Made by a program: the position numbers and the translations under genes
NCBI GenBank assembly: GCA_049516875.1
Contig: JBEKSS010000003.1
Coordinates: forward strand, 32,001-96,000
DNA: 64,000 bases
Reading direction: 5' to 3'
Origin: Candidatus Bathyarchaeia archaeon
Lineage (GTDB): Archaea; Thermoproteota; Bathyarchaeia; Bathyarchaeales; Bathycorpusculaceae
The notes under the pieces: generated by a model
What the model was told of the DNA's origin: nothing
What the model saw: the letters and a program-made list of their open reading frames with translations, nothing else
The model's database searches: none
Shown: positions 1-64,000 of the stretch, in pieces
How positions within the stretch are numbered: position 1 is the stretch's first letter
How the letters are laid out: the number at the start of each line of letters is the position of its first letter

Positions 1-138
1 AGAAAACTGGTTATTAGTAACGAAGTGAATGAGAAGGTGTGGGAAAGGGGCGTAGAGAAACCTCCTAGAAAAATTCGGATAAGAGCTGCAAAAGACAAAG
101 AAGGCAATATTACGGTTTATCTGGCTGAAGGAGATTAA
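1..138 (+). CDS. rpl31e: 50S ribosomal protein L31e (3' part, truncated by window start)
   Basis: Frame 1 reads RKLVISNEVNEKVWERGVEKPPRKIRIRAAKDKEGNITVYLAEGD*, carrying the L31e W-RG-PP motif; conserved position before aIF6. Confidence 0.93.
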   Translation, partial: RKLVISNEVNEKVWERGVEKPPRKIRIRAAKDKEGNITVYLAEGD

Positions 139-141
139 TCC

Positions 142-849
142 TTGGCCATCTACATTTCAAGTCTTATGGGAAGCGCAAGCATAGGTGTCTATTCACTTGC
201 AACAGACAGAATGCTTATAGTTCCAAAATCTGTACCGGCCAAAAAGGCTGAAAGACTCAGCCGATGGTTGAAAGTCAACCTGGTACAGACGGCAATCGGC
301 GGAACCGCACTTGCAGGTGCACTTGCGTGTGCGAATTCAAACGGAATCCTCCTTCCCAGCTTCGTTCGAGAAGAGGAGCTTGAAAGCATAAGGTGCAGTT
401 TCAAAGGAAACATAACGATAATGGAAACCAAGAAAACTGCGTACGGAAACTTGGTTCTGGCAAACGATCACGGCGCAATTGTTGACCCACGATTGAAGAG
501 TTCGGAGCTGCAGAGCATATCTGAGACTCTGTGTGTTGAGACCGTTCCAAGCGAAATTGCCGGACTACCGTACGTCGGCTCCCTATCGGTGGCCACAAAC
601 AAAGGCGTTTTAGCACATCCTTTGTTGAAGGACTCGGAAAGGAAAACCTTGGAAGATGTGTTGAAAGTTCCAGTCGATGTTGGTACAATAAACTGTGGAA
701 TACCCTACGTCGGAACTGGTCTGATCGCCAACAGCCATGCCGCCGTTGCTGGTTTGTTTACGACAGGACCCGAGATGTTTATAATTGGGAGTGCTTTGGA
801 TGTTGTAAAAGAGGATGAAGAGATTGAAAGTTTTCAAAGTAATAGGTGA
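142..849 (+). CDS. eif6: Translation initiation factor 6 (aIF6)
   Basis: Repeated ANSNG/GNLVLANDHG/ATNKG motifs and GTINCG; L31e-aIF6-LX-pfdA-ftsY synteny. Confidence 0.95.
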   Translation: MAIYISSLMGSASIGVYSLATDRMLIVPKSVPAKKAERLSRWLKVNLVQTAIGGTALAGALACANSNGILLPSFVREEELESIRCSFKGNITIMETKKTAYGNLVLANDHGAIVDPRLKSSELQSISETLCVETVPSEIAGLPYVGSLSVATNKGVLAHPLLKDSERKTLEDVLKVPVDVGTINCGIPYVGTGLIANSHAAVAGLFTTGPEMFIIGSALDVVKEDEEIESFQSNR

Positions 850-1063
850 AATCCTGAAACCGAATCTGAAGACTTCTTTCAGAAAGGAGATAGTGGCAGA
901 GAAAGCTGAGCATGCTGTGGAAAAGGTTTACGCCGAGTTAGGAAGCAAACACCGTGTTAAGCGTTACCACATAAAGATAACAAGTGTCGAAGAGATCCCT
1001 CCCGACCAGATAGAAAACCCGTTGCTGAAGAAAATTGTCACCGGTGAGGAAGAGGTTGGCTAG
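815..1063 (+). CDS. rpl18a: 50S ribosomal protein L18a/LX
   Basis: AVEKVYAELGSKHRVKR motif; synteny; start could be TTG at 824. Confidence 0.93.
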   Translation: MKRLKVFKVIGEILKPNLKTSFRKEIVAEKAEHAVEKVYAELGSKHRVKRYHIKITSVEEIPPDQIENPLLKKIVTGEEEVG

Positions 1064-1493
1064 CAAAAACGAGGAAGAGATTCGAAAAATCAGCGTTGAA
1101 CTGCGATTTCTCGAGCAAACGGCAGAGGCGTTACAGTCTAGACTCAACATGTTAAATGCTGTTACCACGGACTTGACCTACGCAAACATGACATTAGAGA
1201 GCCTGGAAAAAGAAAAGGAGAACTCCGAGCTTCTCGTCCCAATCGGCGGCACCTCATACATCAGGGCAAAACTGTACAACCCAGACAAGATAATCGTTGG
1301 AATAGGCGCAGGAGTCTCGGTTGAAAAGACGCGTCAAGAAGCAAAGGAGGTCATCAAAAAGCGTATGGAAGACTTGGGGAAGGCAAGAACAGCAACGCAA
1401 CAACAATTCGCCCAAGTCGCAGAGAAAATCAGCGAAGATAGAGAGAAATTCGAGGCGCTAGTTGCCACGGTAAGAGGAGAGAAAACTTCCTAA
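1056..1493 (+). CDS. pfdA: Prefoldin alpha subunit
   Basis: ELLVPIGG and IIVGIGAGVSVEK hairpins between coiled coils; TTG start at 1056 chosen within ORF 1035-1493. Confidence 0.93.
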   Translation: MASKNEEEIRKISVELRFLEQTAEALQSRLNMLNAVTTDLTYANMTLESLEKEKENSELLVPIGGTSYIRAKLYNPDKIIVGIGAGVSVEKTRQEAKEVIKKRMEDLGKARTATQQQFAQVAEKISEDREKFEALVATVRGEKTS

Positions 1494-1494
1494 A

Positions 1495-2400
1495 ATGTTC
1501 GAGAAGCTGAAATCAGGGTTAAAAGGACTTGTAAACAAGGTCACCACAACCGAACTCAAACCCGAAAACCTGCATCCACTGCTCTCCGAGTTCAAGATGA
1601 ATCTCGTCGAGAACGACGTTGCGTTCCCAGTTGCAGAACGGGTTTGCGACGAAATGGAGAAACGTTTGGACAAAGTCCAGGTTAAGCGACTCGAAGACCG
1701 TAAAAAAATCGTGGAGAAGAACCTCCGGGAAGTTCTTATGGAAACGATGCAGACGAACAGCAGGATAGATCTACTAAAGGCTATTCAAGAGAAACGAAAG
1801 AAAGGCGAACCATACGTCATTGTCTTTGTTGGAATAAACGGCACTGGAAAAACCACGACCATTGCCAAAGTCTGCCGCTTCTTAAACAAGAAAGGATACT
1901 CCGCTGTCATTGCCTGCAGCGACACCTACCGAGCCGGTTCCATTGAACAATTGGAAGAACATGCCAAAAGACTGGGAACAAAGATGATCAAACACGCTTA
2001 CGGGGCTGACCCTGCGGCAGTTGCCTATGACACGATAAGCCACGCCAAAGCACACGGAATAAACGTTGTCCTAATAGACACTGCGGGACGAATGCAGACA
2101 AACAAAAACTTGATGAACGAACTGGCAAAAATCAAACGAGTCGTAAACCCAGACCTGACGATTTTAACCTTGGATTCCCTCATTGGAAACGACGCCGTCA
2201 TGCAGGCAGAAGAGTTCAACAAATGCGTGGGAATAGACGCCACGATATTGACGAAGGTTGACGCTGACGTCAAGGGCGGCTCAGCCTTGAGCGTGACGCA
2301 CGTCACCCAGAAACCAATCTTGTTCATCGGAACAGGGCAAAGATACGACGATTTAGAAGAGTTCAACCCAGAAAGATTCGTCCAAATGATCCTCAAATGA
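1495..2400 (+). CDS. ftsY: Signal recognition particle receptor FtsY
   Basis: GINGTGKTTT, DTAGR and TKVD..KGG SRP-GTPase motifs. Confidence 0.97.
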   Translation: MFEKLKSGLKGLVNKVTTTELKPENLHPLLSEFKMNLVENDVAFPVAERVCDEMEKRLDKVQVKRLEDRKKIVEKNLREVLMETMQTNSRIDLLKAIQEKRKKGEPYVIVFVGINGTGKTTTIAKVCRFLNKKGYSAVIACSDTYRAGSIEQLEEHAKRLGTKMIKHAYGADPAAVAYDTISHAKAHGINVVLIDTAGRMQTNKNLMNELAKIKRVVNPDLTILTLDSLIGNDAVMQAEEFNKCVGIDATILTKVDADVKGGSALSVTHVTQKPILFIGTGQRYDDLEEFNPERFVQMILK

Positions 2401-2431
2401 ACACAGCACGCGGACGCTGTAGCCGAATAGT

Positions 2432-3346
2432 CTAGTACTTTTCAAGCAGTTTCAGCAGAATTGTTTTTGCGGAGTACAGCCGGTTCTCGCTCTGTTCATA
2501 TATCAATGATTTTGGACTTTCAATGACTTCTGCGGTTATTTCGTATCCCCTGTGGATCGGCATGTCATGCATCACATAGGCGCTGCTGTTCTTCAACAAT
2601 TCCATGCTTAACTGATAAGGCATCATCAGCTTGACTCGTTTCTCCTTTTCCACCGCGAATTTCGGGTCAGTGAAGAACTCCATATCCACCCAAGTGTCAG
2701 TGTAAACGAAGTCCGCATCCCTAACAGCCGCTTCCACGTCAAGTGTTGTCTCCCAAAGCCCAGTTCCCCGGGCATCTTCCAGAAGTTCATCGTCACGCGC
2801 AGGCTCATTGAATACCGGCGTCACAGTGGTTATTCTGACGCCCGTCTTGGTGCATCCCTCCACGAGCGAGTTGCAAACGTTGTTATGGATACCTATGTAG
2901 ACGAGTTTCGCACCCTTCAACTTCCCCTTCTTCTCTTTGAGAGTAATCAAGTCAGCGATTGCCTGGCTGGGATGATACTTTTCGTCGCAGCCGTTGATAA
3001 CAGGGACGCGTGAATTCTTGGCCATAGCTTCCAGATCAGTGTTTTTCAGCAGCCTCGCCATTATGCAGTCAACATTGCGAGAGAGATATTGAGTCTCATC
3101 ACCTATGTTTGCAAGGGCAAAGTTCGTCGTCCTCCAGTCGATGAAGAGGCCGTGGCCACCGAGTTGAGTCATGGCTACCTCAAAAGAGACCCGTGTTCTG
3201 GTGGAAGTTTTTTGAAAAATAAGAGCTAGAGACTTGCCCTCCAATGCCTTTCGATACTTTCCGGGGTCACGCTTGATTTGGATACCCTTATCAACCATTT
3301 CTGCAAGTTGCTGTCCACTCAATTCCTTAAAATTAATCAGATGCAT
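2432..3346 (-). CDS. argF: Ornithine carbamoyltransferase (transcarbamylase family)
   Basis: FQKTSTRTR and HPSQ motifs and ENRL; likely start MHLINFK at 3346. Confidence 0.85.
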   Translation of the reverse strand: MHLINFKELSGQQLAEMVDKGIQIKRDPGKYRKALEGKSLALIFQKTSTRTRVSFEVAMTQLGGHGLFIDWRTTNFALANIGDETQYLSRNVDCIMARLLKNTDLEAMAKNSRVPVINGCDEKYHPSQAIADLITLKEKKGKLKGAKLVYIGIHNNVCNSLVEGCTKTGVRITTVTPVFNEPARDDELLEDARGTGLWETTLDVEAAVRDADFVYTDTWVDMEFFTDPKFAVEKEKRVKLMMPYQLSMELLKNSSAYVMHDMPIHRGYEITAEVIESPKSLIYEQSENRLYSAKTILLKLLEKY

Positions 3347-3456
3347 GTCTTCCACCTTTAGCTGAGCTTTAAACGCTTCAACCAATTTCAACAATTATAA
3401 GCTTTGTGCAAACCTTTTTCTCAGAAGACCATACCTCACATATGGAAGAGTGGACG

Positions 3457-4281
3457 ATGATTCTGGTTGTGGCCTCAAACAAGGATCCAGCAAGCCTGAA
3501 CATCAAAAAGCAGATTCTGACCCATTACCGTTTCAACGAAACAACAGAAAGATTCCAAGAAAACACGACCTATGCCAGCCAAGTCAACAGCAAAGATGTC
3601 AAGCTCATAACCCTAAACCAAGAATCCATACACGCGCAGGATTTGACCACGTTCTTCACAGAACCAGAACTTGTAGTGTTCATTTCAAGACACAGCAGCA
3701 TGAGCGGTACACCGACTCTTTCGGTTCACACACCCGGCAATTTGGGCGAAGCAGAGCTTGGCGGTAACCCGAGGGATGTTTCGGTTTCTCCAGCTAATGC
3801 AATGCGAGACGCTTTGAAGGTCATGGCGAAAATGAAAGAAGAAATACAGCTCAAGTATCAAGTTTCATATGAAAGCACTCATCACGGACCATCATTGAAT
3901 GCCCCAACCATGTTTGCCGAACTTGGAAGCTCACCTGAACAATGGAGCGATGCAGCAGCTGCTGAAGCCGTTGCACATGCGACAATGGAGGCGGTCTCAA
4001 AATTCGGCAGTTTTCCAGCCGAAACAGTTCTGGGCATAGGTGGACCGCACTACAACAGCAAGTTTACTAGGAAGGCCTTAGAGAAGCAAGTTGCGTTCGG
4101 ACACATGATCGCTAAGCATTCCGTACCGCAGATAAGCTCAGAAATACTTCAGCAATGCATCAGAAAAACGTTAGAAAAAGTAGAATACGTTGTCCTGGAC
4201 TGGAAAGGAATAAGGGGAGACGACAAACCGAGACTGATCGAAATGCTCAACGAGACAGGCCTTCAGATCCAAAAAGTTTAA
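3457..4281 (+). CDS. dtdA: D-aminoacyl-tRNA deacylase (archaeal DTD2/GEK1 type)
   Basis: SRHSS, LSVHTPGN, ESTHHGP, ELGSS and GGPHY motifs. Confidence 0.92.
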   Translation: MILVVASNKDPASLNIKKQILTHYRFNETTERFQENTTYASQVNSKDVKLITLNQESIHAQDLTTFFTEPELVVFISRHSSMSGTPTLSVHTPGNLGEAELGGNPRDVSVSPANAMRDALKVMAKMKEEIQLKYQVSYESTHHGPSLNAPTMFAELGSSPEQWSDAAAAEAVAHATMEAVSKFGSFPAETVLGIGGPHYNSKFTRKALEKQVAFGHMIAKHSVPQISSEILQQCIRKTLEKVEYVVLDWKGIRGDDKPRLIEMLNETGLQIQKV

Positions 4282-4323
4282 CCTTGTCCTTTAACAACTT
4301 TCCCTTTGTACGAGAAGAATTAG

Positions 4324-5013
4324 ATGAAAACCATTGAAGCAAGCGCGTTGATTCTATTACTGTTATTTGCAGCTTCAATTGTCAGCGTTTCAGCCGTGAC
4401 AAGCTTCAGTTTTGGTGGAAAAAGTGGAGACTGGATAAAATACGAGTTGCAAGAAACATTCAGTTTGGCAGGTGAGCAATCGGAGACAATAGAGTTTCTG
4501 AACGTTACAGGGACAACGGTGACGGTTCGGGCGACATTTTACATGGGGAGCTTGCCAATGAACAAAACACAGACCGTTGATTTGACATCCCAAGATGATT
4601 TTTCAATGGCACCATGGTTCAATGCACGTGTGTATTTCATTCCTGGAGGATTGGACATAAATGATTCCATTTACCTAGGCGAACCGTTTGGCAATACAAC
4701 CATCGTGGGCGAAACAACGGGATCTTACGCAGGCGCAGACAGAAGAGTCATCTACGCAAACTTCACAACAAAGCAAGGTAACAACTACACCTTTTACTGG
4801 GACAAACAGACTGGTGTCTTGACAGAGGGAACGATGGTTCTCGGTACCGGATTTACAGATGTCCTCGTGAGCGACACAAACATGTGGAGCCCGGAAGTAC
4901 CATGGTGGCTCTGGATCGTCCTCTGGATCATCATCATAATTGTCATTGCGCTTGGCGTGTTATCCTCAAAAAAGAGCATTGTGAAAAGGTTTCGCAGAAA
5001 ACGCGATGCTTAG
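4324..5013 (+). CDS. Hypothetical cell-surface protein with signal peptide and C-terminal membrane anchor
   Basis: Hydrophobic N-terminus, beta-rich body (GDWIKY, YWDKQTGVL), C-terminal TM helix followed by a Lys/Arg-rich tail. Confidence 0.8.
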   Translation: MKTIEASALILLLLFAASIVSVSAVTSFSFGGKSGDWIKYELQETFSLAGEQSETIEFLNVTGTTVTVRATFYMGSLPMNKTQTVDLTSQDDFSMAPWFNARVYFIPGGLDINDSIYLGEPFGNTTIVGETTGSYAGADRRVIYANFTTKQGNNYTFYWDKQTGVLTEGTMVLGTGFTDVLVSDTNMWSPEVPWWLWIVLWIIIIIVIALGVLSSKKSIVKRFRRKRDA

Positions 5014-5328
5014 CTTGCCTCCGTTACAGGTCATTTCTTCTGTCCGTTTCTCAAGAGGCGCAGGCTGCAAACAGTCGCCAACAGGCCTCATCTTGACAGG
5101 ATAAAGAAGCAATTCAAGACTTGACGATGAAGGCAGCTCAGAAGAGCATGAAGAGAGCTGCTTATGAACAAATGTAGACGATTTGACAGACTCGAATGCC
5201 AAGATTGCATTTACAAGGCGCGTCGCACGCGCCACTCAGCGAAAGAAGACAGAAGCCTCTTCTAGTACTTAGTTAGACAAACTCTTAATTTAACGCGTGG
5301 CATATAGTCCATAGAGAAAGGGGACGCG

Positions 5329-7497
5329 ATGAGTAGAGTAGTTCCTGGAATAATATTGGCATTGCTCTTAACCAACGTGTTTCTAGTGACTCTTGACGTC
5401 AAACCAGCCAAAGAAACCGCAACTCTAGCAGATAACATCGCATCGATACTTAACAACGTAAACTTCAACACAGGATCCTTGACAACCACACATTATGGAG
5501 TCATTTTCAACAAACTTCCTCTGAATGCTTACGATTCAACTACTAGCACGGACGGAACTGACAACTCCTTTGACTCAGCATTGTGGATCGAGAGGATGGC
5601 GCAAGTTGACGGTTACACCTCTGCAACCTTAGACGCAAATGCAAAAAATGCTCTGCAAAACATGGCCATGATAGGCCACATTCCCATAACTTACGACCCG
5701 CAGGCATGTTGGTTGGACTACCACAGGTTTATCTGCGAAGCTTTTGACTGGGCGCAGAGTTGGGGCGTATCAAGATGGGACACGCAGGCATGTTTCAATG
5801 AAGTCTTGGTTGCCTACCAGAGCCACGGCTCACCACTGCTCGGCTATCCAGGCTGGGCGTTCTCGTCTAGATACTACGATGAGTATGCCGAAAGTCTAGA
5901 CATTTTCAACAAGCTCAACGGATCAGATCAAGGTCTCTGGCAGGCTATAAACGACAAACATTGGAGCAGTTCCGCACAACTATACGGTTACACGGCTGGG
6001 AGCTCTATGTACGAGTGTGAGGCTGGACCATTTGCGTTTATCATCGCGTACTATCGTGCTACCCACGGCAACGACATTCCCTATTTCGACAGGATCGCAA
6101 CCGACTTGAGAACAAAGTTTTTGGCGAACGGATGGAGCAGCCCAGCGTGGGGGCAGCCTGGCATCGTTCAGCACGCTACTAGTAACCCTCAATTAAGATT
6201 GCAGAATACATTCATTGCCATAGCCGCCATGCAACTGTACTACAAAATTGCGCCTTGGCAAACCGAGTTTGTCAACATGCTGAATGGTACAACCTATCCC
6301 TCGGCATGGCAGGGCGCGTTGAACAGTCAACTCTTTGACGGAACCAAATTTGCAATGCTCTCTGGTCAAGCTGGTTCAGACGAAGCAAGTGCTGTTGGAT
6401 TGATGATGCTGTTCTTGGAAGGAATAATCCCTGATACCGGAAGCCTTGCAATGCCGATTTCGGAAGAAAGGTACGAGGACACATTGTCTTTCACGCCAGC
6501 CTCCAACTTCAACTATGACTCGAACAATCACAGAATAAGGATTCCAGTGTGGGCTGGAACATTGAAGTTTCAGTTCGGCTCGCAAATCACGTCGGCAAAC
6601 TTTCCTTCCGACGGAGTATACGAAGTCCAATTCAGTAGTGACTGGAACACTGTAACCAGCGTAAACGAGGTTTCTTCACTTTCACCGAATTTCTACTACA
6701 TGAATCGTTCTTCTCAAACACCGTCCACATACAATGCCACAGTTAATGCTTACTGCAGCCAAGAGAACAACTATGTTAATGTGAGCTTATCGATCGACGG
6801 TGTATCGTCCGGCTTTACTCCGTGCACATTTGCTGCGTTGACGGGGACACATACTTTTACAGTGCCAAACACCGACCAAGATGGCCATCCATTCACGCAA
6901 TGGAATACTGGCCAAACAAGCACTACTGTGACCGTTAGTTCAGGCGGAACATATACGGCGTACTACAGAGCACCTGTGCATGCCGTCGCCATCACGGATG
7001 TTACATGTTCAAAAACTGTTGTTGGTCAAGGCTACAGCCTAAACGTGACCGTTACAGCAGCAGACTTGGGCGACTACCCAGAAACGTTCAACACAACGAT
7101 CTATGCTAATGCGATGGCCATATACGTGCAGGCGGTGAACCTGGAAAACGGCGCGTCAACAACACTCTCCTTCGCCTGGGACACGACGAACTTTGCTTAT
7201 GGCAACTACACCATAAGCGCTTATGCTTCGCCTGTTCTAGGAGAAAACGACACAACAAACAACACTTGCGTTTCCGACGTTCCAGTCCATGTGGGCCTTC
7301 CTGGCGACATGTCCAGCACAGTACCAGGCGTTTATGACGGAATTGTCAATATGAAAGACATAGCCTATCTGGTAGTGAAATTCAATACTTTTTCAGAGAA
7401 AGCCGGCTGGGATCCAAACGCGGACGTCAACAACGACGGCCTCTGCAACATGAGCGACATAGCAATAGCCATCGTCAACTTCAACAAACACGAATAA
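5329..7497 (+). CDS. Secreted multidomain protein: putative helical glycosidase-like domain, Ig-like/CARDB domains and C-terminal dockerin-like domain
   Basis: Signal peptide; Trp/Tyr-rich N-terminal ~380 aa; CARDB-like HAVAITDV...TVVGQG...ETFN; duplicated Ca-binding loops GD...DGIVNMKD and ADVNNDGLCNMSD. Confidence 0.8.
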   Translation: MSRVVPGIILALLLTNVFLVTLDVKPAKETATLADNIASILNNVNFNTGSLTTTHYGVIFNKLPLNAYDSTTSTDGTDNSFDSALWIERMAQVDGYTSATLDANAKNALQNMAMIGHIPITYDPQACWLDYHRFICEAFDWAQSWGVSRWDTQACFNEVLVAYQSHGSPLLGYPGWAFSSRYYDEYAESLDIFNKLNGSDQGLWQAINDKHWSSSAQLYGYTAGSSMYECEAGPFAFIIAYYRATHGNDIPYFDRIATDLRTKFLANGWSSPAWGQPGIVQHATSNPQLRLQNTFIAIAAMQLYYKIAPWQTEFVNMLNGTTYPSAWQGALNSQLFDGTKFAMLSGQAGSDEASAVGLMMLFLEGIIPDTGSLAMPISEERYEDTLSFTPASNFNYDSNNHRIRIPVWAGTLKFQFGSQITSANFPSDGVYEVQFSSDWNTVTSVNEVSSLSPNFYYMNRSSQTPSTYNATVNAYCSQENNYVNVSLSIDGVSSGFTPCTFAALTGTHTFTVPNTDQDGHPFTQWNTGQTSTTVTVSSGGTYTAYYRAPVHAVAITDVTCSKTVVGQGYSLNVTVTAADLGDYPETFNTTIYANAMAIYVQAVNLENGASTTLSFAWDTTNFAYGNYTISAYASPVLGENDTTNNTCVSDVPVHVGLPGDMSSTVPGVYDGIVNMKDIAYLVVKFNTFSEKAGWDPNADVNNDGLCNMSDIAIAIVNFNKHE

Positions 7498-7686
7498 ACT
7501 TACATAGTTCGCCTCCACTCACAGGCGACATATCATAGACACCAGCACGCCTTAAAAAGACATAAATACTCGCCTACGTCTTCTTAAAAAAGCGCAGTAG
7601 AAGAAAAAGACTTGCCAACCTAGGTAATTGGTTAGGTTCCAAGCAAGCAATGATATCAGGTAAGAATGTTGAGAGAGCGATGAATC

Positions 7687-7872
7687 ATGGGCTTAAGAGA
7701 TTTCCTGTCTCAGTGTGCAAGAACATTAAGACTTGCTGTTAAACCTGGAAGAAGCGAGCTTTGGCTCTCAATAAAGATATGCCTTCTAGGCATCGCAGCA
7801 ATCGGATTGATAGGGTATATAATCAAAGTGATATCAGCCGTTGTGAACCCTGGCGGCGCAACCACTGGTTGA
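7687..7872 (+). CDS. secE: Protein translocase SecE/Sec61 gamma
   Basis: RTLRLAVKP.R.E motif plus one TM helix; precedes spt5. Confidence 0.92.
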   Translation: MGLRDFLSQCARTLRLAVKPGRSELWLSIKICLLGIAAIGLIGYIIKVISAVVNPGGATTG

Positions 7873-7893
7873 GCCTAGAAGGAAGAAGCTTTC

Positions 7894-8382
7894 ATGGAGA
7901 GGCACGAGGAAATCCCGACAAAGATTTTTGCAGTGAAGACAACAACCGGCCAAGAGAGGAATGTTGCTAGACTCGTTGCCGCAAAAGTCGAAATGAAAAA
8001 GATACCTGTCAGGACCATTCTCGTGCCCGAAGCATTAAGGGGATACGTCTTCATAGAGGCTCAAGGCCCCCATCTGGTGGAAGAAGCCATAACAGGCGTG
8101 AAACACGTGCGGTCAAGGATTCCGGGCATCGTGAGCTTCGCAGAGATTGAAAGATACATCGTCAAAAAACCAATCATTGAAGAGTTAAATGAAAATGACA
8201 TAGTCGAAGTGACGGGCGGACCATTCAAAGGCATGCGAGCAAAAATAACTCGAATTGACAAAACCAAGGCAGAGGTTACCCTCGAGTTGCTAGAAGCAAC
8301 CTTCACACTGCCAATAACCGTGAATTCCGATTACGTAAAGCTGGTTGAAAAGTCCAAAGCCGCAAGCGGGGGTGAATTGTAA
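7894..8382 (+). CDS. spt5: Transcription elongation factor Spt5
   Basis: NGN domain (TTTGQE, LRGYVFIE) plus KOW domain (GGPFKG). Confidence 0.96.
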   Translation: MERHEEIPTKIFAVKTTTGQERNVARLVAAKVEMKKIPVRTILVPEALRGYVFIEAQGPHLVEEAITGVKHVRSRIPGIVSFAEIERYIVKKPIIEELNENDIVEVTGGPFKGMRAKITRIDKTKAEVTLELLEATFTLPITVNSDYVKLVEKSKAASGGEL

Positions 8383-8383
8383 A

Positions 8384-8872
8384 ATGGCTGACAAGAAAAC
8401 CGTGGAACTCCTAGTTAGCGGAGGACAAGCAAACGCAGGACCACCCTTGGGCCCAGCACTCGGCCCCTTAGGCGTAAACGTCATGGCGATTGTGAATAGA
8501 ATAAATGAATTGACAAAAGACTACGCTGGAATGAAGGTTCCAGTGAAGGTGCTTGTGGACCCCGACACCAAGCAGTTTGACGTGACCATTGGAACGCCCA
8601 CTGCCTCCGCCCTAATTGTCAGCGAACTCAAAATCGAGAAAGGCTCAGGTACTCCAAGCACACAGAAAGTCGGCAACCTCACAATCGACCAAGTGGTGCG
8701 CATAGCAAAGATGAAACGCGCAGAGCTTCTAGCAAGAACCCTCAAGACAGCAACAAAGGAGATTCTTGGAGTCTGCGTTAGCATGGGAGTGACCGCTGAA
8801 GGCAAAGATCCCCGTGAAGTGCAGCGGGAAATTGACGAAGGCAAGTACGACGAGATACTTAGTAAGAGTTAG
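8384..8872 (+). CDS. rpl11: 50S ribosomal protein L11
   Basis: GPPLGPALGPLG motif; ATG at 8384. Confidence 0.97.
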   Translation: MADKKTVELLVSGGQANAGPPLGPALGPLGVNVMAIVNRINELTKDYAGMKVPVKVLVDPDTKQFDVTIGTPTASALIVSELKIEKGSGTPSTQKVGNLTIDQVVRIAKMKRAELLARTLKTATKEILGVCVSMGVTAEGKDPREVQREIDEGKYDEILSKS

Positions 8873-8931
8873 AGCCAAGCGAATATTTTTATAACCCCGT
8901 TCCATTCCCTCATTGGCACGAGGACTCCAAA

Positions 8932-9582
8932 ATGCCCTTAGACCAAAAAACGATACTGAACGCAGTAAAAGAAGCAAGGGAGAAATCTGAAAAGAGAAAG
9001 TTTAACCAATCAGTAGAGCTAATCCTGAAACTACAAGACATCGACATGAAATCGCCCGAAGCCAGAATACAAGAAATTGTCGAGCTACCCTACGCCCTTG
9101 AGAAACCAAACAAAATCTGCGTCATTGCGTCAGGAGAACTCGCAATGAAAGCGAGGAAGGCAAACGCAGACCACGTTGTTGAAAAATCTGAGCTTGAAAG
9201 CTTAGCCGGCAAGAAACAGGAAATGCGGAAGATAGCTAACGAGTACGATTTTTTCATCGCTGAAGCCCCATTGATGCCTTTGGTCGGAAAAACCTTGGGT
9301 TCCGTCTTGGGTCCAAGGGGGAAAATGCCTGTACCAGTGCCACCGTCAGCAGACATAGCCAGCCTAATAGCAAAACACCGAAAAACGGTTACGGTAAGAT
9401 TGCGCAACCAACCGATTCTGCAGTCTCGCATCGGAATGGAGAACATGAAAGACGAAGAGATAACTGAGAACATCCTAGTGGTCCTGAGGGTTCTAGAAGG
9501 AAAACTCAAGAGAGGAATGAAAAACATAAAGGTCGCCTACATCAAAACAGCCATGGGTGCGCCCGTGAAGGTTAAACCGTAG
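8932..9582 (+). CDS. rpl1: 50S ribosomal protein L1
   Basis: RKFNQSVEL and LGSVLGPRGKMP motifs. Confidence 0.97.
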   Translation: MPLDQKTILNAVKEAREKSEKRKFNQSVELILKLQDIDMKSPEARIQEIVELPYALEKPNKICVIASGELAMKARKANADHVVEKSELESLAGKKQEMRKIANEYDFFIAEAPLMPLVGKTLGSVLGPRGKMPVPVPPSADIASLIAKHRKTVTVRLRNQPILQSRIGMENMKDEEITENILVVLRVLEGKLKRGMKNIKVAYIKTAMGAPVKVKP

Positions 9583-9598
9583 AAAGAGGAAAAAGTGG

Positions 9599-10483
9599 AT
9601 GCCATCCGAACAAGCTCTTCAAGGAAAAATCAAGGAAGTCGAAGAAATAACTGACCTGGTAAAGAAATATAAGGTCGTAGGCATTGCCAGCCTGCAGAAG
9701 GTCAGGGCAGCTCAAATGCAGGAATTCAAGAAGAACTTGGCGGACAAGGTCTACATGAGAGTCATGAAGAATACATTGATGAAACTGGCGATAGAAAACT
9801 GTAAGGAGAAGCCAGACCTGAAGAAACTTGAAGAGCACCTTCAGGGGGCGAATGTTTACATATTCACGGATGAGGATCCGTTCAAACTGGCCCTAATCCT
9901 GGAAAGAGGGAAGGTCAAAACAACGGCTAAGTCAGGGGACACAGCAGCCTTCGACGTCGTCGTCCCGGCAGGGAACACCGGCCAACCTCCCGGACCTATA
10001 ATCAGTCAGCTGAACGCTGTGGGTTTGCCGACGAGAATCGAATCCGGAAGCGTCTGGATCAACAAGGACACGTTGGTTGTCAAGAAGGGTGAAGCAATCA
10101 ACGAAAGACTCGCCAGCATGTTGTCAAAACTTGGAATCAAACCTGTTGAATCTGGCCTTGCAATGACCTACGTGTTCGAAGAGGGCCTGATCATAAATCA
10201 AGAACAGCTTAAACTCGACCTGGATGGAATAAAACATGACATTGAAAGAGCCTACGCAGATTCTCTTGCGCTGTCTCTGAGCGCCGCTTATCCAACAAAA
10301 GAAAACATGACAATGCTACTGCAAATAGCCCACAGAGAAGCATACGCGCTTTCAGTAAACGCGGCAATACCCACTAAGGAGACGATAGAGGACTTGGTTA
10401 GAAAGGCCCATGCTGAAATGTTAAGTTTAAGTAGTAGATTGCCCACCTTAGAGCAAAAGGTTACGCCAACTGAAAAAAGTTAA
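9599..10483 (+). CDS. rpl10: 50S ribosomal protein L10/P0
   Basis: KNTLM and AGNTGQPPGP motifs; operon position. Confidence 0.96.
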   Translation: MPSEQALQGKIKEVEEITDLVKKYKVVGIASLQKVRAAQMQEFKKNLADKVYMRVMKNTLMKLAIENCKEKPDLKKLEEHLQGANVYIFTDEDPFKLALILERGKVKTTAKSGDTAAFDVVVPAGNTGQPPGPIISQLNAVGLPTRIESGSVWINKDTLVVKKGEAINERLASMLSKLGIKPVESGLAMTYVFEEGLIINQEQLKLDLDGIKHDIERAYADSLALSLSAAYPTKENMTMLLQIAHREAYALSVNAAIPTKETIEDLVRKAHAEMLSLSSRLPTLEQKVTPTEKS

Positions 10484-10510
10484 AATAGTTGAGGTGAGAG
10501 GTGAAAAAAT

Positions 10511-10819
10511 ATGGAATACATCTACGCTGCAATGCTCCTTCACAAAGCAGGTAAAGAGATAAACGAAGCAAATCTGACACAAGTTCTTGCGGCAGCAGGC
10601 GTAAACGCCGACACAGTACGCGTCAAAGCACTCGTAGCTTCCCTAGCTGAAGTCAAAATCGACGAAGCGATCAAGTCTGCCCCAACGATGATGGCCGCAC
10701 CAGCAGCAGCAGCCCCAGCAACACCAGCAGTAGAAGCCAAACCAAAAGAAGAAAAGAAGGAAGACGAGAAACAGAAAGAAGAAGCAGCACTCGAAGGCTT
10801 AGGCGCATTATTCGGTTAA
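10511..10819 (+). CDS. rpl12: 50S ribosomal protein L12/P1
   Basis: [11 protein letters not shown] start, Ala-rich hinge, C-terminal GLGALFG. Confidence 0.97.
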
Positions 10820-10904
10820 AACCTCTCTTCATTCAATTTTCTAGATCACATTAATAACAAGAGTTTACTAGCTCATACTCCAACATCTTCTAAGGCGATC
10901 AGTC

Positions 10905-11870
10905 TTGAAAGCTACAGCCGTAGCGCACCCAATACAGGGACTGATAAAATATCATGGATTAAAGAATTCTAAGCAAAGAATCCCGTACCACGACAGCATA
11001 TCCGCATGCATCCAAGCCTTATCCACCACAACAACCGTTGAGACGATACGAGAATCAAAGAAAAACGAAATAACAATCAACGGGAGACAACCAGATACCA
11101 CCGAAAGGAAACGAGTCGAAACCGTTCTTAACAAGCTCAAGGAGCTGGCAGAGTTCTCAGGTAGCTTCAAAGTCGTCTCTCAAAATAGTCTTGAAACAGG
11201 CAAGGGCTTGGGATTTTCAGCCTCCGGTTTTGCAGCTATGGGCTTGGCCACAAAGGAAGCGCTTGTTCTTAATCTCGACGGTGTTTCGCTCTCAGGAATC
11301 GTCAGACTCGGAGCGGGTTCTGCCACAAGGAGTTTGGCAGGAGGCTTCGCAGTATGGTATGCCAACAGGAACAGCAGATCCTACGCTGAGCAGCTGGAGA
11401 CGCCAAGAAACATGGATTTTTCAATGGTAATCGTGCCCGTGCACTCCGACGTGAAGACTGACGAAGCACACGCCGAAGTGCTCAGTTCATGCCTTTTCAA
11501 AGCACGACTGAGGAACATTCGTGGATTGCTTGAAACGATGAAAGAGGCCATCAACAACGGAGACACTGCAACGATAGGCAAGCTTGCTGAAGAGGACACA
11601 CTAAATCTTCACGCGATAACGATGACAGGCAAATCGCACATGGTATTGTGGGAACCAGATACGGTCCGAATAATTAAGGAAATCATCCGAATGAGAGAAG
11701 AGGGAACGCCAGCGTGGTACTCGATGGACACTGGACCATCAGTCTTCATCAACACCTACAAGAGGACCACAGCGAAAATAGCCGAGCGATTCCAAGAAAT
11801 GGGATTTGCGAATGTATTAGTGAGCACGGTTGGCGAAAAGCCATTTCTAACCGGAAACCATCTTTTCTAA
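10905..11870 (+). CDS. mvaD: (Di)phosphomevalonate decarboxylase, GHMP superfamily
   Basis: AHPIQGLIKYHG, KGLGFSASGFAA, RLGAGSATRS and MDTGP motifs. Confidence 0.88.
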   Translation: MKATAVAHPIQGLIKYHGLKNSKQRIPYHDSISACIQALSTTTTVETIRESKKNEITINGRQPDTTERKRVETVLNKLKELAEFSGSFKVVSQNSLETGKGLGFSASGFAAMGLATKEALVLNLDGVSLSGIVRLGAGSATRSLAGGFAVWYANRNSRSYAEQLETPRNMDFSMVIVPVHSDVKTDEAHAEVLSSCLFKARLRNIRGLLETMKEAINNGDTATIGKLAEEDTLNLHAITMTGKSHMVLWEPDTVRIIKEIIRMREEGTPAWYSMDTGPSVFINTYKRTTAKIAERFQEMGFANVLVSTVGEKPFLTGNHLF

Positions 11871-13238
11871 GTTCGCGCCTTTGGTCTTTCTCCAGTTTCT
11901 CAGAGTCTTGATAAGTACGAACGGTACCCAACCGCAGATAATCATCAAGGTGCCAGGAAAAGCTCCAATACTGAAGGTCAGAATGAAGGCCTCGAAAATG
12001 GAGAACGATACGGTCATTCCCACAACCGATGCTATCGCCAATCGTTTCCCGTATTTCTTGAATGTCTGAATGGCAAGCAAACCTGCAAAGAAAAAGTCTC
12101 CCAGGCCCAAGCTCAGTATTAGAAGGCCAGTTCCAGTCCTAATCAATGGAACAAGCGGCAAAGAAACCAGCACAGGAAGACTCAGACTCACAGCAGCGTT
12201 TGCGGCCTGAACCATTGTTTTCGTTACTAAGACAAGAACTATGTCCATGCCCGTTATCAGGACGCCAAAAACTGCGGTAGTTTTCCAGTTAAACAAACTT
12301 GCTAGGTAAAGAGTGATCAAGATAGCGAAAACAAGACCGTAAACGTTAGACAGGTAATAAGTCCAGAGAAAACTGTCCCTCAAGAATACATATAACAGAA
12401 TGAAAACCGCCGGCGGTATGACGCCTACGTACCAACGCTTGTTGGACAGCAGATAACTAAACGTGTACAGTAGCAGGGAGTAAGAGAACAGGAAGAGCAC
12501 CATCAGAATTACGCTGAGCTGCCGAACGATGACTATGAGTGTGATCATGACCGCCATCAAGCCAACAAGCAAAACGGCATCCCGAACCCGAAACTCTGTC
12601 TCTTCAAACACTCCTTTGAGTTTGTTCTCTGTCTTCAAATTTAGAAACATAGAGGCGAATGTTACAGCAAGAAGAGTCAGAGGCATGGTTAGGTCAAAAT
12701 TAAATTTGTTGTTGAAATACCCGTCATAGGCCGTATACTGCAGATATGTTCCCGCAGAATCGTACAGAAAAGCGTCGATGTGAAGACTCGTCTCACCCGT
12801 ACCCTTAACTTGAAACGTCAACGTGACCAAAGTTCCGTTGCTGTCGACTGTAGCGTTTGGAGAAGTGAAGTTTATCGAAGCATAGACGTTACCCGCAGTG
12901 TTGTCTTTGACGAAGTCCGTAATGCCGAAGCCTTTGAACAAATCACCCTCTCCAACCGTTGCGCAATTGATCAAATTAGGATCGTAGCCCAATCTCATTG
13001 TGAACCCGTGAAGGTTGATTGTCCCCAAGGCGGTGATATTAACATTGACAGTAAACTTATCGCCAGAAACTGCCGAGTAGTTCATGATCACCAAAGGCCT
13101 CACAACCAAGGCTATCTCGTTGGTTTCGTCATCTGTTTCAGCTACTGCAAAGGCCGGCTTAACGGCTGACACCGTTAAGAAAAGGACAGCCATCAACAGG
13201 ATTATTGCAAAAACTGCGAGCTTCTTATCTTCCGGCAT
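11847..13238 (-). CDS. Cohesin-like domain fused to presenilin/signal-peptide-peptidase (GxGD, A22) intramembrane aspartyl protease
   Basis: Signal peptide; cohesin-like GDKFTVNVNI...YDPNLI...EGDLF...GTLVTLTFQVK; multiple TM helices with MD332...TKTM, LGLGD381 and a PAL-like PGT motif. Confidence 0.8.
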   Translation of the reverse strand: MPEDKKLAVFAIILLMAVLFLTVSAVKPAFAVAETDDETNEIALVVRPLVIMNYSAVSGDKFTVNVNITALGTINLHGFTMRLGYDPNLINCATVGEGDLFKGFGITDFVKDNTAGNVYASINFTSPNATVDSNGTLVTLTFQVKGTGETSLHIDAFLYDSAGTYLQYTAYDGYFNNKFNFDLTMPLTLLAVTFASMFLNLKTENKLKGVFEETEFRVRDAVLLVGLMAVMITLIVIVRQLSVILMVLFLFSYSLLLYTFSYLLSNKRWYVGVIPPAVFILLYVFLRDSFLWTYYLSNVYGLVFAILITLYLASLFNWKTTAVFGVLITGMDIVLVLVTKTMVQAANAAVSLSLPVLVSLPLVPLIRTGTGLLILSLGLGDFFFAGLLAIQTFKKYGKRLAIASVVGMTVSFSIFEAFILTFSIGAFPGTLMIICGWVPFVLIKTLRNWRKTKGANLEKMVSG

Positions 13239-13496
13239 TTATCTAGCACTCATCCATTTCACGAAGACCTACTCTATTAGAGTCGACATCAGATGCTAAA
13301 TGCATACGGGCACATACGTACAACGCACATTTATCTCTTTATCTAGAAGAGCACCACCTTGGACTTTCAATCAGGGGTCTTGCAGGAAAGCGACGTAATC
13401 CAACATTCCCTAAAAACGGTCTTCGAGAACTGAACTTGAGAATCATCAACTTTCTAAATCTCGCCTACGAAAGTTATGTTTGGCGCACTTAACATA

Positions 13497-13997
13497 TCAT
13501 GATTCTTGAGAACTTGAAGACGCCGAGCTCTTGTTGATCTCTTCAACGAATTTGCCAACCTTTGAACTGTACTGGCCAATCATCACTTCCTCTTTTCGTA
13601 AGAGCAAGAGTAGCGACTGGCGGGCGACCTGGAACTTCAGCCATGTACGCGAACACCTTTTCGCTCCCAGTCCCGTCGCCTGTTAGGAAAAAAGCAACTT
13701 TCCTGAAGCGATATTTTCTGGAAAAGATAGTTCTGACGGGAGTAGACATCTTCGTAGCGCAGACAGGTGTACCGATCGCAACGACATCGTAAATGGCAGG
13801 ATCTTTCTCTGCCTTCTTTATCACGTCAGCCGCTTGAAAGTGGCATCCACTCAGGACCTTAAGTAACCGAAAACGCCCATTCTGTTCCTCGTGTCAAAAA
13901 TCTCTTCGACATCGCACCGAAGAACCCGCGAAATCGTTTCAACAGCTTGTCTCGTGGTTCCCGTTCGGGAATAAAAACAAAAAACGCTTCACTTCAA
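13497..13997 (-). pseudogene. Degraded flavodoxin-family gene
   Basis: FYSRTGTTR N-terminal FMN loop; in-frame TGA at 13851-13853; frameshift into YDVVAIGTPV...STPVRT...KVAFF; second frameshift before KEEVMIGQYSSKVGKFVEEI. Confidence 0.8.
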
Positions 13998-14056
13998 CAA
14001 ACCACAATCTAGTTCTATTCACTCCGTGAATAACCTTTCCTTACCGAAAAGAGAGT

Positions 14057-14917
14057 TTACCATTCTAACGCAAGAATGATGTTAAAGATCGCTAAAGAAG
14101 CGATAAGCGCCTCTTCGGTCCTGACAGTCTCCGTTCCCTGCATTGGAACAGTGTTAACCACAAAATCCACAAGCTCACTCAACTGGCGACCCTCACGCCC
14201 AACTATATCGCCCAATCCTTGGCTTGGTGCCCCAAAAGCCACAAGAACCCTGTTTGCTGCTTTCCATTTTTCAACAATCTCTCCAGCCACATCGGCAAAA
14301 GGCAAACCGTACCTGGAAGTGGCAACGATTAGATCAATACCGCCCTCCTTCAGGAAACTTGCGAACGGACGCTTTTCGACAGTGACAGTGTAACCCCAGT
14401 ACGAGGGTGCTTCATCTCGATTAACTAGCTCGACCTCGACAAGCTTTCCAACTTTGACAACCTTGACAGTGACCCGTTTACCTACGGCTAAACCTTTGCC
14501 TCGAATCAGTGCCGGCTGTTCCACACCAATGTCCACGAAAGTTTGCCTATCTGTTCTGGATAATGTGACAGCTTCGCGAAACTCGCCAACTTTCAATTCC
14601 TTCATTTGGCGGTTCAGAGGATGGTGCGGTGTCCGCAGAGGCGGCAGTATGCCAGCGTACTGCAAATCCGGGTTCAACTTGAACAGTCTCTTCCGAAGAT
14701 ACTGCGGTGTTTCCAGATAGCTCAGCAGCGTCGAAACCAGAGTCATCTCAGGCTTCTGACTGCCGTTAGGAACGTCTGGGAAGATTACGATTTCATCAAC
14801 TTTGAAAATAGCAGCCGTTCTGCCTATCAAGCCTATCTTGGAAGTCTTTTCACGCAAGTGCGGCGTGTCAGACACGACAGAGGCAGGTATTGCTATGCAA
14901 AGTCTCTTCCTCACCAA
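14057..14917 (-). CDS. SPOUT-class RNA methyltransferase (DUF171/C9orf114 family)
   Basis: YLETPQYLRK, GILPPLRTPHH and QGTETVRTEEA motifs. Confidence 0.9.
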   Translation of the reverse strand: MVRKRLCIAIPASVVSDTPHLREKTSKIGLIGRTAAIFKVDEIVIFPDVPNGSQKPEMTLVSTLLSYLETPQYLRKRLFKLNPDLQYAGILPPLRTPHHPLNRQMKELKVGEFREAVTLSRTDRQTFVDIGVEQPALIRGKGLAVGKRVTVKVVKVGKLVEVELVNRDEAPSYWGYTVTVEKRPFASFLKEGGIDLIVATSRYGLPFADVAGEIVEKWKAANRVLVAFGAPSQGLGDIVGREGRQLSELVDFVVNTVPMQGTETVRTEEALIASLAIFNIILALEW

Positions 14918-15020
14918 CTCAGCCTTCCGCCTTGTTTTTCGCCAACACTATTATGGGGCAATCTGTTTAAAAACTCAAAGCGTCACATTGTTTTCAGAAC
15001 AAGAAAGGAGAACGAAGAGG

Positions 15021-16133
15021 ATGACAAAACTGGAAATTGTTGATGATCCTAACGAGACTAGAAGAATCGACAAGAGCAACATGCTTTCCTTCTGTGTTGA
15101 AGCCCCCAAACATTACGCACAAGCCGCAAAACTCGCCAAAACCCTTCCAGTCAATTACCCTAAACCTAACACGATTGTCGTTGCAGGCATGGGAGGCTCC
15201 GGCATCGGCGGCGAACTTCTAAAAGACTGGACAAGAGACAGAATCACCGTTCCCATCGAAGTGTGCAAGGAATACTCACTACCCGCATACGCACACAAAA
15301 ACACCCTGGTGTTCGTCGTCAGTTACTCCGGAGAAACTGAGGAAACCCTCAGCGTCTTCCGTGACGCCATCAAAAGAAAATGCATGATTATCTGCATAAG
15401 CTCGGGTGGAAACCTGCACGAGTTTGCTGAAAAACTAGGCTTCCCGCACCTGCTCGTCCCCTCAGGAATGGCGCCCCGTGCAACCCTTCCATACCTTTTC
15501 ATGCCCTTGATTACCACACTGGAAAAAATGGGTTTAGTTTCAGGCGTTGATGAAGAGGTTTCGGAAACCACCAAAGTATTGGAGCAAGTCAGCGCGGATA
15601 ACTCTCCTGAAAAACCACTGAGCCGCAACTTCTCAAAGAAGCTAGCTGAGAACATTAACGGAACTGTTCCGGCAGTTTATGGTTTCGGGTTCCATCGAAC
15701 TGTGGCTCAACGGCTTAAGACGCAGTTCAACGAGAACAGCAAGAACCCGGCAAAATGGGAAGTCTTTCCAGAACTCAACCACAACGAGATTGTAGGCTGG
15801 GAAGAAGCGAAGGAATTCGCAGAGTGGTTCTCTGTAATCTTTGTCCGCGACGCCGAAGAACCGGCTGAAATACGCAAGAGAATCGAGGCAACAAAAGAAT
15901 TAATGAACCGACAGATTAAAAAGCTCTTTGAAGTTCACAGCCGTGGAACGAGCCGCCTAGCGAAGATGGCGTCCGTCATTTGCACCGGAGATTTCACAAG
16001 CGTGTATTTGGCCATCCTGCGCGGCATAGACCCGACGCCCGTGAAGACAATAGCCCTGTTGAAAGATGAGCTAAAACAAGGTGGCGCGAAAGAAAAAGTG
16101 TTGCGTGAACTGCAAAGCCTTGCCGTGAAATAA
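15021..16133 (+). CDS. Bifunctional phosphoglucose/phosphomannose isomerase
   Basis: GMGGSGIGG, SYSGETEET, QFNENSK and PELNHNE motifs; ATG at 15021 after GAGG. Confidence 0.92.
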   Translation: MTKLEIVDDPNETRRIDKSNMLSFCVEAPKHYAQAAKLAKTLPVNYPKPNTIVVAGMGGSGIGGELLKDWTRDRITVPIEVCKEYSLPAYAHKNTLVFVVSYSGETEETLSVFRDAIKRKCMIICISSGGNLHEFAEKLGFPHLLVPSGMAPRATLPYLFMPLITTLEKMGLVSGVDEEVSETTKVLEQVSADNSPEKPLSRNFSKKLAENINGTVPAVYGFGFHRTVAQRLKTQFNENSKNPAKWEVFPELNHNEIVGWEEAKEFAEWFSVIFVRDAEEPAEIRKRIEATKELMNRQIKKLFEVHSRGTSRLAKMASVICTGDFTSVYLAILRGIDPTPVKTIALLKDELKQGGAKEKVLRELQSLAVK

Positions 16134-16142
16134 GGGGTCTGT

Positions 16143-17201
16143 TCACTCTTCCTCGGTGACAAATTGAGCGAACATTTTTTCCGCGGCCTCAAGCGCCACT
16201 AACTGAGGCGGATGCTTGAAGCCATAGGCGCAGATCGGCCTTACAGCTCCTTTCATTTTTCTTTCCAGAGCCAGTTTCGTCGCCCTCACCACGTCAAACA
16301 GAACAGAACCGGCATTCGGTGCGTCAACGGTTGAAAGTTTCAGATCTATTTGTATCGGCACATTGCAGAAGTGCACGCCCCTAATCCAGAAGTAACTGTC
16401 ACGCTTGTTCTGCAGGAAATCCACGTAATCCGTGGAACCAGCGACAACAGAAGCCGCGTAAGGCAACGCTGCTTCAACAGATTTAGTCTTGATGGCACGT
16501 TTAACGTCTCTCGTCCGATCCAGAGTATCCAAGGACTCTGTGCCCCCACCAACATCAAGCTGATAAGTTTCAGTAATATGGACACCGTTCATCGACAGAA
16601 GCTGCAACAATGTCTTATGTAATGTGGTCGAGCCGACCTGATCAATCAAGTCATCTCCAACAACCGGCAGTTCAGCTGCCTCGAATTTCTGAGCCCACGC
16701 AGCGTCGCTGGCGATGAAGCTGGGGGCCGCGTTCACGAAGGCACAGCCTGAAACAAGAGCTTGTTCAGCATACCACTGCGAAGCCTTCACTGCTCCGCTT
16801 GGAAGCAGATTGAGGACAATCTCAGCGTTGCTCTCCTTCAAAACCATTGCAACGTTTGCTTCGGGGTGATCGCTTATTTGAACAACGTGCCTGGTGTACT
16901 CGCCCAGCCCGTCTAAAATAGGGCCCCTATGCACTACGACATTGGACAGTGACACGTCAGCTAGTTTTGAAACATTGTTGGGTTCTGCAAGGATGGCTTC
17001 AGATAAGTCTTTTCCAACTTTTCGGTCGTCTATGTCGAACGCCGCAACGACTTCAATGTCCTTCGGATGAAAGCTCCCGAGCACGGGGTTCCGTAGGCCG
17101 ACACTTTCATTTTCGCTGTTCGCACCATAGTACTGCAAGCCTTGAACGAGGGCAGATGCACAGTTTCCTACACCAACCAATGCGACCTTGATTTTCGGCA
17201 A
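16143..17201 (-). CDS. ino1: Myo-inositol-1-phosphate synthase-like protein
   Basis: GVGNCASALVQG, VAAFDID, GDD..QVG and D.PN.G motifs; several active-site positions diverge. Confidence 0.8.
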   Translation of the reverse strand: MPKIKVALVGVGNCASALVQGLQYYGANSENESVGLRNPVLGSFHPKDIEVVAAFDIDDRKVGKDLSEAILAEPNNVSKLADVSLSNVVVHRGPILDGLGEYTRHVVQISDHPEANVAMVLKESNAEIVLNLLPSGAVKASQWYAEQALVSGCAFVNAAPSFIASDAAWAQKFEAAELPVVGDDLIDQVGSTTLHKTLLQLLSMNGVHITETYQLDVGGGTESLDTLDRTRDVKRAIKTKSVEAALPYAASVVAGSTDYVDFLQNKRDSYFWIRGVHFCNVPIQIDLKLSTVDAPNAGSVLFDVVRATKLALERKMKGAVRPICAYGFKHPPQLVALEAAEKMFAQFVTEEE

Positions 17202-17379
17202 GTTGTGACACCTTGTTTTGCAGTTCTTATTTAGCCGGTGACTTAAAAAATGCTACGCTATCGACTGTGCAGATTAGAGGTTTCAGGAACCGAAACTTGA
17301 AGGCTTGGGACACGTTCCGGGATTGTTCTAGTAAGCTTAAAGTCTTCGAGACGTTTAGTCTAGAACAGGCTGAACAGAA

Positions 17380-19137
17380 ATGACGGATGAAACCAAAACC
17401 CTTGACAAATTCACGGTTATAAATGAATTGGCTCGTCGGAGAGGCTTTTTCTGGCAGTCTTATGAGATCTACGGCGGCGCAAGCGGCTTCGCAACCTACG
17501 GTTATTTAGGGACAAGAGTGAAACAGAACATCGAAAGAAAGCTCAGAGAACTCTTCGTTTACAAGCTCGGAATCATGGAGATTGAGTCTCCTATAATCAC
17601 TCCTGAAAGGGTTTTCGAGGCTTCAGGTCACATTGAGCATTTCAAAGAACCTATGGTTGAGTGTTCCAAATGTAAAAAGAGATTTCGTGCTGATCACTTG
17701 CTTCGTGACTTTGCAAAAATAGGCGAGTCAGAAGCTGAAAAACTGAGCTTGGCTGAACTGAAAGAGGCGATTGAGAAGCAGAATATTCGCTGTCCAGAGT
17801 GTGACGGAACCTTCAATGAGCCCAAGTTGTTTCTAACAATGTTCAAAACGACCATAGGTCCCTATTCAGACGCGGTGGGTTACGGAAGGCCGGAAGCCGC
17901 GCAAGGTATATTTGTAGAGTTCAAGCGGCTCTATGAAATGGCGCGTGAGAAGCTTCCCTTTGGCGCAATGCAGATAGGTAGGGCGTTGAGGAATGAGATT
18001 TCACCGCGACAAGGCTTAGTACGGTTAAGGGAATTCACCATCGGCGACTTGGAATTCTTCTTCGACCCAGAGGAGCCGAACTGCTACCTACTCAAAGATG
18101 TAGAAAATGAAGCACTTCGACTCCTTCTGGCAAAGGAGAGACTGGAAGGCTCAGAGGAAATCACTGAAGTAACTGTGAAAGAAGCACTGGAAAAGGACTA
18201 CATCAGGTCTGAGTGGCAAGCAGTCTTCATGGCACTGGAAAAGAAGTTGCTTGTCGACCTGGGTGTCCCAGCTGAAAAACAGCGTTTCATTGAAAAGCAT
18301 CCGTGGGAAAGAGCTCACTACTCATCACAAACCTTCGACCAAGAGGTTCTTGTTGAACGATGGAGTTGGCTCGAAGTAAACGCGTGTGCCTGCCGAACAG
18401 ACTACGATCTGAAACGACACTCGGAATTCAGCGGCCAAGACATGCACGTCTTCAAAGAATATGAAAAACCCATTGAGAAAGAACAAATAACCATTAAACC
18501 TGTCATGGCCAAGCTGGGACCTGCCTTTAAGAAAGAAGCTGCAAAAGTCGCTGAAATGCTTTCCAAGACAAACCCAGAAGAGGTAGAAAAGATCTTGAAG
18601 GAAAACGGTTACTTTACGCTTGACAAGTACAGAATTCTGTCAGAACACGTGGACATCAAACATGAGAAAACCCTTGAACGCGGAAGACACTTTATACCCT
18701 ACGACGTCGAACCGACCTTCGGCTCCGACCGACTTTTCTATGTAGCTTTCGAATATGCCTATCGCGTCAAAGATGACAGAACATTTCTAAGCTTCCCGAG
18801 AGACATTGCTCCCATACAAGTCGGCATATACCCCCTCGTAAGCAAGGACGGACTGCCTGGAAAAGCATTGGAACTACACAAAATGCTGCTCAACGAGGGT
18901 TTCGTGGCTGAGTACGATGAAGCTGGATCTATCGGCAGGCGATATGCGCGTGCAGACGAAGTTGGCATTCCCCTTGGCATTACAGTTGACTACGATACTC
19001 TCAAAGATGAGACTGTCACAATCCGCGACAGAGACACCTGGAAGCAAGTCAGAAACCGAATCGGAGAATTACCTGAGCTTCTGCGCAAGTATTTCCGATG
19101 GAAAATCAACTTTGAAGAGCTAGGCACTCCAATTTGA
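17380..19137 (+). CDS. glyS: Glycyl-tRNA synthetase (alpha2 type)
   Basis: LARRRGFF, RPEAAQG, RNEISPRQG and SIGRRYARADE motifs. Confidence 0.97.
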   Translation: MTDETKTLDKFTVINELARRRGFFWQSYEIYGGASGFATYGYLGTRVKQNIERKLRELFVYKLGIMEIESPIITPERVFEASGHIEHFKEPMVECSKCKKRFRADHLLRDFAKIGESEAEKLSLAELKEAIEKQNIRCPECDGTFNEPKLFLTMFKTTIGPYSDAVGYGRPEAAQGIFVEFKRLYEMAREKLPFGAMQIGRALRNEISPRQGLVRLREFTIGDLEFFFDPEEPNCYLLKDVENEALRLLLAKERLEGSEEITEVTVKEALEKDYIRSEWQAVFMALEKKLLVDLGVPAEKQRFIEKHPWERAHYSSQTFDQEVLVERWSWLEVNACACRTDYDLKRHSEFSGQDMHVFKEYEKPIEKEQITIKPVMAKLGPAFKKEAAKVAEMLSKTNPEEVEKILKENGYFTLDKYRILSEHVDIKHEKTLERGRHFIPYDVEPTFGSDRLFYVAFEYAYRVKDDRTFLSFPRDIAPIQVGIYPLVSKDGLPGKALELHKMLLNEGFVAEYDEAGSIGRRYARADEVGIPLGITVDYDTLKDETVTIRDRDTWKQVRNRIGELPELLRKYFRWKINFEELGTPI

Positions 19138-19203
19138 ATGCCGAAGTTTTCGTTACCTTTTTTAACACTCAGACATATGTAGAGGCAGGGAAAACAGCCC
19201 TTT

Positions 19204-19881
19204 TTGTGGGCGGGAAAACCTTTGGTGCTTCCAGCAGAAACTGAAGAGCGCGTGAAGCGAAGAGCCTTAAACGTCTGCCAAGACCACCTACGGAAGGTCT
19301 TAGACCTGACTAGAAAAGTCCCTCAGATGATAGATTACTTCATGAAGAACGACAAAGACGGGGCAACACAGCTTTTCAACGAAGTCACAGGCAGCGAGGC
19401 TGAAGTGGACAAGGCAAGGCGACTGGTTTCACAGGAACTCGCCGAAATAGGAGCAATCCTACTCAGCAGAGAAGATTTCCTAAGATTCACCAACGTGACA
19501 AGCGAAATCGCAGATTTTTCTGAAGGCATAGCTTTCCGACTTGTCGAAATCATGCAGCACAACTGGAACGTGCCGATGGACATAAAGAAAGATCTACTGA
19601 AACTCTCGGAGGCCGTTTTCGAAACCGTGCTCAAGCTCAGAGAGATGGTGATGGCTCTTAACTACGGCTCAACCAAAACCATGGAAAAAGCCAGAGATGT
19701 GGAGGTTGCCGAACAGAACGTTGATGTGCTTTACCGCGAACTCGAGATAAAACTTCTCGGCAGCAAAGTGGATTTTCCTGCTCTGATATTGCTAAGGGAT
19801 GTTCTGCAACTGTTGGAGGATTCAGCGGACAAAGCTGAAGACGCTTCTGACGCCGCGCGAATTCTTTCGTTTATGATGTGA
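19204..19881 (+). CDS. DUF47/PhoU-like helical protein
   Basis: All-helical with REDF and E..AD.AEDASD patterns; start uncertain. Confidence 0.8.
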   Translation: MWAGKPLVLPAETEERVKRRALNVCQDHLRKVLDLTRKVPQMIDYFMKNDKDGATQLFNEVTGSEAEVDKARRLVSQELAEIGAILLSREDFLRFTNVTSEIADFSEGIAFRLVEIMQHNWNVPMDIKKDLLKLSEAVFETVLKLREMVMALNYGSTKTMEKARDVEVAEQNVDVLYRELEIKLLGSKVDFPALILLRDVLQLLEDSADKAEDASDAARILSFMM

Positions 19882-19896
19882 AAGGCGGAAAACACG

Positions 19897-20454
19897 GTGC
19901 GCAAGAAGATCGGCGTGGAGCTAATCGAAAACTTTCTAGTGGTTTGGAACCCAGAAGAAGGCTCAGAACTTTACAAAAGAGGCTTCTACGGAAAACCCCT
20001 TGGAATCGCCAAACCCAAAATCCCAGAGTTCAACGTTCCGCTAATTCTGGACCTGATGGAAGGCCTGTATCTCGTAGAAAAACAAAACATAACTGTGTAC
20101 GAAGGCAACGCAAAAAAGAAGGTAAGTCTCAAAAAACTCCGCCAAATGGCCAAACAACTGTATGGAGAGTTTGAAGAAAAATACTCTGTTTATCGTGACC
20201 TTCGCGACAACGGCCTAGTCGTAACACCTGGAATAAAGTTCGGATGCGACTTCGCGGTCTACAAACACGGGCCAGGCGTAGAACACGCGCCTTACATGGT
20301 TTCCGTGAAACTGGCCGACTCTGAGATGACGGCCACAGAAATCGTTAAAGCTGGAAGACTGGCAACGACCGTCCGAAAAAGATTCATCATCGCAGTACCT
20401 GGCCTAGAGAAGGACAAGATAGAATATCTGATCTTCAAATGGTTCAAAGCCTGA
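19897..20454 (+). CDS. endA: tRNA-intron endonuclease (catalytic subunit)
   Basis: VYRDLRDNG, GIKFGCDFAVY, HAPY and RLATTVRK with the Y-H-K triad. Confidence 0.94.
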   Translation: MRKKIGVELIENFLVVWNPEEGSELYKRGFYGKPLGIAKPKIPEFNVPLILDLMEGLYLVEKQNITVYEGNAKKKVSLKKLRQMAKQLYGEFEEKYSVYRDLRDNGLVVTPGIKFGCDFAVYKHGPGVEHAPYMVSVKLADSEMTATEIVKAGRLATTVRKRFIIAVPGLEKDKIEYLIFKWFKA

Positions 20455-20491
20455 ACACGCAATCAACAATGTAAAGAGTTGTAGAGCACGG

Positions 20492-20965
20492 CTATTGTTT
20501 GGACTTGATGATTTCGCTGATTTCTTGTTCTAGAGTAGGTTGGTGCGAGGGGTTTTCAACTATTCTGCCTATTTCTCTCCCATCTGTGTCGGCTAGTATG
20601 ATTAGCGGAATCTTGTCGACGTTGAATGTTTCCACTTCTTGCGGCGAGGGTGGCATTCGCCATTTGTGTCCTTGACCCAGCGGATCTTTCTTTAGACCCC
20701 CGAAGACTCTGACCTCCAGTCCTGCGGCCTCATTTATCAAGGCCAAAACTGGAACGTTTACTGCGCAGTCCTTGCACCATCCTGTTGAAAAAGCAATGAT
20801 CACGCATTTACCCGCAAATGCTCTGAGTTGACTGATTGCTTCTCGATTAGGCTGATATGTTTGTTTCCTCGTCAAGAATTTCTCCTTGAAAGGCTCTTCC
20901 AAATTGCTGATGTAATCGTCTGCCGAAACCGTTCTCGTCATGATTTCCATCAAGTTGACAGGCAT
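20492..20965 (-). CDS. Thioredoxin-family protein
   Basis: WCKDC motif, cis-Pro KIP and GREIGRIVE. Confidence 0.85.
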   Translation of the reverse strand: MPVNLMEIMTRTVSADDYISNLEEPFKEKFLTRKQTYQPNREAISQLRAFAGKCVIIAFSTGWCKDCAVNVPVLALINEAAGLEVRVFGGLKKDPLGQGHKWRMPPSPQEVETFNVDKIPLIILADTDGREIGRIVENPSHQPTLEQEISEIIKSKQ

Positions 20966-21061
20966 GTTGGATCTTCACCCTTGAGAATGTTGTCTTAATC
21001 TGGAAAAACAGATTTAAACGTTGGCGGTCCGTACAAGATTGATCTAGCACGTTGATTGGAT

Positions 21062-22333
21062 TTAGCCGGGCATTAGTGTTTGGTTTGTGAATTGCCCTCT
21101 CACGTATTGATGTGGATAGATTTTCGTTCCTTCCAGCATGCAGCCTTCAGCTATTACCACGTCGTCGGCGATGACCGTGGTTGAATCTATTTTTGTGGGT
21201 TTTTTCGAGGTTGATTGGACGGTTACGTGTCGTCCTATGATGCTCTCTTTCACCTCAGCATTATCGCCCACTATAACCCTGTCCATGACTGCGGAGTTTT
21301 CTATTTCCACGTTCTTGCCAACTTGTGTGTAGTTGTCTATGCACGAGTTGACTATTCTCACTCCGTCTGCTATCTTGCAGTGTCTTCCGATGAGGACAGA
21401 TCCTTCAATCTCTATTTTCTTCTGCTTGATTTTCCGGATGATTTCCCTCCTTCTCTTCATCGACTCCGTGCTTTCTCCCTGGACCCATATCCGTTTTCCC
21501 TCATCTATTCTTCCACCGAAATCGGTCAGCGACGAAAAACGTCCGTCCAGCATGTCATGCATGGCTTCCAAATAACGTCGAGGTGTTCCCACATCGTACC
21601 AGCTTCCCTCCAAGGCGAAGCCGTAAACTGGTCTGCCAGTGCTTATCAAATAGGGGATGAAGTCATAGCCGAAGTCCAAGCGATGTCTCTCTTTGATTAG
21701 CTGCGTGACTCCTTTTTCTTTGAATATCTTCCTTATTTCGGGAGAAAACATGTACAGACCGGTGTTGGCAAGGTCCGACGGAGCCTCCTTGGGCGTGGGT
21801 TTTTCAACAAACCTGGAAATCTTCATGTCCTTGTTTATGTCAGCTATTCCGTAGCCATCGACGTTTTCGACTCTCCTCAACGCTATGGTCATGAGGGCGC
21901 CCTTTTTTTCATGAAACTTAACGAGTTTCTTCACATCGACATCAAAAATGTTGTCTCCTTGAACTGCAAAAACGGGATCCCTGACGTTGTAGTACTCCAT
22001 GTTTATCATAGCGGAGCTTGCGCTGCCAAAATCGTCCACGTTCGGTTGATATTTTATGTGAACGCGCGGTGTTATACCGTATCTGGCAGAAAACCCGTAG
22101 CCCGACTCAAAATAATCATGCAAGTCCCTGTAGTTAGTGTAGCCTTTAACACCGAAGATGAAGTTCTTGATGCCTTGACGTGCAAGGGGTAACAATGAGA
22201 AATCTATCAGTGGCCTGTTCAACAGGCGCAAGCACGCCTTGCTGGTCTCCGCTGTGAGCGGCAGCAGACGAGTTGCTTTTCCACCGACTGGAATTATTAC
22301 TCTCAATCTGTCCAACGCATAATTGTTGCGCAA
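21062..22333 (-). CDS. Sugar-phosphate nucleotidyltransferase (NDP-sugar synthase) with left-handed beta-helix
   Basis: GGKATRLLPLT, FVEKP and WYDVGT motifs plus hexapeptide repeats. Confidence 0.9.
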   Translation of the reverse strand: MRNNYALDRLRVIIPVGGKATRLLPLTAETSKACLRLLNRPLIDFSLLPLARQGIKNFIFGVKGYTNYRDLHDYFESGYGFSARYGITPRVHIKYQPNVDDFGSASSAMINMEYYNVRDPVFAVQGDNIFDVDVKKLVKFHEKKGALMTIALRRVENVDGYGIADINKDMKISRFVEKPTPKEAPSDLANTGLYMFSPEIRKIFKEKGVTQLIKERHRLDFGYDFIPYLISTGRPVYGFALEGSWYDVGTPRRYLEAMHDMLDGRFSSLTDFGGRIDEGKRIWVQGESTESMKRRREIIRKIKQKKIEIEGSVLIGRHCKIADGVRIVNSCIDNYTQVGKNVEIENSAVMDRVIVGDNAEVKESIIGRHVTVQSTSKKPTKIDSTTVIADDVVIAEGCMLEGTKIYPHQYVRGQFTNQTLMPG

Positions 22334-22461
22334 GACATCATCACCAACAAGCTTTTCAATGGATTATTCACCTGAAACGTATTAAACTTTCTAATTCATA
22401 CGCGAATTTTATGACACTCTCTGCTGAAAACCTTAAGAGCCAAGTCAAGGTTTGAACGGTT

Positions 22462-23310
22462 ATGAGCAAAATTGGCGGCTACCTGCGCTTAATGCGTCTC
22501 ATAAACTGCGCGATGGTGGGCCTTGCCGTCCTTGTTGGCGTAGTGCTTGCCAACCCGAATATCGGGCACAATTCCTGGCAAAACCTTGTCTACGGCTTCG
22601 TCACTGGTTTCACGCTAACCGCTGCCTCGATGACCATAAACGATTACTACGACCGGCAGATCGACGCCATAAATGAACCGAAACGTCCTATCCCGAGCGG
22701 TCTAATCAAACCCAGAGAGGCCTTGATGTTTGCAGCGATTCTTTCAATTCTAGGTTTTGCCGCCGCGTACTTGACAAATACGTATTGCCTCGTAACCGCT
22801 ATAATTGCTTGGATGGTCGCCGCTGCTTACACCACTGTTGGAAAGAGAACCGGCCTGCCGGGTAACTTTCTCGTTAGCATAATTGTGACAATACCCTTCC
22901 TGTATGGAATGGCAATCGTGGCTGACATTAGATTGAATGTTCTGCTTTGCGCGTCCACGGCTTTTCTTTCGATCACTGGAAGGGAGATAACAAAGGGGAT
23001 TGTGGATGTGAAGGGAGACAAGACGGCAAACGTTAAGACTCTAGCTGTGCGTTACGGAGAGAAAAAGGCGGCCACAGCAGCTGCATCATTTTATGTTTCT
23101 GCGATCTTACTGAGCCCGCTACCTTGGCTCATGGACCTTGTATCTTTCTGGTTCATTCCCTTAGTGCTCATAACCGACATTGGACTTGCAGTGTCATCGT
23201 TTATACTGCTCAAGGACTATTCAAGGGAAAGCGCTAGAAAGATCAAGAAAAACGTGCTTCTGTGGCTTATCATTGGACTGCTAGCGTTTATGATAGGCGC
23301 GATAAGGTGA
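22462..23310 (+). CDS. Digeranylgeranylglyceryl phosphate synthase (UbiA family)
   Basis: NDYYDRQIDAINEPKRPIPSG and REITKGIVDVKGD motifs; multi-TM. Confidence 0.88.
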   Translation: MSKIGGYLRLMRLINCAMVGLAVLVGVVLANPNIGHNSWQNLVYGFVTGFTLTAASMTINDYYDRQIDAINEPKRPIPSGLIKPREALMFAAILSILGFAAAYLTNTYCLVTAIIAWMVAAAYTTVGKRTGLPGNFLVSIIVTIPFLYGMAIVADIRLNVLLCASTAFLSITGREITKGIVDVKGDKTANVKTLAVRYGEKKAATAAASFYVSAILLSPLPWLMDLVSFWFIPLVLITDIGLAVSSFILLKDYSRESARKIKKNVLLWLIIGLLAFMIGAIR

Positions 23311-23314
23311 AATA

Positions 23315-24026
23315 TTGCCCTTTGAAGAAGTCTTTTCAAACGTCCTTCTAATGTTACTATGCTACGGTTACGTGTTTTTCATAATAGTCATTTCAGGAAA
23401 GATGGAGAAGACCCTTCATGTCTCGCGGAAAGCTTCGCGTAAGTTCTTGCATATAATGATTGGGAACCTTCCATTCATTATTCCGTTTTTCACTCTGACC
23501 GTTTTTCCAGCTCTTGTCGCTGCCCCCATTTATCGTAGTAACTCTCCTTGCATCGCCTTGCAGCCCGTTTAAGAGACTCAGCAAAAGGATGAAGGGGCTA
23601 GCGGACATAAGTGATGAGGGACACCAATTGGGGCTTGTCTTCTACGCGATTTCCTATACGTGTTTGGCGTCGTTGTTCGCTTCGAAAGCCTACATCATTG
23701 CTGCGGGAATTCTGCCCATGGCTTACGGTGATGCCGCAGCTTCAATGGTCGGTGAAAGATGGGGCAGAAGAAAATACAACGTTGTTGCAGAGAAGAGTTT
23801 AGAAGGCTCAGCAGCAATGTTTCTCTTCAGCTTCATCAGCCTTGCCCTTGGCTTGGTTTTCTTCTCTGTCTTTTATCAGTTTGTGTTACCCGTCAAACTT
23901 GTTGCGGCGCTAGCAGCCGCTGCTGTTGCCACGGCGGTTGAAGGCTTTTCGCCCATGGGCTTCGACAACTTGACCGTCCCTGCCTTCAGCGTTCTGGTCT
24001 TTCTGATGTATGGTGGAGGCTTCTGA
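23315..24026 (+). pseudogene. Phytol/dolichol kinase-like membrane protein (CTP_transf_1/SEC59 family), split by +1 frameshift
   Basis: SRKFLHIMIG in ORF 23315-23572 and GDAAA/KSLEGS/DNLTVP in ORF 23514-24026; removing one C from the C5 run at 23523-23527 joins them (AAPFIVV). Confidence 0.8.
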
Positions 24027-24031
24027 ACAGG

Positions 24032-24604
24032 TTGGTGCTTGTAGTCATAGATGGATTAGACGCTTCAGGAAAGAGCACTCAGGCGATAAGTCTTTACATG
24101 CGTCTCAGAAAGCAGGGAAAAACCGCGTGTCTACGGATTCATCCTTCAAACGATAATCTTTTCGGAGCCAAAGCTAAGCAGTTTTTGTTCTCTAAAGGAA
24201 GGAGTGCACATTTTGGTTCTCCCATCTTTTACATGTTCGATGTTGTCCGTTCCGTTCTTCTATATTCTTGGCAAAAATACGATTATATGATTTTTGTTCG
24301 ATATCTGATGGGAACCGCCTATCTGCCGTCACCGTTACACAGAATTGGCTACCACTTCTTCACTTCCATAATGCCCACATCGGACTACATGTTCTTTCTC
24401 GACGTGTATCTTGAAGAAGCAGACAGAAGAATACGACAAACACGTGGCACACTGGAGATGTTCGAAAGCTTGGAGAACTTTAAACGAATCAGAAGAAAGG
24501 CGCTCTCATTGGTTTCATCAAGCAAATGGAGAATCATAAACGGAAACAAATCTGTGAAAGACATCGAAAAGGAAATTGCAAACGCTCTTGGACTACCGTT
24601 CTAA
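24032..24604 (+). CDS. tmk: Thymidylate kinase-like P-loop kinase
   Basis: IDGLDASGKST P-loop; canonical DRY reads VRY here. Confidence 0.7.
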   Translation: MVLVVIDGLDASGKSTQAISLYMRLRKQGKTACLRIHPSNDNLFGAKAKQFLFSKGRSAHFGSPIFYMFDVVRSVLLYSWQKYDYMIFVRYLMGTAYLPSPLHRIGYHFFTSIMPTSDYMFFLDVYLEEADRRIRQTRGTLEMFESLENFKRIRRKALSLVSSSKWRIINGNKSVKDIEKEIANALGLPF

Positions 24605-24661
24605 TAATTGGAATTATAAGTGTCCCTGAGTTAGTATTAAAGTGGAGAGGCATGTTGCTCC

Positions 24662-25108
24662 TTGAATGCTGAAGATGAGGCTGTTTTTGAGTACGCGCTT
24701 CGCGGCAAAGACTGGAACGTGTATTGGCTTCTTTTGAAAAATGGTCGTTCCATGAGCGTTCGTGAAGTTCAGAAAACGCTACGTTTCAGCAGCCCGAGCG
24801 TGGCGCAGCATCATCTTGAACAGTTGCGACAGTTGGGACTGGTCAAGAAGGATGAGATTGGAGGCAATTATTCGTTGACGAGCGAAGTCAAGATTGGGGT
24901 GCTTCGGCATTTTGTTAAACTGGGGAGACTGCTGTTTCCGAGGTACTTCTTCTACGCGCTTTTCTCAACCACTTTCTACTTGATATACGTACTAGCGCTG
25001 ATGCAGGGATTCACGCGTGAGAACCTGTTCATTCTCACATTTGGAGCCATTGTTTCTGCAATCTTCTGGTTTGAGGCCTTACGCATATGGTCTATGAGAC
25101 CGTACTAG
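24662..25108 (+). CDS. Membrane-tethered winged-HTH protein
   Basis: SVREVQKTLRFSSPSVAQHHLEQLRQLGLV HTH followed by two hydrophobic helices. Confidence 0.85.
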   Translation: MNAEDEAVFEYALRGKDWNVYWLLLKNGRSMSVREVQKTLRFSSPSVAQHHLEQLRQLGLVKKDEIGGNYSLTSEVKIGVLRHFVKLGRLLFPRYFFYALFSTTFYLIYVLALMQGFTRENLFILTFGAIVSAIFWFEALRIWSMRPY

Positions 25109-25196
25109 CTTCTGGAAAATGCTGTACCAAGGCTTAGGATAGATTCAAAGAAGAGATAGGATAACAGTAGTGATTCAAGATATGTGCACCGCATCC

Positions 25197-26567
25197 CTAC
25201 CTTGACTCGATGTTAACGGTAATTGACGTTTCCACGAAGTGCTCCCTCAGCTTTTCCTCAATCTGCGACGCCAACCTGTGCGCTTCTTCGAGCGAGATAT
25301 GCTTGGTGAAACTGCAGTCAATGTTTATGTAACGTTTCTTTCTTGCGACGTAGGTCACTATTCCCTTGACATGAAAGTCTTGTCGATAGCTTTCGGCTAT
25401 ACTGTGAATTATGCTCCTGATTTCCTCCTCGTTGACCGAATAGCCCTTTCGGGTCTTCGAACTGAAAGGTTCCATGTGAACAGCCACATCTTCAACTTCC
25501 GGTATTCTTTCTTCAATTCTGGTCTCGATATTCTGAGCTATCTTATGGGCGGCTTCAACTGAGATTTTTGGATCCACGTTGGCGTGCAAAGTTATGTACA
25601 GCTTACCATCCGCGTGTGCAGTGCTGATTTCATGCACTTCTCTTACACCTTGAACATCTGTCGCAAGTTTCTCCACGAGTTTTTCGGTCGGCATTTCCGG
25701 CTTGCACGGCTCGGTGTGGATAACAACGTCGCAGTTACCCAACGTGTTCCTGATGTTCGTTTCTATTTTAGAGGCCAGTTCATGAGACTCTTCAAGGTTC
25801 AGATAGTCTGGCACTTGAACGGTTGCTCTTACAAAGGCTTTTTCTCCTGCCTTTCTGATTTTCAAGGCTTCAAGCTTGCACACTCCTGCTGTTCCCACTA
25901 TTTCATGCCTTACCTTGTTTGCCACGTCTTTTGATATCGTGTCCGTCAGCTCCATTCCACTACTCCAAACAAGCCTCACACTAAGGTAGGTTAGCATCAC
26001 CCCAAGGACCATTGAAGAAACGGAATCTCCATAGTAGAACCCTAGAGTTGCCAATCCAAATCCCAAAAGTGCTATTACAGTTGAACTCAGGTCTGCAATG
26101 GCATGATAGAAACCTGCTCTCATCGTAATGCTTTCACTGCGGCGAGCTTTCAAAAGTGTTCCAACTCTGAAAAAGTCTATGCAGAACGTATAGCCAATAG
26201 CTATGAAGCCCGCATATTCTAATCCCAAGTTGATGCTTTGTCCACGCAGTATCTTCAACACGGCCTCGTATATTATCAGCAATGCTACAACTACAAGGGC
26301 AAGTCCCCCTACGAAGCCGCCTATGGACTCGAATTTTTCATGCCCATACATGTGCTCTTCATCCGGGGGTTTTTCAGACGCACGCATCGCCAAAAATAGG
26401 ACGAGAGTAGTTGAAGCGTCAAGTAATGCGTGCAAACCATCGCTTACAATTGCAAGGCTGTTTACTGCCAGGCCTATGGTTATTTCCACGAAAACTACGC
26501 TTGCTATCGCAACTGCCGAGCGTTTAAGCGTCCTTAGCTTGTAGCGACTTTCCAATGTTTCCAGCAC
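25197..26567 (-). CDS. Cation diffusion facilitator transporter with extended C-terminus
   Basis: SDGLH, KPPDEEHMYGHEK and HAIAD motifs; three C-terminal repeats containing EE/EA.H..A..IE. Confidence 0.92.
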   Translation of the reverse strand: MLETLESRYKLRTLKRSAVAIASVVFVEITIGLAVNSLAIVSDGLHALLDASTTLVLFLAMRASEKPPDEEHMYGHEKFESIGGFVGGLALVVVALLIIYEAVLKILRGQSINLGLEYAGFIAIGYTFCIDFFRVGTLLKARRSESITMRAGFYHAIADLSSTVIALLGFGLATLGFYYGDSVSSMVLGVMLTYLSVRLVWSSGMELTDTISKDVANKVRHEIVGTAGVCKLEALKIRKAGEKAFVRATVQVPDYLNLEESHELASKIETNIRNTLGNCDVVIHTEPCKPEMPTEKLVEKLATDVQGVREVHEISTAHADGKLYITLHANVDPKISVEAAHKIAQNIETRIEERIPEVEDVAVHMEPFSSKTRKGYSVNEEEIRSIIHSIAESYRQDFHVKGIVTYVARKKRYINIDCSFTKHISLEEAHRLASQIEEKLREHFVETSITVNIESR

Positions 26568-26670
26568 TACTCGCCCTTTAATTCCAGATCTGGAGATTTA
26601 AGAATTATGGGTTTTCCACAGTTCCTGCGGCTTAGAACTTATATGCGTGGTTTTCCATGGCATCTGAACA

Positions 26671-27915
26671 ATGGAAACAATTTCACGGCTCGGCAGCCGT
26701 TACGCCTTCATCAGAGGAAATTTCCTAATCCTAATAATCACATGGATTCTCATGAACTTCACTGGACCAATCCCTCAAACTTACTCAAGCTTGTTTTTCA
26801 AAGGTTTAGGTGCGAACGACTTTCTTCTAGGCGTCATCGGTTTTGCTGGATCAATCGCACTGGCCCTTGTCCAGTTCCCAGGAGGCTACTTGGCTGATAA
26901 ACACGGACGACGCTTGCTCATCGTGACAATGACCTATGGTGTCGCTCTTTCCACTATTTTCTTTATACTTGCACCATCATGGCAATTCATAGTTTTCGGC
27001 CTAATAATACAGAATCTCTGTCTGCTCTACCAACCAGCACTGTTCGCAATCATGCTTGACTCCGTAACACCTGAAAATCGAGGAAGCGGATTCGCTTTCC
27101 AAGCTGTCATAAGCAACCTCGTGTCTTTACCTGCAGCAATTATAGCAGGCTATTTGATTTTAGTTTTCAACCTAGATTTCGGCATGCGAATAGCATACAC
27201 TATAGTTTTGATAGGCTACTTCATTGCTGCAACGTTAAGAATCAGGCTTAAAGAGACTTTGTCATCCGACAAAGTCCAAAGCCTTCCCAGTTTCTTAGTT
27301 GCCCTAAGAGAATATCCGAGATCCGTGAAAGAAAGCCTAGAAGTCTGGAGCAAAGTTCCGAAGACTGTCCTCTACCTTTTCCTAACGACGGCGGGCTTAA
27401 ACAGTCTGATTGCAGGCTGCCAAACATATTTTGTCGTGTATGCTACAGACGTTCTTCATGTAGAAAAGTTCGGTTGGGCGATTGTCATGGCCTTCATGTC
27501 ACTGAGTGTTTCAATCCCAGCAATACTTGCAGGCTTCAGGATGGATGCCGTGGGGCGCAGACGCTACCTAATCATAGGTTCTGTACTTTACACTCCAGCC
27601 ATGTTGATATTCATAAACGCAAACTTTTTCACACTGCTCATTGCCTTTTTCTTTTTCGGCCTCGCCCAGATGCTGCAGGGAACGAGCTACAACTCTCTTC
27701 TCGGAGACCTAACACCTCGGGAACTCAGAGGTAAGGTCATCGGATGTAGCCAATTCTTCATGTACTTAAGTCAAGCGTTCATGCAACTCTTAGCAGCTGC
27801 ACTTTATGTCTACATTTCACCACAAGTGCCTTTCATATTGCTGGGCATTGGCGCAATTCCACTATCAATTGTTGCATTTCTGAAAATCTTTGAAAACAGC
27901 GCCAAAGAAGTTTGA
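26671..27915 (+). CDS. MFS transporter
   Basis: GYLADKHGRR motif A; about 12 TM helices. Confidence 0.92.
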   Translation: METISRLGSRYAFIRGNFLILIITWILMNFTGPIPQTYSSLFFKGLGANDFLLGVIGFAGSIALALVQFPGGYLADKHGRRLLIVTMTYGVALSTIFFILAPSWQFIVFGLIIQNLCLLYQPALFAIMLDSVTPENRGSGFAFQAVISNLVSLPAAIIAGYLILVFNLDFGMRIAYTIVLIGYFIAATLRIRLKETLSSDKVQSLPSFLVALREYPRSVKESLEVWSKVPKTVLYLFLTTAGLNSLIAGCQTYFVVYATDVLHVEKFGWAIVMAFMSLSVSIPAILAGFRMDAVGRRRYLIIGSVLYTPAMLIFINANFFTLLIAFFFFGLAQMLQGTSYNSLLGDLTPRELRGKVIGCSQFFMYLSQAFMQLLAAALYVYISPQVPFILLGIGAIPLSIVAFLKIFENSAKEV

Positions 27916-27971
27916 AACCCAAGATAGATATTTAGGTCTGCAGACAGTATTGAAAGAAAAGGTTGACCCAT

Positions 27972-29255
27972 ATGGACTTTGTTCCGATTCAACAGGTTCT
28001 AGGCGGGGGATTTGAAGACCAGAAAATTGCCGTCAGAGGGTGGATCTACCGCAAGAGAGAGGGAAAACAGACAATATTCTTACTGATACGTGACTCAACT
28101 GGAATCATCCAATGTCCAGTTAAGAAAGAAAGCCCAGCTTGGGATGAAGCCGGAAAAGTCACGATTGAATCTTCACTGGCACTTGAAGGGACGGTTAAGA
28201 AAGATGTGCGTGCTCCAGGCGGATATGAAGTCGTCACAGAAAAAGTATCGATAATAGGCCTCGCCGACCTCTTCCCGATAACAAAAGACAAAAGTGAAGA
28301 ATTTTTGCGTGATGTTCGCCACTTGTGGCTTCGAAGCCGCAAAATGAACCTAGTGATGAAAGTGCGAAGCGAGGTGCAAAGGTTCACGCATGAATTCTTC
28401 AGGAACCAGAAATTCACCGAAGTTTCTCCACCAATGTTCGTAACGAGCGCTGTCGAGGGGGGCTCAACGCTCTTTGGCCTGAAGTATTTTGACCAAAGCA
28501 TGTACCTAACCCAAAGCGCCCAGCTATACCTTGAGATTCTAATCTACTCGTTGGAAAAAGTCTATTGCATCGCTCCGTCTTTCAGAGCCGAAAAAAGCCG
28601 AACCATCAGACATCTGACCGAATACTGGCATATCGAAGCCGAACAAGCATTCGCAGACATGAATGACTTAACACGTCTGGAAGAGGAGCTCTTGGCTTAC
28701 ATATGCCGGCGAACTATTGAGACCTGCAAACCGGAGTTTGAAGAATTGGGTGCAGACCTTTCAAAACTCGCTTCAGTAAGGACGCCCTTCTCCAAAATAA
28801 CCTATGCAGATGCAATCGAAAAGCTGCACACAAAGAACTTTAAGACAAAATGGGGTGACGATCTTGGATACGAAGAAGAGAAGGCCCTGGCAGATGACTT
28901 CGGCAAACCGTTTTTCATATATGACTATCCTAAACAGATCAAAGCCTTCTACTGCAAAGCCTACAGGAACAAGCCGGAGCTAGCCATGTCAACTGACATG
29001 CTTGTTCCAAGAATAGGGGAAATATCCACTGGCGGCGCAAGAGAAGACGACAAGGAAATACTCGTTGCAAGACTTAAAGAACTCGGACAGAAGGAAGAAG
29101 ATTATGACTGGTACATTGATCTCCGACGCTACGGAACTGTTCCACACGTCGGCTTCGGAATGGGCTTGGAAAGATTGCTCACATGGATGCTTGACTTGGA
29201 GAACATAATAGACGCCATACCGTTCCCAAGGACAATCAGAAGATTCTACCCGTAA
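27972..29255 (+). CDS. asnS: Asparaginyl-tRNA synthetase
   Basis: VRGWIYRKR OB fold, RHLWLRS, YLTQSAQLYLE, FRAEKSRT.RHLTEY and GFGMGLER motifs. Confidence 0.92.
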   Translation: MDFVPIQQVLGGGFEDQKIAVRGWIYRKREGKQTIFLLIRDSTGIIQCPVKKESPAWDEAGKVTIESSLALEGTVKKDVRAPGGYEVVTEKVSIIGLADLFPITKDKSEEFLRDVRHLWLRSRKMNLVMKVRSEVQRFTHEFFRNQKFTEVSPPMFVTSAVEGGSTLFGLKYFDQSMYLTQSAQLYLEILIYSLEKVYCIAPSFRAEKSRTIRHLTEYWHIEAEQAFADMNDLTRLEEELLAYICRRTIETCKPEFEELGADLSKLASVRTPFSKITYADAIEKLHTKNFKTKWGDDLGYEEEKALADDFGKPFFIYDYPKQIKAFYCKAYRNKPELAMSTDMLVPRIGEISTGGAREDDKEILVARLKELGQKEEDYDWYIDLRRYGTVPHVGFGMGLERLLTWMLDLENIIDAIPFPRTIRRFYP

Positions 29256-29351
29256 GAAGGCACATCAGGCGCAGTTGACAAATTGACTTCCGCCTAAACT
29301 CGCTATTGCACTGAGATACTGCTACAAATGGAAAGGGAGATGAGGTCAATG

Positions 29352-31292
29352 TTACTTCTTTTCGAGCTGTCTCCTCAGTTCTTCGTATGTTGCCTTGATC
29401 TCGTCTACTGAAGCTTCGTCTTCCAAAGTTGAGACGTCGCCTAAGGGTGCGCCGGCTAGCACCGCCTTCAAGAGCCTTCTCATGATTTTTCCACTGCGTG
29501 TCTTAGGAAGCCTGTTGACGATTACGATTGCATCCGGTGTTGCGATGGGGCCTATTGTGTTTCTTATGTGTTTCACAAGGTCAGCGCGCAGTTCGTCTGA
29601 CGGTGAGAAGCCGCTTCGTAAAGTGACAAAAGCCACGGGGACTTCGCCCTTGAGCGCGTCTTCTTTACCCATAACTGCAGCCTCTGAAACAGCTGGGTGT
29701 GACACAAGTGCACTCTCAAGCTCCACAGTGCCTATTCTGTGTCCGGCCACCTTCAATACTTCATCAGCTCTTCCGAGCAACCAGAAGTAACCATCCGGAT
29801 CCTTCACTGCATAATCGCCAGTGTAGTAGATGTTGGGCCATCTTCCGAAGTATGTTTGCCGGTACCTATCAGGGTCTTTCCATATCGTCTCCAGCATCCC
29901 GGGCCACGGCGTCCTAATCACTAGGAAGCCCTTTACACCTGTGGGTGTCGGCTGTCCTTTTTCATCATAGACTTCTGCGAGAATGCTTGGCAATGGATTT
30001 GTTGCTGATCCTGGCTTCAACGGCACAAGCTCTATGCCTGGTAGGGGAGCTATCATGAACCCGCCTGTTTCAGTCTGCCACCAAGTGTCTATGACCGGCA
30101 GTTTCTCTTTGCCTACAACGCGATAGTACCATCTCCAAGCCTCAGGATTTATTGGTTCACCGACTGTTCCCAAGAGTCTGAGCGTGCTCAGATCATGCCT
30201 GGTTACCCATTGTTCGCCGAACTTCATGAACATCCTGATCGCCGTCGGCGTAGTGTACAGTATCGTTACCCCGTGTCTTTCAATCATGTTCCACCAGCGA
30301 TCTTGGGCTGGATAGTCTGGCGTCCCTTCAAAAATAAATGAAGTTATTCCGAGAGCCAGCGGAGCGTAAACGTTGTAGGTGTGACCCGTGATCCAGCCTA
30401 TGTCCGCTGTGCACCACCAGATGTCCTTTTCATCTGGGTTGAAACCCCACTTGAGTGTCCAGTACGCCCACACTAGGTAGCCGCCCGTTCCATGCTGAAC
30501 CCCTTTGGGTTTACCTGTAGTTCCAGAAGTGTACAGTATGAACAGAGGTTCAGTAGATTCCATCGGCTCGGGTGCAACATAGGCGTTTGGTTCCACTTTG
30601 TCCATCGCTTCATTGTACCAGACATCGCGTCCTTCTTTCATCGGAACTTCCTGTCCAGTTCTTTTGATTACTATCATTTTCTCAACGTTCGGCGTGCTCT
30701 GCAGTGCTCGGTCAGCGGTGTCTTTTAGTGTCACCGTTTTTCCACGTCGGAAGGCGCCGTCTGCGGTTACAAGCATCTTTGCTCCTGAGTCGTTGATCCT
30801 ATCTGCGAGAGCCTCTGCGCTGAAGCCCGAAAAGACTACTGTGTGAACCGCACCTAATCGTGCACATGCAAGCAGCGTGATTGGAAGCTCCGGAATCATC
30901 GGCAGATAGACAGCCACTCTGTCGCCCTTCTTAAGTCCTAGATCTTTCATGATTTTTGCGAGTTTGTTTACCTCGCGGTAAAGTTGATAGAACGTACAGG
31001 TTCTCACTTCTCCGTCCTCCCCTTCCCAAATATAGGCTAGCATATTCTTTCTGGACGTTTTCAGGTGCCTGTCAAGTGCGTTGTAGCATATGTTCAGAAT
31101 GCCGCCAGGAAACCATTTGTAGAAGGGTCGGTTGGAATCGTCCAGAACTTTGTCCCATGTTCTGAACCAATCGATGGCTTCTGCTTTTTCAGCCCAAAAT
31201 TCTTGTGGGTTCTTTATTGATTTCTCCCATTCTTCTTTCAACCTATTTGTGGGGTATACTCTGTCATTGAATGGCAAACTAGCTTCTGACAT
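29352..31292 (-). CDS. acs: Acetyl-CoA synthetase (AMP-forming)
   Basis: YTSGTTGKPKG, DTWWQTETG and PKTRSGKIMRR motifs. Confidence 0.97.
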   Translation of the reverse strand: MSEASLPFNDRVYPTNRLKEEWEKSIKNPQEFWAEKAEAIDWFRTWDKVLDDSNRPFYKWFPGGILNICYNALDRHLKTSRKNMLAYIWEGEDGEVRTCTFYQLYREVNKLAKIMKDLGLKKGDRVAVYLPMIPELPITLLACARLGAVHTVVFSGFSAEALADRINDSGAKMLVTADGAFRRGKTVTLKDTADRALQSTPNVEKMIVIKRTGQEVPMKEGRDVWYNEAMDKVEPNAYVAPEPMESTEPLFILYTSGTTGKPKGVQHGTGGYLVWAYWTLKWGFNPDEKDIWWCTADIGWITGHTYNVYAPLALGITSFIFEGTPDYPAQDRWWNMIERHGVTILYTTPTAIRMFMKFGEQWVTRHDLSTLRLLGTVGEPINPEAWRWYYRVVGKEKLPVIDTWWQTETGGFMIAPLPGIELVPLKPGSATNPLPSILAEVYDEKGQPTPTGVKGFLVIRTPWPGMLETIWKDPDRYRQTYFGRWPNIYYTGDYAVKDPDGYFWLLGRADEVLKVAGHRIGTVELESALVSHPAVSEAAVMGKEDALKGEVPVAFVTLRSGFSPSDELRADLVKHIRNTIGPIATPDAIVIVNRLPKTRSGKIMRRLLKAVLAGAPLGDVSTLEDEASVDEIKATYEELRRQLEKK

Positions 31293-31376
31293 CTTCTAGC
31301 CTTCCGTGAGTTTGTGGAGAAACGTTCTTTCAGAAATATAAACGTTTTTGGTTGAAAATAAAAAGGGCGAAGGCTT

Positions 31377-31952
31377 CTATTTGCTCATAGGGCCTATGGG
31401 CAGGAAAGCTTTTCCATGAGCCTCGTTCAACACTTCAGCCAAGCCTAAGTAGACCGCGCTAAGTCCGCATATGACCCCTTCGCCACCAGCTATTTTGAGC
31501 AGCGTTGCATTTCCAGACAATTCCGAGGCAGTGAGAAGGAAGAACAGAATTGCCAAGCTCATAAAAACGAATTGTATAACCCTGTTTGCCTTTAATGTTC
31601 CAAAAAACATTACGAAGGTGAATAAGCCCCACATGAAGAAGTAGGCAGCCATGGCATTTGAATCAATGAATGAGTTCGAAACCCCTGAAACTAGCCTGGG
31701 CAGCAATATCAAGCCGACGAGGGACCACCAGAAGAAACCATAAGAGGAAAATGCAACGGTGCCGAAGGTGTTGCCCTTCTTAAACTCCATCGCGCCTGCT
31801 ATGATTTGAGCTAATCCACCATATGCCAAACCCATTGCCAAGATCATGCTAGTAGAAGAGTATAGCCCAGCGTTGCTGAGATTCAACAGAACGGTTGTCA
31901 GTCCGAAGGCTAACAGTCCCAGTGGTGCAGGATTTGCCAGTTTTTCGCTCAT
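31377..31952 (-). CDS. satP: Acetate/succinate uptake transporter, GPR1/FUN34/YaaH family
   Basis: [13 protein letters not shown] and SYGFFW motifs; directly upstream of acs. Confidence 0.93.
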
Positions 31953-32018
31953 TCCTTTTCAGCCCTTCAATTTCTATTGTTAGAAGCTTTTTTCACATTG
32001 CTTCAAATTTAAGTCTTT

Positions 32019-34781
32019 CTAAACTTGTTTCTTGTGTTTTCTGCTTGTTATCCACTTTGCAGTCTCCAGTGAACCGAAAGTTATTGCCATGAACAGTATT
32101 GCAAAGGCCCAGTCGAGTGGTTCAGGTGCTGATACACTAAAGGCAGAGTTTAGACCTGGCGTGTAGAGCACAATAAGCTGGAGGAAGAACGACGAAAGCA
32201 CAGCGTACCACAGGAATTTATTTTTGAACACGCCGACTTTCCACACTGGATATTTCAGTGACCGGGCGGATATGGCATTAGCGAGCTCCATGATAATCAT
32301 GGCGGTCAGCAGCTGAGTTCGAGCTTCCGTTAGTTGGGTCGAGCTTTCCCACGGCCGATAGAAGAAGTATCCAAACAGAAGCAGAGCTGTCATCAATATT
32401 GGCACTAGGGACAGATAGAGTTTGACGTCGCGTGTGAAGATGCTTTCGTTTGGATCGCGCGGTTTTCTCTCCATTATGTCAGGGTCGCCTGGGTCAATGC
32501 CAAGCGCGATTGCTGGCAAGCCATCAGTGGTCAGGTTAACCCAAAGCAGTTGTGCTGCAGTCAAGGCAATCGTTGCGCTACCGATCACTTCGGCAGGCGC
32601 GCCTGGTGCATATATTTTTGCCAGGTACGGAACAGAAACCACGGCTATGAACATGACCAAGATTTCCATTATGTTGCATCGCATGAGATACGTGAGGTAT
32701 TTTTTGATGTTGTCGTATATTTCTCGCCCTTCCCTAGCAGCCTTGACAATGGAGGCAAAGTTGTCATCTGTCAAGACTATGTCCGAAGCTTCTTTGGCCA
32801 CCTCAGTACCCGTCACGCCCATGGAAATGCCTATGTCAGACATCCTGAGCGCTGGAGAATCATTAACACCGTCACCAGTCATAGCCACGATATGACCTTT
32901 GGCCTTCCACGCCTCGATTATCCTCACCTTATGTTCAGGGGAAACGCGCGCATATATCACAACTCTTTCAACCATATCATTGAATTGTTCATCACCAAGC
33001 TTCTCCAGCTCCGCGCCTGTCAACACTTTTCCTTGCTCTTCGTTTTCACCAAGCAAGTTGAGCTCTTTGGCCACTGCTACAGCTGTAAGTCTGTGATCAC
33101 CTGTCACCATTACAACGTTTATCCCGGCTTTCTTGCAGGTTTGTATGGCATCTTTGACTTCTTCACGTGGCGGATCAATCATGCCCACAATACCGACGAA
33201 GATAAAATCTTTCTCAATCTTCTCGTCATAGGCGTTCACTGATTCGGGCAGCTCCCTGAAGGCAAAGCCCAAGTTCCTCAAAGCTTGTCTCGCCATGGCT
33301 TCATTCACTGAAAGAATCCTTGCACGATCGCTTTCAATCAGTTTGGAGATTTTGCCGTTTGCTAAAACTTTTGTGCATTTATTAAGAACTATTTCGGGGG
33401 CTCCTTTCATGTAGGCCATTCTCTTTTTGCTGGAAACGATGTGCACAGTTGTCATGCGCTTTGTTTCTGAAGAGAACGGGAGCTCGCCTATACGGGGTTG
33501 TTCCTGTTCCAGTTCTTCCTTCCATAAACCGGCTTTTGCTGCTACGACGATTAGCGCCCCTTCCGTAGGATCTCCTTTAATAGCCCATTTCTCTGACGCA
33601 GTGTCTTTTTCCAGTTTGGCGTCATTGCATAGTGTTGCAGCAATCAAGAGTGTGCGGAGCTCGTATTTCGGCTCTACTTTCGTGTCCTCAGTCGAAAATT
33701 CTCCTTCGGGTTCGTAGCCAACTCCTGAAACTTTGACGAATTCATCATCGACATAAATTCTCTGCACTGTCATTTCGCCTTTCGTCATAGTTCCAGTCTT
33801 GTCAGAACATATGACGCTCGTGCAGCCCAAAGTTTCGACGGCGGGCAGTTTCTTAACTATTGTGTTCACCTTTGCCATTCTGTACATACCCACGGCAAGT
33901 GTGCCAGTTACTATTGCCGGTAACGCTTCAGGAACGGCTGCCACAGCTAAGCTGACGCCCCACAATAACATGTCAATTATGCTGCGTCCTTGGACGATGC
34001 CTATTGCACCCACCCCAACACAAATTGTAACACATAATATGCCGATCAACTTGCCGATAGACTGTGTCCTCTTCTCAAGTGGTGTTTCCTCTTTCTTGGT
34101 CATCTGCACCATTCGGGCAATTTTTCCAAACTCTGTATTCATTCCTGTTGTTGTGGCAACTGCCTTGCCTCGACCGTAAACGACAACGGTTCCAGTAAAG
34201 GCCATGTTCCGGCGATCATTAAGCGGAAGCGCCTCGGCACAAGCATCAACATTTTTGTTTACAGGAGATGATTCTCCCGTTAGCGAAGCTTCATCCACTT
34301 TCAAATTGACAGACTCGATAAGTCGGGCGTCAGCTGGAACCCTATCCCCTGTGAACAAGAGAATTACATCCCCTGGAACAATTTCACTCGCAGGAACCTT
34401 CACTTCTTTCTTATCGCGCAATACTATTGCGGTTGGTGCCGTCATCTTCTCTAAAGCTTCAACTGCTTTCTCCGAACGGAATTCTTCCACAAATCCCAAT
34501 ATCGCGGTTGCCAAAACTATGGCAATTATGATTATGGCATCTACGATTGCCTCAACAGCTATCGAAAGAGCTGTGGCAATCAGCAAAATGATGATCAGTA
34601 TATTTGTAAATTGTTTTAAAAACATCTTGATGGGAGAAGCCCTTTTTTCTTTCTGCAGTTCGTTCAGACCATACTCGGCCAACCGTTTCTGCACTTCTGC
34701 CTGACTCAAACCATGTTCAGTAGAGTTCAATTCCTTCAATGTTTCTTCAGGACTCATTGCGTGCCAAGATTTAGACACCAA
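32019..34781 (-). CDS. Cation-transporting P-type ATPase (type IIA, Ca2+-like)
   Basis: TGES, PEALP, DKTGT, KGAPE, TGD and GDGVND motifs. Confidence 0.95.
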   Translation of the reverse strand: MVSKSWHAMSPEETLKELNSTEHGLSQAEVQKRLAEYGLNELQKEKRASPIKMFLKQFTNILIIILLIATALSIAVEAIVDAIIIIAIVLATAILGFVEEFRSEKAVEALEKMTAPTAIVLRDKKEVKVPASEIVPGDVILLFTGDRVPADARLIESVNLKVDEASLTGESSPVNKNVDACAEALPLNDRRNMAFTGTVVVYGRGKAVATTTGMNTEFGKIARMVQMTKKEETPLEKRTQSIGKLIGILCVTICVGVGAIGIVQGRSIIDMLLWGVSLAVAAVPEALPAIVTGTLAVGMYRMAKVNTIVKKLPAVETLGCTSVICSDKTGTMTKGEMTVQRIYVDDEFVKVSGVGYEPEGEFSTEDTKVEPKYELRTLLIAATLCNDAKLEKDTASEKWAIKGDPTEGALIVVAAKAGLWKEELEQEQPRIGELPFSSETKRMTTVHIVSSKKRMAYMKGAPEIVLNKCTKVLANGKISKLIESDRARILSVNEAMARQALRNLGFAFRELPESVNAYDEKIEKDFIFVGIVGMIDPPREEVKDAIQTCKKAGINVVMVTGDHRLTAVAVAKELNLLGENEEQGKVLTGAELEKLGDEQFNDMVERVVIYARVSPEHKVRIIEAWKAKGHIVAMTGDGVNDSPALRMSDIGISMGVTGTEVAKEASDIVLTDDNFASIVKAAREGREIYDNIKKYLTYLMRCNIMEILVMFIAVVSVPYLAKIYAPGAPAEVIGSATIALTAAQLLWVNLTTDGLPAIALGIDPGDPDIMERKPRDPNESIFTRDVKLYLSLVPILMTALLLFGYFFYRPWESSTQLTEARTQLLTAMIIMELANAISARSLKYPVWKVGVFKNKFLWYAVLSSFFLQLIVLYTPGLNSAFSVSAPEPLDWAFAILFMAITFGSLETAKWITSRKHKKQV

Positions 34782-34797
34782 CTCAACTCCTTCCTAG

Positions 34798-35439
34798 CTA
34801 ATGTGGAGCGTATGACGTTGAAGTAGGAGCGCGCGCTCTGATAAGGACTATCGTCTCAAAAAACGGAAGATCTTGCTTCGCAATGATGTTTGCCCCCAAA
34901 CCTTTCTCCTCGAAGCCCTGCAAAGTCTCCTCGACATTAGAAAGCGTTGATTGCAACAGCAGGATTTCTCCAGTGGGCTTCAGATATTCTGGGGCTTCAC
35001 GAATGAACTTGTCAATTACCTCTTTTCCTGAATCACCACCAGCCCAAGCCCACCCCACCCAAGAGTTTTTTTCACTCTCTTCTGATGGAAGGTACGGAGC
35101 GTTGAAAAGGATCAGATCGAATTCTTTTCTGATTCTAAGCGGGGAAAACAGATCCCCTTGAACAAAAAACACGCGATCGGCAACACCATTGATTTCCGCG
35201 TTTTTTCTTGCGCACATGACAGCATAAGGATTTACATCAATCGCAACCACTCTGCTTGCCTTCTTGGCCGCAATTACGCCCAAGATCCCACAACCAGTAC
35301 CCACGTCAATAACCTTACCGCCATCTCTGATTGCCAAGTTTTCAGCAAAGAAAAAGGAGTCCTCGGCCGGCTCGTATACGTTTTCCAAGACATTGAACAC
35401 GCAGTCAGCAAAGAACACCTTTTTACTTGGTGATGACAT
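34798..35439 (-). CDS. HemK2/Mtq2-family methyltransferase
   Basis: VYEPAEDS, DVGTGCG and FNAPYLP motifs. Confidence 0.92.
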   Translation of the reverse strand: MSSPSKKVFFADCVFNVLENVYEPAEDSFFFAENLAIRDGGKVIDVGTGCGILGVIAAKKASRVVAIDVNPYAVMCARKNAEINGVADRVFFVQGDLFSPLRIRKEFDLILFNAPYLPSEESEKNSWVGWAWAGGDSGKEVIDKFIREAPEYLKPTGEILLLQSTLSNVEETLQGFEEKGLGANIIAKQDLPFFETIVLIRARAPTSTSYAPH

Positions 35440-36241
35440 TGGCTAATGCTCCGATGTCTTCTGGTGTGAGTTCTCTCACTCGACGGTCACCTAGAGGAAG
35501 GGAATCAGCAATTTGGATTGCGTCTTTTTTTGCACTCCATGCTTCCTTTAGGTATGCCAGAGCTGCGTTTCTAACCGTCCTATTGCGCCTCGTAAAGAGA
35601 ACTTGAAGGAAGCGTTGGAATGACACCTCACTCCTTAACTCAAACGATGGTGACCTCTTTGGCTTCAAGCGTGTTATGATTGAATCTATTTTTGGTTGCG
35701 GATAAAACATGGACTTAGGAATCTCGTCCAAAAGCTCAACCTGTGCATGAAAGTACGTGAAAACTGTCAACCATCCGTAGTCTTCACTTCCAACAGGAGC
35801 TACAAGTCGATCCGCAAATTCCTTTTGAAAGACCAAGACTGCGCAGTCGAAGCCCCTTTTGAAGAGCCATACAAGTAAACGGGAGGAGATTTGATAAGGC
35901 GGAATTGAAACAATTTTATTAAATGAGGGGACACCGACCTTGAGAATGCTGCCTTCAATTATCTTCACGTTGGATGCCCCCCTAAGCTGTTCACGCAAAA
36001 TGTCGGCAAGCCGCGCGTCAACTTCGACAGCAAGGACCATCTTGCATTTTTCCCTCAAGAAACGAGTCAAAAAACCCAGCCCAGCACCGATCTCCAACAC
36101 AGTATCATCACAATTCAGTAAAGCATAGTCAACCATTTTTTGAAAAAACCGTGATTCAATCATGAAGTTCTGGCCTAAACTCCTCTTCGGCATAATTCGA
36201 TGCCTTCGAAGCAAAGACTTCGTATCTTCCAATAGACTCAT
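35423..36241 (-). CDS. rsmA: 16S rRNA dimethyladenosine transferase KsgA/Dim1
   Basis: LGQNF, LEIGAGLG, PYQIS and QKEFADRL motifs. Confidence 0.95.
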   Translation of the reverse strand: MSLLEDTKSLLRRHRIMPKRSLGQNFMIESRFFQKMVDYALLNCDDTVLEIGAGLGFLTRFLREKCKMVLAVEVDARLADILREQLRGASNVKIIEGSILKVGVPSFNKIVSIPPYQISSRLLVWLFKRGFDCAVLVFQKEFADRLVAPVGSEDYGWLTVFTYFHAQVELLDEIPKSMFYPQPKIDSIITRLKPKRSPSFELRSEVSFQRFLQVLFTRRNRTVRNAALAYLKEAWSAKKDAIQIADSLPLGDRRVRELTPEDIGALANVITK

Positions 36242-36267
36242 TCTACCCCGTTAAACGATTGATTGAG

Positions 36268-36843
36268 CTATTGTGTCCTCGTAAATAATCTATACTTGCT
36301 GTCGCCGCCCAACTCTTCCATGACTCTCTTTGTAATCAGTTTAACCGGATTAGGTAATTCTGTGCGTTTCTGCAAGTCTTCAAAACTCGCAAAAGGTTTC
36401 TTCTCTCGTTCATTTATGACTTGCCACATGTATTTCTTGCCTATTCCTGGAACCAGTTCCAATGCATGCATTCTCGGTGTAACTGCCCTTGCGGTGTTGA
36501 AGAATTCGACGAACCGTTTTTCACGGTTCAGCACGATCTTGTTGATCACTGTTGGAAGCTCTGTCTTTGCGGCTGCAGTTAGCTCGTCGTAGCCTATTCG
36601 ACCGATGATGTACGTTATTTCTTCCCGAGCCTCTTTTCCAACGAAAACACGATCATGAGGCCTGAGTATCACGCCTTCTTTGGCCAATGCTTCTAGGAGT
36701 GTGAAGAATCCTTCACCTACCAATTGAACCAAAGCTCCCGCTCGATAGCCAGCTCGTCCTGAAACATGCACTCCAGGGCGGCCGTGCGGCAGAAAGTCCA
36801 AGATATAAGCGTACTCTTCGTACCGCTTCTCCATCATTGTCAT
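36268..36843 (-). CDS. DUF655 putative RNA-binding protein
   Basis: EEYAYILDF, FFTLLE and RMHALELVPGIG motifs; conserved rpo4-DUF655-ksgA synteny. Confidence 0.92.
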   Translation of the reverse strand: MTMMEKRYEEYAYILDFLPHGRPGVHVSGRAGYRAGALVQLVGEGFFTLLEALAKEGVILRPHDRVFVGKEAREEITYIIGRIGYDELTAAAKTELPTVINKIVLNREKRFVEFFNTARAVTPRMHALELVPGIGKKYMWQVINEREKKPFASFEDLQKRTELPNPVKLITKRVMEELGGDSKYRLFTRTQ

Positions 36844-36894
36844 TATTTCCTCTATTTAGTCTCTTATTACTTAAAATAGTTAGTATCGACCAGC

Positions 36895-37233
36895 CTATTT
36901 CAATTTTCGATGTTCATCTAGCAGGTTCACTATAGCTTCTAGTTTCGATGTTTCAATGATTTTGCGTCCGCCAGCCAGAAACACTCTCAACTCTTCAACA
37001 CTTTTCGGCATGCAGTTGACTATTTGCACTGCCTCTATCTCGTCCAGACCATAGTCTGCCACGAGTTTTCCAACCAGTTTTTCGGCAGATTCAGCGTCGG
37101 TCTTCGAAAACTTTGAGACATAATCGAACGTACGGCGCTGTAGCTGATCAAGGTTTTCTTCACCTATAGACTCCAGCAAGTTCTTAACCTGCGGGAGGCT
37201 CAGTTTCTTTTCTGTCATGCTCTTTTCCGACAT
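36895..37233 (-). CDS. rpo4: RNA polymerase subunit Rpo4 (RpoF)
   Basis: FSK, AVQIVNCMPKSVEELR motifs; ATG at 37233. Confidence 0.92.
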   Translation of the reverse strand: MSEKSMTEKKLSLPQVKNLLESIGEENLDQLQRRTFDYVSKFSKTDAESAEKLVGKLVADYGLDEIEAVQIVNCMPKSVEELRVFLAGGRKIIETSKLEAIVNLLDEHRKLK

Positions 37234-37234
37234 T

Positions 37235-37537
37235 CTAATCACTCTTGCAAGGTTCCAAATGTTCAGGTCTGACGATGATCTCCCTAATAGCGTCTCCCTG
37301 TGAAACACTCACCACGTAACTCCGTCCCCGCTTGTTGAGTATCGTACCGACTCTGCCGTGGTAGCGCCTGTGAGGCATTCCCTTGTGAACACTCGAGTCT
37401 ATCTTGATAACAACGCTGGTTCCAGGCTGATACTCATGAAGCAACTTGCTCAGCCTCAGTTTGCCGTGCTCTCTAGGTTCCTTTGTCAAAAGACGACGTG
37501 CTCCAGAACGATAACCCTTCGATCCCCTCATTCTCAT
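37235..37537 (-). CDS. rpl21e: 50S ribosomal protein L21e
   Basis: HKGMPHRRYHGRVG and VRPEHL motifs. Confidence 0.97.
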   Translation of the reverse strand: MRMRGSKGYRSGARRLLTKEPREHGKLRLSKLLHEYQPGTSVVIKIDSSVHKGMPHRRYHGRVGTILNKRGRSYVVSVSQGDAIREIIVRPEHLEPCKSD

Positions 37538-37544
37538 AACTCTC

Positions 37545-38879
37545 CTAATCGTCCATAACTATGTTCAGAACATCAAGTTCCATCGGCTTCGCTTTATTCT
37601 TGAGAATTTCTGAAACGCTGGGAACTGTTCTTCCTTCATCCCCAGTAACCAGTTCTTTAACGTAGAGCCCTCCTTGACATCGTAATCTCATTTCAGCCTT
37701 TCTAGGTGACAATTTCTTAACGTCCACGTCATATATGTACCTTTCCCGCGTCAGATCAGCGCGTCTGTGCAAAACGCGAACAGGGGTCTTCTGCTCAATC
37801 ATGACATTTGTCAGGCTCTTTTCCAAGAAGTGCATATCTTTGGTCGTGATCTTGTTTTCAAATTCGATGAACATACGATATTCTTTCTGCTTGGATTCGC
37901 CTCCCTTTAGTTTTCTGACGACATCTCTGTTTGCAAATCTCAGACCTACAACCTCAACCTTGTTCACCCCGTACACATTCACCGCATCTTCAGCTTTCTT
38001 AAGGTCTAAGAAACGCTTTTTCGGAGTCGCGATTTCAATCACAAAAGGTCTGCCATTGCCCAGCATGCGGGCGTCGATATCTTCTCTTCCAGAGGCGTGA
38101 AATGAGGCACTTGCACCACTTGTTGCTTCCAACAAGGGCTTCTCAACTATTTCCTGCACCGACTCCGGATACATTTTTCCAGTCCAGTTACATTTAATGC
38201 AACCTTTTCCCCAGCATTCCGAACAGAACCATTTTGATTGCGGAATGCTTCTGACAAGTTTTTTGTATCGGCCAGCTATGAAAAGAGGATTGACTTGAAG
38301 TCTCACAAGACCAGAGAACGGCTCAACGAGCACGACAATCTCTGGCTTCTTGAAGTCTACGTCCTTCCCGCTTCGCTCTGCAATTCTTCTACCGACCGTT
38401 CTCGCGAACTCTTTGCGGAGGCTCTCACCGTGACTCACGCCAAACTCTGCCCTAAACTCGTCTTCTCGTTCAGCAAATATCAAGGACAACTCTATGCCCG
38501 CCAAGAAACTGCTGTACTCATACTCCACTAGAAGACCAAGAGCTTTTTCCGCCAAATCATTACAAATTTCAAGTTTGCCCTCACACAAGAAGCATTTTTC
38601 TAGAATATCTTTAGTCTCAATGCATTCTCCCATTCTGCTAATTATCTCTGTTGCGATTTTGGAAAAACCGTTGGTCGCCAAGACCCTGAGAATCTTTAAC
38701 CCTTGTTTGCTTTCTGAAAGCGCCAACGCATGAGCTTCGAACGTCAAGGCCAGTTTTATTGCCTTTCCTCTTTCATCGTTCTCAACGCCGTGGCCTAAAA
38801 GGGCAAATTGCCTTCCCAAACAATGGTCACATAAGGGATATTTCTCAAGCATCCTCTGAGCTTCTTGCAGAATGCTCAT
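37545..38879 (-). CDS. pus10: tRNA pseudouridine(54/55) synthase Pus10
   Basis: LCDHCLGRQF, FHASGREDIDARMLG and GLYVKEL motifs. Confidence 0.96.
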   Translation of the reverse strand: MSILQEAQRMLEKYPLCDHCLGRQFALLGHGVENDERGKAIKLALTFEAHALALSESKQGLKILRVLATNGFSKIATEIISRMGECIETKDILEKCFLCEGKLEICNDLAEKALGLLVEYEYSSFLAGIELSLIFAEREDEFRAEFGVSHGESLRKEFARTVGRRIAERSGKDVDFKKPEIVVLVEPFSGLVRLQVNPLFIAGRYKKLVRSIPQSKWFCSECWGKGCIKCNWTGKMYPESVQEIVEKPLLEATSGASASFHASGREDIDARMLGNGRPFVIEIATPKKRFLDLKKAEDAVNVYGVNKVEVVGLRFANRDVVRKLKGGESKQKEYRMFIEFENKITTKDMHFLEKSLTNVMIEQKTPVRVLHRRADLTRERYIYDVDVKKLSPRKAEMRLRCQGGLYVKELVTGDEGRTVPSVSEILKNKAKPMELDVLNIVMDD

Positions 38880-38908
38880 TCAACATGCCTTCCAGAGCCC
38901 GACCTTGC

Positions 38909-40243
38909 CTACTTGAGATCAACCGGCAACCCCTTTCCGAAGAAAGGAAGTTTCTTTTGTCTACGCATCGTCTTCAACATACGCCGCATCATTACGTACT
39001 GTTTCAGAAGTTCCTTCACTTCTTTCTCACTGGTACCTGAACCCCTGGCTACACGTTTCATCCTTGAAGCGTTGAAGATTTTCGGGTTGTCCTTCTCGGC
39101 GGGCGTCATAGACTGAATCATCACGCGCCACTTTTCCAGACGCCCTTCAGCAGTGTTCAGCATCTCATCCGGGATTTTGTAAGACATTCCCGGAATCAGA
39201 TTCATGAGTTTCTTAAAGGTGCCCATTCCCTTCATAGCTTCGAACTGCTCATACATGTCTGTTAAAGTGAACTTGCCGCTCAAGATAGCCTTGGCCTTCT
39301 TTTCTGGAACTGTTATTTCTGCCTCACGCACTTTGTCAAGGAGTGTTTCCAAGTCACCCATTCCAAGCAGACGGCCAACGAAACGTGAAGGAACGAACGC
39401 TTCGACATCCTCTGTTTTTTCTCCGGTACCGATGAACTTTATAGGTGCACCCGTTGCCGCCACTGCAGATAGAGCACCGCCTCCCCTTGCAGACCCATCG
39501 AGTTTCGTGACAAGTATTGAACCTATAGGTGTTGCTTCATTGAAGGCTTTTGCCTGAACCAACGCTTGCTGGCCTATTGTCCCATCGATAACAAGCATAA
39601 CTTCATCAGGCTTGATGCTTCTTTCGAGCATCTTCATTTCTTTGATGAGTTCTTGTTCCTCTTTATGACGGCCGGAAGTGTCGACGATGACCACGTCCTT
39701 CTCGCTAAACTGGTTCAAGCCTTCGGTAACGACTTTAATGGGATCCTTTGTCTTCAAGTTACCATACAATGGCACGTTGATTCTGCTTACTAGCTGCTGA
39801 AGCTGAGCGTAAGCGCCGGGTCGAAAAGTGTCCGCACAGATTACAGCGGGCTTTAAGCCTCTCTTCTGAAAATATCTTGCAAGTTTGGCTGCAGCAGTTG
39901 TCTTTCCAGAACCTTGGATGCCAACAAGCATTATTATTCTTCTTTTTCCCGGCTCCATTTTTATTGGTGTAGGCTTGTCTCCTAGGAAACGCGTCAACTC
40001 TTCATAGACTACTTTTATAACGTGCTCGCGTCTGGAAATGCCAGGCGGAACTTTTTCCTTTAGCGCCCTTTCTTCTATTCTTTTGGAAATGTCGAGTACA
40101 AGTTTGACGTTAACATCTGCTTGAAGCAGAGCCTTTTGTACATCATGCACAAGCTCCTTGACTGTGGCCTCGTCTACAACGGAAGCCCTGAAAACCTTTC
40201 TTAATGCTTCGTAAAGTGACGAACCCAGGTGATCAAGAGACAT
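38909..40243 (-). CDS. srp54: Signal recognition particle protein SRP54
   Basis: GIQGSGKTT, DTSGR, TKLDG and an M domain with RVARGSG. Confidence 0.97.
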   Translation of the reverse strand: MSLDHLGSSLYEALRKVFRASVVDEATVKELVHDVQKALLQADVNVKLVLDISKRIEERALKEKVPPGISRREHVIKVVYEELTRFLGDKPTPIKMEPGKRRIIMLVGIQGSGKTTAAAKLARYFQKRGLKPAVICADTFRPGAYAQLQQLVSRINVPLYGNLKTKDPIKVVTEGLNQFSEKDVVIVDTSGRHKEEQELIKEMKMLERSIKPDEVMLVIDGTIGQQALVQAKAFNEATPIGSILVTKLDGSARGGGALSAVAATGAPIKFIGTGEKTEDVEAFVPSRFVGRLLGMGDLETLLDKVREAEITVPEKKAKAILSGKFTLTDMYEQFEAMKGMGTFKKLMNLIPGMSYKIPDEMLNTAEGRLEKWRVMIQSMTPAEKDNPKIFNASRMKRVARGSGTSEKEVKELLKQYVMMRRMLKTMRRQKKLPFFGKGLPVDLK

Positions 40244-40352
40244 GTTTTTCTCCAGATTTACAACGCTTCATGCCATTAATAGCTATTCCGTTCTTCAAGC
40301 CCTGCTTCCACAAGCTTTTTACATTTCACACATCTTCTAGAGGGTTTGAGGG

Positions 40353-41105
40353 TTGAATTTGAGTGAAGAAGTCAAGATTGTCGAGAAGAAGAAGATACCG
40401 ACAGGGGCCACGTTGCTTTTTGCTTTTCCAGATGTTGGACTAGTCGGAGTGATAGCTGCTTCACATTTAATTGACGAGCTAGGCTTGACTGAAGTAGCCT
40501 ACTTGGATTCGAATCTGCTGCCACCGCTCATCGTACTGCACGAAGGCCTGCCGCACTCTTCAATAAGGATTTTCGCAGGCCAGGACACTCTCTTGGCGGT
40601 CTCAGAAGTACCGATACCCACTGACGTGATCTATCCGATAATGGATGCTTTGATTAACTGGGGAAAAAGCAAGAACGTTAAAATGATGATTTCGCTCAGC
40701 GGAATACCCATCCAAGACAGGCAAGATGTTACAGAACTAAAATCGTTCGCCGCCGCATCAAACGCCGAGGCACTGAAGACAGCTCAAGAGAAGGGCCTAG
40801 AGATTCTAACAGAAGGATACATGGTCGGCCCTCAAGCAGTTGTGCTTCAACGCGCTGCAGAAGCGGGGTCACCTGCCCTAACACTGCTTGCACAGTGTTT
40901 CTACAACTATCCAGACCCAGAGGCGGCTGCAGAAGTTCTGAAGGAGCTAGCAAAGATAACGGGATTGAAAGTGAACGTTGCAAAATTGTTGGAGAAAGGC
41001 GAGGAAATCCGATTAAGAGCAAGGGACGTGATGAAGCGAACTCAACAAGAGATGTCGAAGATGAAGAAAAGCCAAGAATACGACATCCCGATGTACGTCT
41101 CATAA
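40353..41105 (+). CDS. PAC2-family proteasome assembly chaperone homolog
   Basis: FPDVGLVGVIAASHL and YPDPEAAA motifs; ends MYVS. Confidence 0.88.
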   Translation: MNLSEEVKIVEKKKIPTGATLLFAFPDVGLVGVIAASHLIDELGLTEVAYLDSNLLPPLIVLHEGLPHSSIRIFAGQDTLLAVSEVPIPTDVIYPIMDALINWGKSKNVKMMISLSGIPIQDRQDVTELKSFAAASNAEALKTAQEKGLEILTEGYMVGPQAVVLQRAAEAGSPALTLLAQCFYNYPDPEAAAEVLKELAKITGLKVNVAKLLEKGEEIRLRARDVMKRTQQEMSKMKKSQEYDIPMYVS

Positions 41106-41118
41106 GGAGCATAGAAAG

Positions 41119-41541
41119 ATGTCGATTAGAAAGAGACAGTCAATCTCTGACATAATAGATGAGTACTTTGAAGATATGGAAAAATGGGCTGAGCAGGTCA
41201 GAGAAACTTTGAGTGAAAGACCATGCTGGGATCTGAAGACTTGTGCAATAGAGCCTTTGCGAGAGATAACGGTCACGCCCACAGAGGTGATAGTCACAGT
41301 TGACTTGCCATACGCAAAGAAAGAGACCGTCCAAGTTAAAGTAGTGAATGCCACCTCTCTTGAGATATTCGCCGAAATGAAAAAGAAAATACGTCTCACC
41401 GAACTTGGCGTAACACACAGGAAAGGCGTGATTCAGAGATTTCATGGCTGGATCCGCATTCCAGTGACAGTTAACATTGACAAAATGAGGGTTCAAAACA
41501 AAAAGGGAATTTTAGAAATAAAGTTACCCCGCAAACGCTAA
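41119..41541 (+). CDS. Small heat shock protein (Hsp20/alpha-crystallin)
   Basis: VIVTVDLP..KKE, IRIPVTV and GILEIKLP motifs. Confidence 0.88.
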   Translation: MSIRKRQSISDIIDEYFEDMEKWAEQVRETLSERPCWDLKTCAIEPLREITVTPTEVIVTVDLPYAKKETVQVKVVNATSLEIFAEMKKKIRLTELGVTHRKGVIQRFHGWIRIPVTVNIDKMRVQNKKGILEIKLPRKR

Positions 41542-41711
41542 CATGTGACCCATGCAAGAAGGATACAGAAGCCTCAGCACCTAAATATCGTCACAAATCA
41601 GACGGCTCTTCATGCATCATCGGCCCCAAAGTATGCAATGTAGGACGATGAGATAAACCTTGACGAAAGTCTTTTAACAACAAAACGTGATACGACTTAA
41701 CAGTTTGGTGG

Positions 41712-41918
41712 GTGCAAAATCTGACGGGCGAAAGAGCAATTCACGTCGTGATTTTCCTTCTTGTGCTAATAGGCTTATGTGGAATAAGTGGCTGGATAAT
41801 CTACGCCTCTGCGCCGAACGATTTGTTGAGAATTGCAGGAATTGCTTTGGGTTGGGGAATTATCCTATTGGCTCTCTACGCTGGATTTAGAGCGCTTAAT
41901 TGGAAATGGTGGGAATAA
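41712..41918 (+). CDS. Small hypothetical two-TM membrane protein
   Basis: 68 aa with two clear hydrophobic segments; GGTGG just upstream; fills an intergenic gap. Confidence 0.6.
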   Translation: MQNLTGERAIHVVIFLLVLIGLCGISGWIIYASAPNDLLRIAGIALGWGIILLALYAGFRALNWKWWE

Positions 41919-41975
41919 ACGCCATCTTTAGAGAGCCAGAACGATTGCATGTAACTCAGGCTATACTCTTTCACT

Positions 41976-42368
41976 CTATTTTGTTCTCATGATCTTCATT
42001 TTTCCGAGTATCCGCCAATATTCAATTTCTGTGCCAGGCGCAATCTTTGCTTTCAACTCCTCTTCTTGCGGATAAGGAGCATCAAAGTACTCGTAAGTCT
42101 CCAGGTCCATGATTTGAACGCCCGTAGGGTTGACCGCAAACACCTGTCCCATACGCTTGTCAATGATGGGAACTTCTGCACCAAGATCAACAGGCTTCAC
42201 AAAGCTTCTCTTAACCCCGTCCCAAACGCCTACAGCCGTTATTCTAGCTTTGGCTGAACCGTGCTTTCCTGGCTTCGACTTGTCTATCTCAACTATATGA
42301 CATGGTTCGCCGTCGATTACCATGTATCCGCCGACTCTCAACTCGCCAACGTGAACTGGTTTGGTCAT
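41976..42368 (-). CDS. eif5a: Translation factor aIF5A
   Basis: SKPGKHGSAK hypusine motif; ATG at 42368. Confidence 0.97.
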   Translation of the reverse strand: MTKPVHVGELRVGGYMVIDGEPCHIVEIDKSKPGKHGSAKARITAVGVWDGVKRSFVKPVDLGAEVPIIDKRMGQVFAVNPTGVQIMDLETYEYFDAPYPQEEELKAKIAPGTEIEYWRILGKMKIMRTK

Positions 42369-42464
42369 GTGCAAGCCAACCTGCAACTGATTACTTACAG
42401 AGCCATTTTGAGCTACACGCATATATAGATTAAGGTGTCGGTAGTAGGTTGAGGGTGGACTGAC

Positions 42465-43304
42465 GTGTTCAAAAGCGTAGGCTTGGTCGCGCGCTACGAC
42501 AGAAAGAACTCTGTGAAACTAGCAGGTGACCTAGCCGAGCATCTGAAAGCAAGAGGATTGGAGGTATATGTGGAAGACACGTTAGCTGAAAAAATGAACA
42601 CGAAACAAGAAATTATGCCTATAGAAAACATGAAGACTGATTTTATAATCACGATTGGCGGTGATGGAACTATTCTCAGGGCTTGCATTTCACTTCCGAA
42701 GCCAGAGCCGCCAATACTCGCAGTAAACATGGGCGTGAGAGGCTTTCTCACAGAAGTTAGTCCAAAACAAGCTATTGTGGCTGTGGACAAGTGTCTAGCC
42801 GGTGAATTCAAGATTGAAAAGTGCATGAAGCTTGCGATAACTGCAGACGGCGCAAAGTTTCCAGAGGCACTAAATGAAGTTGTTATCTCAGCTGATGAAC
42901 CGGCAAAACTGCTCTACACCCGCATCCTGAGGGACAAAGAGCCAATCATAAACTGCCAATCAGACGGATTAATGGTGGCCACACAGACCGGCTCCACTGG
43001 CTATTCTCTCTCAGCCGGAGGACCTGTCCTGGACCCCAGCGTAGATGCCTTTGTCCTCACGCCCATTTGTCCATTAAGTGTTTTTCATCCAATTGTTTTT
43101 CCAGCCGATTCAGCCCTGACAATCGAGGTCAACAGACCGAGGAGGACCCACATATTGATTGATGGACACAGCTGTCAGCTCGTAAACTGTAGACACCCGG
43201 GTTTGACCGTCACGCGTTCCAAGAACGAGACATCCTTTATAAGATTTAGAGAGAACTTCTACCACCGTTTAAGAAGCAGGCTGCTTTTCAGGGGAATGAA
43301 GTGA
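42465..43304 (+). CDS. nadK: NAD kinase
   Basis: GGDGT, LNE and DGLMVAT.TGSTGYSLSAGGP motifs. Confidence 0.95.
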   Translation: MFKSVGLVARYDRKNSVKLAGDLAEHLKARGLEVYVEDTLAEKMNTKQEIMPIENMKTDFIITIGGDGTILRACISLPKPEPPILAVNMGVRGFLTEVSPKQAIVAVDKCLAGEFKIEKCMKLAITADGAKFPEALNEVVISADEPAKLLYTRILRDKEPIINCQSDGLMVATQTGSTGYSLSAGGPVLDPSVDAFVLTPICPLSVFHPIVFPADSALTIEVNRPRRTHILIDGHSCQLVNCRHPGLTVTRSKNETSFIRFRENFYHRLRSRLLFRGMK

Positions 43305-43849
43305 AAGACCCGCGGGAAAAAACAGGCAAAAGAGCAATAGTCATAGACACGTCTGCTCTCATTGCTGGTTTTGACCCGTTCGCAATCAACGAAGAACAAT
43401 ACACTGCGCCCAAGGTCAGAGAGGAGATAACAGAAGATACGATGTCCTGGGTTAGATTCAAAACAGCCATAGATAACGGAAAAGTGAAAATCAAAACCCC
43501 AGAAGAAGCCTTCGTAGAGAAGGCTAAAGCATTCGCCTCCGTTGTTGGAAACTCTTTTTTCCTCTCAGAGACAGACCTCCAAGTCCTGGCATTAGCTCTG
43601 GAACTCAAGACAGATGGCTATTCTCCGCTGATTGCTACAGACGATTATTCAATACAGAATGTTGCAAGCGAAATGAACATCGATTTTGCTCCATTGTCCA
43701 CCTTTGGAATTCGTCGCCGACTGCAATGGATACGGTACTGCCCAGCGTGCCACAAGAAATATCCGCCAAACTACAAGTCTATCAGATGCGAAGTCTGCGG
43801 AACAAGAGTGAAGAGAAAACCATTGAAAAAGAACGGTGAGAACCACTAG
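43301..43849 (+). CDS. nob1: Nob1 PIN-domain rRNA endonuclease
   Basis: IDTSA, LSETD and TDDYSIQNVA motifs with C-terminal CxxC...CxxC ribbon. Confidence 0.92.
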   Translation: MKDPREKTGKRAIVIDTSALIAGFDPFAINEEQYTAPKVREEITEDTMSWVRFKTAIDNGKVKIKTPEEAFVEKAKAFASVVGNSFFLSETDLQVLALALELKTDGYSPLIATDDYSIQNVASEMNIDFAPLSTFGIRRRLQWIRYCPACHKKYPPNYKSIRCEVCGTRVKRKPLKKNGENH

Positions 43850-43914
43850 ATACTACAAAACTATAAAGCAAAGGCCAGAGCCTTATTAACCAAATCAAAC
43901 ACGGGGCAGAACGT

Positions 43915-44490
43915 ATGAGTTCATTTGAGAAGAAGGCTGTCTATTTCAGCAAAGCAGGGGAACAAAACACAGATGCCCTGTTAAGATTCGCAAGAGAATA
44001 CATTGAAGAAGAAGACATAAAAGACGTCATCGTTGCCTCAACGACCGGCAAGACAGGAGCAAAAGCAGCAAAAACATTCAAAGGCCGAAATGTTGTTGTG
44101 GTCACACACAACTTTGGTTTCCAAGAACCCGGAAAGACCGAATTGCAGGAAGAGTACAAGAAGAAAATACTGGCCGACGGTGCAAAAATATTCACAGGCG
44201 TACACGCACTAAGCAGTGCCGAACGTGCAGTGCGAAAGGATTTTGGCACAATCCAACCTTTGGAGCTAATGGCCAACGTTCTCAGACGCTTGGGAGAAGG
44301 AACGAAAGTGTGCATCGAAATCACCATGATGGCCGCGGACGCTGGGCTCATTTCAGCTGACAAAGACGTTGTCGCAATTGCCGGAACAGGAAAAGGAGCA
44401 GACACTGCACTTCGCATACATCCTGCAAACGCTGCAAGATTCTTCGACCTGAAAATAAGGGAAGTAATAGCAAAGCCTGCAGACTTCTGA
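43915..44490 (+). CDS. Pyruvate kinase C-terminal-like domain protein (DUF1867-like)
   Basis: VASTTGKTG, VVVTH, GTKVCIEI..MAADAG and GTGKGADTA motifs. Confidence 0.85.
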   Translation: MSSFEKKAVYFSKAGEQNTDALLRFAREYIEEEDIKDVIVASTTGKTGAKAAKTFKGRNVVVVTHNFGFQEPGKTELQEEYKKKILADGAKIFTGVHALSSAERAVRKDFGTIQPLELMANVLRRLGEGTKVCIEITMMAADAGLISADKDVVAIAGTGKGADTALRIHPANAARFFDLKIREVIAKPADF

Positions 44491-44569
44491 GAGATACGTT
44501 TGAGAGGCTGAAGAAAACGTTATGAAGCGGTGTTGTTGAAAACTTCCTCCTTGTAGGCAAGAAACAGGG

Positions 44570-44998
44570 TTATACTGCGTCGTTGTCGCGTTTGCTGAAG
44601 TAGGATATGTCAGTGTGTTCAGTGTACCCGCATTTCTCGAACAATGTTTTTGACGCCTTGTTAGGGCCTTCGATTAAGCTGCAGAAGATTTTGAGGCCAT
44701 GGTGTCTAAGGGTTTTTTCAGATTCATCAATCAAAGCCTTTGCCACACCGCGATGCCTGTAGTCTGGGTCAACGGCCAGGCGGTTTATCCATCCTTTCCG
44801 CATGTCACTGCTTAGAACGACCGTTCCGACGAGGCGACCGTCTTCAAAGGCTCCTAGAAAGAAGTCAGGACTGGCCCTTATCTGCTCTGCAACTGACCTT
44901 CTGCTGTCCCTCCCTTTAGGCTTGAAGGGCAGATCAGCTCGAGACCAGAGACTGATGATTCCGTTGTAATCGTCTATTGTCAATCTTCGAATTTGCAT
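44570..44998 (-). CDS. GNAT family acetyltransferase
   Basis: LAVDPDYRHRGVA acetyl-CoA motif A; N..S..LFEKCGY. Confidence 0.92.
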   Translation of the reverse strand: MQIRRLTIDDYNGIISLWSRADLPFKPKGRDSRRSVAEQIRASPDFFLGAFEDGRLVGTVVLSSDMRKGWINRLAVDPDYRHRGVAKALIDESEKTLRHHGLKIFCSLIEGPNKASKTLFEKCGYTEHTDISYFSKRDNDAV

Positions 44999-45013
44999 TT
45001 GAACACGGAGATG

Positions 45014-46354
45014 TTACTTTTCTTTTTCAACTTCTTTCGTGACGTCTTCAATTATGTCCAGTGCCGAGTCTACAAGATCTCTTGTTATGATAATTGGCGG
45101 CGCGATTCTGATGGTTGAGGCTCCGCACGTAATCACATTGATGCCGCGTTTCCATGAGCGCATCATTATCTCGGTGACTTTCTGAGGGGCTGGCTTCTTG
45201 CTTTCCTTGTCTTCTACGATTTCCATGCCTATCATCAAACCCTTGCCTCTTACATCGCCGACGATTTCGCTTTGCTCTTTCAGTTCGGCAAGTCTCTTCA
45301 GGATATACGAGCCCTGCTTGGTCGCATTCTCAAGAAGCTTCTCTTCCTTCACGACATCTATGACTGCACTCGCGGCCACGCATGACAGTGGGTTACCGCC
45401 GAAAGTGCTTGCGTGTGAGCCTGGAACCCAGTCCATGATTTGGGCTTTGGCAATCGTTGCTCCCAAGGGCAGGCCTGATGCTAACGCTTTCGCGGTGCAC
45501 ACGATGTCTGGTTCAACTCCCCAGTGTTCAATGGCAAACCATTTTCCGGTCCTGCCCATGCCTGATTGCACTTCATCGTCAATGAGCAGCAGACCGTACT
45601 TGTCGGCGAGCTTCTTTATTCGCTGGAAGTATTCTGGAGGAGGCACGACGTATCCGCCTTCACCTTGAATGGACTCGAAAAGTATGGCGGCGGTGTCTTC
45701 AGGAGGAACGTACTTCTGCAGGACATACTCATCGATGAAGTCTACGCACCAGTAGTGACAGTCAGGGTACGTTAGCTTGAAGGGGCAACGGTAACAGTAC
45801 GCGTAGGGCACGTGGGTCACGCCGGGCATGAGCGGGAAGAAGTAACGCTTCTGAGTGGGCTTACTTGCCGTGAAGGATAACGCTCCTATCGTCCGCCCGT
45901 GAAAGGCTCCTGTGAACCCGATGAACAACTGTCTTCGGCTGTGCCACTTCGCAAGCTTTACAGCCGCTTCAACCGCCTCGGCGCCGCTGTTGCCAAAATA
46001 GACTTTTTTCTCAGAACCCCCGGGCGTAATTTGAGCCAATTTCTCCGCGAGGTCAACCACCTCTCTGTAGTAAAAGTCTGTGTTCGAATAGTGCAGGAAG
46101 CGGTCACACTGATTCTTTATGGCTGCAACGACTTTTGGATGATTGTGGCCCACGCCCATGCACACAAGGCCTGAGTTGAAGTCTATGTACTCGTTTCCGT
46201 CAACATCCTTCACGATGCAGCCTTTACCAGATTCAACGACGAGAGGATAAAACCGACCGTAAGAAGGCGAAATGAACTTCTCGTCTTTCCTAACAAGCTC
46301 TCTTGCCTTCGGACCTGGGGGAGCAACAACTATCTTGGGGTAATCGGCCATCAC
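45014..46354 (-). CDS. Class III PLP aminotransferase (omega-amino acid/ornithine type)
   Basis: NSGAEA, FHGRT, DEVQSGMGRTG, TAKAL and HASTFGGNP motifs. Confidence 0.92.
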   Translation of the reverse strand: MMADYPKIVVAPPGPKARELVRKDEKFISPSYGRFYPLVVESGKGCIVKDVDGNEYIDFNSGLVCMGVGHNHPKVVAAIKNQCDRFLHYSNTDFYYREVVDLAEKLAQITPGGSEKKVYFGNSGAEAVEAAVKLAKWHSRRQLFIGFTGAFHGRTIGALSFTASKPTQKRYFFPLMPGVTHVPYAYCYRCPFKLTYPDCHYWCVDFIDEYVLQKYVPPEDTAAILFESIQGEGGYVVPPPEYFQRIKKLADKYGLLLIDDEVQSGMGRTGKWFAIEHWGVEPDIVCTAKALASGLPLGATIAKAQIMDWVPGSHASTFGGNPLSCVAASAVIDVVKEEKLLENATKQGSYILKRLAELKEQSEIVGDVRGKGLMIGMEIVEDKESKKPAPQKVTEIMMRSWKRGINVITCGASTIRIAPPIIITRDLVDSALDIIEDVTKEVEKEK

Positions 46355-46500
46355 GCATCACCAGCTGAGAGCTAAACGATTAGAAAAGAGGTTTTATATA
46401 GCTATCGATGCTCCTGCCTTGAAAAAGAAACGTTAAGGGTAAACAGTCAATACTGACTAGTCAGACAGGCCGATTAGCGTCTGCGGAAAAGAGAAGCAGT

Positions 46501-46857
46501 CTACTGCTTGATTACGGATATTTCGATGGCTGAAACCTTTGACTTCTGCCCCTGCTCTCTGTCGACTTCCTCAGTGGACAGGCTTATGCCTTCCAGTTGC
46601 ACGCCCTTTGCAAATGAGCGTCTTAGCACTTCAATAGTGTCCACGGCTCTTGGGATTGCGCGCCCTCTGGCTTTGACAACAATCTTGTTTGCGCCAGAGT
46701 TGAGGTGCATCATGCAGGCAAGCACGTAGTTCATAACTGGCTTGCTTCCAACGAACACGACGCTCCCACCAACTTGCGAGACGTTCGGTTGAACAGTTCG
46801 CGGGGCTCTTTTTGCTCTCTCTTTTCGCTCAGGCTTCTTGGACTTTTCCTCAGTCAT
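46501..46857 (-). CDS. albA: Chromatin protein Alba
   Basis: VGSKPVMNYVLA, KARGRAI.RAVD and VSAIEI motifs. Confidence 0.93.
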   Translation of the reverse strand: MTEEKSKKPERKERAKRAPRTVQPNVSQVGGSVVFVGSKPVMNYVLACMMHLNSGANKIVVKARGRAIPRAVDTIEVLRRSFAKGVQLEGISLSTEEVDREQGQKSKVSAIEISVIKQ

Positions 46858-46928
46858 TTCAATCTCCTCTTTTTCAGTTGACTATCGGTGGTTCGCATCG
46901 TAAGGCAGTCTATGTAATGAACTCTGCC

Positions 46929-47864
46929 TTATATTTTTCCGTACAGTGCCTGATCAGACACACTGTTTCCGGCAAGTTTGCGGTAATGTTCCCAGTCTTC
47001 GCCCAGCCATTTCTGGATCCTTTCAACATCCTCTTCGGACAAACCGCGGAACCTGCCCTGCAGGCCAAAGTATTCCTTGACGGGCTTGCGCTTGGACTTG
47101 TCGACGAGGCGGTCGCTTGGAGAGTTGAGCCTGAACTTTCCGTCTTCAATCTCGTAAAGAACCCACATGCCAGTCTGCACTGCAAGGCGGCCCAGTTCTA
47201 CGGTTTTGCTCGTGTCGTACCGCCATCCAGTTGGACAGGGTGCCAAAAGATGAATGTACTTCGTGCCCTTGATGCCCTTGGCCTTTCTCAGCTTGTTTAC
47301 AAAGTCCATCGGGTAGGACGTGCAGGCCGTGGCAACGTAGGGTATTCTGTGTGCAGCCATTATCAAGGGCATGTCTTTCTTGCGTTCCCTCTTGCCAGAG
47401 GGTGTGGTGGTGGTCCACGCGCCGTACGGTGTTGCCCCGCTTCGTTGCATTCCAGTGTTGCCGTAGGCTTCGTTGTCGTAGCAGACGTATATGAAGTTGG
47501 TTTCTCTTTCAGCCGCTCCAGATAGGGCTTGAATTCCTATGTCAACAGTCCCGCCGTCTCCTGCCCAGCCGACGACGGTTATGTCCGCGAGTTTTCTCTG
47601 GCGGAGAGCTGCAGTGATTCCTGACGCAGCGGCGCCTGTGGACTCGAACAGTATGTTTTGAACGGGAACAGCGGAAGAAGTGTAGGGGTATGGCCCCTGG
47701 ATCACGGTTGTGCAGCAGGCGGGTACAACCATGATTATCTTGTTTCCCAACGCTTTGAAAAGCAGCCGAAGGGAAATGGCTGGGCCGCAGCCCGCGCAGG
47801 CAGCGTGCCCCTTGAGTAGGTATTCCTCTTTTGGAAGTTCTTTCACGGTCACCATTTTGTTCAC
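46929..47864 (-). CDS. porB: Pyruvate/2-ketoisovalerate:ferredoxin oxidoreductase beta subunit
   Basis: GHAACAGCG, GDGG.DIG TPP motif, DNEAYGNTG and APCPTGW. Confidence 0.93.
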   Translation of the reverse strand: MNKMVTVKELPKEEYLLKGHAACAGCGPAISLRLLFKALGNKIIMVVPACCTTVIQGPYPYTSSAVPVQNILFESTGAAASGITAALRQRKLADITVVGWAGDGGTVDIGIQALSGAAERETNFIYVCYDNEAYGNTGMQRSGATPYGAWTTTTPSGKRERKKDMPLIMAAHRIPYVATACTSYPMDFVNKLRKAKGIKGTKYIHLLAPCPTGWRYDTSKTVELGRLAVQTGMWVLYEIEDGKFRLNSPSDRLVDKSKRKPVKEYFGLQGRFRGLSEEDVERIQKWLGEDWEHYRKLAGNSVSDQALYGKI

Positions 47865-49039
47865 TCTCGTAGGTCAACCCACTCGGTCTCTTTTTCCACC
47901 TTGCCCTCCTTCATGCATTTCAGCGACTTCTTGGCTACCTTTTCAATTGTTTCAGAGGTCACGTCTCTTCCTCCAAGCCCAGCGATAAAGCCTGCGATCA
48001 AGGGCCGGTCTTTCTGGTTGAAGAGGGAGGCTTTGGTTTCTGAGGCTAGAAATCCTTCCATGCCGAAGGAAATGTGGCGGTCTATCGTTGCGAGTATGTG
48101 GGTGTTTTCTGCAAGCTTCATTATTTCTTCAACTGGGAAGGGACGGTACACGCGGACTCTCGCTGACCCTACTTTTTGTCCTTCCTTGCGCAGCTTGTCC
48201 ACGGCAAGTTTGGCTTCGCTTCCCATAGTTCCCATCGTGACCATTATCAGGTCTGCATCCTCGCACTTGTATTTCTCAACGAGCCCTCCGTATTCGGAGC
48301 CGAAGCGTTTACCATACTCCTTGTCGATTTGTGGGATGAGTCTCTTCGCGTTATCCATTGCCTCCTGAATCATGTAGCGAAACTCCATGTACCATTCAGG
48401 CGAAACCAGGTTTGCGTGGGAGCAAGGACGGTCAATGTCTAAGGTCCAACCAGACTTGTATGCTGGCAGATAGGCATCGATTTTTTCTTGATCAGGAATC
48501 TTCGCAGGGGTGTAAGTGTGTGACAGGATGAAGCCTTCAAGGCACACCATCGCAGGGAGAAAAACCCGTTCATCCTCACAGAGTTTGTAGGCTTGAATTA
48601 TAGTGTCGAAAACCTCTTGGTTGTCAGCGCAGTAGAACTGGATCCATCCAGTGTCCCGCTGGGAAAGCGAATCGCTTAGGTCTGGCCATATGCTCCAGGG
48701 CGCTCCCATAGCTCGGTTGACAACGGCCATTACTATCGGCAAGCGTGAGCCAGCCGCCCAGTGCAAGGCTTCATGCATGAGGGCCAAACCGTGCGCGGAT
48801 GTCGCAGTGAACGTTCTGACCCCGGTAGCGGCGGCACCTATGCAGGCTACCATCGCGCTGTGCTCTGATTCCACGCGGATGAATTCTGCATCCATCTCTC
48901 GGTTTTCAACAAACTCGGCGATTTTTTCAACGATGGTTGTCTGAGGAGTAATCGGGTAGGCCGCAACGACTTTCACCCGTGCTGCTCTTGCGGCGTAGCC
49001 GGCAATGTGATTTGCCGTGTCAATAATCGTCTGCCCCAT
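47861..49039 (-). CDS. porA: Pyruvate/2-ketoisovalerate:ferredoxin oxidoreductase alpha subunit
   Basis: AYPITPQT, VESEHSA and GLGGRD motifs. Confidence 0.93.
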   Translation of the reverse strand: MGQTIIDTANHIAGYAARAARVKVVAAYPITPQTTIVEKIAEFVENREMDAEFIRVESEHSAMVACIGAAATGVRTFTATSAHGLALMHEALHWAAGSRLPIVMAVVNRAMGAPWSIWPDLSDSLSQRDTGWIQFYCADNQEVFDTIIQAYKLCEDERVFLPAMVCLEGFILSHTYTPAKIPDQEKIDAYLPAYKSGWTLDIDRPCSHANLVSPEWYMEFRYMIQEAMDNAKRLIPQIDKEYGKRFGSEYGGLVEKYKCEDADLIMVTMGTMGSEAKLAVDKLRKEGQKVGSARVRVYRPFPVEEIMKLAENTHILATIDRHISFGMEGFLASETKASLFNQKDRPLIAGFIAGLGGRDVTSETIEKVAKKSLKCMKEGKVEKETEWVDLRE

Positions 49040-49324
49040 CTATTCTTCCTCCCTCTTCATCGTTATTGCCTTGGTCGGACACTCGTTGGCGCATATTCCG
49101 CAGCCTTTGCAGTAGTCATAATCTATCTTCGGAGAATCATCTTCCTCTCTTGTTATTGCTGCGTCAGGGCAGTAAACCCAGCACAGAGTGCACCGTGTAC
49201 ATCTAGAGTAGTCAATCTCAGGGCGGAAAGTTCTCCAAGACCCCGTTTTTCCCATGCTTCCAACCGTCGGGAAAGACAGCGGGGTGACCGGAAGCTCTTT
49301 ACGTTTCTTCGGAACTGCAGTCAT
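49040..49324 (-). CDS. porD: Pyruvate/2-ketoisovalerate:ferredoxin oxidoreductase delta subunit
   Basis: TGSWRTFRP and two CxxCxxCxxxCP 4Fe-4S motifs. Confidence 0.93.
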   Translation of the reverse strand: MTAVPKKRKELPVTPLSFPTVGSMGKTGSWRTFRPEIDYSRCTRCTLCWVYCPDAAITREEDDSPKIDYDYCKGCGICANECPTKAITMKREEE

Positions 49325-49893
49325 CAGGCCTCACCGTCCCACCATTTAGTCAACCGTTCATAGGCCAGCTCCGTTGCTCTAGAGTTCTTCTCGCCAGCAC
49401 CGCCAGACCACGTTTCCCTTACGGCTTTCAGGACGCTTTCAAGTTTTACCTCGCCGGTGGCCTTGGCGAAGGCTCCCAGAATCGACGTGTTAACGACAGG
49501 AAGGCCGGCCACGAGCAGGTTTAGCTCCAATGCGATTCCGGTTGCATCAATTGTTGCCACACGCCAGCCTTTCAACCCAATTTCTTCAGGCTTTTTCTTG
49601 GTGTTGATGACGATGATCCCGTCCTTCTTCAAACCTTCTGCAACGTCTACAACCTTGTAAATGTAAGGGTCAAGCACTATGACATAATCGGGAGTGTAAA
49701 CTTGACTGTGAACGAACATCGGTTCATCGCTTATCCGTGCGAAGGCCTTAACTGGGGCTCCTCGCCGCTCCGCTCCAAAATACGGGAAAGCTTGCACGCA
49801 TTTGCCTTCAAAGAAAGCAGCATGGGCCAAAACTTCAGCGGCAGTGACGCTTCCCTGTCCACCACGACCGTGGATCCTTATTTCTTTAATCAC
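49324..49893 (-). CDS. porG: Pyruvate/2-ketoisovalerate:ferredoxin oxidoreductase gamma subunit
   Basis: HGRGGQG and FGAERRGAP motifs. Confidence 0.93.
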   Translation of the reverse strand: MIKEIRIHGRGGQGSVTAAEVLAHAAFFEGKCVQAFPYFGAERRGAPVKAFARISDEPMFVHSQVYTPDYVIVLDPYIYKVVDVAEGLKKDGIIVINTKKKPEEIGLKGWRVATIDATGIALELNLLVAGLPVVNTSILGAFAKATGEVKLESVLKAVRETWSGGAGEKNSRATELAYERLTKWWDGEA

Positions 49894-49953
49894 TGCTTCA
49901 ACCCTTCTAGTCAGAAATTGAAAATGGAAAACTTCGAACTTATTAGTGTTAGC

Positions 49954-51822
49954 TCAAACAAACAACAAAAGCAACATCAGAAGCAGCCCACTGGTCCCGA
50001 AGACAGGAAGAATCGCCCTTTTAGCTCTTTGAATCACCTTGTCTATCAAAAGGCACAACGCTTCAAGCTGTTTGGCTCCAATAACCTTGACGTTGGGAAC
50101 CGTTATGCTACGACATGAAACTCCTACCCTTTCCGACCTGGTTAATGCGTTGACCGTTGCCTCTTTGAGGTAGCTGATTAATTTTTCGTTTTCGATAGCC
50201 TCGCCGATAGGGTGATAGCCATGCTCGGTCAGTATTAAGGCGCTAACTGCATGTGTGTCAGTTGTGAAGACCTCGCCTTCGTCAATGCCTATAGAAAGCA
50301 GTGATGAAAGGATTCGTTCACGCAGTCCAGAAACCATGTTGTTGCCATCGATGACCACGTAGGCAGCCTTCTGCTGGCCGCTTTTGACCACGGTGACAGT
50401 GATGCCGCCAGATCCCATCCCGTCTTCAAGGCTGAACTCTTTCGGCAATACAGTGGCAACACCGACTTCAAACGGTGATTGCTTGAGCGACAGCGCTTTG
50501 TCCAGACATTTGGTTGCAACGTCTTGGAGCGAAGCCAGAGACCCCTGCATTTCCGCTGTTCCGTCGATACTGTTGTGGGCGTTCACAACTGCGCAGAGAT
50601 GCAGACCGCGTTTCTCTGCTTCTTCGCGCACAAATCGGCCTAACTCCTGCGGCAAATCCTCGATCGTCTTTGGCGCAAGGGTGAATGATATGAATGCAGA
50701 TTTTCCGAAAACCTGGCAGCAAGCCGTAGCCAAACCGTTACTAACCGTGACAAATGGAGAAGCATTCTCATCGTGAACTTCCAAATCTCTGAGGCATGCC
50801 TCAACGTCAGCGATGACCTTCTTGTTCTGAAGCTGAGAGGCCAAATCGTATTCATGGCCAAACAGTCCGTGAGGGACGCAGACCACGCACTTGAACTCCT
50901 TTTCCAAGTCAGCCTTAAGCATGGCGGGCAAGAGGCTGCTTCCAATGTTCTTGAAGGGCCCAGGGTGCACGGAAGGAACAACCACGACCGCCTTTGTTCC
51001 TGAAGCACCGAACTTCATCAAAGAAACTTCAACTTCCTGTTCTTCACCCAGCTTTTCAAGAAGTTCTTCAAACGGTGCATTCAGGTTCGACACCCAGTTA
51101 AGCATGAAGGCTCTGAAAAGCTCTACGGATCGAAGCCCGACCGCTTGCTTGCCCATCTGGTTTAGAAGAAATAGAAAACTGAGACTCGCAGCAAAACCTA
51201 TCACGACTGAAGAGATGAAGAACGCAAGCATGTTGACCGAGACAGAATAATCTATTCTTGCCCAGAAAATCAGAAAGGGAACGACGCTTAGAAAGGGTTG
51301 AAGAAGAGAGGCTGCGAACAGTCTTTTATGAGTCGTTGAAGAAGCTGCGTTGAAGACTGTGAAACGAAGAATCAGTGTTGCCGAGAATCCTAGGAGACTA
51401 AGCCTTATCCACCATTTCAGAACAGATGTTGCTGCACCCACAGCCGCACCTATGAAAATGAAGAACAGCCACACCGCCCAACAGAAAATCGAAAGCGCCA
51501 TTGTTCTTCTTAAATCAAAGACTGCGTCTCCTTTCAGGACAAGTACGCTGATGATATAATCAGCAACCAGGCTTGTCAAGAAAAGGCCGAGACCCAAGAG
51601 AAATCCGTTCTCCAGTCCATTAAGGCTGGGAAAAAGAATCATTGTTGAAAGCACACCGCCTCCAACACAGAAAAGCAAAAGCAACAGCGGCACTTTGTGC
51701 GCCGAGGGCAACTTGAACAATGATGAATAACGTTTAACCGCAATATCCATGGACTGTTTCAGCGAATCTTCAGCTGCCACACCGAATTCCTCTACGGAGA
51801 CCTTCGTAAGAGAATAATCCAA
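49954..51822 (-). CDS. DUF2070 family membrane protein
   Basis: N-terminal TM bundle; HPGPFKNIGSS, AHNS, DGNN and TTDTH motifs; start probably near 51750. Confidence 0.85.
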   Translation of the reverse strand: MDYSLTKVSVEEFGVAAEDSLKQSMDIAVKRYSSLFKLPSAHKVPLLLLLFCVGGGVLSTMILFPSLNGLENGFLLGLGLFLTSLVADYIISVLVLKGDAVFDLRRTMALSIFCWAVWLFFIFIGAAVGAATSVLKWWIRLSLLGFSATLILRFTVFNAASSTTHKRLFAASLLQPFLSVVPFLIFWARIDYSVSVNMLAFFISSVVIGFAASLSFLFLLNQMGKQAVGLRSVELFRAFMLNWVSNLNAPFEELLEKLGEEQEVEVSLMKFGASGTKAVVVVPSVHPGPFKNIGSSLLPAMLKADLEKEFKCVVCVPHGLFGHEYDLASQLQNKKVIADVEACLRDLEVHDENASPFVTVSNGLATACCQVFGKSAFISFTLAPKTIEDLPQELGRFVREEAEKRGLHLCAVVNAHNSIDGTAEMQGSLASLQDVATKCLDKALSLKQSPFEVGVATVLPKEFSLEDGMGSGGITVTVVKSGQQKAAYVVIDGNNMVSGLRERILSSLLSIGIDEGEVFTTDTHAVSALILTEHGYHPIGEAIENEKLISYLKEATVNALTRSERVGVSCRSITVPNVKVIGAKQLEALCLLIDKVIQRAKRAILPVFGTSGLLLMLLLLFV

Positions 51823-52032
51823 GCATATTAAACTGTCGCGAAATCGAGTTTACAAACCATGGAAGGGAAACACCGCTCAAACGATTGTTGCGCGGGTTAG
51901 ATGATAGCTTCGACATGAATTTGGCAGAAGGAAGCGGGGTCCAGGGCAATCGGCAATGGTACCGAAACAGCGCATATTTATAGGGGAACTGTTTTATTGT
52001 TTAAGCGTCTATTACAGGGTTTTGCGAAAACA

Positions 52033-52320
52033 ATGCCAGAGCAAGACTTGCCCTTAACTATATTCCACATGCTTGAAAAGAACGTAGGGAACCAGATACG
52101 CGTGATACTGGATCCATCCTACGGTTTTGAGGGCACGCTAGCTGCCGTCACCCGTGAACCCGCTGGGATATGGCTTTCGGACGCGGAGGCAGTCATCCTG
52201 CGCGCAACTATCGCTCAGCCTATACCACAGGTCGCAAGCCGAGAGGAGAGAAGTGAGATATTCGTACACCTTAATTCTGTGCAACGAATAGAAGTCATAC
52301 ACGCGCCTTCCCATCGCTGA
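52033..52320 (+). CDS. Putative Sm/LSm-fold protein
   Basis: Helix followed by IRVIL...FEGTL...IWLSDAE...IFVHLNSVQRIEV, matching the Sm1/Sm2 beta pattern. Confidence 0.55.
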   Translation: MPEQDLPLTIFHMLEKNVGNQIRVILDPSYGFEGTLAAVTREPAGIWLSDAEAVILRATIAQPIPQVASREERSEIFVHLNSVQRIEVIHAPSHR

Positions 52321-52329
52321 GAAGCCTAT

Positions 52330-52500
52330 CTAGAAGAACGCGTGAGCTAAAGCTGCGACGATTATCAATGCGATTGCTAGAATGATTAGGAGTTCTGGTC
52401 TAACCTTGACTCCCTCAGTTTCCTCTTCAAAGAACCTGAGCAACCCTGCGCTTGCAGCGGGCATCGGTGATTTTTTCTCCTTTTTCTTCTTGGTGCTCAC
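52330..52500 (-). CDS. secG: Preprotein translocase Sec61 beta (archaeal SecG)
   Basis: Hand translation MSTKKKKEKKSPMPAASAGLLRFFEEETEGVKVRPELLIILAIALIIVAALAHAFF*; 56 aa, below the ORF-track cutoff. Confidence 0.93.
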   Translation of the reverse strand: MSTKKKKEKKSPMPAASAGLLRFFEEETEGVKVRPELLIILAIALIIVAALAHAFF

Positions 52501-52620
52501 GAGTAACCCTTCTTGTGTTTGTCATTCAAGTTGTGTTATTTCTCCATTATTAATGTTGCGTCGGTTCAAAGAGTTTTTATTTCTGAAGAGGGAATAATGA
52601 GGTGCAAAAAAGGTGTTGGA

Positions 52621-53937
52621 ATGTCGACTCCTAGAGATGAGTACAATCACGTTTTTGACCTCCTGCAACAGCATCACAAGTGGTTTCAAGAGAGCATTCC
52701 ACTAATAGCAAGCGAGAACATCCCGAGCCCGGCTGTACGCGAAACTATGATAACGGATTTTGGGAACCGCTACGCGGAAGGCTGGCCTGGCGAAAGGGTG
52801 TACGCTGGCTGCCGCTTCATTGATCAGGTGGAGTTCAAGTGCATCGAGCTTATGAAGAAGCTTTTCGACGCTGAATTTGTAGACGTCAGGCCCATCTCAG
52901 GCGTGGTCGCAAACTTGGCCGTCTACACCGCCTTCACTGAGCCCGGAGACACGCTGTTGGCCTTGTCCATTCCAAGCGGCGGGCACATCACGTCAGGCAA
53001 GAAGGAACTGGGAGGTACAGCAGGCGCCGTCAAAGGCTTAGTCGTTGAGTATCTGCCCTTGGACTATAAGGAATTGAACATAGATGTGGACAGGGCTAGG
53101 GACAAGATTAAGGAGCTTGCGGCAAAAGGTAAACCGCCGAAGTTCGTGATGTTCGGTGCAAGTGTTTTCCCGTTTCCGCATCCAGTTAAGGAGCTGGTTG
53201 AGACCATTCATTCTGTGGGCGCTACAGCGGGCTACGACGCGGCGCATGTGGCGGGGTTGATTGCTGGTGGCACATTCCAAGATCCTCTGAGAGAAGGCGC
53301 AGACGTCGTAAGCTTGAGCACACACAAGACATTCTTTGGACCTCAACATGGCGGAATTCTGTCCTGGGAGAGGAACGCCGAGAAAATAAAGAAAGCGACG
53401 TTTCCAGGCATGGTGAGCAACCATCATCTTCACGCAGTTGCAGGGCTGACCGTTGCTTGTGCGGAAATGCTTGAATTCGGAAAGAACTACGCAGCTCAGG
53501 TAGTCAAGAACGCCAAAGCGCTGGCACAAGCGCTTTACGAAAGAGGCTTCAACGTTTTGGCTGAGCACAAAGGGTTCACGCAGTCACACGTGATTCTGAT
53601 AGACATAGTGAAACACGGTGACGGCGGCACCATTGAAGAGACTCTGGAGAAGGCGAACATAATCATAAACAGAAACCTGTTGCCATGGGACATTAAAGAA
53701 GGAAGGCACTTCATGCACCCTGGCGGCACAAGAATGGGTGCTTCTGAAGTCACAAGGTTGGGAATGAAAGAAAGCGAGATGGCGGAAATAGCAGAGTTCG
53801 TCAAACGTGTAATAATCGACAAAGAACCCTTGGAAAAAGTACAGACGGACGTTGCCGCTTTTCGAAAAGACTACCAGAAGGTGCATTACTGCTTCGAGAA
53901 CGCCACAGAAGCCTACAAGTACATAAAAATCCGTTAA
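52621..53937 (+). CDS. glyA: Serine hydroxymethyltransferase
   Basis: LIASEN, RYAEG, DAAHVAG and STHKTF motifs; ATG at 52621. Confidence 0.96.
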   Translation: MSTPRDEYNHVFDLLQQHHKWFQESIPLIASENIPSPAVRETMITDFGNRYAEGWPGERVYAGCRFIDQVEFKCIELMKKLFDAEFVDVRPISGVVANLAVYTAFTEPGDTLLALSIPSGGHITSGKKELGGTAGAVKGLVVEYLPLDYKELNIDVDRARDKIKELAAKGKPPKFVMFGASVFPFPHPVKELVETIHSVGATAGYDAAHVAGLIAGGTFQDPLREGADVVSLSTHKTFFGPQHGGILSWERNAEKIKKATFPGMVSNHHLHAVAGLTVACAEMLEFGKNYAAQVVKNAKALAQALYERGFNVLAEHKGFTQSHVILIDIVKHGDGGTIEETLEKANIIINRNLLPWDIKEGRHFMHPGGTRMGASEVTRLGMKESEMAEIAEFVKRVIIDKEPLEKVQTDVAAFRKDYQKVHYCFENATEAYKYIKIR

Positions 53938-54320
53938 GTTGACGCAACATTTTCGAGCGCGCGCTCGGTGGTTCCTCCAGGGTATATCAGATATTCCAGA
54001 GAAAAACATGACGAGAGAACTCGTGAATGGCCAAAGGAAACAACGCCGAGGCGCAGGAAACACAAGATAAAAGTTTTCAACAAATCGTACTGCCGTCTGA
54101 AACTAGTAGCTCGATGAGGCTACTGCAAGCCGCTAATTGCACTTTTCGCTCAGACTAGCTTAGAAGCAAGCTCTTACCCGCATCCACCAAGCCAGCCAAA
54201 ACGACCACCTCTTCGCCCCAGCCTGCCGCACAAGCATAGAAACCCGACCGCCCAGAAAAGGCGTCATAATACTCCAACAACGCAGCAGCTCATAAGCGCC
54301 AGCGGTTTGAATCTCAAAAA

Positions 54321-54434
54321 AAATCACGGATTGAGTACTCAAACACAAGGGCTAGAAACCCAACATCGCATCAACATGCCACAACAACGTTTTGACACTC
54401 AAAGAAATCACGGATTGAGTACTCAAACACAAGG
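54321..54434. repeat. Two exact 30-bp direct repeats, each containing the palindrome TTGAGTACTCAA
   Basis: AAATCACGGATTGAGTACTCAAACACAAGG at 54321-54350 and 54405-54434 (84-bp period). Confidence 0.9.
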
Positions 54435-54531
54435 ACCCCCCAGAAACTTCACAAATCAGCTTTGCGCGCGCCATACAGTTTGATTATCTTTATCTCTTTT
54501 CCGTTCCCCTTTACGCATTGGAGGTTGACAC

Positions 54532-54819
54532 TTGCACATCCGTGAATTCCAGGAGATGATGAGGCGCCTATATTTCCACAGAGACTCAGAGCGCGGGATA
54601 GCCGGAACGTATGATTGGCTCGTAGATGAAGTCAAGGAGCTAGGCGACGCGTTGAATGCAGCTGACAAAGAAGAACTCCAGAAAGAGTTTGCAGATGTTG
54701 TTGCATGGCTGGCTTCTCTCGCAAACATAACTGGGGTGGACCTTGAAAGGGCAACTGTTGCAAAATACAATCAGAAATGCCCGAAGTGTGAACACTCACC
54801 GTGCGAGTGCAAGTTCTAG
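54532..54819 (+). CDS. MazG-like nucleotide pyrophosphohydrolase
   Basis: WLVDEVKEL...EFADVVAWLASLAN motif; C-terminal CPKC...C.C. Confidence 0.9.
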   Translation: MHIREFQEMMRRLYFHRDSERGIAGTYDWLVDEVKELGDALNAADKEELQKEFADVVAWLASLANITGVDLERATVAKYNQKCPKCEHSPCECKF

Positions 54820-55088
54820 TCCGTGTTCACGAGACGTTTCTGTCCCGCCCCGGTAAGTGCCCAAACGAAGGGTTTTCCGCCTTCACGTCGCACAATCCCC
54901 TCTGACTGCAGAAGCTTCAAATGGTGCATGACAACGCCATAGTGCATAGAAGCTCCCTTTGTAATCGTTTTCGCATCACCCGAACCCCTTTCCAGAACAT
55001 TCAGTATCCTAGTTCGAGCCCTAAGCCCGAGACTAATGTTCCTCAGGTTCGCCAAGTAAGCGTTCGGATGATAAGCTTCCTTCAACAT
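54816..55088 (-). CDS. Small ArsR-like winged-HTH protein
   Basis: RTRILNVLE...YGVVMHHLKLLQSEGIV. Confidence 0.8.
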   Translation of the reverse strand: MLKEAYHPNAYLANLRNISLGLRARTRILNVLERGSGDAKTITKGASMHYGVVMHHLKLLQSEGIVRREGGKPFVWALTGAGQKRLVNTD

Positions 55089-55131
55089 GGATGCTCAGAG
55101 ATAATGTGCTCTTTTATGTAGAAAAGTCTTG

Positions 55132-58100
55132 TTAGGCGAAGTCTGTTAGACAGATCTGTTTTGGTTTCTTGCTTTCGAACAGGGCGTTAATCTCCTCTTT
55201 CACGAGAGCAATTCTCTGCGTGTAATACTTGGGCAGGTGGTATCTCTCAATCAAGCTCTGTGCCGCTTCCAAGTACTTCTCGATCCCGCCGCGGTAAACG
55301 GTCAGAGTCAACTGTCCGCCGCACGATGGGCATTTGCCCCGCAGAGGCAAGCGTCGGAAGTGCCTGTTACATGTTTTGCATCTGAAGCCTTGTGTTGAGA
55401 AAGCCCGAAGGTTTCCAGCGATGTCCCGCATGAAGTGCTTGGTGAGGACTTTCAAAGCCACTTTCTTCGCGTCTACGGCCTCAATTTTGTCTGCTAGTTC
55501 AAGTTGGCTGTTCAGCTTCTCAACCATCGTTTTGAATTGTTTGTACGCGCTTCTGGGGTTTCCCATGTTAATGTTGGAGACGGGAGTTGTGTAGTTGAAA
55601 CCCTCAAATTGCGCTTCGGTGCCAAGTCGACACCCGACAAGGTCTACCAGAGAACAGGCTTGTCTAGCCTCAACTCTCTCCCATGTTTTCTCGTAAAACT
55701 CGATTGGGTAAGCGCGGGCAACATCAAAGTCGTGCGCTTGTCTCTGCACTTCTCTCGTGTTGACAACCGGAATCAATAGCAACGGAGCGTCCATTATACC
55801 GCCTATCTGGGCAGGCAGGTACTCGCGTGAAAAGTTAAGCAGTGTATCCAGCGCGAGCATCAAAGTGTCTTCGTCGCCGTCACAGTCTCTACGTTTCGCC
55901 GAATGCCAAACCGGATGGGCATAGCAGACGCTCAGGTTGGTAAAGCCTACAACTCGCCCCAAGATGCCTACGCAAGTGTGAGGGGCCAGGCCGACGATGA
56001 CGTGCCCCACAAGGTCCTCTTCACGTTTGACGTTGTAGTAAGGTGAGAGCCCATAAACCTTTGTCAGTAGTTCGTCTGTAAAACTTGCGACTCCTACGAA
56101 GTATTCTGCACTTTTCACTGGAATAACAACGTCTTGAAGTTTCAACTCGCAAACTTGACCTTCATCAGTCAAGCTTGCGCCATGCATGTCACAAGTGTAG
56201 CCCATTTGTCTGAGCATCTCAACCGAGACTCCGATTTCCCCTGGTTTGAAATGCGTTAACGGTGCATTGGTGGCATCGAACCTGATTGTCCCGTCCTTAT
56301 AAACTGATAGACCGTGTTTTGCACGCAGAACCCCCTTCTCGATTATTTCCGGTGTTTTCGTCTCATTTGTTAAACCCTTGACACCCTTGAGGATCTTCGG
56401 CATGGAAACGCCCAAACGATCACAGATGCCCTCAAGCGATTCTTTGAAGTTGACAACCTGCTTCTGAAACTGTTTGGCAGGCACTCTGCACGCTGGACAC
56501 TCACTTTCCTTCAGGCTCTTTCCACATCTAGGACAGCTTTTTTCAAGAATTGTCTCAGAACCGCAGGCAGGACACTTGATCCTGAAAGTGAAAGTCTTAC
56601 AGTTAGGACACTTACGTCTGACGACCTCCACGAATATTGGCTCCCGCTTTGCCGCGTAAACTATGTCTCTCTGCGAACCCCCAGCCAAACCCACTGGAAA
56701 GAGAACGTGAACGAGCGGTTTCATCTCCCGTCTCTTCGCCTTCTCAGGTCTTCCCATTCTGGCCCCCACGAACGTTGGAGCCTTATCCCTTATTTTGACG
56801 CCTGACAACCTGCAAACCGTTTGCAGAACGGATTGGGCGGAGGGGAAATCCAAGTCACATGAAGACTTGTAGCCTAGGCAAAACGCAAGTGCTTGTGCAT
56901 CGTCGTCCGTGATGATGATCTTTCCATCGGACATTTTGTGGGGCAGGTATATCAATTCTAAAGCACTTTTGACGCCCGAGTTCATTTCCCCAATTATCCC
57001 GCAGACAACGCCACCTTCGGTCTGAACCTCAGAGTTGAGAAGCCACTTTCTCAGCAACGCGACGTCTTCAACCGAGGTAAGGTTCGACCAGAAGAAGGTG
57101 AAAGCCGGATGCAGAGGCACGTTCAATGTGGACGCAATGGCCACTGCTTCTGTGACGTCAGGCTTGCTGATGAACGGGTCCTCCAAGAAAAGCTTCAGCT
57201 TCTCCGAAGGGATTTTCGTGGCTTCGCTGGCGTCTTCCAAGTTCCCACCGTGTTTCTCCGCAATTGCTTTTTGGACATCTTCAGCCCACCACTCTTCCAC
57301 ATATCCCGATGGTTCCAGCAGTTTGCTACTGTATAGGAAATCTCCAACACTGATCAGGATATCGCCCAAGAACAGTATCTTCTCAATCTTGTCTCTCATC
57401 CCGCTGAAATTCTCACTTGTGACTCGAGAAACAGATCCGTCGCTCAGACGAACCACTGGACCCTCCACGGCATCAACAGGTACAGCGATACCGCCCTTTC
57501 CAGGAAGCTCCATCCGCATCTGTGTTCCCGCTGCCAGAAAACCCTGGAGCACAAGCATCGTCGTTGGATGGATACCGACGGCGGTGAGTCCTGTGTTCCG
57601 TGACCTACCGTACCTCAACCGGAAACCACCGCGTCTGGATGGAAAGGAAAAAACTGGTCGGCCCGCAATAACATCATCCATGAAGCCGGCAGATTTCTTC
57701 TCGGATTTCACGTGGAGTTCTTTGAGCCAATCCCATCCTTGAAACCCAAGTTTGCCGACGATATTCAAGACCTTCGGAGCCCTGCCGACAACACCATCGT
57801 TCACGACCCTTAATGCGCCGCCTCTGACACGGTTGGTCTCTACACGCGGAAGATTTCTGAAAGAAGAGACCTCAATGGGGTCAGATTCTGTGCCGGTCAC
57901 TTCCACGGGAATCCACTGCAGCGCCTTCCGCAGCTCATCGTCAGGAATGTGATATTGGAAACCTGCTACAGACCGCTCGTAGACCCGCAGTTCTTCAATG
58001 AACCTGGATATCTCCTCTTCGGTCGGCTTGTAACGGTCGAGCCCCAGCAGCTTTCGAACGAAGTCTCCCACGATAAGCGTCAGAGCTTGGTCAGTTCCCC

Positions 58101-58548
58101 CGGCGGATCGTATGGGCCCGGCGAAGTAAATGGCAAGATAACGTGTGCGATCGCTGTTCATTTTAATACTTACTTTTGCTACTCCTTGAATTGGAGCAGC
58201 GGTCAGTCCCTCCGTGAAGATTGCTAGGGCCGTTCGTATTGCTTGTTCAGCGGCGGCCTCGGCTTCCAAATGCCCAAATTTGCCGTAAATTATCTCTTCA
58301 GTAACTTTGAAGGCGAGTTCCTCTCGGGGAAGCTTGGAGCTCAGTTCCCGAATGCTCTGGGCAACGCCTTTTGGCCCCACAAGTCCCTCCACGAGATCGG
58401 CTAAGTCCTTGGCAATTATGCACTCAGTCTTCAACGAGGGATCCAACCCTCTTTGTCTGGCTTCTTTGCTGATTGCGTACAGTTGCTCAAGCTTGGTTTC
58501 CAGAGATTCCACGTACTGCTTGTAGGCTTCGCTCATTCGTTCGTCCAA
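55132..58548 (-). CDS. polC: DNA polymerase D large subunit DP2
   Basis: AGPIRSAGGT, GGFRLRYGRSR, RMGRPEK, KRRDCDGDED catalytic motif and zinc fingers; no intein evident. Confidence 0.97.
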   Translation of the reverse strand: MDERMSEAYKQYVESLETKLEQLYAISKEARQRGLDPSLKTECIIAKDLADLVEGLVGPKGVAQSIRELSSKLPREELAFKVTEEIIYGKFGHLEAEAAAEQAIRTALAIFTEGLTAAPIQGVAKVSIKMNSDRTRYLAIYFAGPIRSAGGTDQALTLIVGDFVRKLLGLDRYKPTEEEISRFIEELRVYERSVAGFQYHIPDDELRKALQWIPVEVTGTESDPIEVSSFRNLPRVETNRVRGGALRVVNDGVVGRAPKVLNIVGKLGFQGWDWLKELHVKSEKKSAGFMDDVIAGRPVFSFPSRRGGFRLRYGRSRNTGLTAVGIHPTTMLVLQGFLAAGTQMRMELPGKGGIAVPVDAVEGPVVRLSDGSVSRVTSENFSGMRDKIEKILFLGDILISVGDFLYSSKLLEPSGYVEEWWAEDVQKAIAEKHGGNLEDASEATKIPSEKLKLFLEDPFISKPDVTEAVAIASTLNVPLHPAFTFFWSNLTSVEDVALLRKWLLNSEVQTEGGVVCGIIGEMNSGVKSALELIYLPHKMSDGKIIITDDDAQALAFCLGYKSSCDLDFPSAQSVLQTVCRLSGVKIRDKAPTFVGARMGRPEKAKRREMKPLVHVLFPVGLAGGSQRDIVYAAKREPIFVEVVRRKCPNCKTFTFRIKCPACGSETILEKSCPRCGKSLKESECPACRVPAKQFQKQVVNFKESLEGICDRLGVSMPKILKGVKGLTNETKTPEIIEKGVLRAKHGLSVYKDGTIRFDATNAPLTHFKPGEIGVSVEMLRQMGYTCDMHGASLTDEGQVCELKLQDVVIPVKSAEYFVGVASFTDELLTKVYGLSPYYNVKREEDLVGHVIVGLAPHTCVGILGRVVGFTNLSVCYAHPVWHSAKRRDCDGDEDTLMLALDTLLNFSREYLPAQIGGIMDAPLLLIPVVNTREVQRQAHDFDVARAYPIEFYEKTWERVEARQACSLVDLVGCRLGTEAQFEGFNYTTPVSNINMGNPRSAYKQFKTMVEKLNSQLELADKIEAVDAKKVALKVLTKHFMRDIAGNLRAFSTQGFRCKTCNRHFRRLPLRGKCPSCGGQLTLTVYRGGIEKYLEAAQSLIERYHLPKYYTQRIALVKEEINALFESKKPKQICLTDFA

Positions 58549-58636
58549 GTCTCGCCCTCGTAAACCTTTTTGTTTGAAAGAAGTTTATTTCTGTTTTCTG
58601 ACAGGAAAGAGTCAAAAAGCAGTCTTTTAGAGAGCT

Positions 58637-58945
58637 CTATTCCGTGTGGATTCTACACAAAAACAGTGTGACCCATTTATCCTTCGGACGACCAGTGGCT
58701 TCCTGATATGCTTCTTTTGCGAGCTTGCCTCTTCTCTCGGCACAATCTTTGCAGAGCGCATGCCTCAGATCAGACGGACCGTCGCACACTCCGCAATTCA
58801 GCATCAAAACCTCGCCTAAACCTCGTAGCGTTGTCCACGCGTATTCATGCTCATCGTATTGCGGTTCGAAATCTGGCCATATATCATACATTGGATCATC
58901 GCAAAGCTTCTTCAAAGCACTGAAGTAGTTTTCAAAAGATGTCAA
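58637..58945 (-). CDS. Small Cys-rich hypothetical protein
   Basis: 102 aa, co-oriented directly after GGGP synthase; CGVC...CKDC. Confidence 0.7.
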   Translation of the reverse strand: MTSFENYFSALKKLCDDPMYDIWPDFEPQYDEHEYAWTTLRGLGEVLMLNCGVCDGPSDLRHALCKDCAERRGKLAKEAYQEATGRPKDKWVTLFLCRIHTE

Positions 58946-58954
58946 AAGAGGTTT

Positions 58955-59707
58955 TCACGCTCTGCCGCGCTTTATGCCCTCGATAATCTCTGAGACCCGG
59001 CGTCTCATGCCGGATTCTTCAATGATGTTTCCCGTGACAATGATGCCTGCGCCTGCTGAGGCGGCGGCTAGCGCTTGTTCTCGGGATCTGATGCCTCCGC
59101 CTACAATCATCGGAACTTCAACGTAGTGTCTGACAGCTCGGATCATGTCGGGGGGAACAGGGTTCTTTGCTCCCGATCCAGCTTCTAAGTAGATGAAGCG
59201 CATTCCGAGGTACTGCCCAGCTAGGGCGTGTGCCGCGGCGAGCTCAGGTTTATTGTACGGGATTGGAATTGCCTTGCCCACGACACCTGCTGTTCCGCCT
59301 TCGCCGACGATTAGGTATCCGAGAGGGATGGGTTCTATAGCGTATTTCTTGACGAGTGGTGCGCCCAGAATTTGGGCTCCTATCAAGAAGTATGGGTCAA
59401 CAGAGTTTAAGAGAGACATGAACCATATGGCATCGGCGTAGCGGCTTATGCCCGTCACGTTGTTCGGAAATAGGATTACTGGTATCTTTACGGTGCGCTT
59501 GACAGCCTTGACGACGTCATCCAGATGTGCTGAGGAAACGAATGTTGAACCGCCAATCATTATTGCTGACGTTTCGCTCAGTTTCGCCTTGTTCACGATC
59601 CTGGAAGCTTGAGGAGGAGTTACCTCTTCAGGATCTATGAGGGTTATGTGGATGGAACCTTCGGACTCGATTTTGTCAAGGAGGTATTTCTCAACATTTC
59701 CTATCAT
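58955..59707 (-). CDS. Geranylgeranylglyceryl phosphate synthase
   Basis: TLIDP, IGGS, ILFP, SLLNS, YLEAGSGA, VGGGIR and VTGN motifs. Confidence 0.94.
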   Translation of the reverse strand: MIGNVEKYLLDKIESEGSIHITLIDPEEVTPPQASRIVNKAKLSETSAIMIGGSTFVSSAHLDDVVKAVKRTVKIPVILFPNNVTGISRYADAIWFMSLLNSVDPYFLIGAQILGAPLVKKYAIEPIPLGYLIVGEGGTAGVVGKAIPIPYNKPELAAAHALAGQYLGMRFIYLEAGSGAKNPVPPDMIRAVRHYVEVPMIVGGGIRSREQALAAASAGAGIIVTGNIIEESGMRRRVSEIIEGIKRGRA

Positions 59708-59721
59708 GTGAACCGACCTCG

Positions 59722-59991
59722 TTAAGCACCTTTAATCGCCGGTGCAGAGGGTGTCCTGGAACCTCCGTAAATCTTGTCAGTAAACATGCAGTAAACGTCA
59801 ATCTCGCCTTGCGCGGGCTTGACTGGAAACTCGTCTTTAAGACCACAACTGCCGCAAGCCACGATTGCACGTCCCTGGTCTCGAATTATCTCAACTCTGA
59901 TCGCTTCCTTCCCGCATCGGGGGCAAGAGAAGAGTTTCGGCAAGTGCTTCTTGGGAATGCGAACAACTTTTTTCCTTCTTCTTCCCATCAT
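59722..59991 (-). CDS. elf1: Transcription elongation factor Elf1
   Basis: MGRRRKK, F.CPRC...CGSC and IDVY motifs. Confidence 0.9.
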
Positions 59992-60085
59992 CAGGTCCTT
60001 CTACTCAGCCGGATGTTGTTACCTCCATATTTACGTTTGTACTTAAATATTTGCCTACAACCATAGACCTTGAAGGTGCATCAAC

Positions 60086-60928
60086 TTGAAGTTGACCGCT
60101 GAGGTTCTAAATCTAGACTGGGCAGAAGTGGACAGGAGGGTTTGCCGGTTCATCAAAGATTACGTTGAAAGATGCAAAGCTAAAGGCGTGGTCTTAGGAC
60201 TCTCTGGCGGCATTGACAGCTGTACCATAGCAGCCCTCTCGGCACGGACTCTGGGCGGTCACAATGTTCTGGGGCTCATGCTATTTGAGAAGGAGACACG
60301 CAGAAGCGATGATGTCAGGCATGCGGAACTTGTCGCCAAAGAGTTCGGGTTCAAAACGGAAAAGGTTGACATCACGCCCCCATTAGAAGCCCTTTACCAT
60401 TCGGCACCTGTCTTCGATCCAACAGACAAGCTGAGTAAGGGCAACGTAAAAGCGAGAACGCGTATGATTTACGTATACTATTACGCCAACAGATTACGTT
60501 TGATAGTTTGTGGAAGCTCAGATAAGTCGGAAACGATGATGGGTTATTTCACTAAGTGGGGGGATGTCGCAGCTGATATATCGCCGATAATGGACTTGTA
60601 CAAGACGCAAGTCCGAAAGCTGGCTCAGCACATTGGAGTTCCAGAAGAGATAGTTAGGAAACCTTCTTCGCCAGCTTTGTGGCCAGGCCAACTTGCAGAG
60701 AGTGAGCTCGGCATAAAGTACGAGCAGCTTGACCTCATTCTTTATGGGCTTGAACGTTTTATGAGACCTGAGGAAATAGCAGCACAGTTGCACGTGGAAA
60801 AGCAATTGGTCGACGGGGTCAAGCGCAGATGGTTGTCTGCGGAACACAAGAGGCGAATGTTATTAACGGCGAAGCTTGAATATCGGACGGTGGGAGCCGA
60901 TTTTAGACTCCAGCGGAATCCGCTTTAA
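60086..60928 (+). CDS. nadE: NAD+ synthetase (single synthetase domain)
   Basis: GLSGGIDS, GNVKARTRM, GYFTKWGD and PSSPALW motifs. Confidence 0.95.
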   Translation: MKLTAEVLNLDWAEVDRRVCRFIKDYVERCKAKGVVLGLSGGIDSCTIAALSARTLGGHNVLGLMLFEKETRRSDDVRHAELVAKEFGFKTEKVDITPPLEALYHSAPVFDPTDKLSKGNVKARTRMIYVYYYANRLRLIVCGSSDKSETMMGYFTKWGDVAADISPIMDLYKTQVRKLAQHIGVPEEIVRKPSSPALWPGQLAESELGIKYEQLDLILYGLERFMRPEEIAAQLHVEKQLVDGVKRRWLSAEHKRRMLLTAKLEYRTVGADFRLQRNPL

Positions 60929-60945
60929 GTGAGAGGGGCTAAAAC

Positions 60946-61779
60946 ATGAAGGATGTATTCAAGATAGCACTTGCCCAGATAAGCTGCAGGCAAGCAGACA
61001 AAACGAAGAACCTGAAGGAAATCAAGAAAGCCGTGGTAAAGGCCAAGAAGCAAGGAGCAGAACTGGTCATCTTCCCGGAGCTTTCACTGACGGGCTATGT
61101 TGTCAGAGACGAGATTTATGAGTTGGCAGAGAGAATACCCGGACCATCAACGAAAGTCATGGAAGACGTGGCGAGGAAGAACGACATTCACGTTGTTTTC
61201 GGCATGCCGGAAATAAGCGACAAAACAGAAGCTACGCTCCACAATAGCGCAGTTCTCATCGGTCCAGAAGGCCTCATTGGGAAATATCACAAGATGTACC
61301 TTCCAACTCACAGCATCTTTGAAGAGAAGAGGTACTTCCGTCCAGGCTATCAGACGGCAGTGTTTGACACGGAACTTGGAAAACTGGGGTTCATCATATG
61401 CTACGACATCTATTTTCCGGAAGTGACTCGACTGACGCGTCTCAAAGGGGCCCAGTTGATTGTCTGCATTTCTGCTTCACCGGGAGTGAGGCGATCGTTC
61501 TTTGAGGCGCTCACGGTGGCCAGGGCGATTGAAAACACGGCTTTCCTAGCTTTCGTGAACCTGGCTGGAATTGAAGACGGACTGCAGTTCTGGGGAGGCA
61601 GCAGGCTGGTAGGGCCTGACGGCAGAGTTCTTGTTCAAGCCAAGTACGACGAGGATGACTTCGTGATGGGCGAGGTCAACTATGCCGACATAAGGCCCAT
61701 CGAAGCTTTTGTCCCCACACTGAGAGACCTGAGGCCAGAGTTGTTTGATCAATTAAAGCGAGGCGCAGAAGAACTCTAA
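60946..61779 (+). CDS. Carbon-nitrogen hydrolase (nitrilase superfamily)
   Basis: FPELSLTGY (E), YHK (K) and ICYD (C) catalytic triad. Confidence 0.93.
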   Translation: MKDVFKIALAQISCRQADKTKNLKEIKKAVVKAKKQGAELVIFPELSLTGYVVRDEIYELAERIPGPSTKVMEDVARKNDIHVVFGMPEISDKTEATLHNSAVLIGPEGLIGKYHKMYLPTHSIFEEKRYFRPGYQTAVFDTELGKLGFIICYDIYFPEVTRLTRLKGAQLIVCISASPGVRRSFFEALTVARAIENTAFLAFVNLAGIEDGLQFWGGSRLVGPDGRVLVQAKYDEDDFVMGEVNYADIRPIEAFVPTLRDLRPELFDQLKRGAEEL

Positions 61780-61786
61780 CGAAGCC

Positions 61787-62959
61787 TTATCCGAATTTTT
61801 TAAGGGTCCTTTCCATCCTATTCAATGCTTCTTCCAGCTTTTCATACGCAGCAGCGTAAGACAATCTGAGATAACCTTCACCGCAAGCGCCGAAGGAAGA
61901 GCCTGGAACCGTTAAAACTTTCGTTTCCTTCACAAGTAATTCTGCAAGCTGCTCCGAAGAGAGCCCTGAACCCCTAATGTTAGGAAAAGCGTAGAATGCA
62001 CCTTTCGGAAGCTGGCATCTGAAGGCCCCAATTTCATTGAGGCTCTTATAGACAAGGTGACGTCGCCTATCGAATTCCTCCACCATTTCTTCCACGAAGG
62101 CCTGTGACCCTTTCAACGCGGCCAAAGCAACGTACTGCGAAAAAGTGTCTACGCACGCAACGGTGTATTGATGCACCAGCCAAAGGGGCGAAACAAGGTC
62201 TTTTGGCCCGTACACGTATCCAACTCGAAGCCCTGTCATTGCATAAGTCTTGGAAAAGGAGCCGACAACCAAGGTGCGTTCCCGCATACCTGGAAACGCT
62301 GCGAGGCAGTAGTGCTTGACACCGTCGTACACCATTTTTTCGTAGACTTCATCGGATATCACAATCAAGTCACGCTCAACAGCAATTTTCGACAGGGCAG
62401 CAACTTCATCATAGGAGAGGACCGACCCCGTGGGATTATTCGGGGAATTCAATATCATCACACGTGACTTTTCGGTGATGAGTGACATCACATCATCGAT
62501 AGAAGGTCTGAAATCGTTCTCTTCAAGCAAGGGAACATGAACAGGAACACCCTCCGCCAACAAAACACCGGGCTCATAGACAACAAATCCAGGGTCAGGA
62601 ATCAGTGCCTCATCACCCTGATTCAACAACCCCATCAGAGCAACGAAAATCGCCTGCGTCCCACCGACGGTGATCAGAATCTCACAGTCAGGGTCATAGT
62701 TAAGCCCATAATCGTGATATGCTTTTTGTGTTAACGCCTCCCGCAACTCAGGAATCCCATTTGTTGGCGCGTAGTGTGTTTTGCCTTGTCTAACCGCTCG
62801 CCAGCCTCCGTCCAACGCGTGCACAGGAACGCAGAAGTCGGGTTCGCCTACGCTCAAATTGACACAAGTTGGCATTTCCTGAGCCAAAGCGAAAAAGCGC
62901 CGTATTCCAGAGGGTTTTACCAATTTCAGGCGTTCCACGGGCTCTACGTGCGAAACCAA
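61787..62959 (-). CDS. Class I/II PLP aminotransferase (aspartate aminotransferase-like)
   Basis: GEPDF, NSPNNPTG, SDEVY and SFSKTYAMTGLRVG motifs; TTG start at 62959 is tentative. Confidence 0.92.
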   Translation of the reverse strand: MVSHVEPVERLKLVKPSGIRRFFALAQEMPTCVNLSVGEPDFCVPVHALDGGWRAVRQGKTHYAPTNGIPELREALTQKAYHDYGLNYDPDCEILITVGGTQAIFVALMGLLNQGDEALIPDPGFVVYEPGVLLAEGVPVHVPLLEENDFRPSIDDVMSLITEKSRVMILNSPNNPTGSVLSYDEVAALSKIAVERDLIVISDEVYEKMVYDGVKHYCLAAFPGMRERTLVVGSFSKTYAMTGLRVGYVYGPKDLVSPLWLVHQYTVACVDTFSQYVALAALKGSQAFVEEMVEEFDRRRHLVYKSLNEIGAFRCQLPKGAFYAFPNIRGSGLSSEQLAELLVKETKVLTVPGSSFGACGEGYLRLSYAAAYEKLEEALNRMERTLKKFG

Positions 62960-63071
62960 TTCCCATTCCTCACTGTTGATTGTGTTGACCAGCATAAAAA
63001 TCTTGCATGCCGAAACGGCCACCCGAAACGGTCGCAATCGGCATACTTAAAAGCGCAGCCAGTATACAAAA

Positions 63072-63587
63072 GTGTATCCATTCGCCACAGTCTCTAGAGG
63101 GAAAACCTTGAAGTTAAAAGACAGCGTACAATCCTGGCTAACAGGCTCCATCAACGACCCGATTGTGAGAATCATCGCCAAAAATAGTCACTTAACCAAA
63201 ACCCAGCTCGAAACACTGCTCATAGACATTTTGTCTGAGAATATTGCTGGGAAACCGTTGAAATACGATGAAAAGGCCAGCTTAAGGCTAACCAAGGCCA
63301 AAATAAGCCGCGGAGCGTTTAACAGGACTCTGCGACAGGCCAAAGGAAACGTCATAAAATCCATCTACACAGTGTTACTCTTAGGGTACTTGGGAGTCTT
63401 TGAGAGCACAACTCTCGACCCCTACCTCGAAATCGCGAACAAACTGCACGAGTACCTCGAAGCGTACAAAGACATCCCGAACAAAGGCGAGGAGCTAAGT
63501 GACCACCTGAAAGTCATAGAAATGATACGAGAACAGCTGGAAACAAGTCTAAAACAGCTCTCAAGTCCATCAGAAACCGTCACGTGA
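63072..63587 (+). CDS. Conserved hypothetical protein, probable HTH-like DNA-binding protein
   Basis: LTKTQLE...ISRGAFNRTLRQAK resembles a sigma-4/LuxR-like HTH; start may be TTG at 63108. Confidence 0.65.
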   Translation: MYPFATVSRGKTLKLKDSVQSWLTGSINDPIVRIIAKNSHLTKTQLETLLIDILSENIAGKPLKYDEKASLRLTKAKISRGAFNRTLRQAKGNVIKSIYTVLLLGYLGVFESTTLDPYLEIANKLHEYLEAYKDIPNKGEELSDHLKVIEMIREQLETSLKQLSSPSETVT

Positions 63588-63870
63588 CGTCACAAATCAC
63601 ACCTCCAAACATGGTTCTACAGGCCACATGACACCGGAAAATGGCATGACACAATCCAAGGCCGCAAACTTGAAAAGGACCACGAATTCGGCTTCTACAA
63701 GAACCCACGACGGGGCACAGAATTGGTCAACATCTGTCACTCAAACGGTGATGTGTGACGTCATGAAGGGTCGCATTGATGATGATCACCATAAGCCTTA
63801 AATTCTCAATGGTAAACTTGTGATGTGTGACGCAACATGTGTGAATCACACACAGTCACGCGAGAATCAC
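63579..63870. promoter_or_regulatory. Cluster of repeated GTGAT(G/T)TGTGACG motifs and palindromes around a TATA-like element
   Basis: Motif copies at 63585-63600 (minus), 63748-63763 and 63820-63835; palindromes GTCACGTGAC, GTGACGTCAC and TGTGTGA-A-TCACACA; CCTTAAAT near 63796. Confidence 0.65.
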
Positions 63871-63883
63871 AGAGGCGCGCGAG

Positions 63884-64000
63884 TTGCCAGATGTATTGCT
63901 TGTCCTCTTGAGCATATTGCTTGCTACGACTATCATCGCGGCAGTTGAGTACTATAGACAACTTCGCAGGGCGCAAAAAGAGTATGAGAAGGCTAGAGAC
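63884..64000 (+). CDS. N-terminally membrane-anchored protein (5' part, truncated by window end)
   Basis: TTG start after GAGG; reads MPDVLLVLLSILLATTIIAAVEYYRQLRRAQKEYEKARD (TM helix then charged helix) with no stop before the window end. Confidence 0.7.
   Translation, partial: MPDVLLVLLSILLATTIIAAVEYYRQLRRAQKEYEKARD

Follow-up and report, generated by a model that had tools for sequence, protein, structure and literature searches.

A gene on the minus strand of the window, the whole 64,000-nucleotide stretch of contig JBEKSS010000003.1 (Candidatus Bathyarchaeia archaeon, assembly GCA_049516875.1) that was analyzed, reads as a signal peptide, a cohesin, and a nine-helix protease of the presenilin/SPP type (A22) (Table 1). 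The locus raises the question of whether both modules are genuine and, if so, what a cohesin does on the outside of such a protease. An earlier note had read the fusion from the DNA letters. The open reading frame and each motif string it quoted were located in the 463-aa translation: GDKFTVNVNI (residues 59 to 68), YDPNLI (85 to 90), EGDLF (97 to 101), and GTLVTLTFQVKGTG (135 to 148) in the cohesin and GMD332IVLV, LGLGD381, and PGT (428 to 430) in the protease. The codons of the two aspartates lie where it had placed them, at 12243-12245 (D332) and 12096-12098 (D381). At an E value of ≤1e-3, 778 homologs were found among 8000 scored candidates, and PF00963 is present in 107 of 120 homologs among the matches listed. 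The three-part reading frame is not a product of chance, since the Pfam cohesin match lies above its curated cutoff, homologs are this numerous, and the motif residues are invariant. The source genome (2.43 Mb) holds only one copy of this A22-like protease family.

Table 1. Features of the cohesin-protease gene, in window positions
Feature	Position	Strand	Remarks
Whole CDS	11847..13238	-	ATG start, 463 codons plus stop; signal peptide, cohesin, 9-TM A22-like protease
Signal peptide, Sec-type (or N-terminal anchor), residues 1-31	13146..13238	-	K-rich n-region, ~18-residue h-region, c-region KPAFA|VAE
Cohesin beta-sandwich ectodomain, residues 40-180	12699..13121	-	Pfam PF00963, Foldseek, VIA
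Sequon N67-I-T69, ectodomain	13032..13040	-	Kept in 35/37 homologs
Sequon N123-F-T125	12864..12872	-	Kept in 37/37 homologs, invariant
Sequon N134-G-T136	12831..12839	-	Kept in 36/37 homologs
Fusion junction DGYFNNKFNFD, residues 172-182	12693..12725	-	FNFD = M-x-F-D start of cohesin-free orthologs
9-TM A22-type (presenilin/SPP-like) aspartyl protease domain, residues 181-452	11883..12698	-	AF2, Foldseek, VIA, profiles
D332, first catalytic aspartate, TM6	12243..12245	-	Motif GMD, not YD; aligned to PSH YD aspartate
G378-L-G-D381, GxGD motif, TM7 start	12096..12107	-	Predicted beta-hairpin precedes
P428-G-T430, PAL-motif position, TM9 start	11949..11957	-	PAT in most relatives
Basic C-terminal tail, residues 453-463, predicted cytoplasmic	11850..11882	-	Charge count

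The Sec-type layout that had been called a cleavable signal peptide is kept in all 37 aligned homologs, as read from their sequences, and the full-length AF2 model places a helix at residues 3 to 25, followed by a low-confidence linker; the layout was upheld, and cleavage of the 463-aa protein is predicted from it. At the fusion junction, G173, Y174, F175, N177, and D182 are invariant in 37/37 fused forms, and standalone (cohesin-free) orthologs begin M[YN]FD..MPLTLF.

The N-terminal domain is a genuine cohesin by both sequence and fold, as had been proposed. It matches PF00963 at 37.4 bits against a cutoff of 24.1 (E value of 3.5e-9, residues 53 to 164), and the profile of the full-length family matches solved cohesins in the PDB (4ums at an E value of 1.9e-4). 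The best-ranked Foldseek matches of the ectodomain are cohesins, led by that of Archaeoglobus fulgidus (2xdh; E value of 2e-9, TMt of 0.77, rmsd of 2.7). VIA comparisons with solved cohesins gave Z scores of 14 to 16.7 and rmsd values of 2.1 to 2.9 over 129 to 141 aligned residues (for 4uyq_A, Z of 16.7 and rmsd of 2.2 over 132), and the nine-stranded jelly-roll fold is present. Identity to solved cohesins is 11 to 20%, and pLDDT over the cohesin domain of the full-length AF2 model is ~60 to 86. Like the domain described here, 2xdh is an archaeal cohesin outside any cellulosome, but identity is 16% and, as crystallized, it is a soluble module without a protease.

The TM domain is homologous to the A22 (presenilin/SPP) aspartyl proteases, from which it has diverged, and is predicted to be catalytically intact. 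Its homology is visible only with a TM-domain profile that takes in cohesin-free relatives. The window protein has no A22 match in Pfam and NCBIfam at an E value of ≤10 (PF06550, PF04258, and PF01080 included), a precomputed A22 family occurs on none of 120 homologs among the matches listed, and the full-length profile matched only cohesins and weak REST-corepressor noise (E value of >1) in the PDB. Among 37 scanned relatives, representatives out of 123, Pfam A22 cutoffs (PF04258 or PF06550) were passed by four, and 16 more had subthreshold A22 matches. The TM-domain profile matched 10 PDB sequences at an E value of ≤10, all of them A22, including PSH (2e-11), SPPL2a (3.4e-6), PS1 (2.1e-5), and PS2 (3e-5), with the catalytic D and GxGD aligned. 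Alignment to six canonical Bathyarchaeia PSH proteins by hhalign gave 97.7% (E value of 1.9e-12, 236 columns).

The AF2 model of the TM domain (pLDDT of 94.9, pTM of 0.91) contains nine TM helices. When this predicted model was compared with solved structures, A22 chains filled Foldseek ranks 1 to 25, the next matches having a probability of ≤0.13. The best match was human SPPL2a in its inhibitor-bound form (9k93; E value of 5.7e-7, TMq of 0.70), and VIA Z scores were 22.5 for PS1 (262 aligned), 22.3 for SPPL2a (rmsd of 3.4, 257 aligned), and 16.6 for PSH. HMM E values favor PSH over SPPL2a, whereas fold scores favor SPPL2a. Profile, hhalign, Foldseek, and VIA results all agree with the A22 assignment made in the earlier note. 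ESM Atlas searches provided leads only, namely Bathyarchaeota hypothetical proteins at 0.93 and, at 0.92, a cluster with PF04258 on 24% of its members.

The two catalytic aspartates and the PAL-like PGT noted previously are borne out by conservation. D332, G378, G380, D381, and T430 are invariant in 85/85 relatives, down to ~20% identity; D332 is also invariant in 37/37 fused homologs, and P428 is at least 90% conserved in the 85 sequences. In the AF2 model, D332 lies on helix 318-338 and D381 on helix 379-396, that is, on the adjacent TM6 and TM7. Profile alignment with PDB sequences pairs GLGD with GMGD of PSH, GFGD of SPPL2a, and GLGD of PS1, and PGT with QPALLY of SPPL2a and PAL of PS1. 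YD in TM6 and PAL in TM9 are named in PMC2947513 as signature letters of presenilin and SPP. These literal letters are absent, being replaced by G-M-D and P-G-T in the window protein and by x-D and P-A-T in most relatives, and we regard the deviation as a variant of the signature within a divergent subfamily rather than a loss of catalytic residues.

The protein is predicted to be oriented N-out/C-in with the TM6-7 loop outside, as in SPP and opposite to canonical Bathyarchaeia PSH. This prediction, which matches the topology suggested earlier, follows from the signal peptide and ectodomain before TM1, the charge bias, and the confinement of sequons to the ectodomain. Predicted inside loops of the 37 fused forms carry 15.1 K+R versus 3.6 outside, and the same inside-positive bias is found in 84/84 family members; in canonical PSH, it is reversed, with 19.5 K+R on the side of the N-tail versus 0.7. 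The C-terminal tail (residue 450 to the end) carries a mean of 3.0 K+R in 37 homologs. Sequons number 6.2 per 154 aa in the ectodomain versus 0.2 per 278 aa in the TM domain. The N123 sequon lies at the end of a predicted cohesin β-strand, and a glycan there, if present, could hinder a cohesin binding face.

The layout recalls human SPPL2a and SPPL2b (MEROPS A22B), as had been remarked from the sequence: both run from a signal peptide through an extracytoplasmic ectodomain to a 9-TM GxGD protease (N-out/C-in, as predicted for the window protein), and SPPL2a heads the Foldseek matches of the TM domain. Unlike SPPL2, with which it shares 17 to 19% identity, the window protein has MD/PGT in place of YD/PAL and an archaeal host. 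The ectodomain of SPPL2 is a PA domain and that of the window protein a cohesin, and the likeness in architecture is therefore convergent. Among relatives of known structure, archaeal PSH/MCMJR1 (PF06550; 4hyc, 4hyg, and 4y6k) is the strongest by sequence and shares the 9-TM fold with the catalytic D and GxGD on TM6/TM7, but it is single-domain, has the opposite predicted orientation and a long basic TM6-7 loop, and its Pfam model fails to detect the window protein. In γ-secretase, presenilin with nicastrin offers the same catalytic fold and a large ectodomain above the membrane-embedded active site; there, however, the ectodomain is a separate subunit and cofactors are needed, whereas the window protein carries it in cis, on a protease predicted to be oriented the other way round (γ-secretase is described as N-in and as cutting type I substrates in PMC2947513). 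Anchored cohesin proteins, such as anchoring scaffoldins, likewise begin with a signal peptide and display one cohesin on the surface, held at the membrane. The nearest cohesins in the source genome by the family's cohesin HMM (L133, 62 bits; L132, 54 bits) are small proteins of this kind with one C-terminal TM anchor helix, and clostridial anchoring cohesin proteins are described with SLH domains (PMC9012536); the anchor of the window protein, in contrast, is a conserved catalytic-type 9-TM protease.

In this order of Bathyarchaeia, the gene for the core enzyme is single-copy and syntenic, and most species have it without a cohesin. An SPOUT methyltransferase gene lies upstream in 74/80 loci and an rpP1 gene downstream in 75/80, whichever form of the protease is present, and the cohesin is absent from most orthologs at the same locus. 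With regard to split genes, a cohesin HMM run over all ORFs of ≥60 aa in 80 loci matched only the 15 fused genes, and no cohesin ORF turned up next to the protease. No longer fusions (812 to 2315 aa) were found, which is weak evidence. The protease tree shows at least three switches between forms with and without the cohesin. A single origin without loss, that is, one clade of fused forms, was rejected on the TM-domain tree (AU test, P of 7.5e-5); the group was chosen once a first tree of 40 rows had been seen, and neither L075 nor the PSH outgroup nor most of the insert-form rows were included. The cohesin therefore appears to be accessory rather than part of the core mechanism, a later gain added onto the core protease.

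This protease family and canonical PSH coexist in 8/201 sampled genomes and are therefore paralogs. Neither PF06550 nor SppA was found in the source genome. SppA occurs in 5/56 sampled genomes with a strong match of this protease family versus 55/145 without one; the complementarity is partial, as five genomes have both and 90 of the 145 without a strong match have neither. Together with the single copy, these observations hint at a housekeeping role of the protease.

The source genome contains 21 PF00404 dockerin matches in ~20 genes, which encode secreted C25, S8, and C39-like peptidases, a deacetylase, and NosD/PQQ proteins. In the family sample of 151 genomes, all 14 fused genomes have at least two dockerin matches (median, 19.5), and 84 of the 137 nonfused genomes have at least one (median, 1). 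Dockerin richness also occurs without the fusion (28 matches in G301 and 29 in G318), and a fused genome of the same genus, G279, has two. Because the genomes counted are kin belonging to about five genera, the Mann-Whitney P value makes the association look stronger than it is, and the link between dockerin number and fusion is suggestive and confounded by kinship.

The reading toward which we lean is that of a surface-exposed cohesin that docks or retains dockerin proteins, takes no part in catalysis, and is joined to an A22 protease that, although divergent, is catalytically intact. The Sec signal peptide would bring an acidic, probably N-glycosylated cohesin to the outside of the cell, and the nine helices would run from N-out to C-in, the SPP/SPPL orientation and the opposite of that of presenilin and canonical PSH. 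D332 in TM6 and D381 of GLGD in TM7 would together activate water. By analogy with SPP, the enzyme would cut N-in (type II) helices, such as signal peptide remnants or signal anchors; the rule that N-out enzymes cut N-in substrates comes from eukaryotic enzymes, and membrane topology, according to PMC2947513, could be related to substrate type. The cohesin would have been added to the extracellular N terminus in one dockerin-rich sublineage. It most likely binds Ca-type dockerins of the ~20 secreted hydrolases and β-helix/propeller proteins, which would be held at the membrane next to the protease, docked or retained there. Activity of the protease, the orientation of its substrates, and the binding of dockerins are all inferred here.

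That the TM domain could instead be a pseudoprotease, a mere polytopic anchor for the surface cohesin, is highly improbable. Anchoring is a known need, as other cohesins in the genome sit on a simple TM anchor, and the classic YD and PAL letters are lost. However, both aspartates, both GxGD glycines, and T430 are invariant in all 85 relatives, most of which have no cohesin to anchor, and the TM domain is the better-conserved half (mean pairwise identity of 68% versus 50% for the faster-evolving cohesin domain), with a fold that best matches an inhibitor-bound enzyme. There is a negligible chance that the domain belongs to the type IV prepilin/preflagellin peptidases (A24) or that its motifs arose by coincidence in an unrelated 9-TM protein. 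A24 enzymes likewise use D...GxGD, and one A24 gene lies elsewhere in the genome, but no A24 protein is among the PDB profile matches at an E value of ≤10 or the Foldseek matches listed, the first 25 of which are A22. A24 identity was rejected when hhalign of the TM-domain family profile against the genome's own A24 (PF01478) protein gave a probability of 0.14%.

It is possible, though doubtful, that the cohesin is a substrate-recruiting exosite, as the earlier note had suggested, that captures dockerin proteins on an N-in anchor and feeds the anchor to the active site for selective release or maturation. The predicted orientation of the enzyme suits N-in anchors, the link between cohesin and TM1 is only a few residues in AF2 models, which would place a bound partner at the membrane, and SPPL2 enzymes, to which the TM domain has a structural match, have a comparable ectodomain layout. 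One 454-aa protein, L117, has its dockerin at residues 43 to 92, directly behind an N-terminal hydrophobic segment. That segment, however, ends in an AFA|A site, and the other dockerin proteins inspected have ordinary, cleavable-looking signal peptides with the dockerin mostly far C-terminal in proteins of up to 1652 aa; the prevalence of cohesin-free orthologs and the at least three changes in cohesin presence also argue that the core function is independent of the cohesin. It is unlikely that the cohesin has a role outside dockerin binding, either capping or guarding the entrance to the active site as a glycosylated domain, in the manner of nicastrin, or binding S-layer, glycan, or a neighboring cell. 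Such a role would suit the sequon-rich ectodomain with its three conserved sequons, its acidity (D+E of 15.5 versus K+R of 6.8), its modest Pfam score and low identity to solved cohesins, and its faster divergence than the TM domain. Nevertheless, the source genome is full of dockerins, all 14 fused genomes of the sample have dockerins, the nearest structural matches are dockerin-binding cohesins, and archaeal cohesin-dockerin pairs are reported as verified to bind (PMC9012536). Docking or retention of dockerin proteins beside the protease is the reading that we retain.

No description of a cohesin-A22 protease fusion turned up in literature searches, in line with the earlier note; the S4 Data of PMC9012536, a domain list of ANME cohesin and dockerin proteins, lay outside their reach. 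The view that archaeal homologs are single-domain holds for canonical PSH, with the qualification that cohesin-free relatives of this clade are already autoannotated as A22 by one source. The fused proteins are labeled just “cohesin domain-containing” or “hypothetical” in records; domain-architecture censuses would therefore miss them, and they form an annotation blind spot. Archaeal A22 proteases of both orientations may already have been described by Raut, Glass and Lieberman in 2021 (Proteins 89:232). On the predicted topologies, Bathyarchaeia would hold two A22 lineages of opposite orientation, one presenilin-like and one SPP-like. The SPP-like lineage would have reached an SPPL2-like ectodomain plus nine TM helices on its own, which bears on the origin of the two eukaryotic branches.

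Archaeal presenilin/SPP homologs serve as structural and enzymological models, although their natural role is not known: a table in a 2022 review gives the function of the Haloferax A22 protease as “Unknown” (PMC9263693), and in vitro work is described with eukaryotic or viral substrates (PMC10679502). Tentatively, clients might be chosen by a cohesin-dockerin handshake, the ectodomain holding dockerin exoproteins while the active site next to it cleaves their N-in anchors or signal peptides. If this doubtful proposal were true, a single polypeptide would couple secretion with release and surface display. It would then be the first member of the presenilin/SPP superfamily with a built-in substrate exosite that is sequence-addressable, and natural substrates of an archaeal A22 protease would come into view for the first time. 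The outward cohesin may in any case give a handle for finding what archaeal presenilin/SPP-type proteases act on, as a fused docking module and ~20 dockerin-tagged secreted proteins amount to a short list of candidate partners.

The N-terminal ectodomain of the protease is a genuine cohesin, as the earlier note had proposed. Pfam assigns PF00963 (Cohesin) as the sole family on the protein (residues 53 to 164; 37.4 bits versus a curated cutoff of 24.1), and a profile of 37 full-length homologs retrieves solved cohesins (4ums at an E value of 1.9e-4). The full-length AF2 model (mean pLDDT, 72.5) has as its best Foldseek match 2xdh, a non-cellulosomal cohesin from Archaeoglobus fulgidus (E, 2e-9; TMt, 0.77), and VIA-align superimposes the ectodomain on many dockerin-bound cohesins (Z, 14 to 16.7; rmsd, 2.1 to 2.9). 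The strings and both codon positions quoted in that note all agree with the translation, and the layout of the signal peptide (tail, core, and site) is kept in 37/37 aligned homologs.

Coordinates of the cohesin-protease gene, the parts of its product, and nearby reading frames
Feature	Position	Strand	Remarks
Cohesin-protease CDS	11847..13238	-	single ORF of 463 codons
Putative Sec-type signal peptide	residues 1-31		lysine-rich tail, 18-residue hydrophobic core, KPAFA/VAE site; read from sequence
Beta-sandwich ectodomain	residues 40-180
Polytopic membrane domain	residues 181-463
MVD-like (diphosphomevalonate decarboxylase family) gene	10905..11870		convergent; overlaps 3' end of protease CDS by 24 bases (11847..11870)
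93-aa ORF	13543..13824	-	between protease and SPOUT methyltransferase genes; no Pfam match
722-aa secreted-looking ORF	5329..7497	+	4.4 kb from protease gene

The membrane domain is a divergent homolog of A22 proteases, with activity predicted from sequence and fold. Pfam and NCBIfam gave no match for this half of the protein at an E value of ≤10, a precomputed A22 family is present on 0/120 of the homologs listed, and PF00963 is the only family on 107/120; the A22 link becomes visible through relatives rather than by direct family scanning. An exhaustive search with residues 176 to 463 recovered 123 representative clusters (E ≤ 1e-3), many of them proteins of 255 to 290 aa without an ectodomain. 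Among the 37 clusters scanned with Pfam, four exceeded A22 cutoffs (PF04258 in P0235 [67.8 bits] and P0144 [25.9 bits]; PF06550 in P0151 [33.0 bits] and P0179 [31.2 bits]), 16 had subthreshold A22 matches, 11 had no match, and 6 had unrelated weak matches alone. A profile of 32 membrane domains found ten PDB sequences at an E value of ≤10, every one A22 (archaeal presenilin homolog [PSH], 2e-11; SPPL2a, 3.4e-6; presenilin-1, 2e-5; presenilin-2, 3e-5), with the aspartate, GxGD, and PAL positions in register. By hhalign, the family profile matched six canonical Bathyarchaeia PSH over 236 columns (97.7%; E, 1.9e-12); an identity as an A24 prepilin-type peptidase was rejected (0.14% against the A24 peptidase of the same genome).

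In the AF2 model of the membrane domain (85-sequence alignment; pLDDT, 94.9; pTM, 0.91), nine helices are accompanied by a short helix following TM6 and by a beta-hairpin directly before GLGD. A22 structures fill Foldseek ranks 1 to 25, beyond which probabilities drop to 0.13 or less; the top match is human SPPL2a with a bound inhibitor (E, 5.7e-7; TMq, 0.70). VIA gave Z scores of 22.5 to PS1, 22.3 to SPPL2a (lowest rmsd, 3.4), and 16.6 to PSH. The membrane domain thus aligns to A22 by both profile and fold, as the earlier reading required, and both catalytic aspartates (D332 and D381), together with G378, G380, and T430, are invariant in 85/85 sequences, with P428 in at least 90%. In place of the classic YD, TM6 carries G-M-D, and PAL is replaced by PGT in this protein and by PAT in most relatives.

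As the signal peptide and ectodomain precede TM1, TM1 should start outside, and the charge distribution supports the previously suggested SPP-like topology as a prediction. Loops predicted inside carry a mean of 15.1 K+R in 37 fused homologs versus 3.6 in those predicted outside, with the same bias in 84/84 further family members. The ectodomain has 6.2 N-glycosylation sequons per 154 aa, versus 0.2 per 278 aa in the membrane domain, and three positions are conserved in 35/37, 37/37, and 36/37 homologs. The fused protease is therefore predicted to be N-out/C-in with the TM6-7 loop outside, which is the orientation of SPP and opposite to that of presenilin according to passages of PMC2947513. 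The canonical PSH (PF06550) of other Bathyarchaeia have the reverse bias (K+R, 19.5 on the N-tail side, a count that takes in a long basic TM6-7 loop, versus 0.7 on the other).

Relatives were found in 285 species genomes, and 80 loci were kept for comparison, nearly all labelled Bathyarchaeia or Bathyarchaeota. Two were labelled Acidobacteriota bins (L044 and L052); the Bathyarchaeia-type gene there adjoins archaeal ribosomal P1 (in L044 also P0 and L1), and they are probably wrongly binned archaeal contigs. HMM mapping distinguished 15 cohesin-fused forms, 18 plain forms (267 to 322 aa), and 47 with two extra helices in the predicted cytoplasmic TM3-4 loop. These insert forms (L060 to L108, most orthologs in the window's family) have ~63 extra residues, giving an 11-TM variant with intact catalytic motifs. 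Upstream of the protease gene, 74/80 loci have a gene for a PF02598 SPOUT methyltransferase, and downstream come the ribosomal P1-P0-L1 genes (P1 in 75/80); where one of these neighbors is missing, the locus is mostly at a contig end. This shared locus identifies the three forms as orthologs. The MVD-like neighbor was found in some related loci only. The 93-aa ORF, with a tblastn match in 1/80 loci (L034), may not be a real gene. Near-identical DNA to the protease gene occurs in public metagenome contigs from peat, wetland, freshwater sediment, and soil (20 rows, 14 studies; 3 rows are possible sources of the window DNA itself).

No separate cohesin ORF was found beside cohesin-free forms at the 80 loci. 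The junction is the same in all 37 fused forms (DGYFNNKxxxD) and continues into the segment M-x-F-D with which plain forms begin. In the membrane domain tree, fused forms fall into three groups interspersed with plain forms, and an AU test rejected a single fused clade (P = 7.5e-5, for a group chosen after the tree was inspected); the simplest reading is a single gain followed by losses. The fusion is not recent, since the alignment with a 443-aa relative (36% identity) extends through the cohesin region. It occurs in 14/151 sampled genomes of the window's family, one copy being interrupted.

Across 201 sampled genomes of the class, 56 had a strong match (E < 1e-40) to the window protease family and 23 had a canonical PSH (e.g., L109 to L114; about 310 aa; motifs YD, GLGD, and GLP). 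Both occur together in 8 (G132, G144, G186, G078, G138, G150, G153, and G171), indicating that they are paralogs, and given the opposite charge bias of PSH, one cell may hold presenilin-like and SPP-like A22 proteases. SppA was found in 5/56 genomes with this protease family versus 55/145 without it, a complementarity that is partial and lineage tied. In the window's own genome (2.43 Mb; 97.5% complete), the protease family is represented by one gene, alongside two genes for M50, one for a rhomboid, and one for A24; no PF06550 or SppA/S49 was found in it.

This genome also contains 21 dockerin and 6 cohesin matches. The proteins that bear these dockerins begin with a signal peptide, and the dockerin itself is mostly at the C terminus; in L117 it occupies residues 43 to 92, immediately after the signal peptide. 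Among them are C25, S8, and C39-like peptidases, a polysaccharide deacetylase, a solute-binding protein, and proteins of the NosD/beta-helix and PQQ-propeller types. Two dockerin classes exist: canonical two-repeat dockerins in about 6 proteins and a near-identical class of about 12 members (82% mean identity) with a degenerate first Ca loop, GDVSGTTPGVYDG; carriers, e.g., L120 to L131, lie on contigs C2, C6, C10, C11, and C14. The 722-aa ORF has no Pfam family at an E value of ≤1e-3 and no tblastn match in 80/80 related loci; its C-terminal end is a dockerin of the degenerate class, class B (PF00404, 20 bits, below cutoff), alignable with the other 11 class-B modules. The cohesins most like that of the protease are those of two small proteins consisting of a signal peptide, a cohesin, and a C-terminal TM anchor. 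In the family sample, 14/14 fused genomes had two or more dockerin matches (median, 19.5) versus at least one in 84/137 non-fused genomes (median, 1); the genomes behind these counts are kin from about five genera. Genomes without the fusion can be dockerin rich as well (e.g., G301, 28 matches; G318, 29).

The protease itself is a conserved A22 enzyme, present in single copy and with a predicted SPP-like orientation. The most economical function of an enzyme oriented this way, in a genome where SppA was not found, would be to clear N-in helices (signal-peptide remnants, for example). The cohesin was added later, and is dispensable, in a lineage rich in dockerin-tagged exoproteins; we favor a putative role in which it would serve as a membrane docking site for them next to the enzyme. 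A more exciting alternative is that the cohesin recruits substrates selectively to the protease; a third reading makes it a putative gatekeeper without dockerin binding. Docking remains our preferred reading.

Among the papers searched, none linked a cohesin domain to archaeal presenilin or an intramembrane protease, or signal peptide peptidase to dockerin, and titles and abstracts on Bathyarchaeia dockerins contained none on a cohesin-protease fusion; archaeal A22 orientation may be treated by Raut et al. (2021). One database source names a fused homolog “cohesin domain-containing protein” and nothing more, and another gives “presenilin-like A22 family membrane protease” as the name of some plain relatives; the protease clade is thus partly recognized and the fusion is not. 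The cohesin-A22 fusion is relevant to the fields of both intramembrane proteolysis and the archaeal cell surface.
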